Part shown: positions 1 through 64,000 of the stretch, piece after piece | How the letters are laid out: every line of letters starts with the position of its first letter | Numbering within the stretch: the stretch's first letter is position 1 | Assembly (NCBI GenBank): GCA_963676835.2 | Contig: CAXXFF010000001.1 | Coordinates: 768,001-832,000, forward strand | Direction: 5' to 3' | Length of the DNA stretch: 64,000 bases | From: Marispirochaeta sp. | GTDB lineage: Bacteria; Spirochaetota; Spirochaetia; JC444; Marispirochaetaceae | Made by a program: the position numbers and the translations under genes | Notes under the pieces: generated by a model | Seen by the model: the letters and a program-made list of their open reading frames with translations, nothing else | Database searches by the model: none | What the model was told of the DNA's origin: nothing

Positions 1-1165
1 GTCCGTCCATATCAAAATCGGTGATAAAGACAGAGGGTTTGAAAATGCCCCGCTCTTTGGTTACTTTTTCAGCTTCCAGCAGGGAGTGATATGCTGCATT
101 ACGGTAAATACGGCGATAGATACCGCCGTCTGCTCCATGCCAGTAGGCTTCATTGCTCTGGGCCTTCCAGAGCTCTTCTCTGGCGGTTTTCTTTCTGGAC
201 CGATCCCCTTTAATCTGATTAACCAGCAGACTGGTGTACATCATTTTACTGTAAAGGGCGTTCCCTTCGGGATAACGGGTCAGAAAGTACCGGTAAGACC
301 CCGACGGCAGAACAGAGCTGTCAGGATACTCGTATTCATCAGTGGCAGCACCTTCCTCCAGCCAGTGCATGAGACTCTGGAAGGTGATACTGGAAAAATA
401 GTGCTTATTCAGTGCCTTAAACTGCCGGGTACAACGAACGGGCCTGAAAGTGGCCACTTCACTGCTCCGGTTCTCAATTTCCTGAAAAAACTGCTCGTAC
501 CATTCCAGGCTCTTCTGAGGTTCCAGGTTGAGACAGATAACCTCACTCCCGGTATTGCGGTAGATAAGCCTGAGTTCATCCACAAAGGTTACGGTATCGA
601 TATTGCCTATTCTCCCGGAGAGCCCTGCGGAAACCGGATAGACAATTATACTTTTACCCAGATCCTCAGTAAAAGCAGGCATATACAGCTCTTTTCCGCG
701 GCAGCCGGCTTCGGCAAAATAGCTGTCCGGCAGGAAAATATACTCAAAGCCGGCACTTTTGAGTGTACTGGCAAGAGAAGGCTCCCATACATCACCGGGC
801 AAGAGACCTCCCCGTGGACGTCTGCCAAAGCGCTTGCGAATAAAAGTTGTCAGGTATTCAATCTGTCCAAGCCTGTCCTGGCTTGGAACAAGAGGAAGAA
901 AGGCTTCGTACTGCACACCACCCAGGAGTTCTATCTGCTTCCTTTTCGATAAATCATTCAGAAGCATAAGGAACTCCGGGTGACGGTTCTCGAGCCATTC
1001 GAGAAGATTTCCGGAGTAGTATAACCACATGTATACACCGGGATGATTATAAAGAAGGGTAAGAAAAGGCTTATACATTGACTGGTAAGCCTTCTCAAAC
1101 TCCTCTTCCGTCGTCCCAACAGGGAGACTGTTTCGCATCCCGAGAACTAACTTTTGGCTCGGCAT
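1..1165 (-). CDS. GH57-family (4-alpha-glucanotransferase/alpha-amylase-like) protein; runs off window start
   Basis: Missed by the ORF track. Hand translation from ATG 1165: MPSQKLVLGMRNSLPVGTTEEEFEKAYQSMYKPFLTLLYNHPG...YYSGNLLEWLENRHPEF...IELLGGVQYEAFLPLVPSQDRLGQI...FGRRPRGGLLPGDVWEPSLASTLKSAGFEYIFL, the GH57 N-terminal pattern. Confidence 0.85.
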   Translation of the reverse strand, partial: MPSQKLVLGMRNSLPVGTTEEEFEKAYQSMYKPFLTLLYNHPGVYMWLYYSGNLLEWLENRHPEFLMLLNDLSKRKQIELLGGVQYEAFLPLVPSQDRLGQIEYLTTFIRKRFGRRPRGGLLPGDVWEPSLASTLKSAGFEYIFLPDSYFAEAGCRGKELYMPAFTEDLGKSIIVYPVSAGLSGRIGNIDTVTFVDELRLIYRNTGSEVICLNLEPQKSLEWYEQFFQEIENRSSEVATFRPVRCTRQFKALNKHYFSSITFQSLMHWLEEGAATDEYEYPDSSVLPSGSYRYFLTRYPEGNALYSKMMYTSLLVNQIKGDRSRKKTAREELWKAQSNEAYWHGADGGIYRRIYRNAAYHSLLEAEKVTKERGIFKPSVFITDFDMDG

Positions 1166-1189
1166 TACAGAAAAAATCTATTTCCTTAT

Positions 1190-1999
1190 TTATTTTTTCT
1201 CAGCATTAATTATGCATTTAGGCGGACATTTCTCCGCCGCTGCCGTACGATCACCCTTCTGACTGTAGTCAATAGAAGCAAGAAAACTGTCGACGGCAAA
1301 GCCTCCCTCAGGAGACTGCTTTTCGCATAGCTTACACCCGATGCACCCTACTGTACAGTATTTCTTTGTAGCTGCACCTTTATCTTTCGAATTACAGGCG
1401 ACAATCCTGTCTGCTGAGTAGGGTATCATTTTTATTACCCCCGTGGGGCAAATGTCAACACATTTTCCGCAGGAAATACAAAGATCCTTGTTTACCCAGA
1501 CACAGTTATCTTCATCATAGGAGATTGCATCTACGGGACAGACTTTTATGCAGCTGCCGAGGCCGAGACATCCGTAGGAACAGGTTTTGTCTCCACCGAA
1601 AAGAAGATGGGCACTGACACAGTCTTCCACACCTTTGTACTCGAACTTATAGCTGGACCGGTCTTTGTTGCCGCGGCAGTGAACCTGGGCCACCATCTTT
1701 TCTTTGGTAAGATCAACTTCCTTGCCCAGAACCTTGCCGAGAGCTATCATTACCTCCTGTCCTCCGGGAGAACAGAGGCTTATATCAGCATCATTTTTAA
1801 CCATTCCCTCGGCATAACCGGAACAACCGGGATACCCGCAGGCTCCGCAGTTTACGCCGGGAAGAATACCCTCAACCTCTTCAATACGATGGTCTTTCTC
1901 AACAGCCAGTACCCGGGAGGCAACCGCCAGTCCGGTCCCGAAAAGGGCGCCGAGGATGCCGACCACAGCCAATGCATATAATGCAGGAATAACAATCAT
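1190..1999 (-). CDS. rnfB: Rnf complex subunit B (ferredoxin-like)
   Basis: N-terminal TM, LPGVNCGACGYPGC, several CxxCxxCxxxCP motifs; last gene of rnf operon. Confidence 0.95.
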   Translation of the reverse strand: MIVIPALYALAVVGILGALFGTGLAVASRVLAVEKDHRIEEVEGILPGVNCGACGYPGCSGYAEGMVKNDADISLCSPGGQEVMIALGKVLGKEVDLTKEKMVAQVHCRGNKDRSSYKFEYKGVEDCVSAHLLFGGDKTCSYGCLGLGSCIKVCPVDAISYDEDNCVWVNKDLCISCGKCVDICPTGVIKMIPYSADRIVACNSKDKGAATKKYCTVGCIGCKLCEKQSPEGGFAVDSFLASIDYSQKGDRTAAAEKCPPKCIINAEKK

Positions 2000-2008
2000 A
2001 AGGGCTCC

Positions 2009-2605
2009 TTATACTCCGGGGAAAAGGTTGGTCAGAAGAGTCTTGTCAAAGGCCATGAAGGCCATGGCCATAAGTCCGCCGGTGATAAAGGCAATGGAGA
2101 CTCCGCGAAAGGGCTTGGGTATCCATTCGGTATCCAGCTTCTCCCGGATGGTAGACATCAGCACTATGGCAAGAAGGAATCCGACGCCGGCGGAAAAACC
2201 GGCCACAAAACTTTCAGCAGCGTTGTAGCTGTTCTGAACGGCAATTACCGCCATACCCATTACCGCACAGTTGGTGGTAATAAGGGGAAGGTAGATACCG
2301 AGTGCCTTGTAGAGGGCGGGAGAAACCTTCTGGATAACCATTTCAACCAGCTGCACCAGGGATGCAATAACCAGAATAAACGATATGGTTCTCAGGAAAG
2401 TGATATCCAGGGGAACAAGAATCCAGTGGTAAATTGCCCAGGTTGCCAGGGTGGCAATGGACATAACAAAAATAACTGCAAACCCCATCCCTACTGCAGA
2501 CTCAACATTCTTGGAAACACCGACAAAGGGGCATATTCCAAGAAACTGGGTAAGGATAAAGTTGTTGATAAAAACAAAGGTTATAAATATTCCGATATAT
2601 ATCAT
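2009..2605 (-). CDS. rnfA: Rnf complex subunit A
   Basis: NNFILTQFLGICPF, LGIYLPLITTNCAV. Confidence 0.95.
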   Translation of the reverse strand: MIYIGIFITFVFINNFILTQFLGICPFVGVSKNVESAVGMGFAVIFVMSIATLATWAIYHWILVPLDITFLRTISFILVIASLVQLVEMVIQKVSPALYKALGIYLPLITTNCAVMGMAVIAVQNSYNAAESFVAGFSAGVGFLLAIVLMSTIREKLDTEWIPKPFRGVSIAFITGGLMAMAFMAFDKTLLTNLFPGV

Positions 2606-2608
2606 TGT

Positions 2609-3277
2609 TTACTCCGCGAGAGCGGCCTCCTTTGACTCATTCTTACCTGCGTCCGCAATTGTTTTGCGGTCTTCATAATAGTTGAGCAGAGCCTTCAGAT
2701 ATCCGATTACAAGCAGCGCACCCGCAGCAAGGGTCATTACCCGGGCAGGAGACTTGTACAGCAGGGGAATCTGTATTTCGCCGCCGAAGCCTAAGGCTGC
2801 GATGGGAAAAAGGGTAATAGTACCGTTACCGAGAACTTCCCGTACAAGTGCTATTACAACCAGGGCCAGGGTAAAACCGACACCCATTCCGAGGGCATCC
2901 ATTACCGACCGCCCTACGCCATTCTTGCTGGCAAAGGCTTCGGCCCGCCCGAGGATTACGCAGTTAACAACAATAAGGGGTACAAATACACCGAGACTGT
3001 TGTACAGGGCAGGAATATACGCCTGCATCACCATCTCAACGATGGTAACAAAGGAGGCGATTATTACAATATATGCGGGAATCCGCACCTTGTCGGGAAT
3101 AAACCCCTTCAGCAGGGAAACAAAAATATTTGATCCCAGCAGAACAAAAAGTGTTCCGGCACCCATACCGAGGGAATTGACCACCTTTGTGGAGACTCCC
3201 AGGGAGGGACAGAGGCCGAGCAGTACTACAAAAACAGGATTCTCTTTAAAAATCCCTTTGGTAAATTCCTTCAACAT
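2609..3277 (-). CDS. rnfE: Rnf complex subunit E
   Basis: ENPVFVVLLGLCP, PLIVVNCVILGRAEAFA. Confidence 0.95.
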   Translation of the reverse strand: MLKEFTKGIFKENPVFVVLLGLCPSLGVSTKVVNSLGMGAGTLFVLLGSNIFVSLLKGFIPDKVRIPAYIVIIASFVTIVEMVMQAYIPALYNSLGVFVPLIVVNCVILGRAEAFASKNGVGRSVMDALGMGVGFTLALVVIALVREVLGNGTITLFPIAALGFGGEIQIPLLYKSPARVMTLAAGALLVIGYLKALLNYYEDRKTIADAGKNESKEAALAE

Positions 3278-3834
3278 TATTTTCCTCCCAGGCTGATTAC
3301 GTATGCGGAACCTTCACCAAGAGCCCGTCCGATACCGGCAAAGGTGATGGTTGCACCGGAGATCGAGTCTGCCTGCTCCTGAGGAAGCTGACTTTTGCGG
3401 GCCGGCACCGGTTTGGTCGAACCTGTGCCCTTGTACATACGCATGTATTCAGGTTTTTCCGCCTCTTTTCCGAGGCCCGGGGTCTCCTGGTTCTCCATGA
3501 GTACAGAGGAGTGAATAGCACCGTCCGGCAGGTAACTTGCAAGGATATTCAGATCTCCACCGTAGCCAGAACCGACAAGACGAAGCACATAGCCCGCCTG
3601 TTCACCGGCAGAGTTGATAACCGGATAGTATCCCCGTACAACTTTACCGCCCTCAACAGGAACAAAGTCGCCGGCCTTCCCTTCGGGGATTACCGCCGAC
3701 AGGGCCTCCTGGAGCCTCTGAGCCTTGAGTTCCGCAATACGGGGAGCGGTAACCGCATTAGCCAGACCAAGACTGAAGGCTGCGATAGCACAGATAAGTG
3801 CAAGCTTTCCGCCTATTACAGTTAGCTGCTTCAT
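3277..3834 (-). CDS. rnfG: Rnf complex subunit G (FMN-binding)
   Basis: GYGG, ETPGLG, DSISGATIT FMNylation motif. Confidence 0.95.
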   Translation of the reverse strand: MKQLTVIGGKLALICAIAAFSLGLANAVTAPRIAELKAQRLQEALSAVIPEGKAGDFVPVEGGKVVRGYYPVINSAGEQAGYVLRLVGSGYGGDLNILASYLPDGAIHSSVLMENQETPGLGKEAEKPEYMRMYKGTGSTKPVPARKSQLPQEQADSISGATITFAGIGRALGEGSAYVISLGGK

Positions 3835-4904
3835 TATTTGGCCTCCTTGCGGAGTTCGCCGAACTTAACCGGCTGGGTGTAGCGGTTTATCATGGGTACA
3901 AAGATGTTCATAAGAATGATTGCCAGGGAGACTCCTTCGGGGAAAGAGCCGTATACCCGGATAAGGAAGGTAAGAAGACCGATGCCGGTACCATATATAA
4001 GCATACCCTTTTTTGTCAGGGGCGATGAAACCATGTCGGTGGCCATAAAGAAAAGGCCCAGCATAAAACCGCCGGAAAGCATATGAAAAAGCACATCTCC
4101 GGAAAAAAGACCCGCACCGTAGGGGATTCCGCCGAAGGCAAAGATCATTATGACAAAACTGGCAGCGTAGCTTACCACAATTTCCCAGTTGACAATCTTA
4201 ACGGCAATCAGGTAGATGCCGCCTAAAAGAAGCAGCAGCGCCGAAGCCTCGCCGATACAGCCGGGAATATTCCCCAGAAAAAGATCGACATAGCCGGAAT
4301 TGAGTCCGGGGATCATTGATGTAATGGTGTTGTCCAGGCCGGAAACCGGGAACTTCAGCTCCCGCAGCAGTGCCATGGGGCCGGCTATGGGGCCGGAGAC
4401 TTCCATCAGACCCGCCTTTATGCTTCCAAGGGGAGTAGCCATGGTTACCGCATCCAGGCCGAGGGCCCGGGGAACCGGCCAGGTGGTCATATCTCCCGTC
4501 CAGGAGAAGAAAACAAAAACACGGCCTGCCAATGCAGGGTTCATCCAGTTACGGCCGAGGCCGCCGAAGGTCCACTTTACAACCAGAATGGCAAAGGCCG
4601 AAGCAATCACCGGAATATAGAGCGGAACAGTTCCGGGCATATTCATACCAACCAGGAGTCCCGTAAGAAAGGCGCTTCCGTCTTTCAGGGTAAACCTGCC
4701 CAGAACCCGTCCGGCAAGGTATTCAAAAAGCAGACAGCTTGCAATTGAGACCAGCAGAACCAGCAGACTGGACAGTCCGAACTGATATATCCCCCACAGG
4801 GATGCCGGTGCAAGTGCCGCAGACACACGCCACATGATTGAAGCAGTTGTGTCTTTATGGTGTATGTGGGGTGATGACGTTACTAACAGGGATTCGGTAT
4901 TCAT
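3834..4904 (-). CDS. rnfD: Rnf complex subunit D
   Basis: SSPHIH, FGGLG..NPALAGR, MATPL, MATDMVSSP. Confidence 0.95.
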   Translation of the reverse strand: MNTESLLVTSSPHIHHKDTTASIMWRVSAALAPASLWGIYQFGLSSLLVLLVSIASCLLFEYLAGRVLGRFTLKDGSAFLTGLLVGMNMPGTVPLYIPVIASAFAILVVKWTFGGLGRNWMNPALAGRVFVFFSWTGDMTTWPVPRALGLDAVTMATPLGSIKAGLMEVSGPIAGPMALLRELKFPVSGLDNTITSMIPGLNSGYVDLFLGNIPGCIGEASALLLLLGGIYLIAVKIVNWEIVVSYAASFVIMIFAFGGIPYGAGLFSGDVLFHMLSGGFMLGLFFMATDMVSSPLTKKGMLIYGTGIGLLTFLIRVYGSFPEGVSLAIILMNIFVPMINRYTQPVKFGELRKEAK

Positions 4905-4949
4905 CCTAACCTCATATCTTCAAGTTTGTTTATGTGCCGCCTCATGGCT

Positions 4950-6311
4950 TCAGGCCCGGGCCGCAGCATCTTTACGGGCTTTTCTGCGTCTCAGCTCGTA
5001 CTTTCCGCCTTTCATCCCCTGAACCAGCGGAATGTGTGCAGGACAGGAATAACCGCAGCAGCCGCATTCCTTGCAGTCGAGAAGACCGATAGCCATGGCG
5101 GATTCGTACTCCTGATGATCCAGCAGTTTGAAAAGCCGTGTAGGATTGAGACCCATAGGACAGGCAGCCACACAGCGCCCGCAGGAGATACAGGCAGTTG
5201 AGGTTCCCTGGCCAAGTTCCTTCTCGGTCAGAGCAAGAATGCCGGAGGTTCCCTTGGCGGTGGGTGTATCCTCATCAAAGAATGAGAAGCCCATCATTGG
5301 CCCTCCCGCCACCAGCTTGACTGTATCATCAAGCTTGCCGCCGGCAGCCTCGATAAGGAGCCGTACAGGAGTACCTACCCGGGCCCGGAAATTAACGGGT
5401 TCTGTTATTCCGGCACCGGTAATGGAAACAATTCTTTCATACAGAGCCTTTCCGCATGCAATTGCCTCATAGACGGCATTAACGGTGCTCACATTGGCAA
5501 CCACCGCACCGACTTCGATGGGCAGTGCACCTGAGGGGACCTCCCGGTTGATTACAGCCTTAAGCAGCTGTTTTTCGTCTCCCTGGGGATATTTCATCTT
5601 CAGGGGATAAACCTTTACCGGAATAGATGCCTTTGCGGCATACTCTTTCATTATTTTGATTGCATCAGGCTTGTTTTTCTCGATACCGATACGGACCTCT
5701 GCGGGCTGAAGTATTTTATAGAGAATTTCGAGGCCTTTAAATATTTCTGCAGTCTTCTCCAGCATCAGCCGGTGGTCTGAGGTAAGATAGGGCTCACACT
5801 CAACACCATTGATTACCAGGTATTCAGCTTTTGCTCCCTTGGGCAAGGAAAACTTCACATGGGCCGGAAAGGTGGCTCCTCCCATACCGACAATGCCGTA
5901 ATCGGCGATCATCTTGAGAAGTGCCTGGTTGTCGAGGCTCTTCCATGCATCAGTTTCCGGATACTCCGGAGGTGCGGTTCCATCGTGGGCTATTACTACA
6001 GCCCTGGACTTTCCTCCGTGGGGAAGAAATACCTCGGTAAACTCTTTTATTTCGCCTGCACAGGGGCTGTGAACATTGGCTGAGATAAATCCTGAGGATT
6101 TACCGAGGAGGTCACCGTAATTTACCGTGTCCCCTACTTCTACAACTGCTTCCGCCGGACTTCCCAGGTGCTGGGAAAGAGGAACAACAAAAAGCTCCGG
6201 CAGCGGTGCCTCACGAACAGAGACGGTGTTGCAGTAGTGCTTGTTATCCCGCGGGTGGATTCCGCCTTTACTGAAGGTGTAGAATGCCTTTTCTGATTGT
6301 TTAGTATTCAT
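4950..6311 (-). CDS. rnfC: Rnf complex subunit C
   Basis: GGIHP, GIVGMGGATFP, ECEPYLTSD, two 4Fe-4S motifs. Confidence 0.95.
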   Translation of the reverse strand: MNTKQSEKAFYTFSKGGIHPRDNKHYCNTVSVREAPLPELFVVPLSQHLGSPAEAVVEVGDTVNYGDLLGKSSGFISANVHSPCAGEIKEFTEVFLPHGGKSRAVVIAHDGTAPPEYPETDAWKSLDNQALLKMIADYGIVGMGGATFPAHVKFSLPKGAKAEYLVINGVECEPYLTSDHRLMLEKTAEIFKGLEILYKILQPAEVRIGIEKNKPDAIKIMKEYAAKASIPVKVYPLKMKYPQGDEKQLLKAVINREVPSGALPIEVGAVVANVSTVNAVYEAIACGKALYERIVSITGAGITEPVNFRARVGTPVRLLIEAAGGKLDDTVKLVAGGPMMGFSFFDEDTPTAKGTSGILALTEKELGQGTSTACISCGRCVAACPMGLNPTRLFKLLDHQEYESAMAIGLLDCKECGCCGYSCPAHIPLVQGMKGGKYELRRRKARKDAAARA

Positions 6312-7825
6312 GCAGTTTGGCTCATTCTCCTTGATTGGTAGCTTCCATTAAAATGAGTGATTACCCGCCGTTTTTCCTCAAGTGCATGGGCCAGGCCGAT
6401 AAACATTAGAGTCAGCAGTAAAGCGAAGCCCGGATAAACACCATAAACCGGGGTTTTTCCGAAGCTTACAGCCCTGGTGAGGATACCTTTCGGGGTGCCA
6501 TCTTGAAGAAAAAAAGTAGAAATACGGTCGGTATCGTTGTCAATTATAGCTGTATACCATGGGGATGTAAACCGCCAAATTGGTCTGTCCAATTCATTTA
6601 TGCGATTTTTTTCATATATGAATGTGCTAATAAATATACCTTTCTTTACCGCATCAAGAGAAAACTCCGGCCGGTAGAGATAGTTCTCCTGAAAGAACTT
6701 ATGGGTAATATAGGAGGCAAGAGAAGGAAGCCCTGACTCCAGTTCAAGCTGTTCAAGGGCGTAGAGATTATCCAGAGGGTTATCACTTACAGAGTCCAGA
6801 CTGACTGAAAGAGGCAGTTGCAGCTTCCCGGAATTGTCTGGGGAAAGAGGAAAGAACGCAAGCAGCATGGCTGCCGCAACTGCGGCGGTCTGCAGGGAAT
6901 AACGTTTAAACCGCATTTTACCCGGTTTCAGGGGTACATGTACAAACAGGGGATGTACCATCCTTCCGGAACGGGACAAGCCTAAAGCTATCCGTCCCCG
7001 TAATAATGCAAATCCTGCAAGAGAAGCGGAAAATGGAAACCGGAAAAAATCCGTAAATGAGACATAAAAACCGTAAAACGCCATGGCAATCACAAGTCCC
7101 GAGGCAAGAATGACAAGCTCTTTGCGCCGGGATGGTTCCAGGGACTGTTGGGGATCATGAATCCGCCTAACCATCAGAGGCATCAGCAGATTAATCATGG
7201 CAGGTATGGCAAAAACGCCGAACAGAACAAGATACAGTGCTTCCGGACCGGAAACAATCAGACCGATTCCCCAGGGAATCATAACCAGAAAACTCAAAAT
7301 CCTGTAGGATGACTGCAAAAGCAGCACTACCAACAGAGCTGATAGAAAAAGAATCCCGTCCCTGACAGGCGTCGGCGGACCGGCATCAGCCAGCAGAGCG
7401 ACGTCCCTTTCGATACCGGATTCCTGCAGCAGTTTTCTCAGATCCCGCAGAGGCATATCACGGGCAATATAGAGAATCTCCGCGGCCTCCCCGTTCCATA
7501 TACCGGAAAACATGGATGGAAGGGAACGGATAAACGGATCGATTCTGGGATCCAGGGAAGAAAAATGCTGTGAAACCTCAGAGAGAGGAAGAGTATTCAG
7601 GTGATCGAAACCGCTTAGTGTTACCTCCGCCGTCCGAGGAGAGAGGACATTGAGAGAATCGGGAAGCATCGCCTCCAGGGCAGCACTGTCACGGCAGACT
7701 AGAGTATACCATTCAGGCCAAAGCTTAAGATCTGCCCCAACCGACTCCCGGCCGCTGAAAAACAGAAGAGCCGAAATCAGGCTGTAAAGAAGAATCCATG
7801 GAACTGGACGCAGGCGGGATCGCAT
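6308..7825 (-). CDS. Multi-pass membrane hypothetical protein
   Basis: 505-aa ORF with several hydrophobic segments; 4-nt ATGA overlap with rnfC. Confidence 0.7.
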   Translation of the reverse strand: MRSRLRPVPWILLYSLISALLFFSGRESVGADLKLWPEWYTLVCRDSAALEAMLPDSLNVLSPRTAEVTLSGFDHLNTLPLSEVSQHFSSLDPRIDPFIRSLPSMFSGIWNGEAAEILYIARDMPLRDLRKLLQESGIERDVALLADAGPPTPVRDGILFLSALLVVLLLQSSYRILSFLVMIPWGIGLIVSGPEALYLVLFGVFAIPAMINLLMPLMVRRIHDPQQSLEPSRRKELVILASGLVIAMAFYGFYVSFTDFFRFPFSASLAGFALLRGRIALGLSRSGRMVHPLFVHVPLKPGKMRFKRYSLQTAAVAAAMLLAFFPLSPDNSGKLQLPLSVSLDSVSDNPLDNLYALEQLELESGLPSLASYITHKFFQENYLYRPEFSLDAVKKGIFISTFIYEKNRINELDRPIWRFTSPWYTAIIDNDTDRISTFFLQDGTPKGILTRAVSFGKTPVYGVYPGFALLLTLMFIGLAHALEEKRRVITHFNGSYQSRRMSQTA

Positions 7826-7837
7826 GAAAGAAAACCC

Positions 7838-8293
7838 CTAGAGTTTGCAGAAAGCTACGGCGATAAAGAATCCGAGAATCACTCCGATGGACACTTCCGT
7901 GGTCGTATGGCCGTGAACCTCTTTCACCGGAGAAAACGGTATTTTGTATCGTTTCTTGAGCTCTTCTCCGAGACTGTTCAGTGCCTGAGCCTGAAGCCCG
8001 GCGGAACGCCGCACACCCAAGGCATCACGAATGACCAGGAGAGAGAAAAAAAGCATGGAGATAAACAGGGGCGAATCGATGCCCTCGGTGAACCCGATGG
8101 AGGTAGCAAGAGCGGTTACCGCAGAGGAATGGCTTGACGGCATTCCACCGGTACGCCAGAGCAGCGTGTAGACTATCTCTTTTGATTTTCTGGATTTAGG
8201 ATTAAAAAGCTCGATTGCCGTTTTGACGAACTGGGCCATAAACCAGCCGAAGATCGCCGACAAGAAAACAGGATGACTGAGTAAGCGGTACAC
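7838..8293 (-). CDS. Divergent PAP2 family protein (DUF212)
   Basis: TGGMPSSHS, DALGVRR.AG.QA..LN, E.HGHT. Confidence 0.9.
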   Translation of the reverse strand: MYRLLSHPVFLSAIFGWFMAQFVKTAIELFNPKSRKSKEIVYTLLWRTGGMPSSHSSAVTALATSIGFTEGIDSPLFISMLFFSLLVIRDALGVRRSAGLQAQALNSLGEELKKRYKIPFSPVKEVHGHTTTEVSIGVILGFFIAVAFCKL

Positions 8294-8348
8294 TTAAAAT
8301 TCTCCGTTGGCGATCATATTGAAGGTATTTTCCCCGGCTCCATACTAT

Positions 8349-8377
8349 TTGTCAAGGCGGCCGGAAAAGAGTATAGT
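8349..8377 (+). promoter_or_regulatory. Sigma70-like promoter, probably leaderless
   Basis: TTGTCA-17 nt-TATAGT, then 6 nt to GTG 8384. Confidence 0.6.
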
Positions 8378-8383
8378 CAATTT

Positions 8384-9268
8384 GTGAAGAGAGTTTTCAA
8401 CCATATACAGTTTCTCCTCAAAGGGGTAAAAGTCTTTGCCCTGGTGGGACGCAGCGGCACCGGCAAGAGTTTCAGGGCAAAACTGGTGGCCCAGAAATAC
8501 GGTATGGAGCTTATTATCGATGACGGGCTTCTGATTCATGACCAGAAAATTATAGCTGGAAAATCGGCAAAGAAAGAGAAAGCATACCTGGGTGCAATCA
8601 AGACAGCCCTCTTCGACGATTCCGCCCACAGGGCTGATGTTCTTGAAGCCCTGCACCAGGTAAAATTCCGCAGCATACTGATTCTGGGGACCAGCGACCG
8701 CATGGTCGCAAAAATTGCCAAGCGCCTCAAGCTGCCGGCAATCTCCAAAATCATTCACATAGAAGATATCGCAACCACCGACGAAATAGAAACCGCCATT
8801 CGATCCCGCAAAATCGAGGGAAAACACATTATCCCGGTACCGACAATAGAGATCGCCAGAAACTACTCTCATATTATGTATGATTCGGTGAAAATCTTCC
8901 TGAAGAACAAACTCCCCTACCTTAACCTGAAAAAGCAGCAGGTATATGAAAAAACCGTGGTACGGCCGGAGTTCTCAAAAAAAGGCAAGGTATCAATCTC
9001 CAAGGCGGCTCTCACCCAGATGGTTCTCCATTGTGCCGAAGAGTACGATTCCACCATAAGCCTGCAGAAGGTGCATGCCCGGATCGATAATCAGGGCTAC
9101 ATCCTTACCCTGCATGTCCATGTACCCTACGGCGTGCAGCTCTCGGGAAACCTCCATGGTTTTCAGGAGTACCTCATTGACAGCCTTGAACGCTATGCCG
9201 GAATAATCATCCAGAAAGTAAACGTCATTATCGAAGACTTCCATTCCGGACGATCTGCCAGGACTTGA
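8384..9268 (+). CDS. P-loop NTPase fused to Asp23/Gls24-like domain
   Basis: GRSGTGKS, IIDDGLLI, EKTVVRPEFS..GKV.IS. Confidence 0.75.
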   Translation: MKRVFNHIQFLLKGVKVFALVGRSGTGKSFRAKLVAQKYGMELIIDDGLLIHDQKIIAGKSAKKEKAYLGAIKTALFDDSAHRADVLEALHQVKFRSILILGTSDRMVAKIAKRLKLPAISKIIHIEDIATTDEIETAIRSRKIEGKHIIPVPTIEIARNYSHIMYDSVKIFLKNKLPYLNLKKQQVYEKTVVRPEFSKKGKVSISKAALTQMVLHCAEEYDSTISLQKVHARIDNQGYILTLHVHVPYGVQLSGNLHGFQEYLIDSLERYAGIIIQKVNVIIEDFHSGRSART

Positions 9269-9404
9269 GATTATACCCTTCACTGTCGATAGTTAAAGGG
9301 AAACTCTCAACTTATCGTGTTGTAGAAAACACCGTATTGGAAGAGTTTCCCTGAAACAGGAATACCATGAACCCGGTAACGGGCTTTTTCTTAAACGAAG
9401 GAGA

Positions 9405-10676
9405 TTGACGATGAAGGGGATACCACTTAACAGACTCTTACGGATACTGCTTATCTTTACAGCCCTGTTCATAAGCGTCCCCCTTATGGCACAGGAGGAT
9501 TTCTCCGCCGCCGAGGGAGATTACTACCGGGTGCTTGCCCAGGGAGATGATGCCGGGGCACGGAATATCGCAGACCGGCTCGACGCCTATGCAGAGCTCT
9601 TTGAGGATTTTCTCCATTTTGACCGCTCCGGGCTCCCTTCCCGACTCAAGGTCCGCATATTTGCAGATCAGAATGCGTATGCCGCCTATCTGGAATCCAG
9701 CATCGGAACTCCGAAGGACAGCTTTGTTTTCCTGCAGTACTCCGACCCGACCATGAGTGAACTGGTGGGATACATGAACGGCAGTGATTTTGAACGCTCC
9801 CTGGTGCATCATGCCTTTATTCAGTATCTCAAAACCTTTGTACAGTTTCCGCCCCTGTGGCTGCAGAAGGGAATGGCCATTTACCTGGAAAACTCACGCT
9901 ACAACGGAGCCGAAAACAGGGCTGAATACCGGGAGAACCTCTCCTGGCTTAAGAGCCTGAAAACCTATATTGCCCTGGAAACAGAGATTATCCCGGTTTC
10001 CCTGCTGCTTACCATGGATGTGGAATCCGCCAACCGGCAGATTGAAAGCTTTTATGCCCAGAGCTGGGGACTTGTTCATTTTCTTCTGAACAGCCAGGAC
10101 AAACGCTACAACCGGATTATCTGGGATGCCCTCTCGGCTCTGAAAGCCGACGTGCCCCGGGAAGAGAATGAATCAGCGGTAATAGACAAGGGCTTTGCCT
10201 GGGTAAACAAGGAAGAGTTTCTCAACAGTTTCAGCACCTACATGGATGAGCTGAAGACCTTCCCTGAACTGGTTCAGCAGGGAATTGCCCTTTATAGCCA
10301 GGGAGACTATACCGAAGCGGAAAAGAGCTTCAACCGGTCACTTGAACTGAAAAAGAGCCACTATATTCCCTACTACTATCTGGGTTTGATTAAATACGCA
10401 GAGCAGGATTACGCCATGTCCGACTATTTCTACAGCCAGGCGCTTGACCGCAACGGATCACCGGGGCTCATCTACTATGCCAGGGGTATTACCGCATATT
10501 CAGCGGAAGATATTACCGGTGCCAGGGAGTATCTGGATATGGTTCTGAATGAAGATCCCGCCGAATACGGCGGCAAAGCTCAGGAACTGCTTGAGCGGAT
10601 GGATTCGGAAGAATCAGCAGTACCTGCCGTTCCGGAATCCCCGGAAACTTCAGATACAGAAGTTTCTGCAGAATGA
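9405..10676 (+). CDS. Exported TPR protein with peptidase-MA/DUF1570-like N-terminal domain
   Basis: Signal peptide; PLWLQKGMAIYLE and FYAQSWGLVHFLL motifs; C-terminal TPRs; GGAG RBS before TTG. Confidence 0.75.
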   Translation: MTMKGIPLNRLLRILLIFTALFISVPLMAQEDFSAAEGDYYRVLAQGDDAGARNIADRLDAYAELFEDFLHFDRSGLPSRLKVRIFADQNAYAAYLESSIGTPKDSFVFLQYSDPTMSELVGYMNGSDFERSLVHHAFIQYLKTFVQFPPLWLQKGMAIYLENSRYNGAENRAEYRENLSWLKSLKTYIALETEIIPVSLLLTMDVESANRQIESFYAQSWGLVHFLLNSQDKRYNRIIWDALSALKADVPREENESAVIDKGFAWVNKEEFLNSFSTYMDELKTFPELVQQGIALYSQGDYTEAEKSFNRSLELKKSHYIPYYYLGLIKYAEQDYAMSDYFYSQALDRNGSPGLIYYARGITAYSAEDITGAREYLDMVLNEDPAEYGGKAQELLERMDSEESAVPAVPESPETSDTEVSAE

Positions 10677-11788
10677 TCATCAGGCCCCGCTTCCGGCGGG
10701 GCTTTCTTTTTGCGCTTCCGGCGGCGGCGCTTCTTTTTCTTTTTAACCTTTACAATACCTTCGGCATCGAAAAGCTGTTTTACCGCCCCTTCCACATCGG
10801 CATTGGGAGGAGTAAGAGGCGAAAGAAGCTCTTTAAAGCCGCGGAAAATATATTTAAAGAGAACTTCAAACTCAAGGTCATCGGGGATATCCTGATAAGG
10901 AGAAAATACACGGAAAATGACTTCCCCCCGGCTGACCGGTTCTCCCTCTTTCATCCGGGAATCCAGGCCCTGAAGACTGTCAAAAAAATCCCGCAATCCC
11001 CGTTTGCCGTTCTTTTCAAGAATCTCCTCTTTCAAGGAAGGAAGCATATAATCAAAAAGACCATACTGGTCCGCCAGCTTCATAACCGCAGAAGCGCTTC
11101 CACCTTCGAGAATCTTGAAAACCTCCTCGGTCATCCTGGAAGTGGAGACTCCCTGAAGGTTGTTTGAAAAGCGACGGATTGTCTTTTTCAGACCGAAGGG
11201 AATGGAAAAGCCTCCGGCTGCAGCATATTTCACCGCCCTGATCATCCGCACTGGATCTTCGTCGAAGGTTGAATCCAGAGGAAGAAGCGAACGCATCCGC
11301 CGGGAGCGTATATCCTTCATGGCCTGGACAAAATCAAGTATCTGCTCTTTTTTGGGATCATAGTAAAGCGCGTTTATGGAAAAATCACGGCGCTCTACAT
11401 CTTCTTCAAGGGTCCCGAAATCATTATTGTCCGCTCCGGGCTCGTTGGACCGGAAGGTGGAAACCTCTATTATACTCCCGTCTTTGAAATGAACATGCAC
11501 CAGGCGAAACCGCCGGCCGATTATACGGGAATTCCAGAAGAGGCGCCGGACTTTTTTGGGCTGGGCATCGGTGGTTATATCAAAATCTTTTGGAGTCTTG
11601 TCGTTCAGGAGATCACGGACAGCGCCGCCGACAATATAGGCGTGATAGCCTTCATTCTGAAGGCGGTCAGTGATTAAAAGAGCTTCCCTGTCTATTTTAC
11701 TGCGCGATATTCCGTGCTCGTCAACTGTGTAGATACGGGCGCGCTCATAACGCCTGCCGGATTTATCGATACCGTAACGGATCAGCAA
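10580..11788 (-). CDS. pcnB: Poly(A) polymerase (PcnB-type)
   Basis: VGGAVRDLL..TPKDFDI, IIGRRFRLVHV, RRDFSINALYY, EDPVRMIRA; polybasic tail. Confidence 0.9.
   Translation of the reverse strand: MLIRYGIDKSGRRYERARIYTVDEHGISRSKIDREALLITDRLQNEGYHAYIVGGAVRDLLNDKTPKDFDITTDAQPKKVRRLFWNSRIIGRRFRLVHVHFKDGSIIEVSTFRSNEPGADNNDFGTLEEDVERRDFSINALYYDPKKEQILDFVQAMKDIRSRRMRSLLPLDSTFDEDPVRMIRAVKYAAAGGFSIPFGLKKTIRRFSNNLQGVSTSRMTEEVFKILEGGSASAVMKLADQYGLFDYMLPSLKEEILEKNGKRGLRDFFDSLQGLDSRMKEGEPVSRGEVIFRVFSPYQDIPDDLEFEVLFKYIFRGFKELLSPLTPPNADVEGAVKQLFDAEGIVKVKKKKKRRRRKRKKKAPPEAGPDDHSAETSVSEVSGDSGTAGTADSSESIRSSSS
10684..10712 (+). terminator. Intrinsic terminator of the TPR gene, inside pcnB coding sequence
   Basis: GCCCCGC-TTCCG-GCGGGGC followed by TTTCTTTTT just after stop 10676. 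Confidence 0.65.
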
Positions 11789-11947
11789 TGGTGTACCTGC
11801 TTCTGATTAAGAACATTAAGAGTGTTACAAACCATATTCTAACCGCCTTTGAGCCATTATTGCAAGCTTTGTATGCTTATGCTTGAAAATGGACGGTATT
11901 CAGTCCATAGTAAGGAATACGAGAACAATCATCCAGCGAGGTACCGC

Positions 11948-13255
11948 ATGTCATCTATTATTCAGCCCCGGGTCCTGAAGGGGTTCAGAGATTTTCTTCC
12001 CGAGACGGAGATCCGCCGGAGGGGGATAACCCGTATTCTTGAGGAACAGTTCCGCCTCTTCGGCTTTGTTCCCATTGATACACCGGTACTGGAATATACG
12101 GAAGTTCTTCTGGGCAAAGGCGGCGGAGAGACAGACAAGCAGGTATACCGCTTTGAAGATCACGGTAAGCGTGATGTATCCATGCGCTTTGATCTTACCG
12201 TTCCCTTTGCACGTTTTATGGCAGCCCATGTGAATGAACTCTACCTCCCCTTCAAGCGCTATCATATGGCCAAGGTTTTCCGGGGAGAAAACACCCAGCG
12301 GGGACGGTACCGGGAGTTCATGCAGTGCGACTTCGACATCGTAGGCACCGATTCCGCCTCTGCGGACTTTGAGATTCTGACCATGATGCACGACAGCTTT
12401 GCGGCTCTGGGTGTTTCAGATGTCACTATCCACCTTTCCCACCGGGGCATTTTCAACCGCTTCCTTTCCCACCGGGGAATACAGGATAATTCCGTCGAGA
12501 TTCTGCGTATTGTGGACAAACTTGCAAAAATAGGACGGGACGAAGTCCTGCGGCAGCTTGAGGAGCTTACAGGCGGGGAAAACGCCGAAGCCATCCTTGA
12601 CTATATCAGTGCTGAGGGAGCCTTTCCACAAGTTCTCAGCCAGCTTGAGAAACTCTCCGGCGGAGAGAGTGAGGATACCCTCAGGCTGAAAGGACTCTAT
12701 ACCGCCATGGAAAGCTGCGGACTCACAGAACGCTTCAAACTGGATCCCTCAATTACCCGTGGACTGGATTATTATACCGGGGTTGTATTTGAAACCTTTC
12801 TGGATAAACTCCCCGGCATCGGGTCGGTCTGTTCCGGCGGACGATACAACAATCTCGCATCCCTTTATACAAAACAGGAGCTTCCCGGAGTCGGTGCCTC
12901 AATAGGACTGGACCGCCTGATGGCAGCCCTGGAGGAACTGGGAGATAACGCCGGAAATGATGCCTCCGCCGATGCTGTGATATTCTGCATGGATGCGGAA
13001 GGCACCGGAGCCTTTCACGCATTTGCACGGGAACTCCGAAAGGCAGGTATCCGCACCGAGGTTTACCCTGAGGCAAAAAAACTGGGACCCCAGTTCGCTT
13101 TTGCAGAAAAGAAAGGTGCCGCAGCGGCGGTTATGCTGGGCGAAGAAGAACGGAAAAACGGTACAATAACGGTTAAAGACCTGACAACCAGAACAAACCA
13201 TACAGGCCTCAGCACAGAAGACGCTGTAAACCTGATAAAAGGTATGATTAGTTGA
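11948..13255 (+). CDS. hisS: Histidine--tRNA ligase
   Basis: LKGFRDFLP, RFDLTVPFAR, RGRYREFMQCDFD, RGLDYYTG; start taken at ATG 11948. Confidence 0.97.
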   Translation: MSSIIQPRVLKGFRDFLPETEIRRRGITRILEEQFRLFGFVPIDTPVLEYTEVLLGKGGGETDKQVYRFEDHGKRDVSMRFDLTVPFARFMAAHVNELYLPFKRYHMAKVFRGENTQRGRYREFMQCDFDIVGTDSASADFEILTMMHDSFAALGVSDVTIHLSHRGIFNRFLSHRGIQDNSVEILRIVDKLAKIGRDEVLRQLEELTGGENAEAILDYISAEGAFPQVLSQLEKLSGGESEDTLRLKGLYTAMESCGLTERFKLDPSITRGLDYYTGVVFETFLDKLPGIGSVCSGGRYNNLASLYTKQELPGVGASIGLDRLMAALEELGDNAGNDASADAVIFCMDAEGTGAFHAFARELRKAGIRTEVYPEAKKLGPQFAFAEKKGAAAAVMLGEEERKNGTITVKDLTTRTNHTGLSTEDAVNLIKGMIS

Positions 13256-15741
13256 GAATAAATCCAGCCGAACTGCCGGTTTACCAGCAGAAAGATAAAA
13301 TCCTGGCTGCCCTGTCTGAAAACCAGGTTATCATTGTGGAAAGCCCCACCGGATCGGGAAAGACAACCCAGCTCCCCCTTATTCTGCATCAGGCAGGCTA
13401 CTCCTCCGGCGGAACCATCGGGGTTACCCAGCCCAGACGTATTGCCGCCCTGTCGGTCTGTGACTATATCGCAAAGCAGATCGGATCTGAAGTTCCCGGC
13501 GAAGTGGGCTACAAGATGCGCTTTGACGACCAGACCCTGCCGGAAACACGGATCAAGATTATGACCGACGGTATTCTGCTTCAGGAGATGAAAGCCGACC
13601 GCTACCTTTCCCGCTATTCTGCACTTATCGTTGACGAAGCCCATGAACGCAGCCTCAATATCGACTTTATTCTGGGACTTTTGAAACAGGTTATCGAAGC
13701 AAGGCCGGATTTTAAGGTAATAGTCTCATCGGCAACCATTAATCCGGTAATCTTCTCTGAATATTTTCACGGTGCTCCCATTATCCATATCGATACCCGG
13801 ATTTATCCCATAAAGGAGATCTACGAACCTCTGCCGGAACGCTCTTCCGACGAAACGGTAAACGAAATTATCTCCGGCATAATCCGGCGGAAAATACAGC
13901 AGAAAATTCCCGGAGACATTCTGGTATTTCTTCAGGGAGAACGGAATATCAAAGAGTGTATAAACACCCTTGAAAGCTCATCCTTCGCCAACAGGCTCAT
14001 GATTCTGCCCCTCTACGGCAGACTTTCCAAAGAGGAGCAGGAGCGGGTTTTCGATGAACCGCCTGAAGGCAAATACAAGGTGGTGGTGGCGACCAATATC
14101 GCCGAAACCAGCGTTACCATTAACGGCATCACTACAGTTATCGATTCAGGCCTGGGAAAAATTAATTATTACAATCCCAGAACCTTTACCTCATCCCTGC
14201 TGGAGACCCCGGTTTCCCAGGCCTCCTGCAACCAGCGCAAGGGACGGGCAGGAAGAACTCAGCCGGGTACCTGTTTCCGGCTCTATTCAAAAAAGGATTT
14301 TCAGGAACGCCCCCTCTTTACCCAGGAGGAGATCTACCGTACCGACCTTTCCGAGGTTGTACTGCGCATGGCCGAACTGGGCATCACCGATTTTGAAGAG
14401 TTTGACTTTATCTCCTCTCCGGGAATACAGGGCATCCGCTCCGCAGTGGAAACCCTCTACACTCTGGAAGCCCTTGATGAAGAGCGTCAGCTTTCAAACA
14501 TCGGAGAGATGATGGTCCGCTTTCCCCTGCTCCCCCGTCATTCCAGAATGATAGTGGAAGGTATTATGAAAGAGCCGGAGGTTCTTGATGAGATCCTCAT
14601 CGCGGCAGCCTTTCTTTCGACCAACACCCCCTTTCTGCTGCCCCAGGGCGAGGAAATGGAAGCCCGGCGGGGTCATCATCACTTTACAGACAGCGCCGGA
14701 GACTTTGTCTCATACCTTAAACTTTTCAAGTCCTTTAAAGATTCGAAAAACAAAAAAAGCTTCTGTCAGCGCTACTACCTCGATGAGAGAATCATGCATG
14801 AACTGGTAAACATCCAGCAGCAGCTTTCGGAAATTGTCAGCGACATGGGAGTTCCCATCCTTTCCGGCGGCAGCCTCGATTCCTATCTCTGCGCCGTTAG
14901 TACCGGGCTTATACAGTTTGTCTGCGCCCGCAGCGGCCGGGGCGTATACCACAGTCTCACCGCCGAGCAGATACAGATCCACCCCGGTTCAGTTATGTTC
15001 AGGGAAAATCCCCAGTACATTGTGGCAGGAGAGATAGTAAAGACAAGCAGAACCTTTGCCAGGTCGGTCTCTCCTCTGAAGAGAGAGTGGCTGGCAAGGA
15101 TCTCCCCGCTTCTTTCAAAGGGCCTTGCGGCGGATAAATCATCCAGAGACGGGCGCAAGGAGCGGGAAAAACGGGATACCTCCTGGGAAATCCAGATTGC
15201 AGGCATAACCTTTCCCCTTAAACCCTACAAGGGGAAAAAGAAACTTGCCCTCCTCCCCTACCAGGAGCTGAAGAAGGCAATAAAAAGAAGCCGAGGCGAT
15301 GTCTCCGGCAGCAATATCGGAAACCTGCGGGGTGTGGTTGTCCATGAAGGCTACGAAATCCTCCAGGGCGAAAAACTGCGTCGTATTCTCCGGTGGATGA
15401 AAAATGTAAACCTCCCGGAGGATATCCGCCAGGACTGGCCTCAGGGAAAAACATTCAACTCTTTTGAGGGAATGGATGAGCTTGCGGGGATTCTGGAATA
15501 CATTATGCGCCTGGCTCCGGCAAAACAGAGCAGTTCCAGCCTTGGTTTTCTAAGCCTCCATACGAATGGAGAGGGGAACTACTGGCTCAAGCCGTCAAAG
15601 CGGCTGCTCACAGCGGCAGAGATGAGTCTGGCAAGCCTGGAAGTACTGGCGGACGAAATGGATGATACAAGCAGAAAAAAATATGCGAAACCCATTAACG
15701 AACGGTACCGCTTTCTGGCGGAGATGTACGAACAGGGTTGA
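13252..15741 (+). CDS. hrpA: ATP-dependent DEAH RNA helicase HrpA-like
   Basis: SPTGSGKT, TQPRR, DEAH, SAT, QRKGRAGR. Confidence 0.92.
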   Translation: MRINPAELPVYQQKDKILAALSENQVIIVESPTGSGKTTQLPLILHQAGYSSGGTIGVTQPRRIAALSVCDYIAKQIGSEVPGEVGYKMRFDDQTLPETRIKIMTDGILLQEMKADRYLSRYSALIVDEAHERSLNIDFILGLLKQVIEARPDFKVIVSSATINPVIFSEYFHGAPIIHIDTRIYPIKEIYEPLPERSSDETVNEIISGIIRRKIQQKIPGDILVFLQGERNIKECINTLESSSFANRLMILPLYGRLSKEEQERVFDEPPEGKYKVVVATNIAETSVTINGITTVIDSGLGKINYYNPRTFTSSLLETPVSQASCNQRKGRAGRTQPGTCFRLYSKKDFQERPLFTQEEIYRTDLSEVVLRMAELGITDFEEFDFISSPGIQGIRSAVETLYTLEALDEERQLSNIGEMMVRFPLLPRHSRMIVEGIMKEPEVLDEILIAAAFLSTNTPFLLPQGEEMEARRGHHHFTDSAGDFVSYLKLFKSFKDSKNKKSFCQRYYLDERIMHELVNIQQQLSEIVSDMGVPILSGGSLDSYLCAVSTGLIQFVCARSGRGVYHSLTAEQIQIHPGSVMFRENPQYIVAGEIVKTSRTFARSVSPLKREWLARISPLLSKGLAADKSSRDGRKEREKRDTSWEIQIAGITFPLKPYKGKKKLALLPYQELKKAIKRSRGDVSGSNIGNLRGVVVHEGYEILQGEKLRRILRWMKNVNLPEDIRQDWPQGKTFNSFEGMDELAGILEYIMRLAPAKQSSSSLGFLSLHTNGEGNYWLKPSKRLLTAAEMSLASLEVLADEMDDTSRKKYAKPINERYRFLAEMYEQG

Positions 15742-15776
15742 TCGATATAAGGATTTCGACAGTATTTAAAAAAGAT

Positions 15777-16802
15777 TCAGGTAAAGGGGCGCAGGACTTT
15801 TTCAAGCAGAGAATCTTCCAGAGGAGAAAGAAACGTCTCTCCCCTCCTGCGCTGCAAAACAAAGCGCACCTTGCCTGACTTAAGCTTCTTGTCTTTTTTC
15901 AGAGCTGCAAAATAGGCTTCGGCATCGGGGATCTTTATCTGCAGATCATACCCGTACTCATTCAGGAAAGTTAGAGACTCTTCCGCCCAGGAAGGATCTG
16001 TTTCACCCAGGGCAAGGCCTGCCTCGATTGCCCGTGCAATGCCCCAGGCAACCCCATGTCCGTGGGGAACCGCACCAAGACCAAGTACACTTTCCAGGGC
16101 ATGGCCGAAGGTGTGACCGAGATTAAGATGAGCCCTGATGCCCTGCTCGGTGGGATCTTCCTCCACAATACTGCCCTTAACGGCCAGTGAGCGGGGGATA
16201 AGATCGTTAAGAACCGCCACATCCCTCTCCAACACCTTGCAGCGCTTACTGCGAAGATCGTCAAAGAGAGAACCGGATTCCAGAAAACCGTGCTTCAGAA
16301 CCTCTGCAAGCCCTGACATGTACTCTTTTTCGGAAATAGTTTTCAGCAGAAAAGGATAGATGGCGATTTCGGATGCAGGATAGAAAGATCCGATCATGTT
16401 TTTATAAGTGCCGTAATCGATGCCTGTTTTCCCCCCCAGGGAGGCATCAACCATGGACAGCAGTGTGGACGGAATCAGAACAAGACGGCATCCCCGCATA
16501 TAAATGGAAGCTGCGAATGCGGCAACATCACAGACCACCCCGCCGCCAAGAGCCACAACAACGCCGTCACGGCCGAAAGGTACAGCAAGAAGAGTATCAA
16601 TTATTCTGATTACGGAATCCCAGTTCTTTCCCTCTTCACCGGCAGGAAGCTCCACAACGAGAGTTTCTCCGGCAGGAACAAAGGAGCGGGTATTGCTGTC
16701 GCAAACCCATACCCTGGGACCAATTTCAGGGATCTGAACCGCATCGGCATCGTAGGAACGGACCCGGGTTTCACGGGCCCCAAGGGTAAAAATCCGATCC
16801 AT
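15777..16802 (-). CDS. aroB: 3-dehydroquinate synthase
   Basis: GGGVVCD, TLLSMVDASLGGKTG, LNLGHTFGHALE. Confidence 0.93.
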   Translation of the reverse strand: MDRIFTLGARETRVRSYDADAVQIPEIGPRVWVCDSNTRSFVPAGETLVVELPAGEEGKNWDSVIRIIDTLLAVPFGRDGVVVALGGGVVCDVAAFAASIYMRGCRLVLIPSTLLSMVDASLGGKTGIDYGTYKNMIGSFYPASEIAIYPFLLKTISEKEYMSGLAEVLKHGFLESGSLFDDLRSKRCKVLERDVAVLNDLIPRSLAVKGSIVEEDPTEQGIRAHLNLGHTFGHALESVLGLGAVPHGHGVAWGIARAIEAGLALGETDPSWAEESLTFLNEYGYDLQIKIPDAEAYFAALKKDKKLKSGKVRFVLQRRRGETFLSPLEDSLLEKVLRPFT

Positions 16803-16808
16803 TAGGTA

Positions 16809-17111
16809 TTATATCTGGTGAGGAAAGCTGGTTATTATATTCTTGATAAAATCGTCGCTGATGGAATAGATTCTTCTGTTTCCGTCAACGGTACAGGAGA
16901 CTATGCCTTTGTTCTTCAGCACTGCCAGATGCTGGGAAATAACCGGCTGCGACTGCTGCAGGCACTGCCACAAATCGCTGACACAGGCGTTTTCCTTCTC
17001 AATAAGACAGAGGATTTTTAATCTGACAGGGTGACCGCAAACTTTAAGGCGCTCAGCATATGATTCAATCAACGAATCAGGGCAACAGGTTGCTTGGTTC
17101 ATAGTGCACAT
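16809..17111 (-). CDS. ArsR/SmtB-family transcriptional regulator (Cys-rich)
   Basis: GHPVRLKIL, SQPVISQHLAVLK; start may be ATG 17102. Confidence 0.88.
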   Translation of the reverse strand: MCTMNQATCCPDSLIESYAERLKVCGHPVRLKILCLIEKENACVSDLWQCLQQSQPVISQHLAVLKNKGIVSCTVDGNRRIYSISDDFIKNIITSFPHQI

Positions 17112-17191
17112 ACTTTACACCCTGACATGCTATAGAATCAAGCCTTTAATTACTATATACAGATACATTTATTCTCCGAACATTCCAACCC

Positions 17192-17220
17192 TTGTCAGAT
17201 CGAAGGCATATACTTATTAT
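17192..17220 (+). promoter_or_regulatory. Sigma70-like promoter of iscS-thiI, probably leaderless
   Basis: TTGTCA-17 nt-TATTAT, then 6 nt to ATG 17227. Confidence 0.6.
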
Positions 17221-17226
17221 AGTCGG

Positions 17227-18393
17227 ATGGAATTCACCTATCTGGACTGGGCAGCAACCGCCCCGCCCGATCCCGAAGCTCTGGAAACAGCCCGCAGAGT
17301 GGCAAAGGAAATCTACGGAAACCCCTCTTCCCTGCATAAGGCGGGAAAAGCGGCAGGATCGGTCCTGGAAGAGTCCCGCAGAAGTATAGCCGGAAATCTC
17401 GGCTGCCGGCCGGAGCAGCTCTATTTTACCGCCGGGGGAACGGAATCAAACAACATAATCTTCTCGAGCCTGCTGATGCGCCCGAAAAAAGGTGCTGTGC
17501 TTACCAGCACCATAGAACATTCCTGCGTCTGGGAAGCCGGCGAAACCATGAACAGCCTCGGGTTTCCCCATACCGGTATAAATCCCGGTTCAGATGGTCT
17601 CATAAGCCCGGAGAGAGTAGTCGAAAAGATGAGCCCGGATACCGAACTTATAAGCATAATGCTGGTAAACAACGAGACCGGCGTTATTCAGGATATTCCT
17701 GCAATCCAGAAAGCAGTCAACGACAGCTTTTCCGGCGGCAGGAAGCCCCATTTTCACAGTGACACCGTACAAGCCCTGGGAAAGATACCCCTTAACCTGA
17801 AGGAACTCGGAGTCGACTCCGCCTCCTTTTCGGGCCATAAAATAGGAGCCCCAAGAGGCATAGGCCTCTTATACCTGAAGAAACCCTTCGTACCGCTTTT
17901 CCGCGGCGGCGGACAGGAGGGCGGAATCCGGCCGGGAACCGAAAACCTGCCGGCAATTGCCGCCTTTGCAGAGGTTCTGGCAAAACGTACCGCAAATATC
18001 GAGGCATCCATGGAGAGGGCCGCAGTTATCAGGCGCAGAGTTGTTGAAGGACTTAAGGCCATTCCAAAAATCATCCTTCTTCCCCACGGCATTGATCCCC
18101 TGGATGAAACACTTGTACCCAATATACTCAAATGCTCTTTCCCCCCGGTGCCCGGCGAGGTACTTCAGCGTGTTTTTAGCGATAAGGGGATAATGGTTTC
18201 CACCGGCAGCGCCTGCTCCAGCAATCAGAAACACAAGGCCAACCGGGTACTGAAAGCCATGGGAACTCCTCCGGACATAGCGGAGTCCTCAATTCGCTTC
18301 TCCTGGGGGCCGGAGACCACCGATGAAGAGATTGAAATGTTTATCCGTACAGCAGTGAGAGAAATCAGTTTATTACAGGAGCAGCTGGGATGA
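17227..18393 (+). CDS. iscS: Cysteine desulfurase (IscS/NifS family)
   Basis: YLDWAAT, GNPSS, SGHKIG, STGSACSS; adjacent to thiI. Confidence 0.9.
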   Translation: MEFTYLDWAATAPPDPEALETARRVAKEIYGNPSSLHKAGKAAGSVLEESRRSIAGNLGCRPEQLYFTAGGTESNNIIFSSLLMRPKKGAVLTSTIEHSCVWEAGETMNSLGFPHTGINPGSDGLISPERVVEKMSPDTELISIMLVNNETGVIQDIPAIQKAVNDSFSGGRKPHFHSDTVQALGKIPLNLKELGVDSASFSGHKIGAPRGIGLLYLKKPFVPLFRGGGQEGGIRPGTENLPAIAAFAEVLAKRTANIEASMERAAVIRRRVVEGLKAIPKIILLPHGIDPLDETLVPNILKCSFPPVPGEVLQRVFSDKGIMVSTGSACSSNQKHKANRVLKAMGTPPDIAESSIRFSWGPETTDEEIEMFIRTAVREISLLQEQLG

Positions 18394-19592
18394 CAAAACA
18401 AAGCATTGCAAATTTCCTGATACGGGTTGGTGAAATCGGCCTCAAGGGTGAAAACCGCAAGATGTTTGAGCGACAGCTCAAGGACAATATAAAACGCCGC
18501 CTTACAGAGGTTGAATCCAGAGTAAGCGGAGGCCGGGGCCGTTTTTTTGTGGAAATATTTGACGGAGACCCGGAATCGGTCAGGAAAGTACTGGCCACAA
18601 CCTTCGGCATCGTCGGTTTTGCCAGGGTAAGAATCTGCAAAAAGGATCTGGACAGTATCGGCGATGAAGCGGAAGTTCTCCTCAAAGAGGCGCTCAAGGA
18701 GAAACCTGCAGAAGAACTGACCTTCAAGATAAACCCCAAAAGAGCAGACAAGAGCTTTCCCATGAACTCCTATGAGATAGCCTCCTCCCTGGGTGAACGC
18801 ATGCTGAAGACCTTCCCGGGCATTCGGGTTAACGTGAAAAACCCCGATGTTAAAATTCAGACGGAGCTCAGGGAACAGGCCTTTGTCTGGGGCCCCCAGG
18901 ATGACGGCCCCGGAGGCCTGCCCGTAGGCTGCGCAGGAAAAGGCATGCTTCTTCTGTCCGGTGGAATCGACTCACCTGTGGCTGGATGGATGATGGCTAA
19001 ACGGGGTATGAAACTGGATGCAGTCTACTTTCATGCCTACCCTTACACCTCGGATGAAGCGAAAAAGAAGGTTATAGACCTGGCCAGAAAAATAGCACCC
19101 TGGAACGGGGGAATAAACCTTTTTGTGGTGCCCTTCACCAAAACCCAGCTGCTTATTAAAGAGCGGGCCCCCAAAGAGGCAACAACCCTGATTATGCGGG
19201 CAGGAATGATGCGGGTTGCCCATATGGCCGCCGAGGAACGTGACGGCCTGGCATTGATAACCGGAGAAGCACTGAGTCAGGTGGCAAGTCAGACTGCCCA
19301 GAGTCTCCGGTTTACCGGAAGCGCCACGGACCTGCCGGTTCTGCGCCCCCTTATCGGCATGGATAAGGAAGAGATCATCCGTATTGCCCGGAATATCGAT
19401 ACCTTTGAGACATCGATACTCCCCTACGAGGACTGCTGTACCATTTTCTCACCGAAACACCCGCTGGTAAGCCCGAAGTTTGAGAAAATGCAGGATATAT
19501 GGAAAAAGACAGATCTTGAAGAGAGCCTGAGGGAAGCCTGGGAATCTACGGAACGTATCTATTGCCATCCAGATGGAAGTGAACCGTTGTAG
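18390..19592 (+). CDS. thiI: tRNA 4-thiouridine synthase ThiI
   Basis: GEIGLKG.NR, THUMP domain, SGGIDSPVA, QVASQT, EDCC. Confidence 0.95.
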   Translation: MTKQSIANFLIRVGEIGLKGENRKMFERQLKDNIKRRLTEVESRVSGGRGRFFVEIFDGDPESVRKVLATTFGIVGFARVRICKKDLDSIGDEAEVLLKEALKEKPAEELTFKINPKRADKSFPMNSYEIASSLGERMLKTFPGIRVNVKNPDVKIQTELREQAFVWGPQDDGPGGLPVGCAGKGMLLLSGGIDSPVAGWMMAKRGMKLDAVYFHAYPYTSDEAKKKVIDLARKIAPWNGGINLFVVPFTKTQLLIKERAPKEATTLIMRAGMMRVAHMAAEERDGLALITGEALSQVASQTAQSLRFTGSATDLPVLRPLIGMDKEEIIRIARNIDTFETSILPYEDCCTIFSPKHPLVSPKFEKMQDIWKKTDLEESLREAWESTERIYCHPDGSEPL

Positions 19593-19683
19593 AAAAGAGC
19601 GCCGGAGAAAACCGGCACCATTTCCCTTAATTATAAGCTGACCGAGGAAAACTTGGAAAAAGAAAAGAGCGGTGACCGGCGTT

Positions 19684-19980
19684 TTACGCCGAATCTCCGC
19701 TCTTCTTTGATGACGAAGCTGTTCCGGAAGAACTCCCTGAGGAGCCGTCACCGGAACTGCTCTTTGCGACGGAACCACTGGTAGCTTTACCGCCGGAACC
19801 GCCGCGGTTGTCGGTTACGTAAAAACCGGAGCCTTTGAAGATAATCCCCATACCGCCGCCGATAAGGCGCTTGACTTCACTCCCGCACTTGGGACATTCC
19901 TTGAGCGGATCGTCGGACATACTCTGAAAGTATTCAAAAACATGTCCGCAGGACTGGCATTCGTAATCGTATGTAGGCAT
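19684..19980 (-). CDS. FmdB-family zinc ribbon protein
   Basis: MPTYDYEC..C, CPKCG, FKGSGFY.TD. Confidence 0.9.
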   Translation of the reverse strand: MPTYDYECQSCGHVFEYFQSMSDDPLKECPKCGSEVKRLIGGGMGIIFKGSGFYVTDNRGGSGGKATSGSVAKSSSGDGSSGSSSGTASSSKKSGDSA

Positions 19981-20060
19981 TATATTCTCACCTCTTCGGG
20001 TCGAAATGTTTCTTTATGGTGCCGGAGTTTATACAAAACCGGCGGCTTGCACAAGAGCTG

Positions 20061-20831
20061 CTACCAGTCCATCCGGACAGATATCTGTCTGCCCTGAAGA
20101 TACTCTTTTATCCCCTTTACCGAATAGTCGCCATAGTGAACCATGGAGGCAACCAGGGCGGCATCTGCCGCTCCTTCGGTAAAAACATCACCAAGATGTT
20201 CCGGAGTCCCTGCACCGCCGGAGGCGACTACAGGAATATTCACCGCAGTGGAAATCATCCGGGTCAGATTAAGTTCATAACCGTCCCGGGTTCCGTCGGC
20301 ATCGATGGAATTGAGGACAATCTCCCCGGCTCCAAGCTTTTCCGCCTTGAGGGCCCACTCAAGGGCATCAAGCTCTGTGGGGGTTCTGCCCCCGTTTATT
20401 ACCACCCGGTAGCCCGAGGGCATTTCGGGATCCTTGAGAGCATCCATTCCGAGGACAACACACTGCCGCCCGAAGAGACCTGCTCCCTCTTCAATGATGC
20501 CGGGATTTTTAACCGCCTGGGAGTTAACACTGATTTTCTCCGCTCCCGCAAGCAGACAGGCCCGCATATCTTTAACCGAGCCGATTCCGCCGCCCACAGC
20601 AAAGGGAATAAATATCTGCTCCGCCACCCGTTCCACAACATCAATCATAATGCCCCGGGCTTCGGATGAAGCGGTAATATCGTAAAATACCAGCTCATCT
20701 ACACCGCCGGTATAGTAATCCCGGGCCATTTCGACGGGATCGCCGATATCAACATTACCTTTAAACTTAATGCCTTTGGTTGTCTTTCCGTCCCGTACAT
20801 CGAGACAGACGATAATTCGTTTTCGGTACAT
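20061..20831 (-). CDS. hisF: Imidazole glycerol phosphate synthase cyclase subunit
   Basis: [32 protein letters not shown]. Confidence 0.96.
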
Positions 20832-20837
20832 ACTGCG

Positions 20838-21446
20838 TCAGGCCCCTTTTATAAAATTCTCGAGCATCCGGAGACCATAACGGCCGGATTTTTCCGGGTG
20901 AAACTGGGTGGCAATCAGATTATCCTTTGAGTAGGCCGCAGAAAATGTTTCGCCATAGGTACAGCGGCCGATCTCCAGGGAGGAGTCATCCACGAGAGGA
21001 TAGTAGGAGTGGACAAAATAGAAGGAAGCTCCATCGGGAACACCCGCGAATACAGGGTGACTGCCCACCTGATCCACACTGTTCCATCCCATGTGCGGGA
21101 TCTTGAGCCCCGGGCCTCCTGAAAACAGCTTTACCTTGCCGGGAATAATCCCCAGGCAGTTGGTATCACTCTCCTCTGAATAGTCCAGAAGAATCTGACA
21201 GCCGATACAGATACCGAACAAGGGCTTACCGGCTTTAACCACCTCTTTCAGAGCCTGGTCGAGGCCCCTCTGGGTGAGTACGTCCATAGCAGCGCGGGCT
21301 TCTCCTACCCCGGGAAAGATCACCGCATCGCTGGCAACAATGGATTCGGGATCAGAATAGACACTGTAGTCAGCATTCAGAAACTTCAGGGCAGTCTCTA
21401 CACTGCGCAGGTTTCCCGCTTCATAATCAACAACTGCAACTTTCAC
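20838..21446 (-). CDS. hisH: Imidazole glycerol phosphate synthase glutaminase subunit
   Basis: FPGVG, GICIG, PHMGWN, QFHPEKS. Confidence 0.96.
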   Translation of the reverse strand: MKVAVVDYEAGNLRSVETALKFLNADYSVYSDPESIVASDAVIFPGVGEARAAMDVLTQRGLDQALKEVVKAGKPLFGICIGCQILLDYSEESDTNCLGIIPGKVKLFSGGPGLKIPHMGWNSVDQVGSHPVFAGVPDGASFYFVHSYYPLVDDSSLEIGRCTYGETFSAAYSKDNLIATQFHPEKSGRYGLRMLENFIKGA

Positions 21447-22273
21447 TGGTCTCTCCTAACAATCATCTCCACCAGAGCAGAAAAGGCCTCGGCTCCGATA
21501 CCAAGGTTATCAATAAAAAGAGTATCTTCTTCCAGACGAATATCCAGGGATGCCGGGTCGAAATCTTTATCCAGACTGCGGAAGAAACCCCACAGGGTAA
21601 GTTTTACCAGAGGCACAGCAGTCCGGGCACGGCGCTGATCCGGAAACCGCCACTCCAGAGAGAAGCTGAGCAGATTTCCGGGGTCATCACCGAATATACG
21701 GCATTCCCCGGATACAGGCAAGCCCGGTGCCAGTTCCGCCATATCGGGAATATAGATAAAGAGCCGCCTGTCCCGCGCGAGCAGAGTTTCACTGCGGTTT
21801 TTCCAGGCCTCAGACATGCGCACAGTTTCCGGAACCCCGTATACAACAGTCCCGGACTCAGGTATATGTATGGTCTGAATGCCGTCTGCGTGCACCCAGG
21901 TGGCCTCTCCTTTTACCGGGCGTTTCCATGCGGAACTGAAATTAAGCGCCATTGAAGTGGTAAAACGGCCGAAACCTCCGCTGAGCAAAAGCGAGAAACT
22001 GCCCTTATCAAAAAGGGCAAAATCTACCGTATCCGCCCGGGAGAGAATATCCTTTGTCTCATCACCGAACTGCTGCCGTACCGTCTCGATGTAGGCATCT
22101 CCAAGAATATCCGCATCAAAGGATGCAACCGCCCGGGCATCCTTCGGGTACGGCACCTGATAGATACCGGTATCAGGCGGCAGGGTTCGGCAGCCTGCCA
22201 TAAAAAGAAAAGCCCCGCAGAGAAGCAGGGCTTTACAAGCTGCTTTTATGCCTTTTTCAGGGCGATAGTACAT
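21443..22273 (-). CDS. Putative lipoprotein
   Basis: Lipobox-like FMAG-C; overlaps ileS stop and hisH start. Confidence 0.65.
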   Translation of the reverse strand: MYYRPEKGIKAACKALLLCGAFLFMAGCRTLPPDTGIYQVPYPKDARAVASFDADILGDAYIETVRQQFGDETKDILSRADTVDFALFDKGSFSLLLSGGFGRFTTSMALNFSSAWKRPVKGEATWVHADGIQTIHIPESGTVVYGVPETVRMSEAWKNRSETLLARDRRLFIYIPDMAELAPGLPVSGECRIFGDDPGNLLSFSLEWRFPDQRRARTAVPLVKLTLWGFFRSLDKDFDPASLDIRLEEDTLFIDNLGIGAEAFSALVEMIVRRDQ

Positions 22274-25200
22274 GAGGTTTCACCGCAATCTATGCTTGTG
22301 CCGCCGGCTGCCTCACCCCACTCCAGAGATTCGGATAGAGTCTCTTCGGTAAGGTAGTCCCTGAAATCATCCACCGAGGCTTTGACCTTATCATCGCCGT
22401 AGACTGTGAGGTGAATCCGGTCGGTAACATTAAGCCCCGACTCTTTCCGCAGGTTCTGAACTCCCCGGACAACATCACGGATAAGACCTTCCCTCTCGAG
22501 CTCCTCGGTCATTTCCGGGTCAAGGGCAACAGTAAGTGAACCTTCATTGAGAACCTTCAGGCCCATTTTTTCGGTACGCTGAACGATTATACTCTCTTCG
22601 GTAATCTCAATGGGAGTGCCTTCAATATCCATGGAAAGAGTAGCCCCTTCAAGGAGAGACTGAATCTCTTTCATGGAGAGTTCCTCGATTTTTGCGGCAG
22701 CACTCTTCATCATCTTGCCCAGGCTTTTTCCAAGAACCTTGAAGTTCGCCTTGGCTGAATATTCCACCAGATCCTCTTCGTTCTCCCGGAAGATAACCTC
22801 TTTTACATTGAGCTCTTCACGGATAATGTCTTCCATTTCGATCAAAACCCGGCGTTCGTTATCTTCCCGGGTTACCAGGTGAATAGCCTTCAGGGGCTGC
22901 CGGGTTTTCAGTGAGTGCATAGCCCGGATGGCCCGTCCCATGGAAACCGCCGCCTGGGTAACCTTCATTTTAAGTTCGAGATCGCTGTCCCGTTTGCTTT
23001 CGTCCGCCACCGGGTAATCACCCAGGTGAACCGAATCGGGCATGGATGGAAGACGCAGGTTCCGGTAGATCTCTTCAGTTATAAAAGGCACAATGGGAGC
23101 TGCCACATGTACCAGCTTCATAAGAACCGAATACAGTGTTCCGTATGCCTGCAGCTTGTCGCCGTCGTTCTCACTCTTCCAGAAGCGGCGGCGGGACCGG
23201 CGGATATACCAGTTGTTCAGCTGGTCTACAAACTCAACAATGGGCTGAATTGCCCGTTGCAGATCATATTTATCAAGCTGCCCGGAAACATGTGCAACCA
23301 TCTTTTCAGTTTCGCTTAAAATCCACTGATCCAGGGGGTTTTCCGGATTTTCCGGAGCACCCTCGGGTGAGACACCATCGATATTGGCGTAGGTAACAAA
23401 GAAGCTGTAGGCATTCCATACCGGGAGGATTACTCCCTTCAGAACATCCCGCACGCCTTCATCGGAGAAGCGCAGATCCTCCGCCCGAACAACCGCGGAG
23501 TTCATAAGAAACAGCCGCAGAGCATCGGCTCCGAACTGGTTCATAACCTCCATGGGATCCGAGTAGTTCCGCAGGGACTTGGACATCTTCTTGCCGTCCG
23601 TAGCCAGTACCAGACCGTTAACCACTACATTCTCAAAGGCAGGCTTGTCAAAAAGAGCGGCAGCAAGAATGGTAAGGGTATAGAACCATCCCCGGGTCTG
23701 ATCCAGACCTTCGGAGATAAAGTTGGCCGGAAAATGGGTCTCAAAGAATTCCTTGTTCTCGAAGGGATAATGGTTCTGGGCATAGGGCATGGAACCGGAC
23801 TCAAACCAGCAGTCCAGAACCTCGGGAACCCTTTTCATATCCTTTCCGCAGGAACAGGGAATGGTTATATCATCAACAAAGTGCTTGTGAAGATCATCAA
23901 CCTTCCTGCCGGACTTCTCTTCCAGCTCTTCCCGGCTGCCGATGCAGAGTGATTCATCACACTCTTCACACTTCCAGACCGGAATCGGGTTACCCCAGTA
24001 GCGGTTACGGGATATTGCCCAGTCCCGGGCTCCTTCCAGCCACTTTCCGAAACGTCCGTCCTTGAGGTGGTCAGGCACCCAGTTGATCTGGCTGTTTGCA
24101 TTAAGCATTTTATCCTTGATCTTGCCGATATCCACAAACCAGGAGGAGATTGCCCGATAGATCAGAGGACTGGAACAGCGCCAGCAGTGGGGGTAGCTAT
24201 GGAGATAGTTATCCCGCTTGACCAGCTTCCCTTCCTCCCGGAGGCGGGCGATGATCGCCTTGTCGGTCTCCTTGACAAAGAGTCCCGTGTAGTCCGCCAC
24301 TTCCGGGGTGAATTTACACTCGCCGTCAACGGGACAGATGGTGGGAACATCGGTGCCTTTAAGCACATTATAGTCATCCTCACCGAAACCGGGTGCGGTA
24401 TGGACGATACCGGTACCGTCCTCGGTGGTTACAAAGTCGGCAAGGTAGGTTTTGAAGGCATCCTTGCTCTCAATATCAGCGAAATAGGGAAAGAGGGGTT
24501 CGTACTCAATGCCCGCAAGTTCTGTTCCCTTTTTGGTCCAGAGGATTTTGTAGTCCTCTTCGTTCTTGTAATAGGCGGAAAGCCGTTCTGCCGCCATAAT
24601 ATAGGTGTCCTCACCATCGGCTACCTTTACATAGTCGATATCCGGCCCCAGAGTGAGGGCCAGGTTGGAGGGCAGAGTCCAGGGGGTAGTTGTCCAGGCC
24701 ACCAGGTAGCTGTTCTCTTCACCCTTCACCTTGAAACGTACGGTTATTGCAGGATCAGTAACATCCTGATAACCGCCGAGATTAAGCTCATGGTTGGAAA
24801 GAACTGTGGAACAGCGGGGACAATAGGGAAGAATATAATGGCCTTCGTAGAGAAGTTCCTTTTCCCAGAGCTGCTTGATAACCCACCAGATGGACTCCAT
24901 GTAGTCGGGCTCCATGGTTTTATAATCATTCTCAAAGTCGACCCAGCGCCCGGCCCGGGTCATGACATTCTCCCACTCTTTTGTATAGCGGAGCACAATG
25001 GAGCGGCAGGATTCATTGAATTTTGCAATACCGAAGTCTTCGATCTCTTTTTTACCGGAGATTCCAAGCTCCTTTTCCATTTCGTATTCAACGGGCAGAC
25101 CGTGACAGTCCCAGCCGAAACGGCGCTCAACACGCTTGCCCTTCATGGTGTGATAGCGGGGAATGATGTCTTTTATTGTACCCGGAACAAAATGGCCGAA

Positions 25201-25365
25201 ATGGGGCAGCCCGGTGGCAAAGGGAGGGCCGTCGTAGAAGGTATAATGCTCGCAGTCGCAGCGGTTTTCGATGGATTTCTTGAATATGTTCTCTTTCTGC
25301 CAGAATTCGAGGATAGCCTCCTCCATTTTGGGAAAGTCAACTTTCGGATCCACAGGGGTATACAC
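22246..25365 (-). CDS. ileS: Isoleucine--tRNA ligase (type 2)
   Basis: DGPPFATGLPHFGH, WTTTPWTLP, KMSKS, NWYIRRSRRRFW. Confidence 0.97.
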   Translation of the reverse strand: MYTPVDPKVDFPKMEEAILEFWQKENIFKKSIENRCDCEHYTFYDGPPFATGLPHFGHFVPGTIKDIIPRYHTMKGKRVERRFGWDCHGLPVEYEMEKELGISGKKEIEDFGIAKFNESCRSIVLRYTKEWENVMTRAGRWVDFENDYKTMEPDYMESIWWVIKQLWEKELLYEGHYILPYCPRCSTVLSNHELNLGGYQDVTDPAITVRFKVKGEENSYLVAWTTTPWTLPSNLALTLGPDIDYVKVADGEDTYIMAAERLSAYYKNEEDYKILWTKKGTELAGIEYEPLFPYFADIESKDAFKTYLADFVTTEDGTGIVHTAPGFGEDDYNVLKGTDVPTICPVDGECKFTPEVADYTGLFVKETDKAIIARLREEGKLVKRDNYLHSYPHCWRCSSPLIYRAISSWFVDIGKIKDKMLNANSQINWVPDHLKDGRFGKWLEGARDWAISRNRYWGNPIPVWKCEECDESLCIGSREELEEKSGRKVDDLHKHFVDDITIPCSCGKDMKRVPEVLDCWFESGSMPYAQNHYPFENKEFFETHFPANFISEGLDQTRGWFYTLTILAAALFDKPAFENVVVNGLVLATDGKKMSKSLRNYSDPMEVMNQFGADALRLFLMNSAVVRAEDLRFSDEGVRDVLKGVILPVWNAYSFFVTYANIDGVSPEGAPENPENPLDQWILSETEKMVAHVSGQLDKYDLQRAIQPIVEFVDQLNNWYIRRSRRRFWKSENDGDKLQAYGTLYSVLMKLVHVAAPIVPFITEEIYRNLRLPSMPDSVHLGDYPVADESKRDSDLELKMKVTQAAVSMGRAIRAMHSLKTRQPLKAIHLVTREDNERRVLIEMEDIIREELNVKEVIFRENEEDLVEYSAKANFKVLGKSLGKMMKSAAAKIEELSMKEIQSLLEGATLSMDIEGTPIEITEESIIVQRTEKMGLKVLNEGSLTVALDPEMTEELEREGLIRDVVRGVQNLRKESGLNVTDRIHLTVYGDDKVKASVDDFRDYLTEETLSESLEWGEAAGGTSIDCGETSCTIALKKA

Positions 25366-25582
25366 AGCGCATCGCTCCTTAAAGTACGTACAGACGTGAA
25401 ATTACCGGACACACAGGCTCTAACTTCTATAATGCCGGACGTCAAAGTCGCAACATTCTAGAAAGAATAGAGGGATACTGTCAAGTGACGGGAAAGAGAG
25501 AGGAAAGGCGGATCCCCCGGATTGGCAATGGCAGTAAAGCGGTATTTTTTTACCGATTAATCACCATTTCCACTTGTCTATA

Positions 25583-25612
25583 TATATAAATAAATATATA
25601 TTTATTTATATA
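25583..25612. promoter_or_regulatory. Perfect 30-bp A/T palindrome over the promoter of the CoA-persulfide reductase gene (probable repressor operator)
   Basis: TATATAAATAAATATATATTTATTTATATA equals its reverse complement; TTGTCT at 25574-25579 and TATATT 17 nt later. Confidence 0.65.
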
Positions 25613-25637
25613 CCATTTTTCACAGCGGGAGAGAAAG

Positions 25638-28103
25638 ATGAAATACCTGATTATCGGCGGCGTCGCAGGAGGCGCTACCACTGCTGCACGACTGAGAAGA
25701 ATCGACGAAGATTCTGAAATCATTCTGTTTGAACGGGGCGGATATATATCCTATGCAAACTGCGGACTCCCCTACTACATCGGCGGAACCATTGCCGAGA
25801 GGGAAGACCTTTTTGTTCAGACCCCGGAATCCTTCAATGCACGTTTCAAGGTTGACGTACGGGTCAACCAGGAAGTGATCACCATTAACCGGGAAGAGAA
25901 GACCGTCGAAATCAGAGACCTGGTAAAAGGCGGCACCTATACGGAAAACTACGATAAACTCGTACTTTCCCCCGGGGCAGAACCGGTAAAACCGCCCATT
26001 CCCGGCATTGATTCTGAAGGAATTTTCACTCTCCGCAGCGTCCCCGATACAGATAAGATTCATGATTATATAGACAGGGTAAAACCCAACCGGGCAGTCA
26101 TCGTAGGGGCAGGATTTATCGGCCTCGAAATGGCGGAGAACCTCCACAAGCGCGGCATCTTTGTAACCATTGTAGAGATGGCCGACCAGGTTATGAGCAT
26201 TCTGGACTATGAAATGGCTGCGGAAGTTCATCAGCACCTTAAGCAGAAGAATGTTGAGTTCTACCTGCAGGATGCAGTGACGGCCTTCAAAAAAGGGCCC
26301 AAGCAGCGGATGACCGTGGAGCTGCGTTCCGGTAAGAAACTGGACACCGACATGGTCATACTTTCAATCGGCGTTAAACCGGATATAACCCTGGCGGTAA
26401 AGGCAAATCTTGAAATAGGCGAATTCGGAGGAATCAAGGTTGATGAGCACCTGCGGACTTCGGACCACGACATTTACTCCCTGGGCGATGCCATAGAATT
26501 CCCCCATTTTATCTCCAAACAGCCCATGAAGATTCCCCTGGCAGGTCCCGCCAATAAACAGGGACGGATTGTTGCGGACAACATGGTTTTCGGCGACAAG
26601 AAGATTTTCAAGGGAACCATCGGCACCGGAATTGCCAAGGTGTTTGATATTACCGTTGCCTCCACAGGCCTTTCGGAGAAACAGCTTCAGCGGGCACAAA
26701 TGCCCTATAAATCCCTGATTATCCACTCAGGATCCCATGCGGGTTACTATCCAGGCGCAATCCCCATGACCATCAAGGTTCTCTTTGATCCCGAAAACGG
26801 ACTGGTTCTGGGAGGACAGGCTGTAGGCTATAACGGCGTAGACAAGAGAATTGATATTATCGCCTCAATAATCGGAATGGCCGGTACCGTGGACGATCTT
26901 GCCGAAGTGGAACATGCCTACGCACCGCCCTTCTCCTCCGCCAAAGACCCGGTTAATATTGCCGGAATGGTTGCGGGAAACATTATCGCCGGCACCACCG
27001 AGCATGTATCCTGGACGGAAGTGTTCAACGCGGACAAAAAAGAGGATCTCTTTGTAATAGATATCCGCACCGAAGAAGAACATGCCCTGGGCACTATTGA
27101 CGGCGCAAAAAACATTCCCCTGGATGATCTTCGCCGCAGGATCAATGAAGTGCCGAAAGACAAGAAGATTATCATCTTCTGCGGAGTCGGGCTGCGGGCA
27201 TATGTTGGTGAACGGATTCTGCGGCAGCACGGCTACAGTAACGTGGCCAACCTCTCGGGAGGATACAAAACATACTCCATATCTGCCCAGAAGCAGAGCA
27301 ACGAAGACATCTTCTCCGGTGATTTTATCGGCAAAGACGAGGTTATCTACCAGGCCGATCCCAAACGGCGTCCGGATATTCAGATTAAAAAGGTGGATGC
27401 CTCAGGCCTGCAGTGCCCCGGCCCCATTATGAAACTGAAAACCGAGATGGAGAAAATAGAACCCGGCGACCACCTGATCCAGATTGCCACCGACCCCGGC
27501 TTCGGCAGGGATGTTGAATCCTGGTGTAATATGACCGGAAACCATCTGGTATCGGTCAATATGGAAGGCGGAATGGTTACCGCGGAGATTGAGAAAGCAT
27601 CTCCCCGCAAGAATCCTGTTCCCATGCATCAGGGAAGCGGTACCACCATGGTGGTATTCTCCGATGACATGGACAAGGCCCTGGCAACATTTGTAATAGC
27701 CAACGGTGCAGCGGCCTCCGGTCAGGATGTAACTCTCTTCTTTACCTTCTGGGGCCTCAACGTTATCAAGGCAGCAAAAAAACCTGCAGTCAGAAAAGAC
27801 TTTATGGGCAGGATGTTCGGCATGATGATGCCCAAATCAAGCCTCAAGCTTGCCTTGAGCAAGATGAATATGGGCGGAATGGGAACAAAAATGATGCGGG
27901 CCCGAATGAAGGCCAAGGGAGTAGATTCCCTGGAGAGCATGATTGAACAGGCAAAAGAGGCGGGAGTACGCTTTGTAGCCTGCCAGATGTCCATGGATAT
28001 CATGGGTGTTGCCCGGGAAGAACTGATGGACGGCATTGAAATCGGCGGAGTTGCAAGCTTCCTTGAGAGTGCGGGCAAGTCCAACTCAAGCCTGTTTATC
28101 TGA
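25638..28103 (+). CDS. CoA-disulfide/persulfide reductase fused to rhodanese, TusA/SirA and DsrE domains
   Basis: GGVAGG, SYANCGLP, GAGFIGLE, YAPPFSS; rhodanese CGVGLR; TusA GLQCPGP; DsrE FFTFWGL...VACQMSM. Confidence 0.92.
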   Translation: MKYLIIGGVAGGATTAARLRRIDEDSEIILFERGGYISYANCGLPYYIGGTIAEREDLFVQTPESFNARFKVDVRVNQEVITINREEKTVEIRDLVKGGTYTENYDKLVLSPGAEPVKPPIPGIDSEGIFTLRSVPDTDKIHDYIDRVKPNRAVIVGAGFIGLEMAENLHKRGIFVTIVEMADQVMSILDYEMAAEVHQHLKQKNVEFYLQDAVTAFKKGPKQRMTVELRSGKKLDTDMVILSIGVKPDITLAVKANLEIGEFGGIKVDEHLRTSDHDIYSLGDAIEFPHFISKQPMKIPLAGPANKQGRIVADNMVFGDKKIFKGTIGTGIAKVFDITVASTGLSEKQLQRAQMPYKSLIIHSGSHAGYYPGAIPMTIKVLFDPENGLVLGGQAVGYNGVDKRIDIIASIIGMAGTVDDLAEVEHAYAPPFSSAKDPVNIAGMVAGNIIAGTTEHVSWTEVFNADKKEDLFVIDIRTEEEHALGTIDGAKNIPLDDLRRRINEVPKDKKIIIFCGVGLRAYVGERILRQHGYSNVANLSGGYKTYSISAQKQSNEDIFSGDFIGKDEVIYQADPKRRPDIQIKKVDASGLQCPGPIMKLKTEMEKIEPGDHLIQIATDPGFGRDVESWCNMTGNHLVSVNMEGGMVTAEIEKASPRKNPVPMHQGSGTTMVVFSDDMDKALATFVIANGAAASGQDVTLFFTFWGLNVIKAAKKPAVRKDFMGRMFGMMMPKSSLKLALSKMNMGGMGTKMMRARMKAKGVDSLESMIEQAKEAGVRFVACQMSMDIMGVAREELMDGIEIGGVASFLESAGKSNSSLFI

Positions 28104-28128
28104 GACAGCAATCAACTTCTAAAATAAC

Positions 28129-28170
28129 AAGGGCTGGTCAGGTTTACAAAACCGGATCAGCCCTTTTCTT
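28129..28170. terminator. Intrinsic terminator between convergent reductase and valS
   Basis: AAGGGCTGGTC..GGTTT/AAACC..GATCAGCCCTT followed by TTCTT. Confidence 0.65.
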
Positions 28171-28217
28171 GTAGATTACTATAATGATAGTAAAGCCAAA
28201 TAACAGTCAAACAGTGT

Positions 28218-30872
28218 CTATTTCAGCTCCTCGATGTACCGGGAGAGCTTGGTGCTCCGTTCCTGAAACTCAGCCAGTTTGTCTTTCTCCTTGGCAATAA
28301 CCTCTTCGGGAGCATTGGAAATAAACTTGTCGTTGGAAAGCTTGCCTTCGGTGGATTTAATCAGCTTCATCAGCTTGCCGATCTCTTTCTCCATCTTGGC
28401 AACCTCCGCATCGACATCTATGGCATCACGGATAAAAACATAGGATTCGTATCCGGAGCCGGCCACGGGCATTCCCCCCTCCTGGGCAGGTGCAGCTTCG
28501 CTGATGGTCAGTTCCGCAGCGTTTATAAGGCTTGATGCCAGGGTCAGATGGGCCTTGAAGAATTCCGCAGAGGCAAATCCCGGATCAAGCTTGATGTGAA
28601 CATTGATCTTCTTCTCAGGCGGAATGGTAAACTCACTGCGCAGTGTTCTGACTCCCCGGATCATATCCTGAAGCAGACCGAAATGCTTTACCGCATCATC
28701 TGCCCGACGCTCTTTGGTGTATTCAGGGTACTCCGCAAGGATTACCGCACCTTCGCTGTTGGGAAGCTTCTGGTAAATCTCCTCGGTTACAAAGGAGACA
28801 AAGGGATGAAGCAGCCGTAACGACTCTTCGAGAATTCCTGCGAGCAGACTTGCAGCCCGGTCCCGTTCCGATGTGTCCTCGGCATACAGGGACAGCTTGG
28901 AAGCTTCAATATACCAGTCGCAGAAGTCGTTCCAGAAAAATTCATAGGCTGCCTGGGCTGCTTCATTAAAGCGGTAGCCCTTCATGGCCCGGTCAACACC
29001 GGCGGCAGCTTCGTTGAGCTGATGAAGAATCCAGCGGTCAATATCCTTGAGCTCACAGTCCGCTATGGGCTTTATGGTTCTGCCTTCCATATTCATCAGC
29101 AGATAGCGGGCGGCATTCCAGATTTTATTGGCAAACTTGCTTCCCAGCTTGAAGCTGTCCATATCGATAAGAATATCCTGCCCCTGGGAGGCAAGGAACA
29201 CCAGGGTGAAGCGCATGGCATCCGCACCGTAGGTATTTACCACTTCCAGAGGATCGATCCCGTTCCCCAGAGACTTGGACATCTTTCTGCCCTGCTTATC
29301 CCGGACCAGACCGGTTATGTAGATATCCCGGAAGGGAATCTTCTCCATAAACTCAAGACCCGCCATAATCATCCTGGAAACCCAGAAAAAGATAATGTCA
29401 TAGCCGGTAACAAGGGCAGTTGTAGGATAGAACTTATCAAGATCCGGGGTCTTCTCCGGCCAGCCCAGGGTACTGAAGGGCCAGAGCCAGGAGGAAAACC
29501 AGGTATCCAGCACGTCTTCATCCTGACGGACTTTTGCTGATCCGCATTTACTGCAGGAAGTGGGATCCTCTCTCAGGACCATCATCTCGCCGCACTCTTC
29601 GCAGTACCAGACCGGAATCCGGTGGCCCCACCAGAGCTGCCGGCTTATGCACCAGTCCCGTATCCCTTCAAGCCAGTTACGGTAGGTGTTCTCCCATTTT
29701 TTGGGAAAAAAGATGATCTCATTTTTACGCCAGGCATCAAGGGCCTTGTCCGCCATGGAGCGCATCTTTACAAACCACTGCTCCGACAGATACGGCTCAA
29801 TTACTGTATCACAGCGGTAACAGTGACCTACCTGATGGGTATGGTCCTTGGCATCCGCAACTACCCCGAGGGCATCCAGGGCCGCAAGAACCTTCTTTCT
29901 GCCCTCTTTCACCGACAGGCCCCGGAACTCTTCGGGAACATTATCATTGAGAGTGGCATCATCGTTGAGAATGTTGATAATTTCCAGACTATGCCGTTTG
30001 CCGATTTCCCAGTCGTTGGGATCGTGGGCGGGGGTGATCTTTACTGCTCCGGAACCGAACTCCCGGTCTACATAGGTATCGGCAATAATCGGTATCAGCC
30101 GGTCCGCCAGGGGCAGCTTCACGTTCTTACCGATAAGGCCGGCATAGCGCTCATCTTCGGGGTGAACTGCAACGGCGGTATCTCCTAACATGGTCTCAGG
30201 CCGGGTTGTGGCAACCTGAATAAAGCCTGATCCATCCTCCAGGGGGTAGTTGAACCAGGTAAGCCTTCCGTTTGACTCCTGGTGTTCCACTTCATCATCG
30301 GCCAGGGCGGTCCCGCAGCTTGGGCACCAGTTAACCAGGTAGTTGCCCTTGTAGACCAGCCCGCGCTCGTAAAGGGTTACGAATACCTCCCGAACGGCCT
30401 GCGACAGACCTTCATCCAGGGTAAAGCGCTCCCTGCTCCAGTCGCAGGAGGCACCGATCTTTTTCAGCTGTTTGGTAATGATACTGTGGTGCTCTTCTTT
30501 TACCTTCCAGGTTTCTTCAACAAACTTCTCCCGTCCAAGCTCATGCCGTCCGGTACCCCGGGCCTTAAGCCGACGCTCAACGACGTTCTGGGTGGCAATT
30601 CCCGCATGGTCGGTTCCGGGGACCCAGAGGGTGGGAACTCCCTTCATACGGTAGAAGCGGATAAGCATATCCTGGAGGGTATTATTAAGCCCGTGCCCCA
30701 TATGCAGGACACCGGTCACATTCGGCGGGGGTATGACAATAACAAAGGGGTCCTCTCCATCATGGCGCACACCGGTTTCGGGAGAGAATGCCTTCATCTC
30801 CTCCCACATGGCATAGATGCGGTCCTCAAAATCTTTGGGATTATAGGCTTTCGGCAGTGTTTCTGCGGCCAT
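28218..30872 (-). CDS. valS: Valine--tRNA ligase
   Basis: PPPNVTGVLHMGH, WCISRQLWWGH, KMSKS, C-terminal coiled coil; start at MAAETLPKAY. Confidence 0.97.
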   Translation of the reverse strand: MAAETLPKAYNPKDFEDRIYAMWEEMKAFSPETGVRHDGEDPFVIVIPPPNVTGVLHMGHGLNNTLQDMLIRFYRMKGVPTLWVPGTDHAGIATQNVVERRLKARGTGRHELGREKFVEETWKVKEEHHSIITKQLKKIGASCDWSRERFTLDEGLSQAVREVFVTLYERGLVYKGNYLVNWCPSCGTALADDEVEHQESNGRLTWFNYPLEDGSGFIQVATTRPETMLGDTAVAVHPEDERYAGLIGKNVKLPLADRLIPIIADTYVDREFGSGAVKITPAHDPNDWEIGKRHSLEIINILNDDATLNDNVPEEFRGLSVKEGRKKVLAALDALGVVADAKDHTHQVGHCYRCDTVIEPYLSEQWFVKMRSMADKALDAWRKNEIIFFPKKWENTYRNWLEGIRDWCISRQLWWGHRIPVWYCEECGEMMVLREDPTSCSKCGSAKVRQDEDVLDTWFSSWLWPFSTLGWPEKTPDLDKFYPTTALVTGYDIIFFWVSRMIMAGLEFMEKIPFRDIYITGLVRDKQGRKMSKSLGNGIDPLEVVNTYGADAMRFTLVFLASQGQDILIDMDSFKLGSKFANKIWNAARYLLMNMEGRTIKPIADCELKDIDRWILHQLNEAAAGVDRAMKGYRFNEAAQAAYEFFWNDFCDWYIEASKLSLYAEDTSERDRAASLLAGILEESLRLLHPFVSFVTEEIYQKLPNSEGAVILAEYPEYTKERRADDAVKHFGLLQDMIRGVRTLRSEFTIPPEKKINVHIKLDPGFASAEFFKAHLTLASSLINAAELTISEAAPAQEGGMPVAGSGYESYVFIRDAIDVDAEVAKMEKEIGKLMKLIKSTEGKLSNDKFISNAPEEVIAKEKDKLAEFQERSTKLSRYIEELK

Positions 30873-31007
30873 TGAACGCTCCTTTGCGATAAACGAATGA
30901 GGCATATACTACCAAAATAGATGCCCCAGCTTCAACACATGAGGACGTAAACAAACAGGGAGGTGACTGGCGTAAAGTCTGCGTTCCGTTATAGAATCCC
31001 AGGACAG

Positions 31008-31748
31008 ATGACTAAATCAATTCTTCGATCAATTCTGAGATGTCTTCTCCTGACTCTTCTCTTTTATACTATTCCGGTTCAGGGTCTTGCGGCCCAGGAA
31101 GCGGCAGGATCAGAAGAGACCGGAATAAGCGAAGCAACCGAAACTGAAAGAAAAGAACTTGCTGCTGCGCTGAGGGATACCACCTCCCTGACGGCGGCTC
31201 AACTCAATGCCACCTTCGGAACCGTGCCCCGGCACCGCTTTATATCCGGCCCGTCCCAGGCCATGGCATACCTGGATACACCGGTGCCCCTGGGAAAGGG
31301 AGCACTGCTGCCGGCGCCGTCAGAACTTGCCGCAATGATTGCACCCGCAGGGGACCTTAGCGGAAAAAAAGTGCTGGTTGCAGGCCCGGATTCGGGCTAT
31401 CTGGCCGCCCTGGTATCACGGCTGGCGGAAGAAGTTACACAAATTGAATTTACCACGGACAATGCTTCAACCTATGCGTCGCTTTACCAGGATCTCGGAT
31501 ATGACAACATCACCATAGAGAGCGGAAAAGGGCGGCTTACAGAAAACAGTACCCAGCGCTACGATGCCCTGCTCCTTGCCTACAGTACAGACACGGTGGA
31601 ACTCTCCCTCTTTTCCCGGCTCAATTCAACCGCGGGAATACTGGTCAGTGTTTTAAGTTATAAGGGCGGTGAACAGCTTCTGACAGAATACAGGCGGGTG
31701 CGTAACGGGGTGTCCGTAAAGGTTCTCGATCAGGTTTTCTTTCCCTGA
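31008..31748 (+). CDS. Protein-L-isoaspartate O-methyltransferase-like protein with signal peptide
   Basis: VPRHRF, AYLDTPVPLG, KVLVAGPDSGYLAALVSRLA; hydrophobic N-terminus ending in GLA-AQ. Confidence 0.7.
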   Translation: MTKSILRSILRCLLLTLLFYTIPVQGLAAQEAAGSEETGISEATETERKELAAALRDTTSLTAAQLNATFGTVPRHRFISGPSQAMAYLDTPVPLGKGALLPAPSELAAMIAPAGDLSGKKVLVAGPDSGYLAALVSRLAEEVTQIEFTTDNASTYASLYQDLGYDNITIESGKGRLTENSTQRYDALLLAYSTDTVELSLFSRLNSTAGILVSVLSYKGGEQLLTEYRRVRNGVSVKVLDQVFFP

Positions 31749-31802
31749 TCCGGGGCTGTGTGCAGTGTGAGAGGAAAAATAACTTTTACTTGAGATTCTT
31801 CT

Positions 31803-33035
31803 CTACTTGAGATTCATTGAGCCCTGGCGGCGGGCCTTTTCTATCTTTTCCATTTTACGGAAATACTTTGTCTGCTTTTCTATCTCTTCTATATCACTTA
31901 CATGAATACGGTTATCGACGATCTTAACCTTTGAGTTTTCAAAAAGCTTACGCATTATGAGGTTAATCTCATCCTTGGGAAGCCCGACCATGTTCCCCAG
32001 CTCTTTAGGGCCGATATCAAAGGTATAGGCTTCGTTTGACATGGGAATACGCAGTTTTTCAAGCTGAATAAGCAGGGCATCGTAGAGCCTTCCCAGAGGA
32101 TCTGAAAGCTGAGTGTTGGCAAGCTGCTTATGCACAAACCAGAGCCGTTCGGAGAGAATCTGGGTAAGCCTGGAAATAAGCTGGGGCTGGTTGGATACCA
32201 TGCGGGTGAAGTTCGCCTTGTTTACCGCCATAAGGACCGTATCCTCATGGGCAATGGCAGAGGCTGAACGGGGCTTATCCTCAAGGAGAGACATTTCGCC
32301 GAACATATCACCCGCTTTAAGCAGGGCAAGCATAACCTCGTTGTCGTTCTGTATCTTGGTGATCTTTACACTGCCTTTCTGGATAATGTACATCTCTTTT
32401 CCCGGCTGTGCTTCGGAGAAGATCATGGTGTTCTTGGGATAGGTCCGGGTAAACTCTTCTCCATTCAGATCCAGATAGACAGCCTTGGCATAGGGCTTTA
32501 TTTTAGCCATACGCTCTTTTGCCACCCGCAGATTGGATCCGTTGGGAGAGTTCACTATATACTGATGATAGGCATAATAGGCAAGATTGAACTGATTCTG
32601 CCGGGCGTAGTATTCGGCAACCCGGAACAGATGACCCAGATCTTCAGAATCGCCGCTTTTGAGGGTAAGCCGGGCAAGGGCTTCATCGAAATACCGCATT
32701 TTCTTGGAGAACTGCTGGATTATCTTCATTGCCACAGGGGCGTTACGTTCGATAAGCAGTCCGTACTGTTCGCGGCGAACCGCGATAAGAGTGACATCTG
32801 TCAGAGCCTGGGCGGTTTCAATATGACTGTGGGAGGACATGGTGGAGACTACTCCGAAGAAATCCCCTGGAGCAAGAAGATTGCCTCCTTCCTCCTCTAC
32901 GACCTCAACTTCCTTACTGATGCTGACTTTTCCGGCGCGGATAATGTAGAAACAGTCGGCCTTCTGCTTCCCTTCTACAATTATATATGCGCCTTTTTTA
33001 AAGTTAACCAGCGACAGCTGTAAAGGATTATTCAT
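31803..33035 (-). CDS. Crp/Fnr-family regulator with two cNMP-binding domains
   Basis: PGDFFG and GDMFGEMSLL...RSASA, TPR-like linker, C-terminal HTH region. Confidence 0.85.
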   Translation of the reverse strand: MNNPLQLSLVNFKKGAYIIVEGKQKADCFYIIRAGKVSISKEVEVVEEEGGNLLAPGDFFGVVSTMSSHSHIETAQALTDVTLIAVRREQYGLLIERNAPVAMKIIQQFSKKMRYFDEALARLTLKSGDSEDLGHLFRVAEYYARQNQFNLAYYAYHQYIVNSPNGSNLRVAKERMAKIKPYAKAVYLDLNGEEFTRTYPKNTMIFSEAQPGKEMYIIQKGSVKITKIQNDNEVMLALLKAGDMFGEMSLLEDKPRSASAIAHEDTVLMAVNKANFTRMVSNQPQLISRLTQILSERLWFVHKQLANTQLSDPLGRLYDALLIQLEKLRIPMSNEAYTFDIGPKELGNMVGLPKDEINLIMRKLFENSKVKIVDNRIHVSDIEEIEKQTKYFRKMEKIEKARRQGSMNLK

Positions 33036-33143
33036 ATCGCTCCCGGTTTACGATGCTCAAACTAAGTATATGGCCCGCGCAACGCCTTTGTCAACGCATA
33101 CCACTATCCCTATTCTCGGCGAAACCGCCCTTAAAATGAAGCA

Positions 33144-34799
33144 CTACCAGCGGTCGATAACCCTTAGGGGATACCACCGGCTCTCGTAATCTTCAATATT
33201 GCCCACCGCCTCTTCATGTATGGTCTGAAGACTGTAAACCCGGTCTTTTACCCTGACCATACTCTTGGGATCCGTGGGTTTTATCTCTACAATTCCCCGG
33301 GAAAAGAGAATGCGGCGGTTGTCAACACTGCCGAAATAGTACTCTTCCGGATCTTCCAGCTCTTCATCAACCTCGTGGCCGAGGTCGCCCATAAAGACAT
33401 CAACGGGAATCCAGCCGAAGCCGTGGAGATAATATTCGGCCCAGTAATGAAAGGTAGTGGATCCGTCATTGAAGATGTAGCTTCCGGCGATAACCCGGGC
33501 GGGAACATGTACAGCCCTGAGGAGAGCAGTATAGAGACGGTTGTAATCGAATGAATCACCCTGCCGGGATTCTATAAAGGCGGAAGCATCTGCATTACCC
33601 GTTCTGCGGGGGGCAAAATCCTTTATCATCATGCGGTACAGCGCCCGGGCCTTGTAATAGGGATTTTTCTCCCGCCCCACTGTCCGTTCGGCAAGCCTGA
33701 TAATCTCCGGATCCGCAGATGAGACAATTGAATCCGGAGAGGTGAAAACCTTATACAGCTTCCAGTCCCGGTCATAGTCGGAGGAAACCTTTGCAGGGGT
33801 TATACGGGTCTCCAGAGCAGTCCGGTCAAGCCAGTAGGTGATCGAAATGGTATAGCGACGCCAGGGTTCAACATCGGTGAGCCTGTACCGGGCCACACCG
33901 TTATAGTTTTCCCACAGGGGTGCAGGATCCCTAACGGCATCAAGGTTTGTCTGGGAACTGCCGCCGATGACATTGGGTATCCACAAATTAAGGGCATTAT
34001 CCGGAGAGGCGTTTACGTTTTCAACCTCTACGGTGTAGTTCACCTGATATCCCCGCTTGTTGGGCAGCAGTCTGTCTCCGATCATGTCGGAGACTTCAAA
34101 ATAGAGGGCGTTGCTTACTCCCCGGTCGGTTACCAGTCTGATACTGCCCGAAGTCGCTCCGTCGGGAACCCGGACGGAAACCTCCGTATCTACCCAGCTT
34201 TCATAATCAAAATCCGCGGAGGAACACTGGATTCCAACAGCAGCAGGTTCAGCATCATCAGCAGTCTGAGCCATGGTGGAGGCAAAATAGACCTTTCCCA
34301 CTCCCTGGTCGCTGCCGAAATTCAACCCCCGGATGGTCACCACCGAACCAATGGCGGTATTGGCTGGATCAAGGGATTCAATATAGGGCATTCCCGGTGC
34401 AGCCGGGCCGGAGAGAAGCTTGGGAATATCGTTGGTACTGGTGAAGAGTACCGTATTACTGGCTTCATTATCCCGCCGGACAACCAGCCGCCCGGAATTA
34501 ACATCCTCGGGAATCTGAACGCTTATACGGGTATCGGTCCACTCGACGTAAGACTGGGAGTTGGGCCTGGATCCTGCGAAAATCACCTCGCTGCCGTTAC
34601 GGGCATCGCCGAAATGCTCTCCGCTTATTACCAGCACCTTGCCGGGTTCTCCCACCTCGGGAGTGATGGATTCTATTCTGGGTGATTTTTCAATCAGCCG
34701 GGAGGAGAAGATATATAAAACAACCAGGGTTACGAGAAAAACTACAGGAAGAATCCGCTGATCCCGCAGCAGATTCCTCACCGAAACGGGTATTGCCAT
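33144..34799 (-). CDS. Membrane-anchored IPT/TIG-repeat plus transglutaminase-like domain protein
   Basis: Two IPT repeats (PRIESITP..G.PG, WTDTRISVQIP); LLRAVHVPARVIAG, HYWAEYY, GWIPVD. Confidence 0.85.
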   Translation of the reverse strand: MAIPVSVRNLLRDQRILPVVFLVTLVVLYIFSSRLIEKSPRIESITPEVGEPGKVLVISGEHFGDARNGSEVIFAGSRPNSQSYVEWTDTRISVQIPEDVNSGRLVVRRDNEASNTVLFTSTNDIPKLLSGPAAPGMPYIESLDPANTAIGSVVTIRGLNFGSDQGVGKVYFASTMAQTADDAEPAAVGIQCSSADFDYESWVDTEVSVRVPDGATSGSIRLVTDRGVSNALYFEVSDMIGDRLLPNKRGYQVNYTVEVENVNASPDNALNLWIPNVIGGSSQTNLDAVRDPAPLWENYNGVARYRLTDVEPWRRYTISITYWLDRTALETRITPAKVSSDYDRDWKLYKVFTSPDSIVSSADPEIIRLAERTVGREKNPYYKARALYRMMIKDFAPRRTGNADASAFIESRQGDSFDYNRLYTALLRAVHVPARVIAGSYIFNDGSTTFHYWAEYYLHGFGWIPVDVFMGDLGHEVDEELEDPEEYYFGSVDNRRILFSRGIVEIKPTDPKSMVRVKDRVYSLQTIHEEAVGNIEDYESRWYPLRVIDRW

Positions 34800-34810
34800 A
34801 CTGTCACCAA

Positions 34811-35290
34811 TTAACTGTTGTCTGCCTGAAGCTGCGAAAGTTTATTTACGGTTATTTCAATTTCCAGAATGAAGGAACTCTCCCCATCTCCATGAGGATC
34901 AACCCCCATGGGAAAAAACAGGGCGCTCTCCCCCAGTTTCAGGGGAATACTGGTCATTCCCGAAAGATACTTTACATCTTCAGCACTGAATCGGTTGTAC
35001 CACACTTCGCCCTGCGCAACAAGGAGAACCCCTTCATCGTTATTCAGATAGGGGGTTAGACGGGAAATTGCCATTACATTGCTGCCTTCCAGACGGACAT
35101 CAACGGTACGGCCGGAAATGGTGTAGGCGTTGTTATCCATCTGCCAGGCAACATCTCCGGAGCTGTTGATCAGCCGGGCATGCAGTTTTAGAGAGAGTAC
35201 CTGATCAAGCAGATTTGCGGAGTCAGATGCATCCTGAGCAGGCAGACCGAATGAGGAAAAGCAGAGAAGTAAAGCAAGGATGAAGCGCAA
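34811..35290 (-). CDS. Exported hypothetical protein
   Basis: Signal peptide; within the ECF operon. Confidence 0.7.
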   Translation of the reverse strand: MRFILALLLCFSSFGLPAQDASDSANLLDQVLSLKLHARLINSSGDVAWQMDNNAYTISGRTVDVRLEGSNVMAISRLTPYLNNDEGVLLVAQGEVWYNRFSAEDVKYLSGMTSIPLKLGESALFFPMGVDPHGDGESSFILEIEITVNKLSQLQADNS

Positions 35291-35298
35291 GTTGCCCC

Positions 35299-35838
35299 CT
35301 ATTCTCCCCCGCGGTATTCAGCGGTACGGAGAAACTGAGGTTCGCCCATTACCATAAAAACTGAATCCTCCGGCAGTTCGATGGTAATACTCACTCCCTG
35401 ATCATTTGCTTCCAGGTAACTGATTAACTGTTCCACCGATTCAAAGCCGTCAACCTGATCGATACTGGCAATGGCTGCATCGCCGGAGGGCACACCGTGA
35501 GTAGCATAGAACATGCCCAGAGCACCGAGACCGGCACAGAAAAGCCCGATCACCGCAAGGGCTGTCAGAGAGAGTCGGAGACGCCGAAAGGGAACCATGG
35601 AGTAGGCCCTGCGGTCTCTGGAACGCATTACACCCCGCCAGACCGTAATGGAAGCCGCTTCTTCCGCAGAGTGGAGCTGCTCGTCACCGGAATGGAGGAA
35701 GAACTGAACCTGCCGCAGGCGACGTTCGTTTTCCTTACAATCGGGACAGCCCGCGGTATGGCCGGCAACCTTGCCATGCCAGCCCTGTTCCAGTTCTCCG
35801 TCAATATAGGCGGAAAGTATTTCATTATCAGGACACAT
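35299..35838 (-). CDS. Anti-sigma factor (zf-HC2 type)
   Basis: LSAYIDGEL, HxxxCxxC, single TM; overlaps sigma gene. Confidence 0.88.
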   Translation of the reverse strand: MCPDNEILSAYIDGELEQGWHGKVAGHTAGCPDCKENERRLRQVQFFLHSGDEQLHSAEEAASITVWRGVMRSRDRRAYSMVPFRRLRLSLTALAVIGLFCAGLGALGMFYATHGVPSGDAAIASIDQVDGFESVEQLISYLEANDQGVSITIELPEDSVFMVMGEPQFLRTAEYRGGE

Positions 35839-36355
35839 GTATATCCTCCTGATTCAGATGCTGCTGCAGCCATGTCCGGGCCCGGAAAATACGGACCTTA
35901 ACATTACCTTCAGATATTCGCAGTATTTTACCGATTTCTTTGTAGTTCAGATCGCCATACTCCTTGAGAACAAGGGGAAGCCGCAGTTTTTCTGGAAGCT
36001 GCTGCAGGGCCTCGCGGATGAGTTGCGAAGTTTCTTCTTTAAGAAACTCTCCTTCGCCGTCGGGCATGGCAGGTTTCGGTTCGTTATACACCAGGGTATA
36101 GGCCTTCTGCTCCCGCCCTTTGCGTTTCTGAAGATTGTAGCTCAGGTTCTTCACTACCCGGATAAGCCAGTACTTGGCATCGTTCAGGGTCTTCAGCGGG
36201 GATGTGCGGTTGTAATAGCGTATAAACGCCTCCTGACACAGATCCTCTGCCGAAGCCTGATCACCGGTAATATGATAGGCCACACGAAACAGAACTGGGA
36301 ATATTTCATTATAAACCCGCTCAAAAGATTCGTCGCGGCCTGTCATATGGCTCAT
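35828..36355 (-). CDS. ECF RNA polymerase sigma factor
   Basis: AEDLCQEAF, WLIRVVKN, YKEIG..L..SEGNVKVRIFRAR. Confidence 0.92.
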   Translation of the reverse strand: MSHMTGRDESFERVYNEIFPVLFRVAYHITGDQASAEDLCQEAFIRYYNRTSPLKTLNDAKYWLIRVVKNLSYNLQKRKGREQKAYTLVYNEPKPAMPDGEGEFLKEETSQLIREALQQLPEKLRLPLVLKEYGDLNYKEIGKILRISEGNVKVRIFRARTWLQQHLNQEDIHVS

Positions 36356-36382
36356 TCTTAAAACAACACTCCCAAAAAGAGG

Positions 36383-37801
36383 TTACACCGAAGCGGGTAA
36401 AATCACCGTTCCCTGGGGTGTATCTTTAAGAATAAGGCCTTTTTCCTGAAAATAGTCCCGAATTTCATCGGCCCGGCCCCAGTTTTTATCCTTTCTGGCC
36501 TGAATACGCTCTTCCAGCATGGCCTTTTCTTCTTCCGAAGGCTGATACTCTTTGGCCGGCTCAATATCCTTGAGCTTTAGCCCCAGAACCGAGTCAAACT
36601 CATACAGAAGACCCAGTATTTCACCTGGGGTAAGATCGCCGTCCTTAAGGATGGTCCAGATTACCGCCAGCGCCCTGGGGGTATTCAGGTCTGCTTCCAG
36701 ATCGCCCCTGAAGGTTTCAGCATAGGAGCGTGCTTTCTCCGATCTGTTGCCCGCGGGCACCGGAGCCTCTCCGCTTTTCAGGAGTTCCCTGATCTTCTCT
36801 TCCAGGGAAAGCCGGGCGGAACGGGCCCCTTTCAGATTGTCAAAACTGAAATGGAGCTGGGTGCGGTAGTGGGCGCCGAGAAGAAAGTAGCGGTAATCCA
36901 GGGGATGATAGCCCTGATCGATTAATGACTGCAGGGTAAGAAAACCGCCCTTTGATTTTGACATTTTCCCCGAATCCATGAGGAGAAACTCATTATGCAG
37001 CCAGTAGTTTACCCACTTCTTTCCAGTGGCAGCTTCGGACTGGGCAATCTCGTTGGTATGGTGAACCGGGATATGGTCAATTCCGCCGCAGTGAATATCA
37101 AACTGATCGCCGAGATATTTCATACTCATGGCAGAGCACTCTATATGCCAGCCTGGATACCCTTTTCCCCAGGGAGAATCCCAGAGCATGATATGGTTTT
37201 CAAACTTGGACTGGGTAAACCAGAGAACAAAATCCCGTGGATGGCGCTTGTTTTTATCCACATCTACCCGGGCACCGGCTTTCTGCTCCTGACGCTCCAG
37301 GAGTGCGAGCTTGCCGTAATCCTTGAACTTGTCGGTATCGAAATAGACATTGCCTCCGGCCATATAGGTATAGCCGTTCTCTTCAATCCGCTTTATAAGA
37401 GCGATCATTTCATCGATATGCTGAGTGGCGGCACAGGAGACGGAAGGCCGGACGATATTAAGCCGGTCGGTATCCCGGAAAAAGGCCTCGGTATAGTACT
37501 CTGCAATATCCCACACGGTCTTTCCGCTTTCACGGGAAGTCTTGAGCATCTTATCCTCACCGTCATCATTATCGCCGGTAAGATGGCCCACGTCGGTGAT
37601 ATTCATAATATGCTGAACAGAATATCCCAGGTACTCAAGGGTCCTTCTCAGAACATCCTCAAATACATAGGCCCGGAGATTACCGATATGGGCGTAGTTG
37701 TAGACCGTGGGACCGCATGCATAAAAGGAGACGTTTCCCTCTTGTATAGGTTTGAACTCTTCAAGTGATCTGCTGAGTGAGTTGTAGAACTGAAGCGCCA
37801 T
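36383..37801 (-). CDS. cysS: Cysteine--tRNA ligase
   Basis: CGPTVY..AHIGN, PGWHIECSAMS, KMSKS; start at MALQFYNS. Confidence 0.97.
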   Translation of the reverse strand: MALQFYNSLSRSLEEFKPIQEGNVSFYACGPTVYNYAHIGNLRAYVFEDVLRRTLEYLGYSVQHIMNITDVGHLTGDNDDGEDKMLKTSRESGKTVWDIAEYYTEAFFRDTDRLNIVRPSVSCAATQHIDEMIALIKRIEENGYTYMAGGNVYFDTDKFKDYGKLALLERQEQKAGARVDVDKNKRHPRDFVLWFTQSKFENHIMLWDSPWGKGYPGWHIECSAMSMKYLGDQFDIHCGGIDHIPVHHTNEIAQSEAATGKKWVNYWLHNEFLLMDSGKMSKSKGGFLTLQSLIDQGYHPLDYRYFLLGAHYRTQLHFSFDNLKGARSARLSLEEKIRELLKSGEAPVPAGNRSEKARSYAETFRGDLEADLNTPRALAVIWTILKDGDLTPGEILGLLYEFDSVLGLKLKDIEPAKEYQPSEEEKAMLEERIQARKDKNWGRADEIRDYFQEKGLILKDTPQGTVILPASV

Positions 37802-37870
37802 GAGAATTACCTTCCTGCTTTTGAAAAACCCCGTATGGAACAAGCTGTTTAAACAGGGTAAAATGTGCCG

Positions 37871-38785
37871 GTGAATAATGTACGTCATCCGAAGGAAAGA
37901 ATCAACATCGAAGAGTTTCTGGAAGAGAACCGCAGCCTCGCAGAACTTACAACCTTCAAGGTGGGGGGCCCTGCCCGCTACTTTCTGCAGGCGGAAAGCT
38001 GGGAGGCGGTGAGCAGTGCAAAACGCTGGGCACAGGAGCAAAATTTACCCTTTCTGCTTGTAGGCGGCGGTGCCAATCTACTGGTTGCAGACAGGGGTTT
38101 TCCGGGTCTTGCGGTCTGCACCACCCTCCTTAAGGAGATACGCGTTGAAGGAGAGACCCTTATAGCTGATGCCGGCGCGGAAGTGTCTGCCGCCTGTGAG
38201 GCAGCTCTGGAGAACCAGCTTTCCGGTCTGGAGTTCATCTACCGCATGCCCGGAACTATCGGCGGAGCGGTATGGATGAACGCCCGCTGTTACTCGGTCT
38301 CTGTGAGCGACCGGCTTGAAGGGGTCGATTTTATCGACTTTGAAGGAACCCTCAGACATTACACCCCGAGGGAGGGAGATTTCTCCTACAAGATTTCACC
38401 TTTTCAGGATAACGAGCGCATTATTACCCGGGCCTTTTTCAAGCTTACCCCGGGAGATAATGAGAGCATTTTTGCTGAAATGGAGAAAAACCGGAGAGAC
38501 CGGGAAGACAAGGGCCATTTTCTCTACCCCTGTGCGGGTTCTGTTTTTAAAAACAACCGTGACTTCGGCGCCCCCACGGGCCGGCTGATAGACGGCCTCG
38601 GTCTCAAAGGAACCCGTCACGGAGGGGCCCAGATTGCTCCATTTCATGGTAATATAATTATAAACAGGGACAGTGCCTCGGCACAGGATATCCTTGAATT
38701 GATTAAGCTCACAGAAAAAAAAGTAAAACAGGCCTACGGTTTTCAGCTTGAACGGGAAGTTCTGCTCGTAGGCGACTGGAATTGA
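37871..38785 (+). CDS. murB: UDP-N-acetylmuramate dehydrogenase
   Basis: TTFKVGGPA, GANLLV.D, PGTIGGAVWMNA, AGSVFKN, LEREV. Confidence 0.95.
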   Translation: MNNVRHPKERINIEEFLEENRSLAELTTFKVGGPARYFLQAESWEAVSSAKRWAQEQNLPFLLVGGGANLLVADRGFPGLAVCTTLLKEIRVEGETLIADAGAEVSAACEAALENQLSGLEFIYRMPGTIGGAVWMNARCYSVSVSDRLEGVDFIDFEGTLRHYTPREGDFSYKISPFQDNERIITRAFFKLTPGDNESIFAEMEKNRRDREDKGHFLYPCAGSVFKNNRDFGAPTGRLIDGLGLKGTRHGGAQIAPFHGNIIINRDSASAQDILELIKLTEKKVKQAYGFQLEREVLLVGDWN

Positions 38786-38806
38786 TTTCTTAAAAGGAGG
38801 ACGGGA

Positions 38807-40147
38807 ATGCGAAACTTGCTGGAAATACTCTCTGAAGAACCCCATTCTCCGGAACAGCTGAAGGAGCTTGTCCACGAGTTCCCTCTGACAGAACTGCTGG
38901 ACCAGTGGAGCTCCCTGGAAAGCGAACAGCGGATGCAGCTTTTTCATGCCATGGACAGGGACGAAAAGGGTGACCTTATTATCAGCCTGCCGGCGGTGGA
39001 TCAGCAGGAGCTGGTCGCCCTGGTAAGCGAAACCGATCTGAAGGATCTGCTCTCCAACATGGAACCGGACGACCTGGTGGACTTTATCCAGGCTGCCAGC
39101 GTTGAAATCCGCAAATCCCTCTGGCAGATGCTCAGTTCAGACCTGAAGCGGGAAATACTCTATCTTCTGCGTTTCGATGAGGATGATGCTGCCGGTCTGA
39201 TGACCCCCCGCTTTCTGGCGGTCCAGTCCCATATCAGCGTCAGCCAGGCCCTTCACTTTCTGCGCAAGAACGCCCGCAAAGTTGAAATGATGTACTATGT
39301 CTATGTGGTGGACAAGGAAAAAAGGCTTCAGGGAGTATGCTCTCTGAAGGACATTCTCAGTTCCAGCGACGACATGCTTATATCAGAAGTTATGACACAG
39401 GATGTTATATGCGTACGGGAAGACACCGACCAGGAAGAAGTAGCCAAGGTTCTGGAAACCTACGACCTGGTGGCCCTGCCGGTTGTAAACAATAACAACG
39501 CCCTGTTAGGGGTAATTACCTTCGATGATATAATCGACGTAATCCGGGAAGAACAGACCGAAGACGTGTACAAGATGGGAGCCATGGAAGGAGGCCTGGG
39601 GAGGTATCTGGACAGCTCAATCTGGGGACTGGTTAAAAAGCGGGTTCCCTGGCTGATTATTCTGCTTTTGGTCGGCACCATCTCGACCAATGTGGTTCAC
39701 CACTATCAGCCCCTGATAATAAGCGCGGCCTTTCTCTTTGTTTTCATGCCTGTCATTACCCAGACGGGAGGAAACTCGGGAAGCCAGTCCTCAACACTGA
39801 TGATCCGGGGTCTTGCCACCGGGGAGATCCATTTCCGGGATATCTGGGAGGTTATGCTCAAGGAGATTCTGGTCGGGGTGATTATGGGGCTGATCACCGG
39901 CGGGGTCATCATACTCCGGAGCTATATTCTGCCTCCGGGGCTGCCGATATACGATGCCGCGGTAATAGGGATAAGTCTGATTTTTGTGGTGCTCTTTTCC
40001 ACATTAATAGGAGCCCTGGCTCCGCTGCTTATTCACCGGATGGGTTTCGACCCCACAGTAATGTCCGCACCACTGATGGCCACGGTGATCGATGTATGCG
40101 GCCTGACCATCTATTTTGAGATAGCCAGGCTCTTTCTAGGACTGTAA
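38807..40147 (+). CDS. mgtE: Magnesium transporter MgtE
   Basis: AAGLMT, CBS pair, RVPWL, GGNSGSQ, DPTVMSAPL. Confidence 0.95.
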   Translation: MRNLLEILSEEPHSPEQLKELVHEFPLTELLDQWSSLESEQRMQLFHAMDRDEKGDLIISLPAVDQQELVALVSETDLKDLLSNMEPDDLVDFIQAASVEIRKSLWQMLSSDLKREILYLLRFDEDDAAGLMTPRFLAVQSHISVSQALHFLRKNARKVEMMYYVYVVDKEKRLQGVCSLKDILSSSDDMLISEVMTQDVICVREDTDQEEVAKVLETYDLVALPVVNNNNALLGVITFDDIIDVIREEQTEDVYKMGAMEGGLGRYLDSSIWGLVKKRVPWLIILLLVGTISTNVVHHYQPLIISAAFLFVFMPVITQTGGNSGSQSSTLMIRGLATGEIHFRDIWEVMLKEILVGVIMGLITGGVIILRSYILPPGLPIYDAAVIGISLIFVVLFSTLIGALAPLLIHRMGFDPTVMSAPLMATVIDVCGLTIYFEIARLFLGL

Positions 40148-40186
40148 TTTCTTTGAATCCAGATTAGTAAATCAGAAATCCCCGGA

Positions 40187-41407
40187 TCAGACCGGGGCAA
40201 TAACCTTCATGTTGATAATATCAAAGGTGTCGATGGCAATCTGGAGCTCTTCGTTGGTGGGAAGAACACAGATTGCAGTCCGGCTGTAATCTGTTGAAAT
40301 TATACCGGTACTGCTGCCGTTCTCCTTGTTCTTGTCATAATCCATGACAATTCCAAGGCTTTCCAGGCGGTGACAGATACGTTCCCGCATTCTGGTTGAG
40401 TTCTCGCCGATTCCGCCGGTGAATACCAGAATATCGGTGCGGACCAGGTTGGCGGCAAAGGCACCGATGTATTTCCTGATACGGTGGGCGTATACATCCA
40501 GGGCTTCGGACGCCTGTTTATTCCCTTCGGATGCAGCGGCTTCGATATCGCGCATATCGCTGGAGATGCCGGAGAGACCGAGCATACCGCTCTCTTTATT
40601 GAGGATTCTGTTTATATCTTCGCTTGAGTAACCCCGGTCCATAAGATAGCAGATAATCTGGGGATCAAGGTCTCCGGAACGGGTTCCCATGACAACGCCT
40701 TCCAGGGGAGTGAATCCCATGGAGGTATCAACAGACTTGCCGTTGGCGATGGCGGTGATGGAAGCACCGTTTCCGAGGTGACAGGATATTACATTGGTGT
40801 TGGCCATATCCCGTTTCATGAGCTTGATAGCCTGGGCACTTACATAGCGGTGGCTGGTGCCGTGAAATCCGTAGCGGCGGATTCTGTATTTATCGTAAAA
40901 CTCCCGGGGGATTCCGTAAAGATAAGCAGCAGGAGAGAGGGTCTGATGAAAGGCGGTATCAAAAACCGCAACCTGGGGTGCTCCGGGAAGCAGATTCATG
41001 GCTTCCTGAATACCGATAAGGTTGGCCGGATTATGGAGCGGTGCAAGTTCCACATTCTTTTCAATGGCCCGGATAACCTGGTCATCAATGGCTACAGAAG
41101 AGGAGTACTCCTCTCCGCCGTGAACAACCCGGTGGCCTACCCCGGAAATCTCATCCATGGACTGAATAAGTCCCGCTTCGGGATCAATCAGCGCATTTTT
41201 AAGATACTCCATGGCCTCTTTGTGATCCGCCATAGGTGCGGAAATCGCATATTCCTGGCCGTCGGGTCTTTTCTGGGTAATATTCCCCACTTCAAGACCG
41301 ATACGCTCGATAAGACCCTTGCCGATACTCTCCCGTTCCGGCATCCGATATACCTCGTACTTTAACGACGAACTTCCGCAATTGATCACAAGTATGTTAT
41401 TCACCAT
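40187..41407 (-). CDS. ackA: Acetate kinase (paralog 1)
   Basis: INCGSSSLK, GHRVVHGG, LAPLHNP, YGFHGTSH, PTNEEL. Confidence 0.92.
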   Translation of the reverse strand: MVNNILVINCGSSSLKYEVYRMPERESIGKGLIERIGLEVGNITQKRPDGQEYAISAPMADHKEAMEYLKNALIDPEAGLIQSMDEISGVGHRVVHGGEEYSSSVAIDDQVIRAIEKNVELAPLHNPANLIGIQEAMNLLPGAPQVAVFDTAFHQTLSPAAYLYGIPREFYDKYRIRRYGFHGTSHRYVSAQAIKLMKRDMANTNVISCHLGNGASITAIANGKSVDTSMGFTPLEGVVMGTRSGDLDPQIICYLMDRGYSSEDINRILNKESGMLGLSGISSDMRDIEAAASEGNKQASEALDVYAHRIRKYIGAFAANLVRTDILVFTGGIGENSTRMRERICHRLESLGIVMDYDKNKENGSSTGIISTDYSRTAICVLPTNEELQIAIDTFDIINMKVIAPV

Positions 41408-41471
41408 GGGCTCCTTCAATTTTGGTCATACCAATTATAGAGAGGTTTCCCCCCTTCGGCAATGTATATCC

Positions 41472-42881
41472 TCACAATTTACTAAGATTAATCTGACTAA
41501 TTTTAAACTTTTTTGCCCCGCTGATGGAAAAACTGCAAATTCCATCGATCCACTCAAGATCCATGTTAATACCGAAATCACTGTTATTCCACCCGGCACC
41601 TACCTGGAGGATAATCTCTCTTTGATCAGGGATTTCTCCGGTTTCCCGGTCACAGCTTTGCCCGGCATAGAGGGAACATTTCAGCTCCTTGACGTGAAGC
41701 TCAAGCCCTGCCCCGGCATCAACAAGACCGCTCCAGGCCTCGGGGGCAATAAGCCATGCCCCCTGTATAGAGATTTTCATTTTCAGTGACTGCACATGGA
41801 TAATTTCAGGAAAAGACATCTCTGCATAAAGAGTATCATCTCCCGCCCAGTATCCCTCCTCCATTTCCAGCTCTATGGTCCGGTAGATTTCACCCTTCCA
41901 TTGCCTGAAATCGAACAAACAGCCTCCGGTTCCGGAGAGAGACCGGTCGGCCTCCACCGGGAGTCCTGTTTCAGCATGTTCGAGCTCTCCACAAAGATCT
42001 AAAAACGGGCGGACCGAAAAAGCTGGAAAGAGCATTGCTTCATATGCTCCATTGTAATGGAATGAAGGCCATGAACGCCGCAAGGTGCGGTATTCGGGGC
42101 TTATCCAGGAGCCGCGCAGGCCGGTATCCAGGTACCTGCTGCTGCTTCTGACCAGAGCCCTGAGGTAATAGCCGGGAGGCAGAAGCCGGTGAAATGAGGC
42201 TGCGGAAAAAACGGAGAGCGTAAAGGGTTCTCCCCCGGCCTCCGCCCGCAAGCCTGTCTGCAGGATTTCTCCAGAAGGAGGAATCCCCCGGGGAAGGTAC
42301 CAGTCATCGTTATCTGCGGGAGTAATGGTACCGTATGCCGCCGCTGCGGAGAGAGACAGTCCCGGCAGCGGTTCTGCCGAAAATTCAGCCCCCGCCTCGG
42401 GAAGCCCCGTATCTCCGACAGTACACGAGAGCATCGCCCTCTCGGGTACAATAACAGCTGCACTTACGCGGCTGGAACTGTCCCAGCTCCGCAGCAGCGA
42501 GGCCCGGGGCAGAGTTGAAAAAACATCGCTCACAGGGGAAGCGCTGGAGGGAGAAAGCAGCTCCTGTAAAGGCCCTTTCAGGCTGAGAGTTCCAGCCTGT
42601 ACCCAGTGAGATGCCAGCCCCCCGCAAAATCGATATTCGTCGGAATTTTGATGTTCAACAAGAAATCCCCCATGCAGAGAAGACAAATCAAGAACAATCC
42701 CCAGATCCTCCTCTTCATCTGAAATATAGCGGGATTTTACCGTCAGGGATTCTTCGCCATACAGAAAACTACCTGCATAAAGAGAAAAAAGAAAAAAAAG
42801 AGGAGGAAACAGCAAAAATAACCAGGCCGTCTGCAGATGCTTCATACCAATAGAAACCGTGGTATTGTCCACCTGCTTCAC
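41472..42881 (-). CDS. Hypothetical (possibly exported/outer-membrane) protein
   Basis: 469-aa ORF, hydrophobic N-terminus; real start may be ATG 42845. Confidence 0.55.
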   Translation of the reverse strand: MKQVDNTTVSIGMKHLQTAWLFLLFPPLFFLFSLYAGSFLYGEESLTVKSRYISDEEEDLGIVLDLSSLHGGFLVEHQNSDEYRFCGGLASHWVQAGTLSLKGPLQELLSPSSASPVSDVFSTLPRASLLRSWDSSSRVSAAVIVPERAMLSCTVGDTGLPEAGAEFSAEPLPGLSLSAAAAYGTITPADNDDWYLPRGIPPSGEILQTGLRAEAGGEPFTLSVFSAASFHRLLPPGYYLRALVRSSSRYLDTGLRGSWISPEYRTLRRSWPSFHYNGAYEAMLFPAFSVRPFLDLCGELEHAETGLPVEADRSLSGTGGCLFDFRQWKGEIYRTIELEMEEGYWAGDDTLYAEMSFPEIIHVQSLKMKISIQGAWLIAPEAWSGLVDAGAGLELHVKELKCSLYAGQSCDRETGEIPDQREIILQVGAGWNNSDFGINMDLEWIDGICSFSISGAKKFKISQINLSKL

Positions 42882-42994
42882 CGATACACTTTAACCGCCT
42901 CTATCTTGAAAGGCGCACTCTCTTCGTTTACACTCATTGGACAGGTACAACCGGCTACACACCAGTACGGATTACACTATTTCGGAGGAAAATT

Positions 42995-44335
42995 TTGACA
43001 ATTCTAACCCTGAACTGCGGCTCCTCGTCGCTTAAATACCAGCTCTATGACTGGAGCAACAAGATGATCATGGCCTCGGGTATCGTTGAGCGAATTACCC
43101 AGGAAGGCTCCAAGATTGAACATAAGGTTACCGGCAAAGATGAATTAGAGAAGCAGCACGACTGCCCCACCCATAAAGAGGCCATTGAGCTGATTCTCGA
43201 TGTGCTTGTAGACCCCGAGTACGGCGCACTTAAATCGGTAGATGAGATTAAAGCTGTGGGCCACCGGGTAGTACACGGCGGTGAAAAGTTTGCCCGCTCC
43301 GTACTGGTGGATGAACAGGTTCTTGCATCCTTTACCGAGATTCAGGATCTTGCCCCCCTGCACAACCCGGCCAACATTCTGGGAATCACCTCCGCACAGG
43401 AAGTTATGCCCAATGTTCCCCAGTGTGCAATTATCGACACCGCCTGGCACCAGACCATGCCCGCCACCAGCTACATGTACGCCCTTCCCCGCAAGTGGTA
43501 TGAAGACTTTGCTGTTCGGCGCTACGGGTTCCACGGAACCAGCTTCCTTTACTGTGCAAAGCGGGCTGCGGTACTGCTTGGAAAAGACCCCTTTAAAACC
43601 AACGTAATTATTGCCCACATTGGAAACGGTTCGTCCATCAATGCAGTAAAAGACGGAGTATCTGTGGATACTTCCATGGGTCTTACTCCCCTGGAAGGAC
43701 TGATAATGGGAACCCGTTCCGGAGATATGGATCCTGCTATTCCCTTCTTTATGATGAAGAAACTCGGCGCAAGCCCCGATGAAATGGAAACCATTCTGAA
43801 CAAGAAGAGCGGTGTTCTTGGAATTACCGAGCAGTACACCGACCGACGGGACATTGAAATTGCCGCAGAAAAGGGCGACCCCAAGGCTCAGCTTTCCATC
43901 GATATGGAATCCTACCGGATAAAGAAATATATCGGAGCTTACTCTGCAGCCCTCGGCCGGGTGGATGCCCTGGTATTCACCGCAGGTGTTGGTGAAAGAG
44001 GCCCCATTATCCGGGAAAAAGTAACCGCCGAGCTTGAGAATATCGGAATCAAGGTGGACAAGGAGAAGAACATCGCCTCCATGACCCGTTATGCTGAAAC
44101 CGAAATTTCCACTCCCGATTCCAGGGTGAAGGTATTTGTTATTCCCACCGACGAAGAGCTGGTTATGACAGAAGACACCTACGCCCTTCTGGAAGGTACC
44201 TACAAGGATCACACCGACTACAAGTACTACTTCCAGAGCGCAGACTACGAGAACAAATCACGCCTTGAGTCTCTTCAGAAAGACCTGGCAAAACGCCCCG
44301 GTCTGGATAAGATTCTGGCAAAACCTGCTAAATAA
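42995..44335 (+). CDS. ackA: Acetate kinase (paralog 2, C-terminally extended)
   Basis: LNCGSSSLK, GHRVVHGG, LAPLHNP, PTDEEL; GGAGG RBS before TTG. Confidence 0.93.
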   Translation: MTILTLNCGSSSLKYQLYDWSNKMIMASGIVERITQEGSKIEHKVTGKDELEKQHDCPTHKEAIELILDVLVDPEYGALKSVDEIKAVGHRVVHGGEKFARSVLVDEQVLASFTEIQDLAPLHNPANILGITSAQEVMPNVPQCAIIDTAWHQTMPATSYMYALPRKWYEDFAVRRYGFHGTSFLYCAKRAAVLLGKDPFKTNVIIAHIGNGSSINAVKDGVSVDTSMGLTPLEGLIMGTRSGDMDPAIPFFMMKKLGASPDEMETILNKKSGVLGITEQYTDRRDIEIAAEKGDPKAQLSIDMESYRIKKYIGAYSAALGRVDALVFTAGVGERGPIIREKVTAELENIGIKVDKEKNIASMTRYAETEISTPDSRVKVFVIPTDEELVMTEDTYALLEGTYKDHTDYKYYFQSADYENKSRLESLQKDLAKRPGLDKILAKPAK

Positions 44336-44630
44336 AAGCGGTTTCTGCTTCAGTATCAGCCGCCGGTATTTGCCGGCGGTTTTTTATTGTCTCTGATTCT
44401 GTATCAGTACGGGAAAAACATATCTTTGAGTTTTCCAATGCTTCGGCAACGGCTTTGGAGCCGACGGTAATCTTTTCTCCCGGTCCGAGAAAACGATCTC
44501 CGCTTCCCTTCCAGGTTAGCCAGAGACGCCCTTCCATACATTCAAGGCTGATGCCCCTGCCGATCCTGCTGCAGCTTCCCCTGCGCCAACTACCCTTCTC
44601 TCTGTTCTGATTTGCACCTGTTCTTTTCAT
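44328..44630 (-). CDS. DUF2917-like small protein
   Basis: LECMEGRLWLT..G..D.FL.PGE; divergent from MocR regulator; TATCAT 6 nt upstream of ATG 44630. Confidence 0.7.
   Translation of the reverse strand: MKRTGANQNREKGSWRRGSCSRIGRGISLECMEGRLWLTWKGSGDRFLGPGEKITVGSKAVAEALENSKICFSRTDTESETIKNRRQIPAADTEAETAFI
44360..44388 (+). terminator. Intrinsic terminator after ackA paralog 2
   Basis: CCGCCGG-TATTTG-CCGGCGG-TTTTTT. Confidence 0.65.
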
Positions 44631-44792
44631 GCTGCCATGATAAGAAGGATAAAAGCAGAAAAACAGCATCAGTACCGCTGATTTTTTTCCTGACAGAGAA
44701 GAGATATTACCAACTGTGTGCTTTCCGGGAGGTAAAACTGTATCTGTAACCCCGTCTGCTTCTGTATTATACTCAGAAGCAGAAAAAGAGTG

Positions 44793-46226
44793 ATGATGGA
44801 AAAGCAGACAGCAAAATACCGGCAAATCCTCGATGTTGTTCAGAACATGATTGCAGAAGGTGTACTCAAACCCGGAGACAGGGTCCCGTCCTTAAGAAGC
44901 CTGAGCGCTGACCTCGGGGTAAGCGTCAATACCGTAAGGGAAGCCTACTGGGAGCTTGAAAGCAGCCAGATAATCGAGGCAATTCCCCAGTCCGGCTATT
45001 TTGTACGCCCGTCGCTTCCCGGGCAGGCTGAACAGACGGCCGAAGTGTTCTCCCCGGATCCCTGCGAAGTAAGTCTCTGCCAGGTCTACGCGAACTTTCA
45101 GGAACAGGGCATGCCAGCCGCGGGAATGAACCTTGGAATATCACATCTGGACGAAGACCTCCGTCCCCGGCAGAAGCTGAGCAGATACTTTCAGGAAGTC
45201 TTCAGGGAACAGAGTTCGGAATCCTTCAACTATTCCATGGCACCGGGACTGCAGGAGCTCAGAGAGCAGATTGCCCGCTATGCCCTCCAGGGCGGTGTGG
45301 ATGTTTCCCCCCGGGAAGTGGTTGTAACCAACGGCTGTAATGAGGCGGTATTCCTTGCCATGCGATCGATCTGTTCCCCGGGCGATATCATAGCCATAGA
45401 AAGCCCGGTCTATTTCAACTTTCTTCAGCTGCTGCAGGAGCTGGGCATAAAGATCATCGAGATCCCCTCCACCCCGGAAAAGGGAATGAGCATAGAGGCC
45501 CTGCGCTTTGCCTTTGAACGCTTCGATATCAAGGCGGTGTTCTCTATAACCACCTTCAACAACCCCCTGGGCTCCACCCTTTCGGATGCAGACAAGCAGG
45601 CCCTGGTGGAACTGATCAACGAGAAGGAGAGCTTTCTTATAGAAGATGATATCTATGCAGACCTTCATTCCGGCAGACACCGGCCCAGAAGCTGCAAATC
45701 CTGGGACACCGAAGGAAGGGTTCTCCTCTGCTCTTCCTTTTCCAAAACCGTTGAGCCCGGCGTAAGGCTGGGATGGGTACTGGGAGGAAGAATGCTCAAC
45801 CGGATTATCAGGCTGAAGACCCTGCTTAATATAGGTACATCAACACCGACCCAGAAGGCCTTCGCCCGCTTCCTCAAGGAGGGAGGCTACGACCGCCACC
45901 TGAGAAAAATCCGCGGCATAATCAGCGACTACCGGGAGCAGATGCGAAATGTGGTTCTGGAAACATTCCCCGAGGGAACAAGCGTCAGCAATCCCGACGG
46001 CGGACTGGTCATATGGGTTACCCTGCCGTCCCATATGGACTCCATGGAGCTCTACTATTCCGCCCTGGATAAGGGAATAATCATTGCCCCCGGATCGCTG
46101 TTTACCTGTTCGGACAAATACGGCAGCGCCTTCCGTCTGAACGCCGGCCACTGGAATACAGGCGTGGAGCAGACCATCCGTGTGCTTGGCAGGCTGGCCA
46201 GGGAACAGGCCAAAAACATAGCCTGA
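44793..46226 (+). CDS. MocR/GntR-family PLP-dependent transcriptional regulator
   Basis: wHTH (LKPGDRVPSLR..VSVNTV..AY) plus aminotransferase domain (IEDDIY, SSFSK). Confidence 0.92.
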   Translation: MMEKQTAKYRQILDVVQNMIAEGVLKPGDRVPSLRSLSADLGVSVNTVREAYWELESSQIIEAIPQSGYFVRPSLPGQAEQTAEVFSPDPCEVSLCQVYANFQEQGMPAAGMNLGISHLDEDLRPRQKLSRYFQEVFREQSSESFNYSMAPGLQELREQIARYALQGGVDVSPREVVVTNGCNEAVFLAMRSICSPGDIIAIESPVYFNFLQLLQELGIKIIEIPSTPEKGMSIEALRFAFERFDIKAVFSITTFNNPLGSTLSDADKQALVELINEKESFLIEDDIYADLHSGRHRPRSCKSWDTEGRVLLCSSFSKTVEPGVRLGWVLGGRMLNRIIRLKTLLNIGTSTPTQKAFARFLKEGGYDRHLRKIRGIISDYREQMRNVVLETFPEGTSVSNPDGGLVIWVTLPSHMDSMELYYSALDKGIIIAPGSLFTCSDKYGSAFRLNAGHWNTGVEQTIRVLGRLAREQAKNIA

Positions 46227-46240
46227 AAAATGCATCACGA

Positions 46241-48478
46241 TCAGAAATAGCCGCTGCTCCAGCGTTCAGCCCCGAAAATGAACATAGGCAGAATCAGCAC
46301 AATACAGAAGCCTATAAACAGCAGACCGTCGGAAAAACGGAGCGGCGGTACCTTGTGCAGATGCCTGGGCGTATTATCCAGCCCCCGGCCGTCCATGGCT
46401 ACCGCGATTCTTCCCGCCCGTCTGAAGGCTGCGACAAAAATGCCGAAGTAGACCCGGAACTCCTGTCTGAGCCTTGAGGAGATGCCTTTTGCCCCGTATT
46501 CCCGCAGCCTGATTGCCCGGCGGATAAGCTCTCCCTCCGCCTTCAATTCCGGCCCGATTCTGAATGCAATCATAAGGGCATATACCAGCTTCGGCGGCAG
46601 TTTGAGATAGTGCATAAGGGAGTGGCTGAAGAGCTCCGGATCGAGATCCTCAACAAAGAGCAGGGAGTAGATACCGAACACCAGAGACCTGCAGAAAAGG
46701 AGCAGGCCGTTTTCAAATCCAGCGCTGAATCCTCCGCTTCGGTGGAAGAGCAGGTTTGCCCAGAGGAACCCCGCACCGATGAGGGCAAAGGGGATGATCC
46801 GTTTAAGAAACCTGAAGGGTGTGAGACTGGTAAAAGCAAGGGCAGACAGGGTTCCTGCGGCCAGCCACCCGAGGGTAGCTTCCAGGGAGGAGACAAAACC
46901 CGCACCGATGATAATTAGAAGTGCACCCGCTGCACGGACAAGGGGGTTCCGCCTGCCGAGAATTGACCGGGGGGCGACATGGTTATTCTGCTCTGCCTGT
47001 GCTGAAGTGTTTCGGGGTACGGTATCCTCTCCGGTTTCCGCAATCCTTCCGTCCTGCAGACGCAGTATGCGGTCCGCCGCTGCTTCCGCAAAAGGACGGT
47101 CATGGGTGACCACCAGGAGGGACTGTCCGCCGTCCCGCAGCCGGGCATGTAGATGTAAAAGTTCCACCACCCCCGGCCCGTCAAGGCCGAAAGTCGGCTC
47201 ATCCATAAGAATAAGAGGCGCAGAGGAAAGAGAAGCAATTGCAAGGTTGAGCCGCCGCTTCTGTCCCGAGGAGAGAGTATAGGGATTCCGCTCCCCGTAT
47301 TCATTCAGACCGAATCCGTCCAGAGCCTGCAGGGCGGTACCGCTACATCCGCCTGAAGCATGAAGGAGCTCCTCCATTACGCTTGCAGCGATAAAGAGAT
47401 GCTCCGGATTCTGGGGAACAATGAATACCCCGGACGATGATTCGGGTAGAGTTGCTTCCGGGGCCCATGCAATATCTCCGGACAGACTGCCTTTTATTCT
47501 TCCTCTTTTTCTCCTGGACTTCACACTTCCACGGTCCGGCCCTCCCGCATCAGAGGCAAGAAGGTTGAGCAGCGTTGACTTTCCGCTGCCGTTCCGCCCT
47601 TCCAGAACGGTAATCTCCCCCCGGTAAAGGGTCAGATTGAGCCGGTCCAGTACAGGAGCAGGACATTCCCGGTATGAGAAGGTGAGATCTTTTACCTGAA
47701 GCAGCGGCACCGCCTGTTCTGGTTCTTCCCGGCGGGAATACCGGCCTATGGAGGGAAAATCACTGCCCCAGACTGGCGGAGGGTTCTTCAGGGAAGATAC
47801 CACGCCGTTTTCCACCGTCAGGATTGTATCAGCCTGAGGGAGCCCGTCGGTGCGGTGTTCCACCACCATTAGGGTCAGTTGCGGATGAATATTCTTAATT
47901 GTTTTCAGGAGACCGAGTACCCGAGTCCGGTTCTCTGCATCCAGGTAGGAACAGGGTTCATCAAGAATCAGAACATCCGGAACCAGTGCCGCAGCTGAAG
48001 CCAGGGCGACCATCTGCTTTTCACCGCCGCTTAAAGAGATAAGGTCCCTGCCCTTAAGATGGTCTATGGCGAAATCTGCAAGGATACGGCTGGTTATCCG
48101 CTCTATTTCCAGAGCAGAGATGCCGCGGTTTTCCAGAAGCAGGGATATTTCGCTCTCCACGGTAAGAGTACAAAGCTGGGATGACGGGTCCTGAAAGATG
48201 TAGGCGCAAGTCTCGACCCGCTGCCGGGGTTCCAGTTCCGCCGGGTCCTTTTCCATTACCCGGACAAGCCCACTGCGCTTGCCGGGAACGATCCCCGGAA
48301 GCATACCCGCCGCTGTAAGCCCCAGGGTGCTTTTGCCCGAACCGTTGGGGCCGAGAATCCAGCAGACGCCGCCGGAAGCAACGGAGAAGTCCGCTCCGCT
48401 GACGGCGGTAGATGCAGCCCGGGGATACTTAACTGTAAGCTGTTCTCCCCGGACAGCACATGAACTGCTATTCTTCAT
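46241..48478 (-). CDS. ECF transporter: two ATPase domains fused to T component (YkoD-YkoC fusion)
   Basis: GPNGSGKS/LSGGE/DEP and GRNGSGKS/LSSGQ/DEP, then TM region with AIRLR and AMDGRG motifs. Confidence 0.85.
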   Translation of the reverse strand: MKNSSSCAVRGEQLTVKYPRAASTAVSGADFSVASGGVCWILGPNGSGKSTLGLTAAGMLPGIVPGKRSGLVRVMEKDPAELEPRQRVETCAYIFQDPSSQLCTLTVESEISLLLENRGISALEIERITSRILADFAIDHLKGRDLISLSGGEKQMVALASAAALVPDVLILDEPCSYLDAENRTRVLGLLKTIKNIHPQLTLMVVEHRTDGLPQADTILTVENGVVSSLKNPPPVWGSDFPSIGRYSRREEPEQAVPLLQVKDLTFSYRECPAPVLDRLNLTLYRGEITVLEGRNGSGKSTLLNLLASDAGGPDRGSVKSRRKRGRIKGSLSGDIAWAPEATLPESSSGVFIVPQNPEHLFIAASVMEELLHASGGCSGTALQALDGFGLNEYGERNPYTLSSGQKRRLNLAIASLSSAPLILMDEPTFGLDGPGVVELLHLHARLRDGGQSLLVVTHDRPFAEAAADRILRLQDGRIAETGEDTVPRNTSAQAEQNNHVAPRSILGRRNPLVRAAGALLIIIGAGFVSSLEATLGWLAAGTLSALAFTSLTPFRFLKRIIPFALIGAGFLWANLLFHRSGGFSAGFENGLLLFCRSLVFGIYSLLFVEDLDPELFSHSLMHYLKLPPKLVYALMIAFRIGPELKAEGELIRRAIRLREYGAKGISSRLRQEFRVYFGIFVAAFRRAGRIAVAMDGRGLDNTPRHLHKVPPLRFSDGLLFIGFCIVLILPMFIFGAERWSSGYF

Positions 48479-48487
48479 CGTCCTCTA

Positions 48488-49066
48488 TTAATCATTATCT
48501 TCGATGGCAAGACCGTCAAAAACACCGGTCTTCCGCAGACCGTCGGCCAGGAATTTCGGCAGAAGGGCACCAAGGACCGCGCCGGAAGTACAGCGGATAA
48601 GGAACATGGCAATCAGCATACCCGGAGCCATACTGCCGTAATCAAAGCGGATCCAGTTATAGACAAAACTGAAAACCGCCGCAGAGACACCGGAAAGAAT
48701 CAGTACAGGAAGGCTGTACTTCCGCCAGCGGGTTGCCAGAAAGGGAACTTCAGATCCGAAGCCCTGCACCGCCCCGGTGAGAAGCATGATTGCGCCCGCG
48801 GCGTTCCCCGCAAGAATTTCCGCAACAACCGCCAGCATGGCAGTGGCAAAGGCAACCCAGGGCTTGCGCACGACATAGGCGGTAAAAACTGATCCCGCAA
48901 ACCAGAACCCGAAGACGATGTCCATCGCAAGGGGACCGATAATGCCCTGAGCTAACAGCCACACCTGAATCCAGGCGAGGTAGCAGACAGCAAATACAAC
49001 AGAGGATACCGCGACTACAACGGTATCACGGGTGGACCACATGAGAGATCTTTTAGACATTTCCAT
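48488..49066 (-). CDS. ykoE: ECF S component, YkoE family (thiamine/HMP)
   Basis: W..RD.VV, VRKP..A, QG.GSE, LADGLRKTGV. Confidence 0.85.
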   Translation of the reverse strand: MEMSKRSLMWSTRDTVVVAVSSVVFAVCYLAWIQVWLLAQGIIGPLAMDIVFGFWFAGSVFTAYVVRKPWVAFATAMLAVVAEILAGNAAGAIMLLTGAVQGFGSEVPFLATRWRKYSLPVLILSGVSAAVFSFVYNWIRFDYGSMAPGMLIAMFLIRCTSGAVLGALLPKFLADGLRKTGVFDGLAIEDND

Positions 49067-49701
49067 TAGAATGTTTCTCCTTTTTTCTTTCTTTCTGAAT
49101 TACTGGGACTATTGGCCGACACGGTGGCATGAATAACCACGTGGGAAACTTCAGTCGAGATAAAACTTTCATAGATTGACTGAAAAACCTTGTCTGCCGG
49201 GCCGTCCAGACGGGTGCAGAAATTTTTGGACCGGGTAAAGGTTCCCATTCGTTTTGCACCGTCTACAGCACCGTAGATACGGTCCATATAATCCACTGCG
49301 CCCAGGGGATAGAGCGAAAACTGGGCGGAGACTTCAACATCTGCACCCTCCCCCGCAGGGATTTCTGCAGGCGGTTCCGGTTCCTCCGCAGGACTTATAC
49401 CGGAGGCACAGCAGACGGCTTCCCCGGGACAGCCGCGGCTGAACAAAATGCTTCCGGCCACATGTTCTCCCGATACCGCAGCGGCACAGAAAGAATCACG
49501 GATGGCGGCAAATACCTTTTCCGCGTCTCCCCGCACCAGGGTACTGATATCGTCGGTTTCAACTTTGAGATTGTTTTCTCCCGCGGCTTTCAGCTTCTCC
49601 ACCGCAGGCAAGATTACCTCCACGAACCTTCCGGTCATGGGGTATAGCGAGTATTGAGTTCCACACTCCAAGGACAGGCCCCCTTTATAAACAGATTTCA
49701 A
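49066..49701 (-). CDS. ykoF: Thiamine/HMP-binding protein YkoF
   Basis: Two (Y/F)SLYP repeats, SRGCPGE, SANSPS. Confidence 0.85.
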   Translation of the reverse strand: MKSVYKGGLSLECGTQYSLYPMTGRFVEVILPAVEKLKAAGENNLKVETDDISTLVRGDAEKVFAAIRDSFCAAAVSGEHVAGSILFSRGCPGEAVCCASGISPAEEPEPPAEIPAGEGADVEVSAQFSLYPLGAVDYMDRIYGAVDGAKRMGTFTRSKNFCTRLDGPADKVFQSIYESFISTEVSHVVIHATVSANSPSNSERKKKGETF

Positions 49702-49824
49702 ACAGATGTTTCGGGGGAGTAAGAGAAATGCAAACGGCCGCTCTCCCTGTACAGATTTGTCAAGGATGCGGCCGCACTGAAAATTCGCCTCTTTACCGGT
49801 AGCCGATAAAAAGTATAGCGAAAA

Positions 49825-49918
49825 CCCGTCCCTTCGCCGGCATTACCCGGATCAGGTTCAAAGGGTCGAGAGCACCTTGAGCTCTCCTCTCAGTCCGGCA
49901 ATGTTCCGAACTCCCCGT
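49825..49918 (-). ncRNA. TPP riboswitch
   Basis: Minus strand reads GGGGAG...CTGAGAG...GACCCTTTGAACCTGATCCGGGTAATGCCGGCGAAGGGA, upstream of ykoF. Confidence 0.95.
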
Positions 49919-50040
49919 AAATATGTTGAGGATCATAGTATCTGCAGACAGAAAAGGTCAATAGATAATTTTTTACTTTTTATCTGAATCAATCAAAAAC
50001 TACTTGTATCATCTGTGATATACCATTCATACTCCGGAAT

Positions 50041-51222
50041 ATGGATCAACGATATACATCACGGCCGATGCTGCTGGTCAGCATGCTGGTACTGGCGATC
50101 TTCTTCTCCATGGGTTCAAGGGTTCTGTTTTCTCCCCTTATGCCACTGCTGCAGGAGGAGCTGAACTTCAACCTGACCACCGCCGGAACCCTGTTCTTGC
50201 TGGTGAGCATCAGCTATGCAGTTTCAATGATGTTTGCCGGATTTCTTTCCGCAAAGGTAGGTCATGGGAACACCATTACCATAGCGCTTGCTGCAATGGG
50301 TACCGGCCTGCTTCTGGCTGCAGTTGCGATGAACGCCCTAATGCTGGCCCTTTCTCTGGTAATGATCGGTTGTGCCGCCGGCCTCTATCCCCCTTCCGGC
50401 CTTATGATGATAAATACCAAAATTGATCCCGCCCACCGGAGTAAAGCTCTTTCTCTTCATGAGCTCGGACCCAATACAGCCCTGCTGACTGCGCCGCTCA
50501 TTGTAATTGCCCTTGAGCCTTGGGTCGGCTGGCGTGGAGTTCTGGTTGTTATGGCGGTGATCGTTGCCGTTGCAACCACGGTATTCAAGAAATGGGGAGC
50601 ACCGGACAGCGGCGTTGGAACTGCACCGAATTTTTCAACAATTGGAACGATCCTGAAAAACCGCAGCACCATTTTAGGTATGATGCTTCTAACCTCAATA
50701 ATTGCCAGCCAGCAGGGAGTATACGCGATTCTCCCGGCCTATCTGGTTACCGAACACGGCATGGATAAGAGCTTTGTGAACCTTATGCTGTCTCTTTCGC
50801 GGATTACCGGGATCCTCTTGCTTTTAAAAGCGGGCTCGGTAATTCACAGGATTGGAAGACGGCGTACAATGACCATTACCCTTACCTTCTCTGCAGTCTT
50901 TACCGCACTATTGGGGCTGATTCACGGCCCCATGATTGCAGTGGTAATCATCCTGCAGCCGGCAATCCTTACCGTCTGTTTCCCCGCCCTGCTTTCGGCA
51001 ATGGCGGACATCGGTGAAGCCCGCTATCAGAATATTACCTACTCCCTGATTATCACCGCAGGATTCGGTACCGGATCCGGTGTGGTTCCGGCACTGTTAG
51101 GAGTATTCGGCGACATGGGCATAGGCTGGGCAGGATTTGTCCTGCTCGCAGCCTTCATGCTCATATCACTTACCTTTATGCTTGTGACGCCGGTTTTCGG
51201 GAAGGATGCGAAGCAGCGGTAA
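50041..51222 (+). CDS. MFS transporter
   Basis: About 12 TM segments; GFLSAKVGH loop motif; GWR. Confidence 0.85.
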   Translation: MDQRYTSRPMLLVSMLVLAIFFSMGSRVLFSPLMPLLQEELNFNLTTAGTLFLLVSISYAVSMMFAGFLSAKVGHGNTITIALAAMGTGLLLAAVAMNALMLALSLVMIGCAAGLYPPSGLMMINTKIDPAHRSKALSLHELGPNTALLTAPLIVIALEPWVGWRGVLVVMAVIVAVATTVFKKWGAPDSGVGTAPNFSTIGTILKNRSTILGMMLLTSIIASQQGVYAILPAYLVTEHGMDKSFVNLMLSLSRITGILLLLKAGSVIHRIGRRRTMTITLTFSAVFTALLGLIHGPMIAVVIILQPAILTVCFPALLSAMADIGEARYQNITYSLIITAGFGTGSGVVPALLGVFGDMGIGWAGFVLLAAFMLISLTFMLVTPVFGKDAKQR

Positions 51223-51273
51223 AAGGGATTCTTCTGCCCTGGGGGTATGCTATTTTTTCCGGCTTATCAGTTC

Positions 51274-51528
51274 TCAGGCGATAATATGCGGCGCCTCAAC
51301 GATGCTTTGACTGTACAGAATTTCAGGATCAATATCCGCTCCATTAGGCCATTCAATGGAATCAAATTTCACAGACACCGCATTAAAGATTGATAAATCC
51401 CGCAACTCAGAAAAAATGCCGGTATTGAGATAAGTTGACATATCAAAATAACGTTTTTCATCATTTTCAAATGTGAGCAGTAATTTATAATCCGGTAAAG
51501 GCCTGACAGCTTTAACTCCTAAATACAT
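51274..51528 (-). CDS. DUF2442 protein (putative antitoxin)
   Basis: DYKLLLTFEN...IEWPNGADIDPE.LY. Confidence 0.85.
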   Translation of the reverse strand: MYLGVKAVRPLPDYKLLLTFENDEKRYFDMSTYLNTGIFSELRDLSIFNAVSVKFDSIEWPNGADIDPEILYSQSIVEAPHIIA

Positions 51529-51538
51529 CAAAGACTCC

Positions 51539-51805
51539 TTATCTTAGTGGATCAATCTTGAATGGTATTTCACCATTTTGAGCAAGCTTCCAATCAGCCA
51601 ATAGTTCATCTTTATGCAGTTCTGCCCATGCTTCTATTAGTTTTATCTGCTTTCCCGGGATATTTCCCTCAGTCATTTCACAGATATTGATATCAAAAAT
51701 TCCCTTAAAATCCTGATAATAAGCGTGAAAATGAGGGGGATTATGTTCTTTTTTCCCGAGATACATGCGAATGACAATTCCGAAAAACATCGACAACGTA
51801 GGCAT
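51539..51805 (-). CDS. DUF4160 protein (putative toxin)
   Basis: MPTLSMFFGIVIRMY..EHNPPHFHAYY...WAELHKDELLADW. Confidence 0.88.
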   Translation of the reverse strand: MPTLSMFFGIVIRMYLGKKEHNPPHFHAYYQDFKGIFDINICEMTEGNIPGKQIKLIEAWAELHKDELLADWKLAQNGEIPFKIDPLR

Positions 51806-51970
51806 AGTTACAGTATATCAGCACAGTTACTCTAAGTCTATTTTGCAGTCCGTTTTGTAATTTTTTCCCATTAAAAGGTACGGTCGTCTTCATAGAAGAG
51901 CTTGTCGATGGAGAAGCATGCCAAGTTGTAGACGTAAGCTTCTATGTGCAGATTAGAGGAGTTTTTAAGT

Positions 51971-52184
51971 TAACAACGGATATATGGCGTAGCAATTCGC
52001 CGACAGGCGACATTGCAGCCCCAGGCTTTGCGAAGCAAAACGCAGGGGGTAAAGGTTTGGGACCACACAGATAATAGGGGTTTCGCAAAGGGGGTAAGGC
52101 ACGGATTTTTCTTCTTTAAAAATAAAAAATCCGTGAACGGCTTCTTCGCCCCTGCCCCATTTTATCCGCGGACATCCGTTGTTA
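51971..52184. repeat. 214-bp imperfect palindromic element with AAC...GTT ends (attC-like)
   Basis: TAACAACGGAT (51971) and ATCCGTTGTTA (52174-52184) are perfect inverted repeats; internal hairpins TCGCC-GACA-GGCGA and CACGGATTTTT...AAAAATCCGTG. Confidence 0.5.
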
Positions 52185-52330
52185 CCCCAACTCCTTTAAT
52201 CCGTAGGCTGTCCAAGGTGCCGGTAGGCTATCTCATCAACTTTCGCAACACTAAGGTCGAGTGGCGCAGGTTCATTGTTACGGGGGAGTAATTCCCCCTT
52301 TTTAGTCGTCCTAAAAATGAAATAATGAAA

Positions 52331-52627
52331 CTAAGCCCCTTTGCTTAACTCTTCCAGCATTTCCTTTCTCAGCAGATTATTCATTAATGTCTGGTACCCT
52401 TTTCCATGACTTTTGAGCCATAACAGTACATCTGCATCAATCCTTGCGGTAATCTGTTTCTTCCTCGGCTTGTATTCATCAGAAAACAGTACAGCCTTTC
52501 TGAAGTCGTCCTCATTCCATTCGGGGATATCGCTGGTATCAATTTCAGAATCCGGTAGCTCTGAGAGTTTTTTGAGTCGTTCTTTCTGTTCATCCGTAAG
52601 AGGGCTAAACCCACGTACCTTCTTCAT
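52331..52627 (-). CDS. brnA: BrnA-family antitoxin
   Basis: IDTSDIPE...KKQITARIDADVL.W.K..GKGYQT.MN.LLR. Confidence 0.88.
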   Translation of the reverse strand: MKKVRGFSPLTDEQKERLKKLSELPDSEIDTSDIPEWNEDDFRKAVLFSDEYKPRKKQITARIDADVLLWLKSHGKGYQTLMNNLLRKEMLEELSKGA

Positions 52628-52892
52628 AGCTTCTTCTCTCCTGCCGAGTCGCTTTTCTGGCCGATATTATTCGTATAACAGGCTCATCACCGTGCAATCG
52701 CAAGGTATAAACAGCCAGAATAATAAGCTCCTCACCTACATGGCCCAGTATTTGCCAGCGGTGCTCCAATTCGTGATAATCCTGTCGGGTAACCGCAAGC
52801 GGATCGGCAAATACATACCGTGCATCTTCAAATGAAATATGGTGCCGCTGTAAGTTTAACTTGTTTTTATTCTCATCCCATTCGAAGAACAT
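52605..52892 (-). CDS. brnT: BrnT-family toxin
   Basis: FEWDENKN..N...H.ISFE.A..VF.DP...RIISARKA. Confidence 0.9.
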   Translation of the reverse strand: MFFEWDENKNKLNLQRHHISFEDARYVFADPLAVTRQDYHELEHRWQILGHVGEELIILAVYTLRLHGDEPVIRIISARKATRQERRSYEEGTWV

Positions 52893-52898
52893 AGCATA

Positions 52899-52933
52899 AG
52901 TATACTATTGTAGTTACATTTTAGCAACTACAA
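52899..52933 (-). promoter_or_regulatory. brnTA promoter with overlapping inverted-repeat operator
   Basis: Minus strand TTGCTA-17 nt-TATACT-6 nt-ATG; TTGTAGTT (52908) ... AACTACAA (to 52933) inverted repeat covers the -35 and spacer. Confidence 0.65.
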
Positions 52934-53044
52934 CAATTATGCCCTTTCTAAATGACATTGTAATCAAGATTCTCACTTTTTTAGTTCACCGAATCATTCA
53001 ATTGGAGCAGACATCCCGGTTCCCCGGGATGCAGTTCAATTGAG

Positions 53045-53398
53045 TCATTCGGCGGGAGATGAATTTTTCCGACTTTTACAGATTCGTCGTACATTAAAAT
53101 AGTTAATAAGACTTAGAACAAACAAGCAGGAAAATACCCCGAAAATCAAACCAAGGCTTACTCGCAGCCATGCTGGTAAAAACAGAAAATTCGGATAGAA
53201 AATTTTAGCGCAGATATAGAATGTTAGAAATAAAAGTCCATAAACATATAAATAATATCTTAGTCTCTTTTTTTTCTTAAACAAATTCTCATAGTTCAGC
53301 AGCTTCATTTGTGCTGCTGCATTTTTACCTTTTATCTGGATGAGAATAACTAAAAACACCAGAAAAAGTGTATAGACTACTGTTATTGCTATATGCAT
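53045..53398 (-). CDS. Small AT-rich 3-TM hypothetical protein (117 aa)
   Basis: GGAG RBS before ATG 53398; three hydrophobic segments. Confidence 0.6.
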   Translation of the reverse strand: MHIAITVVYTLFLVFLVILIQIKGKNAAAQMKLLNYENLFKKKKRLRYYLYVYGLLFLTFYICAKIFYPNFLFLPAWLRVSLGLIFGVFSCLFVLSLINYFNVRRICKSRKNSSPAE

Positions 53399-53460
53399 TT
53401 TATAACTCCAATGCCTGAAGCACTTGTGCGTGGATCCAGTAACTGCTTTAAAGACAACAG

Positions 53461-53534
53461 GGTTTTGCCTGGAAGTTGGAGTTTTCGCGGACACGGATAT
53501 GGGTGTTTAATTTGACGGTAGTTTCTTTGAAGAG
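53461..53534 (-). repeat. Eroded fragment of the constant SH3b-coding arm (copy 1)
   Basis: GTTTTGCCTGGAAGTTGGAGTTTTCGCGGACACGGATATGGGTGT...GTTTCTTTGAAGAG aligns to 55722-55797. Confidence 0.8.
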
Positions 53535-53537
53535 TAC

Positions 53538-53756
53538 TTAAATCTGGTCAGATTCCTGGAGCTTTAAAAGCTCTTTTGCCAGAGAATCTACAGATTCATC
53601 TTTTAAAAGATCATTCCTCTCTTTTGTATAATCACCGTAGCCGCGACTGTACTGATGTAAAAACTCTATAGTCACATCAGCACCAAGTTCTCTGGTCAGA
53701 ATTTCAAGACCAACCATTCTAATTTTTTCAGGACTCATTCCTTGTGTATTTATCAT
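53538..53756 (-). CDS. Putative antitoxin paired with PIN toxin
   Basis: GLEILTRELG....EFL.....G.GDYTKER; ATGA overlap with the toxin stop. Confidence 0.75.
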   Translation of the reverse strand: MINTQGMSPEKIRMVGLEILTRELGADVTIEFLHQYSRGYGDYTKERNDLLKDESVDSLAKELLKLQESDQI

Positions 53757-54198
53757 GTAATCACCACCTGCAGCCATACAACAGGTTTTTCAACTCTTAT
53801 CTCAAGTATATTCTCATGCTTTCTGCCTTTATTTACAAGCTTAGCATCAACTGTTAAAAAAACATCAACCTTCAGTGTCTCCGCACAGGCAAGATGCAGG
53901 GCATCCATTGCACCGAAACCTAATGTTTCAAGTTCTTTTGCCCTGCTGATTTCCTTTTGTGTTGCGAAGATTTTCTCAGAAAGCCCTTCAAGAAAAGCAA
54001 GGACGCTATCTCTTTTTCTATATCCGGTGTCCTGTTTATTTCAAGATTCAAGACACTGCTCCCAACCCAGCAAACGTCACCTTGCCGTAAATGCTTCAAG
54101 TTAAACCGTATTGCTTCTGACTCAAGATGGATGCGTTCCTGCTCCTGATCATCAAAAGGTCTGTTTAAACAGCATACATCCAGATATACCCTTTTCAT
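53753..54198 (-). pseudogene. PIN-domain toxin, frameshifted
   Basis: RVYLDVCCLNRPFDDQ.Q.RI.LE.EA in one frame, MDALHLACAE...DVFLTVD in another; adding one A to the A5 run (54013-54017) gives a 148-aa ORF. Confidence 0.8.
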
Positions 54199-54262
54199 CT
54201 CTACAATCATTTTACAGTTGAACTTTCCTATTCGTCTATCTTCTTAACAGTCACTACTCCGG

Positions 54263-54596
54263 CGGCCTGCGACTCCGCTCAGGCACCTCTGGTACGTCGC
54301 GGGGTGAGGGGTCCGACTCCTCATACACCGTAACCACCCCGTCGCCGTTATACCGCAGCTCTCCCTGCTCCTCGGCCAGGTCAAGGAAGGCACCGAAGCA
54401 CCAGCCGGAGAGGCCGTCGGATTCCCGGACTATGCGGTAGCTTTTTCCCGGTTCTCACCGGAGGTGTTCGCCCCAGGGGTCGATGGTCTCTTGGGGGCCG
54501 GAACGGTCAAGGACTTTTACCGTATCGCCCTATTCCAGGAAGCCCATGTGTTTTGCCTGGAGGTTGGGGTTTTCGCGGACACGGAAGTGGGTGTCT
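54263..54596 (-). pseudogene. Degenerate constant arm (copy 2): SH3b-coding 3' end plus downstream repeat
   Basis: Aligns to 55452-55767; internal TAG at 54530-54532, terminal stop changed to TCG, 23-nt replacement at 54440-54462, no 5' part. Confidence 0.85.
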
Positions 54597-54611
54597 ATGA
54601 ATTATAGAAAT

Positions 54612-55016
54612 TCAGGTATTTTCCAGAAGTGAAAGAAACTCGCTGTAATTTACGATTCGGATGTTTTCGAAGGGATCAAGTACAAGCAAATCTTCATCTC
54701 CGGAGACAATACAGTCAGCTTCAGCACTCAAAGCCATTTCCAGCAGATAGTTATCTTTTTTATCCCGACAGGCATCCGTATGCGCTGCAACTTTCACCCA
54801 CTCCGCCTTGCGGCTTAAATAATGCAGAAGGAACCTTTTCTTTTCCGGGGTAAAATATTTTTCCAATTTCGGACGTTCCAGTACTTCAAACAATTCTTCA
54901 AGTTGTTCATCACAGGTGAGTACCGTAACTGTGTTTTCGATTTTCCCAACAAGATTATCAAGACTTTTTCCAATCAGGAAGCTGATCCAGATATTAGTGT
55001 CGATAACGACCCGCAT
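54612..55016 (-). CDS. PIN-family toxin (TIGR00305-like)
   Basis: MRVVIDTNIWIS...CRDKKDNYLLE.A....ADCIVSGDEDLL.L. Confidence 0.88.
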   Translation of the reverse strand: MRVVIDTNIWISFLIGKSLDNLVGKIENTVTVLTCDEQLEELFEVLERPKLEKYFTPEKKRFLLHYLSRKAEWVKVAAHTDACRDKKDNYLLEMALSAEADCIVSGDEDLLVLDPFENIRIVNYSEFLSLLENT

Positions 55017-55221
55017 AATACCTTTTTTCACGTACAGCTTCGACTTCAGTAGTTATTTCGTCCATCGACAGGGGAACATCTTCCATTTCATCGCGGAATT
55101 TCAGGAACTCCCCCTGCAAGGTCTGGCTATCCAGATAGCGGGCTAATTGCGCTTTTTCATCTGTTCCAAGTTGCTCCACAAGAGCTTTTACCTGGTTATA
55201 GGTCAGCTGTAACTGGGCCAT
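54994..55221 (-). CDS. Putative antitoxin
   Basis: 75 aa, LSMDEITTEVEAVR; overlaps PIN gene; upstream ATGACG-17 nt-TATAAT and GAGGT. Confidence 0.75.
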   Translation of the reverse strand: MAQLQLTYNQVKALVEQLGTDEKAQLARYLDSQTLQGEFLKFRDEMEDVPLSMDEITTEVEAVREKRYYAGRYRH

Positions 55222-55332
55222 TTTCTACTACCTCACCGTTTCATTATACTTCAATTTACTGTTAACGTCATCTTTCAGGAGAGCTCTTAGAAGTTAAAGA
55301 GCTCTCATTAAGTCCGCTGCCTGCGACTCCGG

Positions 55333-55474
55333 CTGCCTTCGACTACGCTCAGGCACCACATCTACAGGGTGATTGCTGGAGGGACTGCCTTCGACTTCGC
55401 TGCCTTCGACTACGCTCAGGCACCGCGGCATAAAAGTGAATGCTGGCGGGACTGCCTTCGACTCCGCTCAGGCA
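55333..55474. repeat. Cluster of REP-like 23-mers CTGCCTTCGACT(A/C)CGCTCAGGCA
   Basis: Full copies at 55333, 55400, 55452; partial copy at 55385; TGCCT/AGGCA self-complementary ends. Confidence 0.85.
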
Positions 55475-55503
55475 TCGCTGGTATGACGCGGGGGTGAGGG
55501 CCC

Positions 55504-56787
55504 CTACTCCTCATACACCGTAACCATCCCATCCCCTTTATACCGCAGCTCACCCTGCTCCTCGGCCAGGTTTAGAAAGGCTCCGAAGCACCAGCCGGAG
55601 AGGCTGTCGGATTCCCGGACTATGCGGTACCAGGGGTGTTCGCCCCAGGGGTCGATGGTCTCTTTGGGGCCGGAGCGGTCAAGGACTTTTACCGTTTCGC
55701 CCTGTTCCAGGAAGCCCATGTGTTTTGCCTGGAGGTTAGGGTTTTCGCGGACACGGATGTGGGTGTCGGTTACTTTGGCGGTGGTTTCTTTGAAGAGGAG
55801 GTTGTGGGTCATTAGCCAGTCGCGGAGGGGGGTTGCGTCGACGAGGTAGGCTTTATTGTCTATGTCGCAGAGGCCCCATTTAAAGTTGGGAGAAAATCGT
55901 ATAGTTCTTGGTTTGCCCTGCACTGATATGTTCAGCTTCTTTGCTTGTTCCGGATGACCTATTGGCTGCATCCAGTAGTTTCCGTCAGGATATGATCCAC
56001 ATGGAACCAGTATATGTTCATTGCCAACAAACTGACCGCCGAAGTCTTCGTCTCCACTATCTCCATCTTCCGGATTTGGATGGCCATAACCGATTTCTTC
56101 TTTCTCATCCTCAATCCGGTAGAGAATAAAATCACGGTCCTCAAGCTTATAATCATCTGGTCGAGATGGTCTTTCATCAGTATCAATCAGCACGTATTCT
56201 TTGTCTGGGGATATTGCATGAATTATCCCATGAATAGGCAATCGACGGTTGGTCTCTGTGGCCAGGTTCAAACGGCTTATTGCACTGGGTCCGGAGTCAA
56301 GAGGCTTTAACTCATTCATCTGCAGGTAGCCCTCGTCGCTCTGGTAGTAGAAAAATGATCTCATCGGCCAGTACGTTAGATCCTGGTTCTCCTGTATGAA
56401 ACGATCAACAAAGGGATAGGCTTCAGATTCACTGGTTTTGAGATCATATACAACATTAGGCAAATTGCCTTCCTGTAGTGTAATAATTTTATTCTCCCAT
56501 GGCCCAAGAATCCTTGTGAAATGCACAAGTCCGAGCGAGCGGGAAGCCATAGATTCAAGGTCAATTATTCTGCAGTCAGTATCATTCATCCTTGGAGCGA
56601 ATCTAATAATTGCATATTTATTTGTTAATACCGAAGCATAAGTATCTGAACCGACTCTCTGATTCACCGATAATGATATTGCTTCCGGCTGCGCTACAGC
56701 AACTATCACAGGCATACAGAAAAAGGCTACAACCAGAAGTATCCGAATAGCAGTTCTTTTAACATTATCTTTACTAGAATTCCTCAT
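55504..56787 (-). CDS. Exported protein, variable N-terminus plus C-terminal SH3b domain (candidate immunity protein 1, 427 aa)
   Basis: GGAGG RBS, signal peptide ending AVA-Q; beta-rich body; SH3b IRVRENPNL...LEQGETVKVL...WYRI.....SGWCFGAFL. Confidence 0.85.
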   Translation of the reverse strand: MRNSSKDNVKRTAIRILLVVAFFCMPVIVAVAQPEAISLSVNQRVGSDTYASVLTNKYAIIRFAPRMNDTDCRIIDLESMASRSLGLVHFTRILGPWENKIITLQEGNLPNVVYDLKTSESEAYPFVDRFIQENQDLTYWPMRSFFYYQSDEGYLQMNELKPLDSGPSAISRLNLATETNRRLPIHGIIHAISPDKEYVLIDTDERPSRPDDYKLEDRDFILYRIEDEKEEIGYGHPNPEDGDSGDEDFGGQFVGNEHILVPCGSYPDGNYWMQPIGHPEQAKKLNISVQGKPRTIRFSPNFKWGLCDIDNKAYLVDATPLRDWLMTHNLLFKETTAKVTDTHIRVRENPNLQAKHMGFLEQGETVKVLDRSGPKETIDPWGEHPWYRIVRESDSLSGWCFGAFLNLAEEQGELRYKGDGMVTVYEE

Positions 56788-56853
56788 AATTGTGCGGATC
56801 CTCCCCTCATCTCTTCCATAATACAACTTCGAATTTTCACCGACACGTTCTCC

Positions 56854-58556
56854 CTATTCCTCAAAGAAACGCTGAATATCCCAGCGGTCCTCTTTGAAAA
56901 TATCTGTAACAGTAATATCCTTCCCACTCAAAGGTATTTGTTCTTCAAGTTTATCATGAAAGTAGATCCAGCTATGCGCAGAAGGGTAACTATCGCTGAT
57001 TGGAAGCCATGGAGAACCGGGCGCTGATACATACGTATTAATCCATGCATCGCTTGTAACTATCTCCGGGTCACCATTAACTATTTCATAGTTATCCCTG
57101 ACAGTATCAAAACTTGCCCAATCACCAACAATTCTTGACCACCAGCCGTAGGTATTCCGGGTAATTACCGGTCCATCAGTTTCTTCATTATACTTCTGCA
57201 TAAAAAGAGATTCATCGAAGCAGGAGAGGGGATCTACTCTCTGCCATATAGTATTCCCATCGCCATCCAGGAACGTCTCGTATACCTCCAGATGAATATG
57301 GGCACCGGTAGAGACTACACCCACATTGCCGATATAACCAAGCCGGTCTCCTGCTTCAACCCGGATGAAGCTTGCATCCGTAATCTCAGAAGCCTCAATC
57401 CCACTTATCGGCTGCAGGGTATCGCCGGGAGTCCCAAGCATGGACCCGGTAGCTGCACCGTATTGCCCGGTATATGGAAAATTCGTTTGAGGTGCACCTT
57501 CATCTCTGTTTCCCAGATGACAAAAGAGATATACCCTGCCCTGCTTGGGATCATCCGGCCTGGTTACAAGCGCACCGATCCAGCCATAGGTATGAGAACT
57601 ATAGCCATAGAGTTCTCCGGTTTTGATACCTGAACCTGAGAAGACAGGTAAATTCTGTGGGGCATCCCATTCTATAGACCGCCACAAATAGAATATCCCA
57701 TCCTCCGGTGCCAGGAAAACGGCATTCTTCGTATCACCATCAATAGCAGAGTCCCCAGGCTCAGCTGCAGGATCATTCCAGTAGCTTAGAGCATCTCCCG
57801 CCCCTATTGCCGGTACAGAATCAAAAACTCCAACCCTGGAAAGGTCCACACCATAATGGTAGCGTAAAAGAATCCATTATTACTGGTATTTAAATTACGC
57901 CAACCCGTAAGCTGGGTGACCTTCGCATGATGCAGAGAAGGAAAGAGTGACTGAGGAGTTCTGTACGATAGGGAGGTTGAGGGCAGTTCCCGGTGGTAGT
58001 AATTTCCTTTATTTTCAATATCAGAAACAGATATTTCTCCACCAATAAGCTTGTCACGCATAAGGTCAACAGCTGTTTCAAGGTCACTTTCCTCACTATA
58101 GCCGGACGGGATCTCAACAACTTTCCGCGGAACCTCCGTCGCCGGCGGATAATAACTCCTCAACTTAACCTTATACTCATCCAGCAACTCCCACCCCGGC
58201 TTCTCCCCCGCCGCGCTCAGCTCCCCGGTCGCACTCTTCTTCAATAACCTTCGGGCATGGTATTTACCCGGTTCCAGGCTGAAGCCGCCGAAGCCCCCAG
58301 CGGGGTTGCCCCAGGTTGCAAGGCTTACCTGACGCAGGCTGCGGTTAACGGATATGAGGTAGATGCTGTTCATGTAGTCCTGTGAGGTGGCGCTGCTGTC
58401 GAGGCCGGCAAAGTTAGTGCGGACCACCACGCCGAGATGGGTTTCGCCGGTGTCGTTGGTACGCATAATGAGGTCCCCCGGGCGGATTTGGGAGAGGGAG
58501 GGGATTATGGTGGTTATGCGTTCGAGTTCCGGCGATACTGAGACTGTACTTTTCAT
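56854..58556 (-). pseudogene. 5'-truncated, frameshifted NlpC/P60-remnant plus M23 peptidase gene (candidate toxin 1)
   Basis: IRPGDLIMR...HLGVVV at N-terminus; M23 HYGVD, VFLAPEDG, HL, VEAGDRLGYIGNVG..TGAHIHLEV; one extra base near 57866-57869 joins both ORFs into 567 aa. Confidence 0.75.
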
Positions 58557-58767
58557 GATGAGAAAATGGTATCATGCCTTTTCTATTACTTCCAGTATAA
58601 GCAGTTACAATCTTCCAAAACAGGTATGGCCATACAGTTTTAAAATAGCAATACGATCGACCTGTATGGGTAAAGCAACAATAAGCGGGAACTGCATGAT
58701 TCTACCGGGAATCTCTCAACGCATATCCGTCTTGCTCCCGCTTTCTATAGTGCAGTATACTAAAGGC

Positions 58768-59655
58768 ATGAATAGAAAACGTCCTTTAAACCCAATGGAT
58801 GACATCTTTGTCAAATATCTTCTGGGAACAGAAGAGAACAAAGATCTGCTTATAAGCTTTATCAACGCCGTATTGGACGAAAAAGGGTATGACCTCGTTT
58901 TGGATGTTGAGATTAAAAATCCCTTCAATCCGGCCAAGATTATTGAGTCCAAGTTTTCTGTTCTGGATATTAAGGCAAAAGACACCAAAGGCAGGATGAT
59001 CAACATAGAGGTACAGGTAAGCTCAGACCCCTATTTTGCATCGCGAAGTCTCTACTACTGGGCAAAGATTTACAGCGATCAACTGGAATCGGGGGATCAA
59101 TACAGGGAGCTGAATCAGACAATATGCATAAACCTTTTGTCGTTTAATCTCTTTGAAACCCAGGACAGTTTCCACAGCTGTTTTCAGATAACAGAAGTTG
59201 GAAAACCGGAAAATATACTTACAGAAGATCTTCAGATTCATTTTCTCGAAATAGAAAAACTGAAATCGCACCTGGAAAAACATGAGCCAAGGGATACCCT
59301 GGAAGGCTGGTGTTATTACTTCTTAAATGAAGGCCTGATCGAGGAGGACAAGATGCCCGTTTTACTGAAAAAGGACAAGATCTTTAACAAAGCCGGCTCA
59401 ATATACAGAAACTTTACCGCCGATGAAGAAAAAATGGAGCTTATTGAAGCCCGTGAAAAATGGCTTAAGGATTACAATTCCAAAATAGAGTCTGTACGTC
59501 AGGAAGGACGTCAGGAAGGTCGTCAGGAAGGTCAGCAAGAAGGACGTCAACAGGGCCATATGGAAGATGCCAGAAACCTGAAGCAGCTGGGGGTTGATCT
59601 GACTATTATTTCCAAGGCAACCGGGTTAGCCCTTGATGTTATTGAGAAATTGTAA
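58768..59655 (+). CDS. Rpn-family recombination-promoting nuclease / PD-(D/E)XK nuclease
   Basis: NP..D..VKYLLG, LISFINAVL, LDIKA...INIEVQ, RSLYYWAKIY, IHFLEI.K, (RQEG)n tail; TATACT 6 nt before ATG 58768. Confidence 0.9.
   Translation: MNRKRPLNPMDDIFVKYLLGTEENKDLLISFINAVLDEKGYDLVLDVEIKNPFNPAKIIESKFSVLDIKAKDTKGRMINIEVQVSSDPYFASRSLYYWAKIYSDQLESGDQYRELNQTICINLLSFNLFETQDSFHSCFQITEVGKPENILTEDLQIHFLEIEKLKSHLEKHEPRDTLEGWCYYFLNEGLIEEDKMPVLLKKDKIFNKAGSIYRNFTADEEKMELIEAREKWLKDYNSKIESVRQEGRQEGRQEGQQEGRQQGHMEDARNLKQLGVDLTIISKATGLALDVIEKL
59497..59555 (+). repeat. 12-bp coding tandem repeat (RQEG)
   Basis: CGTCAGGAAGG(A/T) x3 plus two degenerate units. Confidence 0.85.
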
Positions 59656-59672
59656 GGTTTAGTTGATTAGGA

Positions 59673-59743
59673 CTGCCTTCGACTCCGCTCAGGCACCGCG
59701 TCATAAAGGTGAATGCGGACCTGCCTTCGACTCCGCTCAGGCA
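59673..59743. repeat. Two REP-like 23-mers CTGCCTTCGACTCCGCTCAGGCA
   Basis: Copies at 59673 and 59721, between convergent rpn and SH3b gene. Confidence 0.85.
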
Positions 59744-60770
59744 GCGCTGGTATGACGCGGGGTGAGGGGCCCTACTCCTCATACACCGTAACCATCCCCT
59801 CCCCGTTATACCGCAGCTCACCCTGCTCCTCGGCCAGGTCAAGAAACGCTCCGAAGCACCAGCCGGAGAGGCCGTCGGATTCCCGGACTATGCGGTACCA
59901 GGGGTGTTCGCCCCAGGGGTCGATGGTCTCTTTGGGGCCGGAGCGGTCAAGGACTTTTACCGTTTCGCCCTGTTCCAGGAAGCCCATGTGTTTTGCCTGG
60001 AGGTTGGGGTTTTCGCGGACACGGATGTGGGTGTCGGTTACTTTGGCGGTGGTTTCTTTGAATAGGAGATTGTGGGTCATTAGCCAGTTGCGGAGGGGGG
60101 TTGAATCTACCAGATATGGAATATGGTCAACTTCGCACAGGGCCCGGGTAAAATCGGGGGAGAACCTGAAATTTGTCTGCTTGCCTTTAGCTGTAAGATT
60201 AAGCTTGACTGCATGTTCAGGATCACCGATATACTGCAAGAAATAATTTTTAGGATTGGTTTTTAAATAATCTTCCTTAGGAGTAAATGGTAGTAATACA
60301 TTCTCATTGCCGACAAAATGCCCTCCATAGTCAATATCACCAGGATCTCCACCACCCATGAAAGGCACACCATACCCTTGTACAATACTTCCTGTAGCAA
60401 TCTCATAAAGTATAAAATCTCTATCTTCAAGCTTATAAGATTCAAAGTTCTCACTTTGCTCGTCCTTATCAATCAGAAGATACTTCTTGTCTGGGGATAT
60501 AGCATGAATTACACCCGTAACAGGAAATGTAGATTCTTCGAAGGTAGAAAAATCCAAAACTCCAATTTTACTTGTGTACACCGGCCGAAAACGGACACCC
60601 ATTCCGGAGGAAAGCGGACAGTGATTCCGGGCAAAAACGGACACCTGTTCCGGCCGAAAACGGACAGTTTTTCCGGAGCGCCGGAATTGCTTTAACCTGA
60701 AATAAGAAATCCTCGATTAACACGAGCACTCTCGTCACAATAGCAAAACTACTATTTGACGGAGTACAGA

Positions 60771-62318
60771 ATGTCGAGAGCGAGGATTCATGTGAAACAC
60801 ATGCGTAAACTGCTTGCGCTCACGTACGAGAGCAAGCTGGGACTTCGGGATGTATCCCAACTGACCGGAGTATCTAAAACCACAGTCAGCGAATATCTGG
60901 TGCGATTCCGCCGCACCGGGATCAGCTATGCAGCAAGCCAAAAGCTTACCGATGAGCAGCTGCTTGGCCTGTTCGAAGAGAAAAAGCAGGAAGAAAGTGA
61001 GCAGTATACACAACTAACGACACTGTTCCCCGAGTACGCCAAACGGCTGAAACAGCGGGGGATGACGAAGCAGTTCCTATGGAAGGAATACCGTAGAAAG
61101 TATCCAAACGGATATAGATACAGTCAGTTCTGTCACCACTTTACGGTGTTTCTGGACTGCGGTGAGGTGACGATGCGTCAGCCCCACGAGCCTGGAGATA
61201 TGGCATATCTCGACTATGCCGGAGAAACGTTCCCTTACTATCCTGATGGAGATGAGCAGCGGGCACAAATATTCGTTGCGGTACTCGGAGCAAGTCAGCT
61301 GGCCTATGTTGAAGCAAGTGAGAGCCAGAAACAAGAGGCCTTTGTCCGCTCCACAGAACGGGCTCTGAGGTACTTCGGCGGGGTTCCGCGAGCTCTCGTC
61401 CCGGATAACCTGAAGGCGGCCGTGCTCAGTGCGAGTAAATATGAGCCGGAGCTTAATCCGTTGTTCGATGATTTTGCCGATTACTACCGGACGACGATAA
61501 TCCCCGCCAGGGCCTATAAACCGAAAGACAAATCCCTGGCGGAGAATGCCGTCAAGTTAACCTATCAGCGGATATTCGCCCCGCTGTACGGCAAGAGGTT
61601 CCATTCGTTGGCTGAGCTCAACCAGGCCATCGCAGAACTTCTTGAAGAACACAATACCCGGAAACTGACAAAGCTGCAAATCTCACGGCGTCAGTTGTTT
61701 GAAGAGATCGAACGGTCTGCGCTGAAGACGCTGCCGGGCGAACCGTATCCAATGAAATACTTCGAAACTCACAAGGTTGCACCGGACTATCACTTTATCC
61801 TGTCAAAAGATAAGCACTACTACTCTGTTCCCTGGCAGCTGAAGGGAGAACAGGTCAAAGTGATCTTTGATGAGCGAATTATAGCGGTATATCACAAGAA
61901 TGTACGCGTAGCCCAGCACCGCCGGAGCAGAAAGAAAGGACAATACTCCACACAGTCCGCACACATGCCCAGGCACCATCAGTTTGTTGAATCATGGTCG
62001 GCGGAGAAGTTTACCACCTGGGCTCAGTCGATTGGAGAAGAGACGTTCCTGGTGATTTCACATCTATTAAACAGCAAGCCACATGAGCAGCAGGCGTACA
62101 AATCCTGCCTTGGTGTGCTGAACCTGGCAAAGGATGCCGGATCACACCGGCTGAACTGGGCCTGCCGACGTGCGTTGAACTACTCGAGAATCAGTTATCG
62201 GGATGTTCGTGCATATCTGGATGAAATCATGCGACAAGAAAAGGATGAACAGCAGAACAAACAGGTGTTTCTCTTCGCCGATCACAAGAACCTGCGGGAT
62301 TCTGCAATCTACAAATGA
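60771..62318 (+). CDS. istA: IS21-family transposase IstA
   Basis: N-terminal HTH, YSQFC, DYAG, FGGVP..LVPDNLK, PKDK..AENAV, YYSVP. Confidence 0.95.
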   Translation: MSRARIHVKHMRKLLALTYESKLGLRDVSQLTGVSKTTVSEYLVRFRRTGISYAASQKLTDEQLLGLFEEKKQEESEQYTQLTTLFPEYAKRLKQRGMTKQFLWKEYRRKYPNGYRYSQFCHHFTVFLDCGEVTMRQPHEPGDMAYLDYAGETFPYYPDGDEQRAQIFVAVLGASQLAYVEASESQKQEAFVRSTERALRYFGGVPRALVPDNLKAAVLSASKYEPELNPLFDDFADYYRTTIIPARAYKPKDKSLAENAVKLTYQRIFAPLYGKRFHSLAELNQAIAELLEEHNTRKLTKLQISRRQLFEEIERSALKTLPGEPYPMKYFETHKVAPDYHFILSKDKHYYSVPWQLKGEQVKVIFDERIIAVYHKNVRVAQHRRSRKKGQYSTQSAHMPRHHQFVESWSAEKFTTWAQSIGEETFLVISHLLNSKPHEQQAYKSCLGVLNLAKDAGSHRLNWACRRALNYSRISYRDVRAYLDEIMRQEKDEQQNKQVFLFADHKNLRDSAIYK

Positions 62319-62326
62319 GGTAACCG

Positions 62327-63067
62327 ATGAATAATAATCAGGCGACAATCAACAAGATGACCGAGATGCGTCTCCACGGAATGGTACAGGCCTTCCGTAC
62401 ACTGCAGGAGACCGGACGCCATATGGATCTTACAACCGATGAGGTTATCAGCTACCTTGTCGACTCAGAATGGGATGAGAAACACAATCGCCGACTGGCG
62501 CGCCTTGCCAATGCGGCCCGTTTCCGCTATAAGGCAGCGATTGAAGATATCGACTATACCTTCGACCGGAATCTGGACAAAAACCAGATCTTAAGACTTG
62601 CAGCCTGCTCCTGGATATCCCGGGGGCAGGACCTGCTCATCACGGGTCCGACCGGAGGAGGAAAAAGTTTTCTTGGATCGGCTTTCGGACATCAGGCATG
62701 TCAGTATGGGTATACCGTCGCTTACTTTTCCACAACGCGTTTATTCAATGAAATAGCGGCGGCAAGGGATGATGGAACCTACCTGAAGCACTTGTCACGC
62801 ATAATGAAAAACAAGCTGGTCATTATCGATGACTTCGGTCTGGAACCGCTGGAGCATACTGCACGGATGGCATTTCTTGAAATCCTTGAAGATCGACACC
62901 GGAGAAAATCTACGATAGTGATCGCCCAACAGCCGGTAGAAAACTGGCACAGCATTATCGGTGACCCCACGATTGCCGATGCCATAATGGACCGTCTTGC
63001 CTTTCATTCTCATAGAATTGTAATAACCGGGGACTCGGTAAGGAGGAAACTCTATGCTGTAGATTGA
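62327..63067 (+). CDS. istB: IS21-family ATPase IstB
   Basis: GPTGGGKS, IIDDFG, TIADAIMDRL, GDSVRR. Confidence 0.95.
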   Translation: MNNNQATINKMTEMRLHGMVQAFRTLQETGRHMDLTTDEVISYLVDSEWDEKHNRRLARLANAARFRYKAAIEDIDYTFDRNLDKNQILRLAACSWISRGQDLLITGPTGGGKSFLGSAFGHQACQYGYTVAYFSTTRLFNEIAAARDDGTYLKHLSRIMKNKLVIIDDFGLEPLEHTARMAFLEILEDRHRRKSTIVIAQQPVENWHSIIGDPTIADAIMDRLAFHSHRIVITGDSVRRKLYAVD

Positions 63068-63675
63068 CGCAAAACGGACACCTGATCATACTGAAGACGA
63101 GGATTTACTTCCTTCAGGCAGCTGTCCGTTTTCCGCCGGAATCACTGTCCGAAATCATCGGAATACACATACTAGGTAGAACATCTTCACTACTAATTAG
63201 AAACTGCTTTTGTATATAGCCGATATCATTCTGGTAATAGAATGTTCTGTGAATAACCTGCTTGATGGGACTATCGGAGGGCAAGGAGCTGATATCACGG
63301 GTTTCGGTGATTTCTCCTGTTTGGTAATCATAGGTAAGAAGTTTTTTCTTGTTATCTGATAGAATCAGATAAGTTTGCTCAAGAGGGCCAAGCCCCCATT
63401 TATAGCCAGTAAAAGGTATAATACTTAAGCTATTGTCTAAGAAATTTACTCTTGAGAAAGAACGTGGGGGATTCTGCCCACTTCCAAATGATCCAAAAAA
63501 ATCTTTTTGCGTATTCGAATATCTTAAAATATCAATATTCCCTGTATCTTTATACCCAGTAATTTTCTTTGACATCTGTGAGATTATAGAAAAATCAAAT
63601 TCCTGACTGAACAACGAAAAAGGGAAAAGCAACATTATTAAAGTTATAATTCCAATTGTATTTCGAAGTATTTTA

Positions 63676-64000
63676 TCATTCTGCATAATTTATCTCCCGC
63701 AGGCTATCCCATCTGTCGGATCTGAAAATATTGTCCATAGTTAAACTCTTATTATCCTCAATATTGACTTCATCAATACGCTGTTGAATGGCTTCCCTGA
63801 AGTATATCCAGGTGTGCTGCATACTGTATTGCTCAATCGGCTCAAGCCAGCCTCGTGTATAATCCGCACCTCCACCAAGGCTGTTTATCAGGATTCCAGC
63901 ATTGGATTCAGACTGAAAAAGCGACTTACACGCATACTCATCTTCATCATCCAATAAGCGTGCCCACCATCCGTATAATGGGTATGCATCAGACTGGCTC
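63676..64000 (-). CDS. 3' end of a paralog of the M23 gene (candidate toxin 2); begins beyond window
   Basis: Frame open to the edge: SQSDAYPLYGWWARLL...WLEPIEQYSMQHTWIYF...IFRSDRWD; same motifs end 56854-57849. Confidence 0.8.
   Translation of the reverse strand, partial: SQSDAYPLYGWWARLLDDEDEYACKSLFQSESNAGILINSLGGGADYTRGWLEPIEQYSMQHTWIYFREAIQQRIDEVNIEDNKSLTMDNIFRSDRWDSLREINYAE

Follow-up and report, generated by a model that had tools for sequence, protein, structure and literature searches.

Decaying M23-tip and propeller-partner cassettes in Marispirochaeta sp. probably derive from a polymorphic toxin family of Spirochaetia

Polymorphic toxins of the Sec/T2SS type, as described in excerpts of Zhang et al. 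(2012, PMC3482391), resemble the carrier proteins analysed here in their constant N-terminal region with a signal peptide, their variable C-terminal toxin, their linked immunity gene and their standalone tip cassettes, and some of them contain an inactive papain-like domain. The same excerpts assign Tox-NlpC/P60 to Bacteroidetes and deltaproteobacteria and name no immunity family for it. Orphan modules of CDI and Rhs systems, according to portions of Poole et al. (2011, PMC3150448), also form arrays of shortened tip and partner that are broken by insertion sequences (IS) and exchanged at a conserved junction, and their orphan immunity genes can be expressed. Partial texts on the T6SS pair Tse1/Tsi1 (PMC3391265) and the T4SS pairs X-Tfe/X-Tfi (PMC6536674) describe peptidoglycan hydrolases with an adjacent periplasmic inhibitor, as predicted for the genes below: Tsi1, a partial propeller, inhibits the hydrolase Tse1, M23 enzymes occur among X-Tfe effectors, and the immunity proteins of the latter are exported for periplasmic targets and signal-less for a nuclease. 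Finally, excerpts on the S8-PTS of Gram-positive bacteria (PMC9424270) report a signal-peptide polymorphic toxin accompanied by a third conserved gene.

The window analysed here is a stretch of 64,000 nucleotides of Marispirochaeta sp. whose last part (53,461–64,000) contains two units of adjacent genes, A and B, and two eroded B tails, located where the first-pass annotation had placed them (Table 1). Both units are damaged. A2 has lost its start, including the common ATG, the promoter-like motif and the initial ~50 codons, and B2, whose start overlaps the end of A2, is interrupted by an IS21-family element with a 4-bp target duplication, of which the genome has 8 more near-identical copies. 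In A1 the zinc-binding motifs HxxxD/HxH fall downstream of a one-base frameshift, which was seen in the best-matching sequencing run, while two related runs keep the frame; assembly error was rejected as its cause, as the best-holding run has it too, although this run may stem from the source sample and would thus not be independent. The eroded SH3b tails share 86–88% identity with intact B ends. The 18-nt repeat following the B genes occurs 13 times genome-wide (at most one mismatch), always within the two cassette loci; a folding check found no clean single hairpin and an Rfam search nothing at E≤0.1. Two intact A-B pairs lie 270 kb off the window in the source assembly, with their A3 and A4 tips at C1:561106-562737 and C1:556939-558612.

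Table 1. Features at 53,461–64,000 of the window, with positions counted from its first nucleotide
Feature	Position	Strand	Remark
Gene A2, 3' end (M23 tip tail)	63676-64000	-	reaches C1:833136, outside the window
Gene B2, N-terminal half (signal-peptide-like start, first propeller blades)	63170-63686	-	full B2 span including the IS21 element 63686-59772
IS21-family element inside B2	60573-63169	+	
istA of the IS21 element	60756-62318		istB 62327-63067
Gene B2, C-terminal half (propeller blades and SH3b)	59772-60572	-	
18-nt post-B repeat, two copies	59676-59741	-	
Rpn (PDDEXK_2) nuclease gene	58768-59655	+	between the units, divergent from A1; in a 2,048-bp spacer block (58125-60172) with 95.5% identity to C1:558181-560216
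Extended -10-like motif (TGnTAnnnT)	58566-58574	-	function predicted
Gene A1: half degenerate papain-like domain, M23 peptidase domain, tail	56854-58556	-	no signal peptide; 5' anchor 58121-58560; frameshift near 57871
Gene B1, intact: beta-propeller body between a signal-peptide-like start and SH3b	55504-56787	-	3' anchor ~55500-55845
Post-B repeat, three copies	55336-55472	-	
VapB15/PIN toxin-antitoxin pair	54612-55221	-	amid cassette remnants
Eroded B tail and one repeat copy; stops and an insertion in SH3b	54262-54595	-	
Shortest eroded B tail	53462-53534	-	

The M23 domain of A scores under the Pfam cut-off (E 0.012), yet its HxxxD, xH and HxH motifs align, and the model of the intact paralogue A4 (mean pLDDT 62, higher across the M23 part) resembles M23/LytM structures (best E 8e-5, low TM-scores). 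The proposal that B combines a signal peptide with SH3b was borne out by a signal-peptide-like N-terminus and by SH3_3 matches above the Pfam cut-off in B1 (E 5.6e-10) and B2 (E 3.8e-11). The propeller fold of B1 is taken from the model of its paralogue B4; no lipobox was seen, and the B body has no significant match among PDB sequences. Complex prediction for the A4 tip with B4 and zinc gave a median of 0.14 (mark 0.32) and was taken neither as support nor as counter-evidence.

Gene A corresponds to the C-terminal third of signal-peptide proteins of ~1,200–1,900 aa in Spirochaetia, here called carriers: homologues of 1,439–1,733 aa align to it through their final third only, which agrees with the original reading of A as the 5'-shortened tip of a polymorphic family. 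By a crude hydrophobicity test, a hydrophobic N-terminal window is present in 50/57 carriers of at least 1,150 aa and absent from the short A proteins (~545 aa). No Pfam or NCBIfam family matched the N-terminal body of the carriers, and neither RHS, FilH repeats and CdiA families nor a VENN/RHS-core junction was found in those scanned. They differ from the systems in the excerpts of PMC3482391 by the lack of detected RHS or FilH repeats, by mostly wall-hydrolase tips and by a degenerate papain-like domain placed directly before the tip. Of 150 listed representatives, 112 bear the anchor; among these, 49 tips are of NlpC/P60 type, 27 are M23 (26 with both HxxxD and HxH), five are non-hydrolase and 31 are shortened, so that wall-hydrolase types make up 76 of the 81 complete tips. 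The non-hydrolase tips are all sub-threshold leads, just one with known neighbours, and comprise TNT-like (Pfam E 0.008, under cut-off), REase-like (in look-alike clusters, 12% of members have Tox-REase-9 and 17% VRR_NUC) and Ntox44-like (13–14% of members, score 0.89–0.90) types. The family as a whole does not seem confined to cell-wall tips, as the notion of a cell-wall-targeting array would have it. Searching the class with the tip profile gave a patchy distribution (17/401 genomes positive, two of them weak M23-only matches, one of which, G624, was checked and is unrelated), and the long profile found 2/401 genomes phylum-wide; matches in G018, sitting among phage-like genes, and in G043 were excluded from the counts.

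The gene downstream differs by tip class. A B-class gene follows the M23 tip at 15/15 loci with downstream DNA (nine genomes or records), two of them from genomes outside the building of the B profile (E 1.6e-9 and 9.8e-16); the linkage counts given here omit L057, a duplicate of L051, L044, where the contig ends, and a 147-aa tip fragment severed by an IS in G509. NlpC-tip genes are followed in 17/18 cases by a signal-peptide-like gene undetected by the B-body profile, and 5/8 NlpC partners have no detectable kinship to the rest. At L046, two small signal-less ORFs come after the nuclease-like tip. Partners end in SH3b, F5/8C or YARHG domains. Exceptions to the pairing are an NlpC carrier without partner gene (L079) and B-class genes that are solitary in G729, where no A was found, or in tandem (G512:C426).

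The cassettes resemble each other beyond chance: they have in common a 5' anchor of ~440 bp, with 91–96% identity among most and 82–90% in the divergent copy from G002, and a 3' anchor of ~345 bp, with 94–98% identity. The ~2.2-kb core between the anchors gives no blastn match between paralogues. Two carriers of one genome are similarly 88–100% identical in their first 300 aligned residues and 56% in the tip, their B genes sharing 24–25% identity in the body and 78% in SH3b. On the carrier tree, the three tip classes require four changes and M23 three, but a single M23 clade is not rejected (p-AU 0.147), suggesting that tip class was mostly passed on vertically. Adjacency of A and B in other genomes, as first proposed, is upheld by the M23-tip loci; their co-variation appears weak once kin are separated, the tip and the N-terminal half of B giving 6/120 permutations within the genus and 42/720 outside, values confounded by linkage, and the C-terminal half of B shows none with the tip. 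Since its N-terminal half follows A most closely, this half of B is predicted to determine specificity.

A -10-like motif lies nine bases before the ATG of A, with identical spacing in 5/5 full-start copies, although these upstream regions have common ancestry and represent three distinct variants; a sigma-70 two-box scan found 11 sites (11.7 expected), and the A start was not among them. Values of dN/dS are 0.15–0.37 in the anchors and 0.23 and 0.26 in orthologous A cores, indicating purifying selection. Because of the single common ATG, the extended -10-like motif and this selection, short A genes may be expressed without signal peptide. CDI orphans, in the portions of PMC3150448 cited above, are by contrast generally devoid of translation signals and follow a full-length gene; the cassettes here also differ by a second conserved anchor, located at the 3' end of the partner. 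The first-pass annotation had looked to the next window for a complete gene A, but none was found there or elsewhere in the assembly by tblastn with four long carriers or with an N-terminal profile of 16 carriers (best E 0.43; leave-one-out controls E 1e-26 to 1e-149), although the 4 contigs of this assembly end at IS copies and the gene may fall in gaps. With no full-length A found, the window does not appear to be a set of orphan tips downstream of a master gene. Neither the giant gene described below nor NlpC-type tips were found in the source genome, and in the closed relative G002 carrier searches gave C-terminal matches only.

The window contains two A-B cassettes in decay and the remnants of two further B genes, all from a family of Spirochaetia carriers whose tips are exchangeable, and we consider it probable that this family acts as a polymorphic toxin system. 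The mostly vertical tip classes, the weak co-variation of tip and partner, the exceptions to the pairing and the unrelated NlpC partners count against this reading. An unlikely alternative role is self-directed wall remodelling for a giant surface or secretion apparatus, B being a scaffold, activator or regulator and the tandem copies hot-spot duplications. It would account for the giant Ig/TIG/propeller genes (3,000–6,000 aa) preceding full carriers at nine loci, for the T2SS-like cluster next to A-B in four genomes and for wall hydrolases forming most tips in largely vertical classes; housekeeping roles could also explain this predominance. Nuclease-, NADase- and Ntox44-like tips, albeit sub-threshold leads, are however unfit for wall work, tip and B body diverge far faster than their flanks, and a patchy family that the source genome retains without the giant gene argues against such a role. 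So do the arrays of G509, ordered as giant surface gene, full carrier, partner, shortened carrier, partner, tips and partners, in which each shortened tip has a different partner; standalone tip-partner cassettes lie behind a full-length gene at two G509 loci. A dedicated T2SS was rejected, as all four relatives tested within the genus have gspD and the complete genome G447 has it unlinked, so that the adjacency is taken as a hot spot; beside gspD, two relatives without A-B have Rhs arrays instead.

Signal peptides on full carriers and on B, together with partner end domains that can bind substrate, are also what would be expected of secreted bacteriolytic enzymes feeding on dead or prey walls, with B as a substrate-binding helper and no antidote. 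We regard this as quite improbable, given that the partner family shifts with tip class, without signal peptide at the nuclease-like tip, and that B-class genes persist with a broken A in unit 1 and with no A found in G729. That A is the lysin of a prophage since decayed is hardly credible and largely refuted. Short matches between its M23 motifs and PHROG endolysins (E ~2e-5, 28–49 aa) speak for it, but no relative was found in viral contigs (0/22 candidate stretches) or in 50,697 phage records, full carriers bear signal peptides and are encoded downstream of giant surface genes, and the nine neighbouring genes that were scanned include none for phage structure, packaging or a holin.

Under the toxin reading, the M23 tip would cut the peptidoglycan of a rival, and B, predicted to be exported, would inactivate this tip at the wall of the owner, its variable propeller binding the cognate tip and its SH3b keeping it on peptidoglycan. 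Complete systems would export the carrier by Sec and display or deliver it with the giant surface protein, and partners would be placed where the tip acts, exported against wall hydrolases and cytoplasmic against nuclease-like tips. Recombination between the conserved anchors would swap tip and partner body jointly. The source lineage would have lost carrier body and giant gene, its cassettes most likely serving as an immunity bank with its own transcription and as a reservoir for recombination. This role leaves the purifying selection on signal-less A unexplained; the protein is perhaps made from a near-leaderless transcript and would reach its target by lysis or another non-Sec route only. 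A bolder version, which we offer tentatively, is that giant protein and carrier constitute an undescribed apparatus able to deliver wall hydrolases as well as nucleases or NADases that act in the cytoplasm, that propellers tethered to the wall serve as its antidotes, and that it is reduced in the source lineage to self-promoting two-anchor cassettes whose signal-less M23 protein is a lysis-released bacteriocin.

Compared with Tse1/Tsi1 and X-Tfe/X-Tfi, as far as the partial texts describe them (PMC3391265, PMC6536674), the carriers have their own signal peptide, and B is a full modelled propeller with SH3b, encoded downstream. From the S8-PTS (excerpts of PMC9424270) the carriers differ in phylum, in tips and in the third gene, an S8 peptidase there and the giant protein here. 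Our literature search found no description of the A-B carrier family, although the supplement of PMC3482391 could list members, and no propeller immunity protein against an interbacterial M23 peptidoglycan enzyme. If correct, the toxin reading would define a family of polymorphic toxins restricted to Spirochaetia. Its carrier would be new, the giant protein would be a candidate for delivery, and the antidote would follow a new design of variable propeller and constant wall-binding tail, making B a proteinaceous, pair-specific inhibitor of M23 endopeptidases. The source genome holds four natural tip/partner variants, two of them intact, which would ease the comparison of cognate and swapped pairs.

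The M23-tip gene of the window, gene A, matches the last third of proteins of 1,439-1,733 aa with generic database names. Searching 1.84 billion representatives with a profile yielded 220 matches at E<=0.001, 150 of them listed. Among the matches listed, 112 bear the conserved anchor domain, and their C-terminal tips are of NlpC/P60-CHAP type (49, assigned by Cys/His-type motifs), M23 (27, with HxxxD and HxH retained in 26), non-hydrolase (5) or truncated (31). The non-hydrolase tips, predicted to be TNT-like (Pfam E 0.008, under the cut-off), REase-like, Ntox44-like and one without assignment, are leads only. The anchor is a papain-like domain that is probably inactive, since among the matches listed Ser replaces the catalytic Cys in 55 of 81 and the His is retained in 46 of 81. 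A hydrophobic N-terminus is present in 50 of 57 long carriers versus none of the three short A genes tested, which start in the middle of the anchor domain. The model of one short gene, A4 (mean pLDDT 62), matched M23 structures with low TM-scores.

Upstream of the carrier, nine loci have a giant gene, homologous among them, that encodes Ig, TIG, PQQ-propeller and OmpL47-type domains and reaches >5,000 aa; L052, G353 and the second locus of G509 do not have it there. In order, the first G509 locus has the giant gene, a carrier of 1,418 aa with a partner, a truncated carrier of 1,191 aa with a partner, then tip fragments, further partners and an Rpn-like gene; the second has carrier, partner, tip and partner. 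Identities in G509 are 28-67% for tips and 22-76% for partners. In G721, a divergent Rpn gene precedes a truncated carrier, as in the window. Rpn-type nuclease genes adjoin arrays in three genomes (Table) and might have a part in cassette shuffling, and in one genome signal-peptide genes with a presumably phage tail-collar-like domain lie beside carrier or giant genes. The distribution is patchy: A occurs in 17 of 401 class genomes, two weak M23-only matches included, and the B body in 7 of 401, six of which also have A.

The downstream partner, gene B, had been credited with a signal peptide, and all 13 B examined indeed pass the hydrophobicity test used for carriers. Its linkage to A holds in other genomes, B following the tip at all 15 M23 loci for which downstream DNA is available (nine genomes or records); 13 of these loci fed the B alignments, and the other two, G679 and G537, were detected out of sample (E 1.6e-9 and 9.8e-16). 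Modelling of B4 (pLDDT 78) gave an all-beta propeller joined to an SH3b domain. Its best structure matches are propellers with six blades (E ~1e-7 in Foldseek; Z 15.9, rmsd 3.9 and 273 aligned in VIA), and these gave no pointer to function. After NlpC-type tips, a signal-peptide-like gene (judged by eye) comes next in 17 of 18 cases, none matched by the B-body profile; such partners often end in F5/8C, SH3 or YARHG, and three of eight tested are detectably related to one another. Two small signal-less ORFs follow the REase-like carrier (L046). Some genes of the B class stand by themselves (G729) or as tandem copies (G512). In B6 of G002, the N-half is 73% identical to B3 and the C-half is about equally near B1 and B3, a pattern that suggests recombination at a point within the propeller.

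The genome holding the window (C1:768001-832000) comprises 4.43 Mb in four contigs, and its relatives with titled records are Spirochaetota. The two A-B units and the two eroded B tails reported in the first-pass annotation were recovered at the same positions, with SH3_3 in B1 and B2 above the Pfam cut-off and M23 in A1 below it. The cassette region has a lower GC (0.38-0.53) than the rest of the window (~0.50) and is interspersed with BrnTA, DUF4160/DUF2442 and VapB15/PIN modules, an Rpn gene and an IS21 element. The window has no intact pair: A1 carries a one-base frameshift near 57871 (seen in the best-matching run and not in two related runs), IS21 interrupts B2, and the shared start and some 50 initial codons are missing from A2. 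The full-length gene A sought upstream of A2 is absent; one DUF2442-like and one Sir2-like gene lie there, followed by a T2SS-like cluster in divergent orientation. The window is a decaying outpost of the A-B family. The gene that we take, by eye, to be PIN-like and its partner gave no match to Pfam, NCBIfam or PHROG for the pieces scanned, and the 117-aa ORF could be an unrelated orphan immunity-like gene. Modules similar to DUF4160/DUF2442 and BrnT/BrnA also border the G002 array (L020).

Coordinates of cassette-associated and other features (G000, genome of the window; C1 and C3, its contigs; L, sequence records)
Feature	Location	Strand	Remark
T2SS-like cluster with secretin and GspE/F/G-like genes, divergent to cassettes	G000 C1:834791-844800 (window 66791 onward)	+	
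PIN-like toxin gene, broken across two frames, and 79-aa partner	window 53538-54210	-	label by eye
117-aa hydrophobic ORF, directly after shortest B remnant	window 53045-53398	-	
DUF4160/DUF2442 and BrnT/BrnA modules	window 51274-52892	-	
IS21 in B2	window 60573-63169		
Rpn-type nuclease genes	L125:243-1001; L130:3708-4571; window 58768-59655		
Second cassette locus	C1:555636-562737		
B6 of G002	L019:17194-18462		
Signal-peptide genes beside carrier or giant genes	L079:7312-7992; L080:4451-5008		
Cassette-like gene row	G000 C3:9000-29100		
Rhs-core frames	G000 C3:671556-686710		
Rhs-type genes, Tat-signal-like	L076:4738-12796; L077:8079-15899		by eye

At a second locus both pairs, A3/B3 and A4/B4, are intact and separated by an Rpn gene. 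This locus shares with the window, at 95.5% identity, a block of 2,048 bp made up of A head, Rpn, repeats and B tail. Each cassette consists of a ~440-bp 5' anchor, a ~2.2-kb core and a ~345-bp 3' anchor, with a GC of 0.56-0.60 in the anchors versus 0.41-0.46 in the core; blastn gave no match between paralogous cores. An 18-nt repeat after B genes has 13 copies, all within these two loci. Neither a carrier N-terminus nor a giant gene was found in this assembly, in a search with strong controls, and the single-contig G002 has the same short A form. IS21 is present in nine near-identical copies, and assembly gaps coincide with it, two contigs starting inside or beside a copy.

The five full-start short A copies, whose flanks are related to one another, all use one common ATG, which TGnTAnnnT precedes by nine bases, a pattern that 0.06% of the ATGs in the genome show; a ribosome-binding site is not obvious. 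Homology in related runs breaks at the same base. Anchors have a dN/dS of 0.15-0.37, and orthologous cores have values of 0.23 and 0.26. Taken together, these features suggest that the short cassettes are expressed, whereas CDI orphans generally lack translation signals (PMC3150448).

The architecture and linkage of carrier, tip and partner are direct observations, and we consider a polymorphic toxin/immunity family, as the first-pass annotation proposed, to be the most likely reading, and a probable one. SH3b domains bind peptidoglycan. The carrier would be exported by Sec and displayed by the giant protein, its tip would cut peptidoglycan, and B would inhibit the tip through its propeller while tethered by its SH3b; cassettes may be exchanged between 5' and 3' anchors. 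Against the toxin reading count a poorly resolved carrier tree (2 of 16 branches starred; M23 needs three changes, and a single M23 clade is not rejected, p-AU 0.147), a tip-partner co-variation that is borderline and confounded by linkage, and the fact that most tips are hydrolases that could serve their owner. Self-directed wall remodelling for a surface apparatus is rather unlikely, a feeding enzyme A with B as its helper is improbable, and a prophage lysin is hardly credible.

By genomic criteria the family counts as a polymorphic toxin system, and it is a member of neither CDI nor Rhs. In mode of working it would resemble the Sec-type polymorphic toxins (PMC3482391) and the hydrolase/immunity pairs Tse1/Tsi1 and X-Tfe/X-Tfi; PMC13340143 and PMC9424270 concern other systems. 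No description of the family was found in the literature searched.

The secretin gene of the T2SS-like cluster is flanked by A-B in some genomes and by Rhs genes in others. At this gspD-adjacent site, two genus relatives without A-B have ~2,000-aa Rhs-type genes (recognised visually and from their similarity to Rhs-core ORFs), and G003 adds Rhs-like fragments. On contig C3 of the window's genome, a cassette-like gene row ends in a tyrosine-recombinase-like gene and includes two exported N-terminal-SH3 proteins unrelated to the B body; elsewhere on C3, an open frame of 3,357 aa that contains an Rhs core is followed by an orphan Rhs core. The Rhs-type genes of L076 and L077, with a Tat-signal-like N-terminus, adjoin genes labelled by eye as tatC/tatB-like and radical-SAM-like, and are possibly Tat-exported Rhs toxins.
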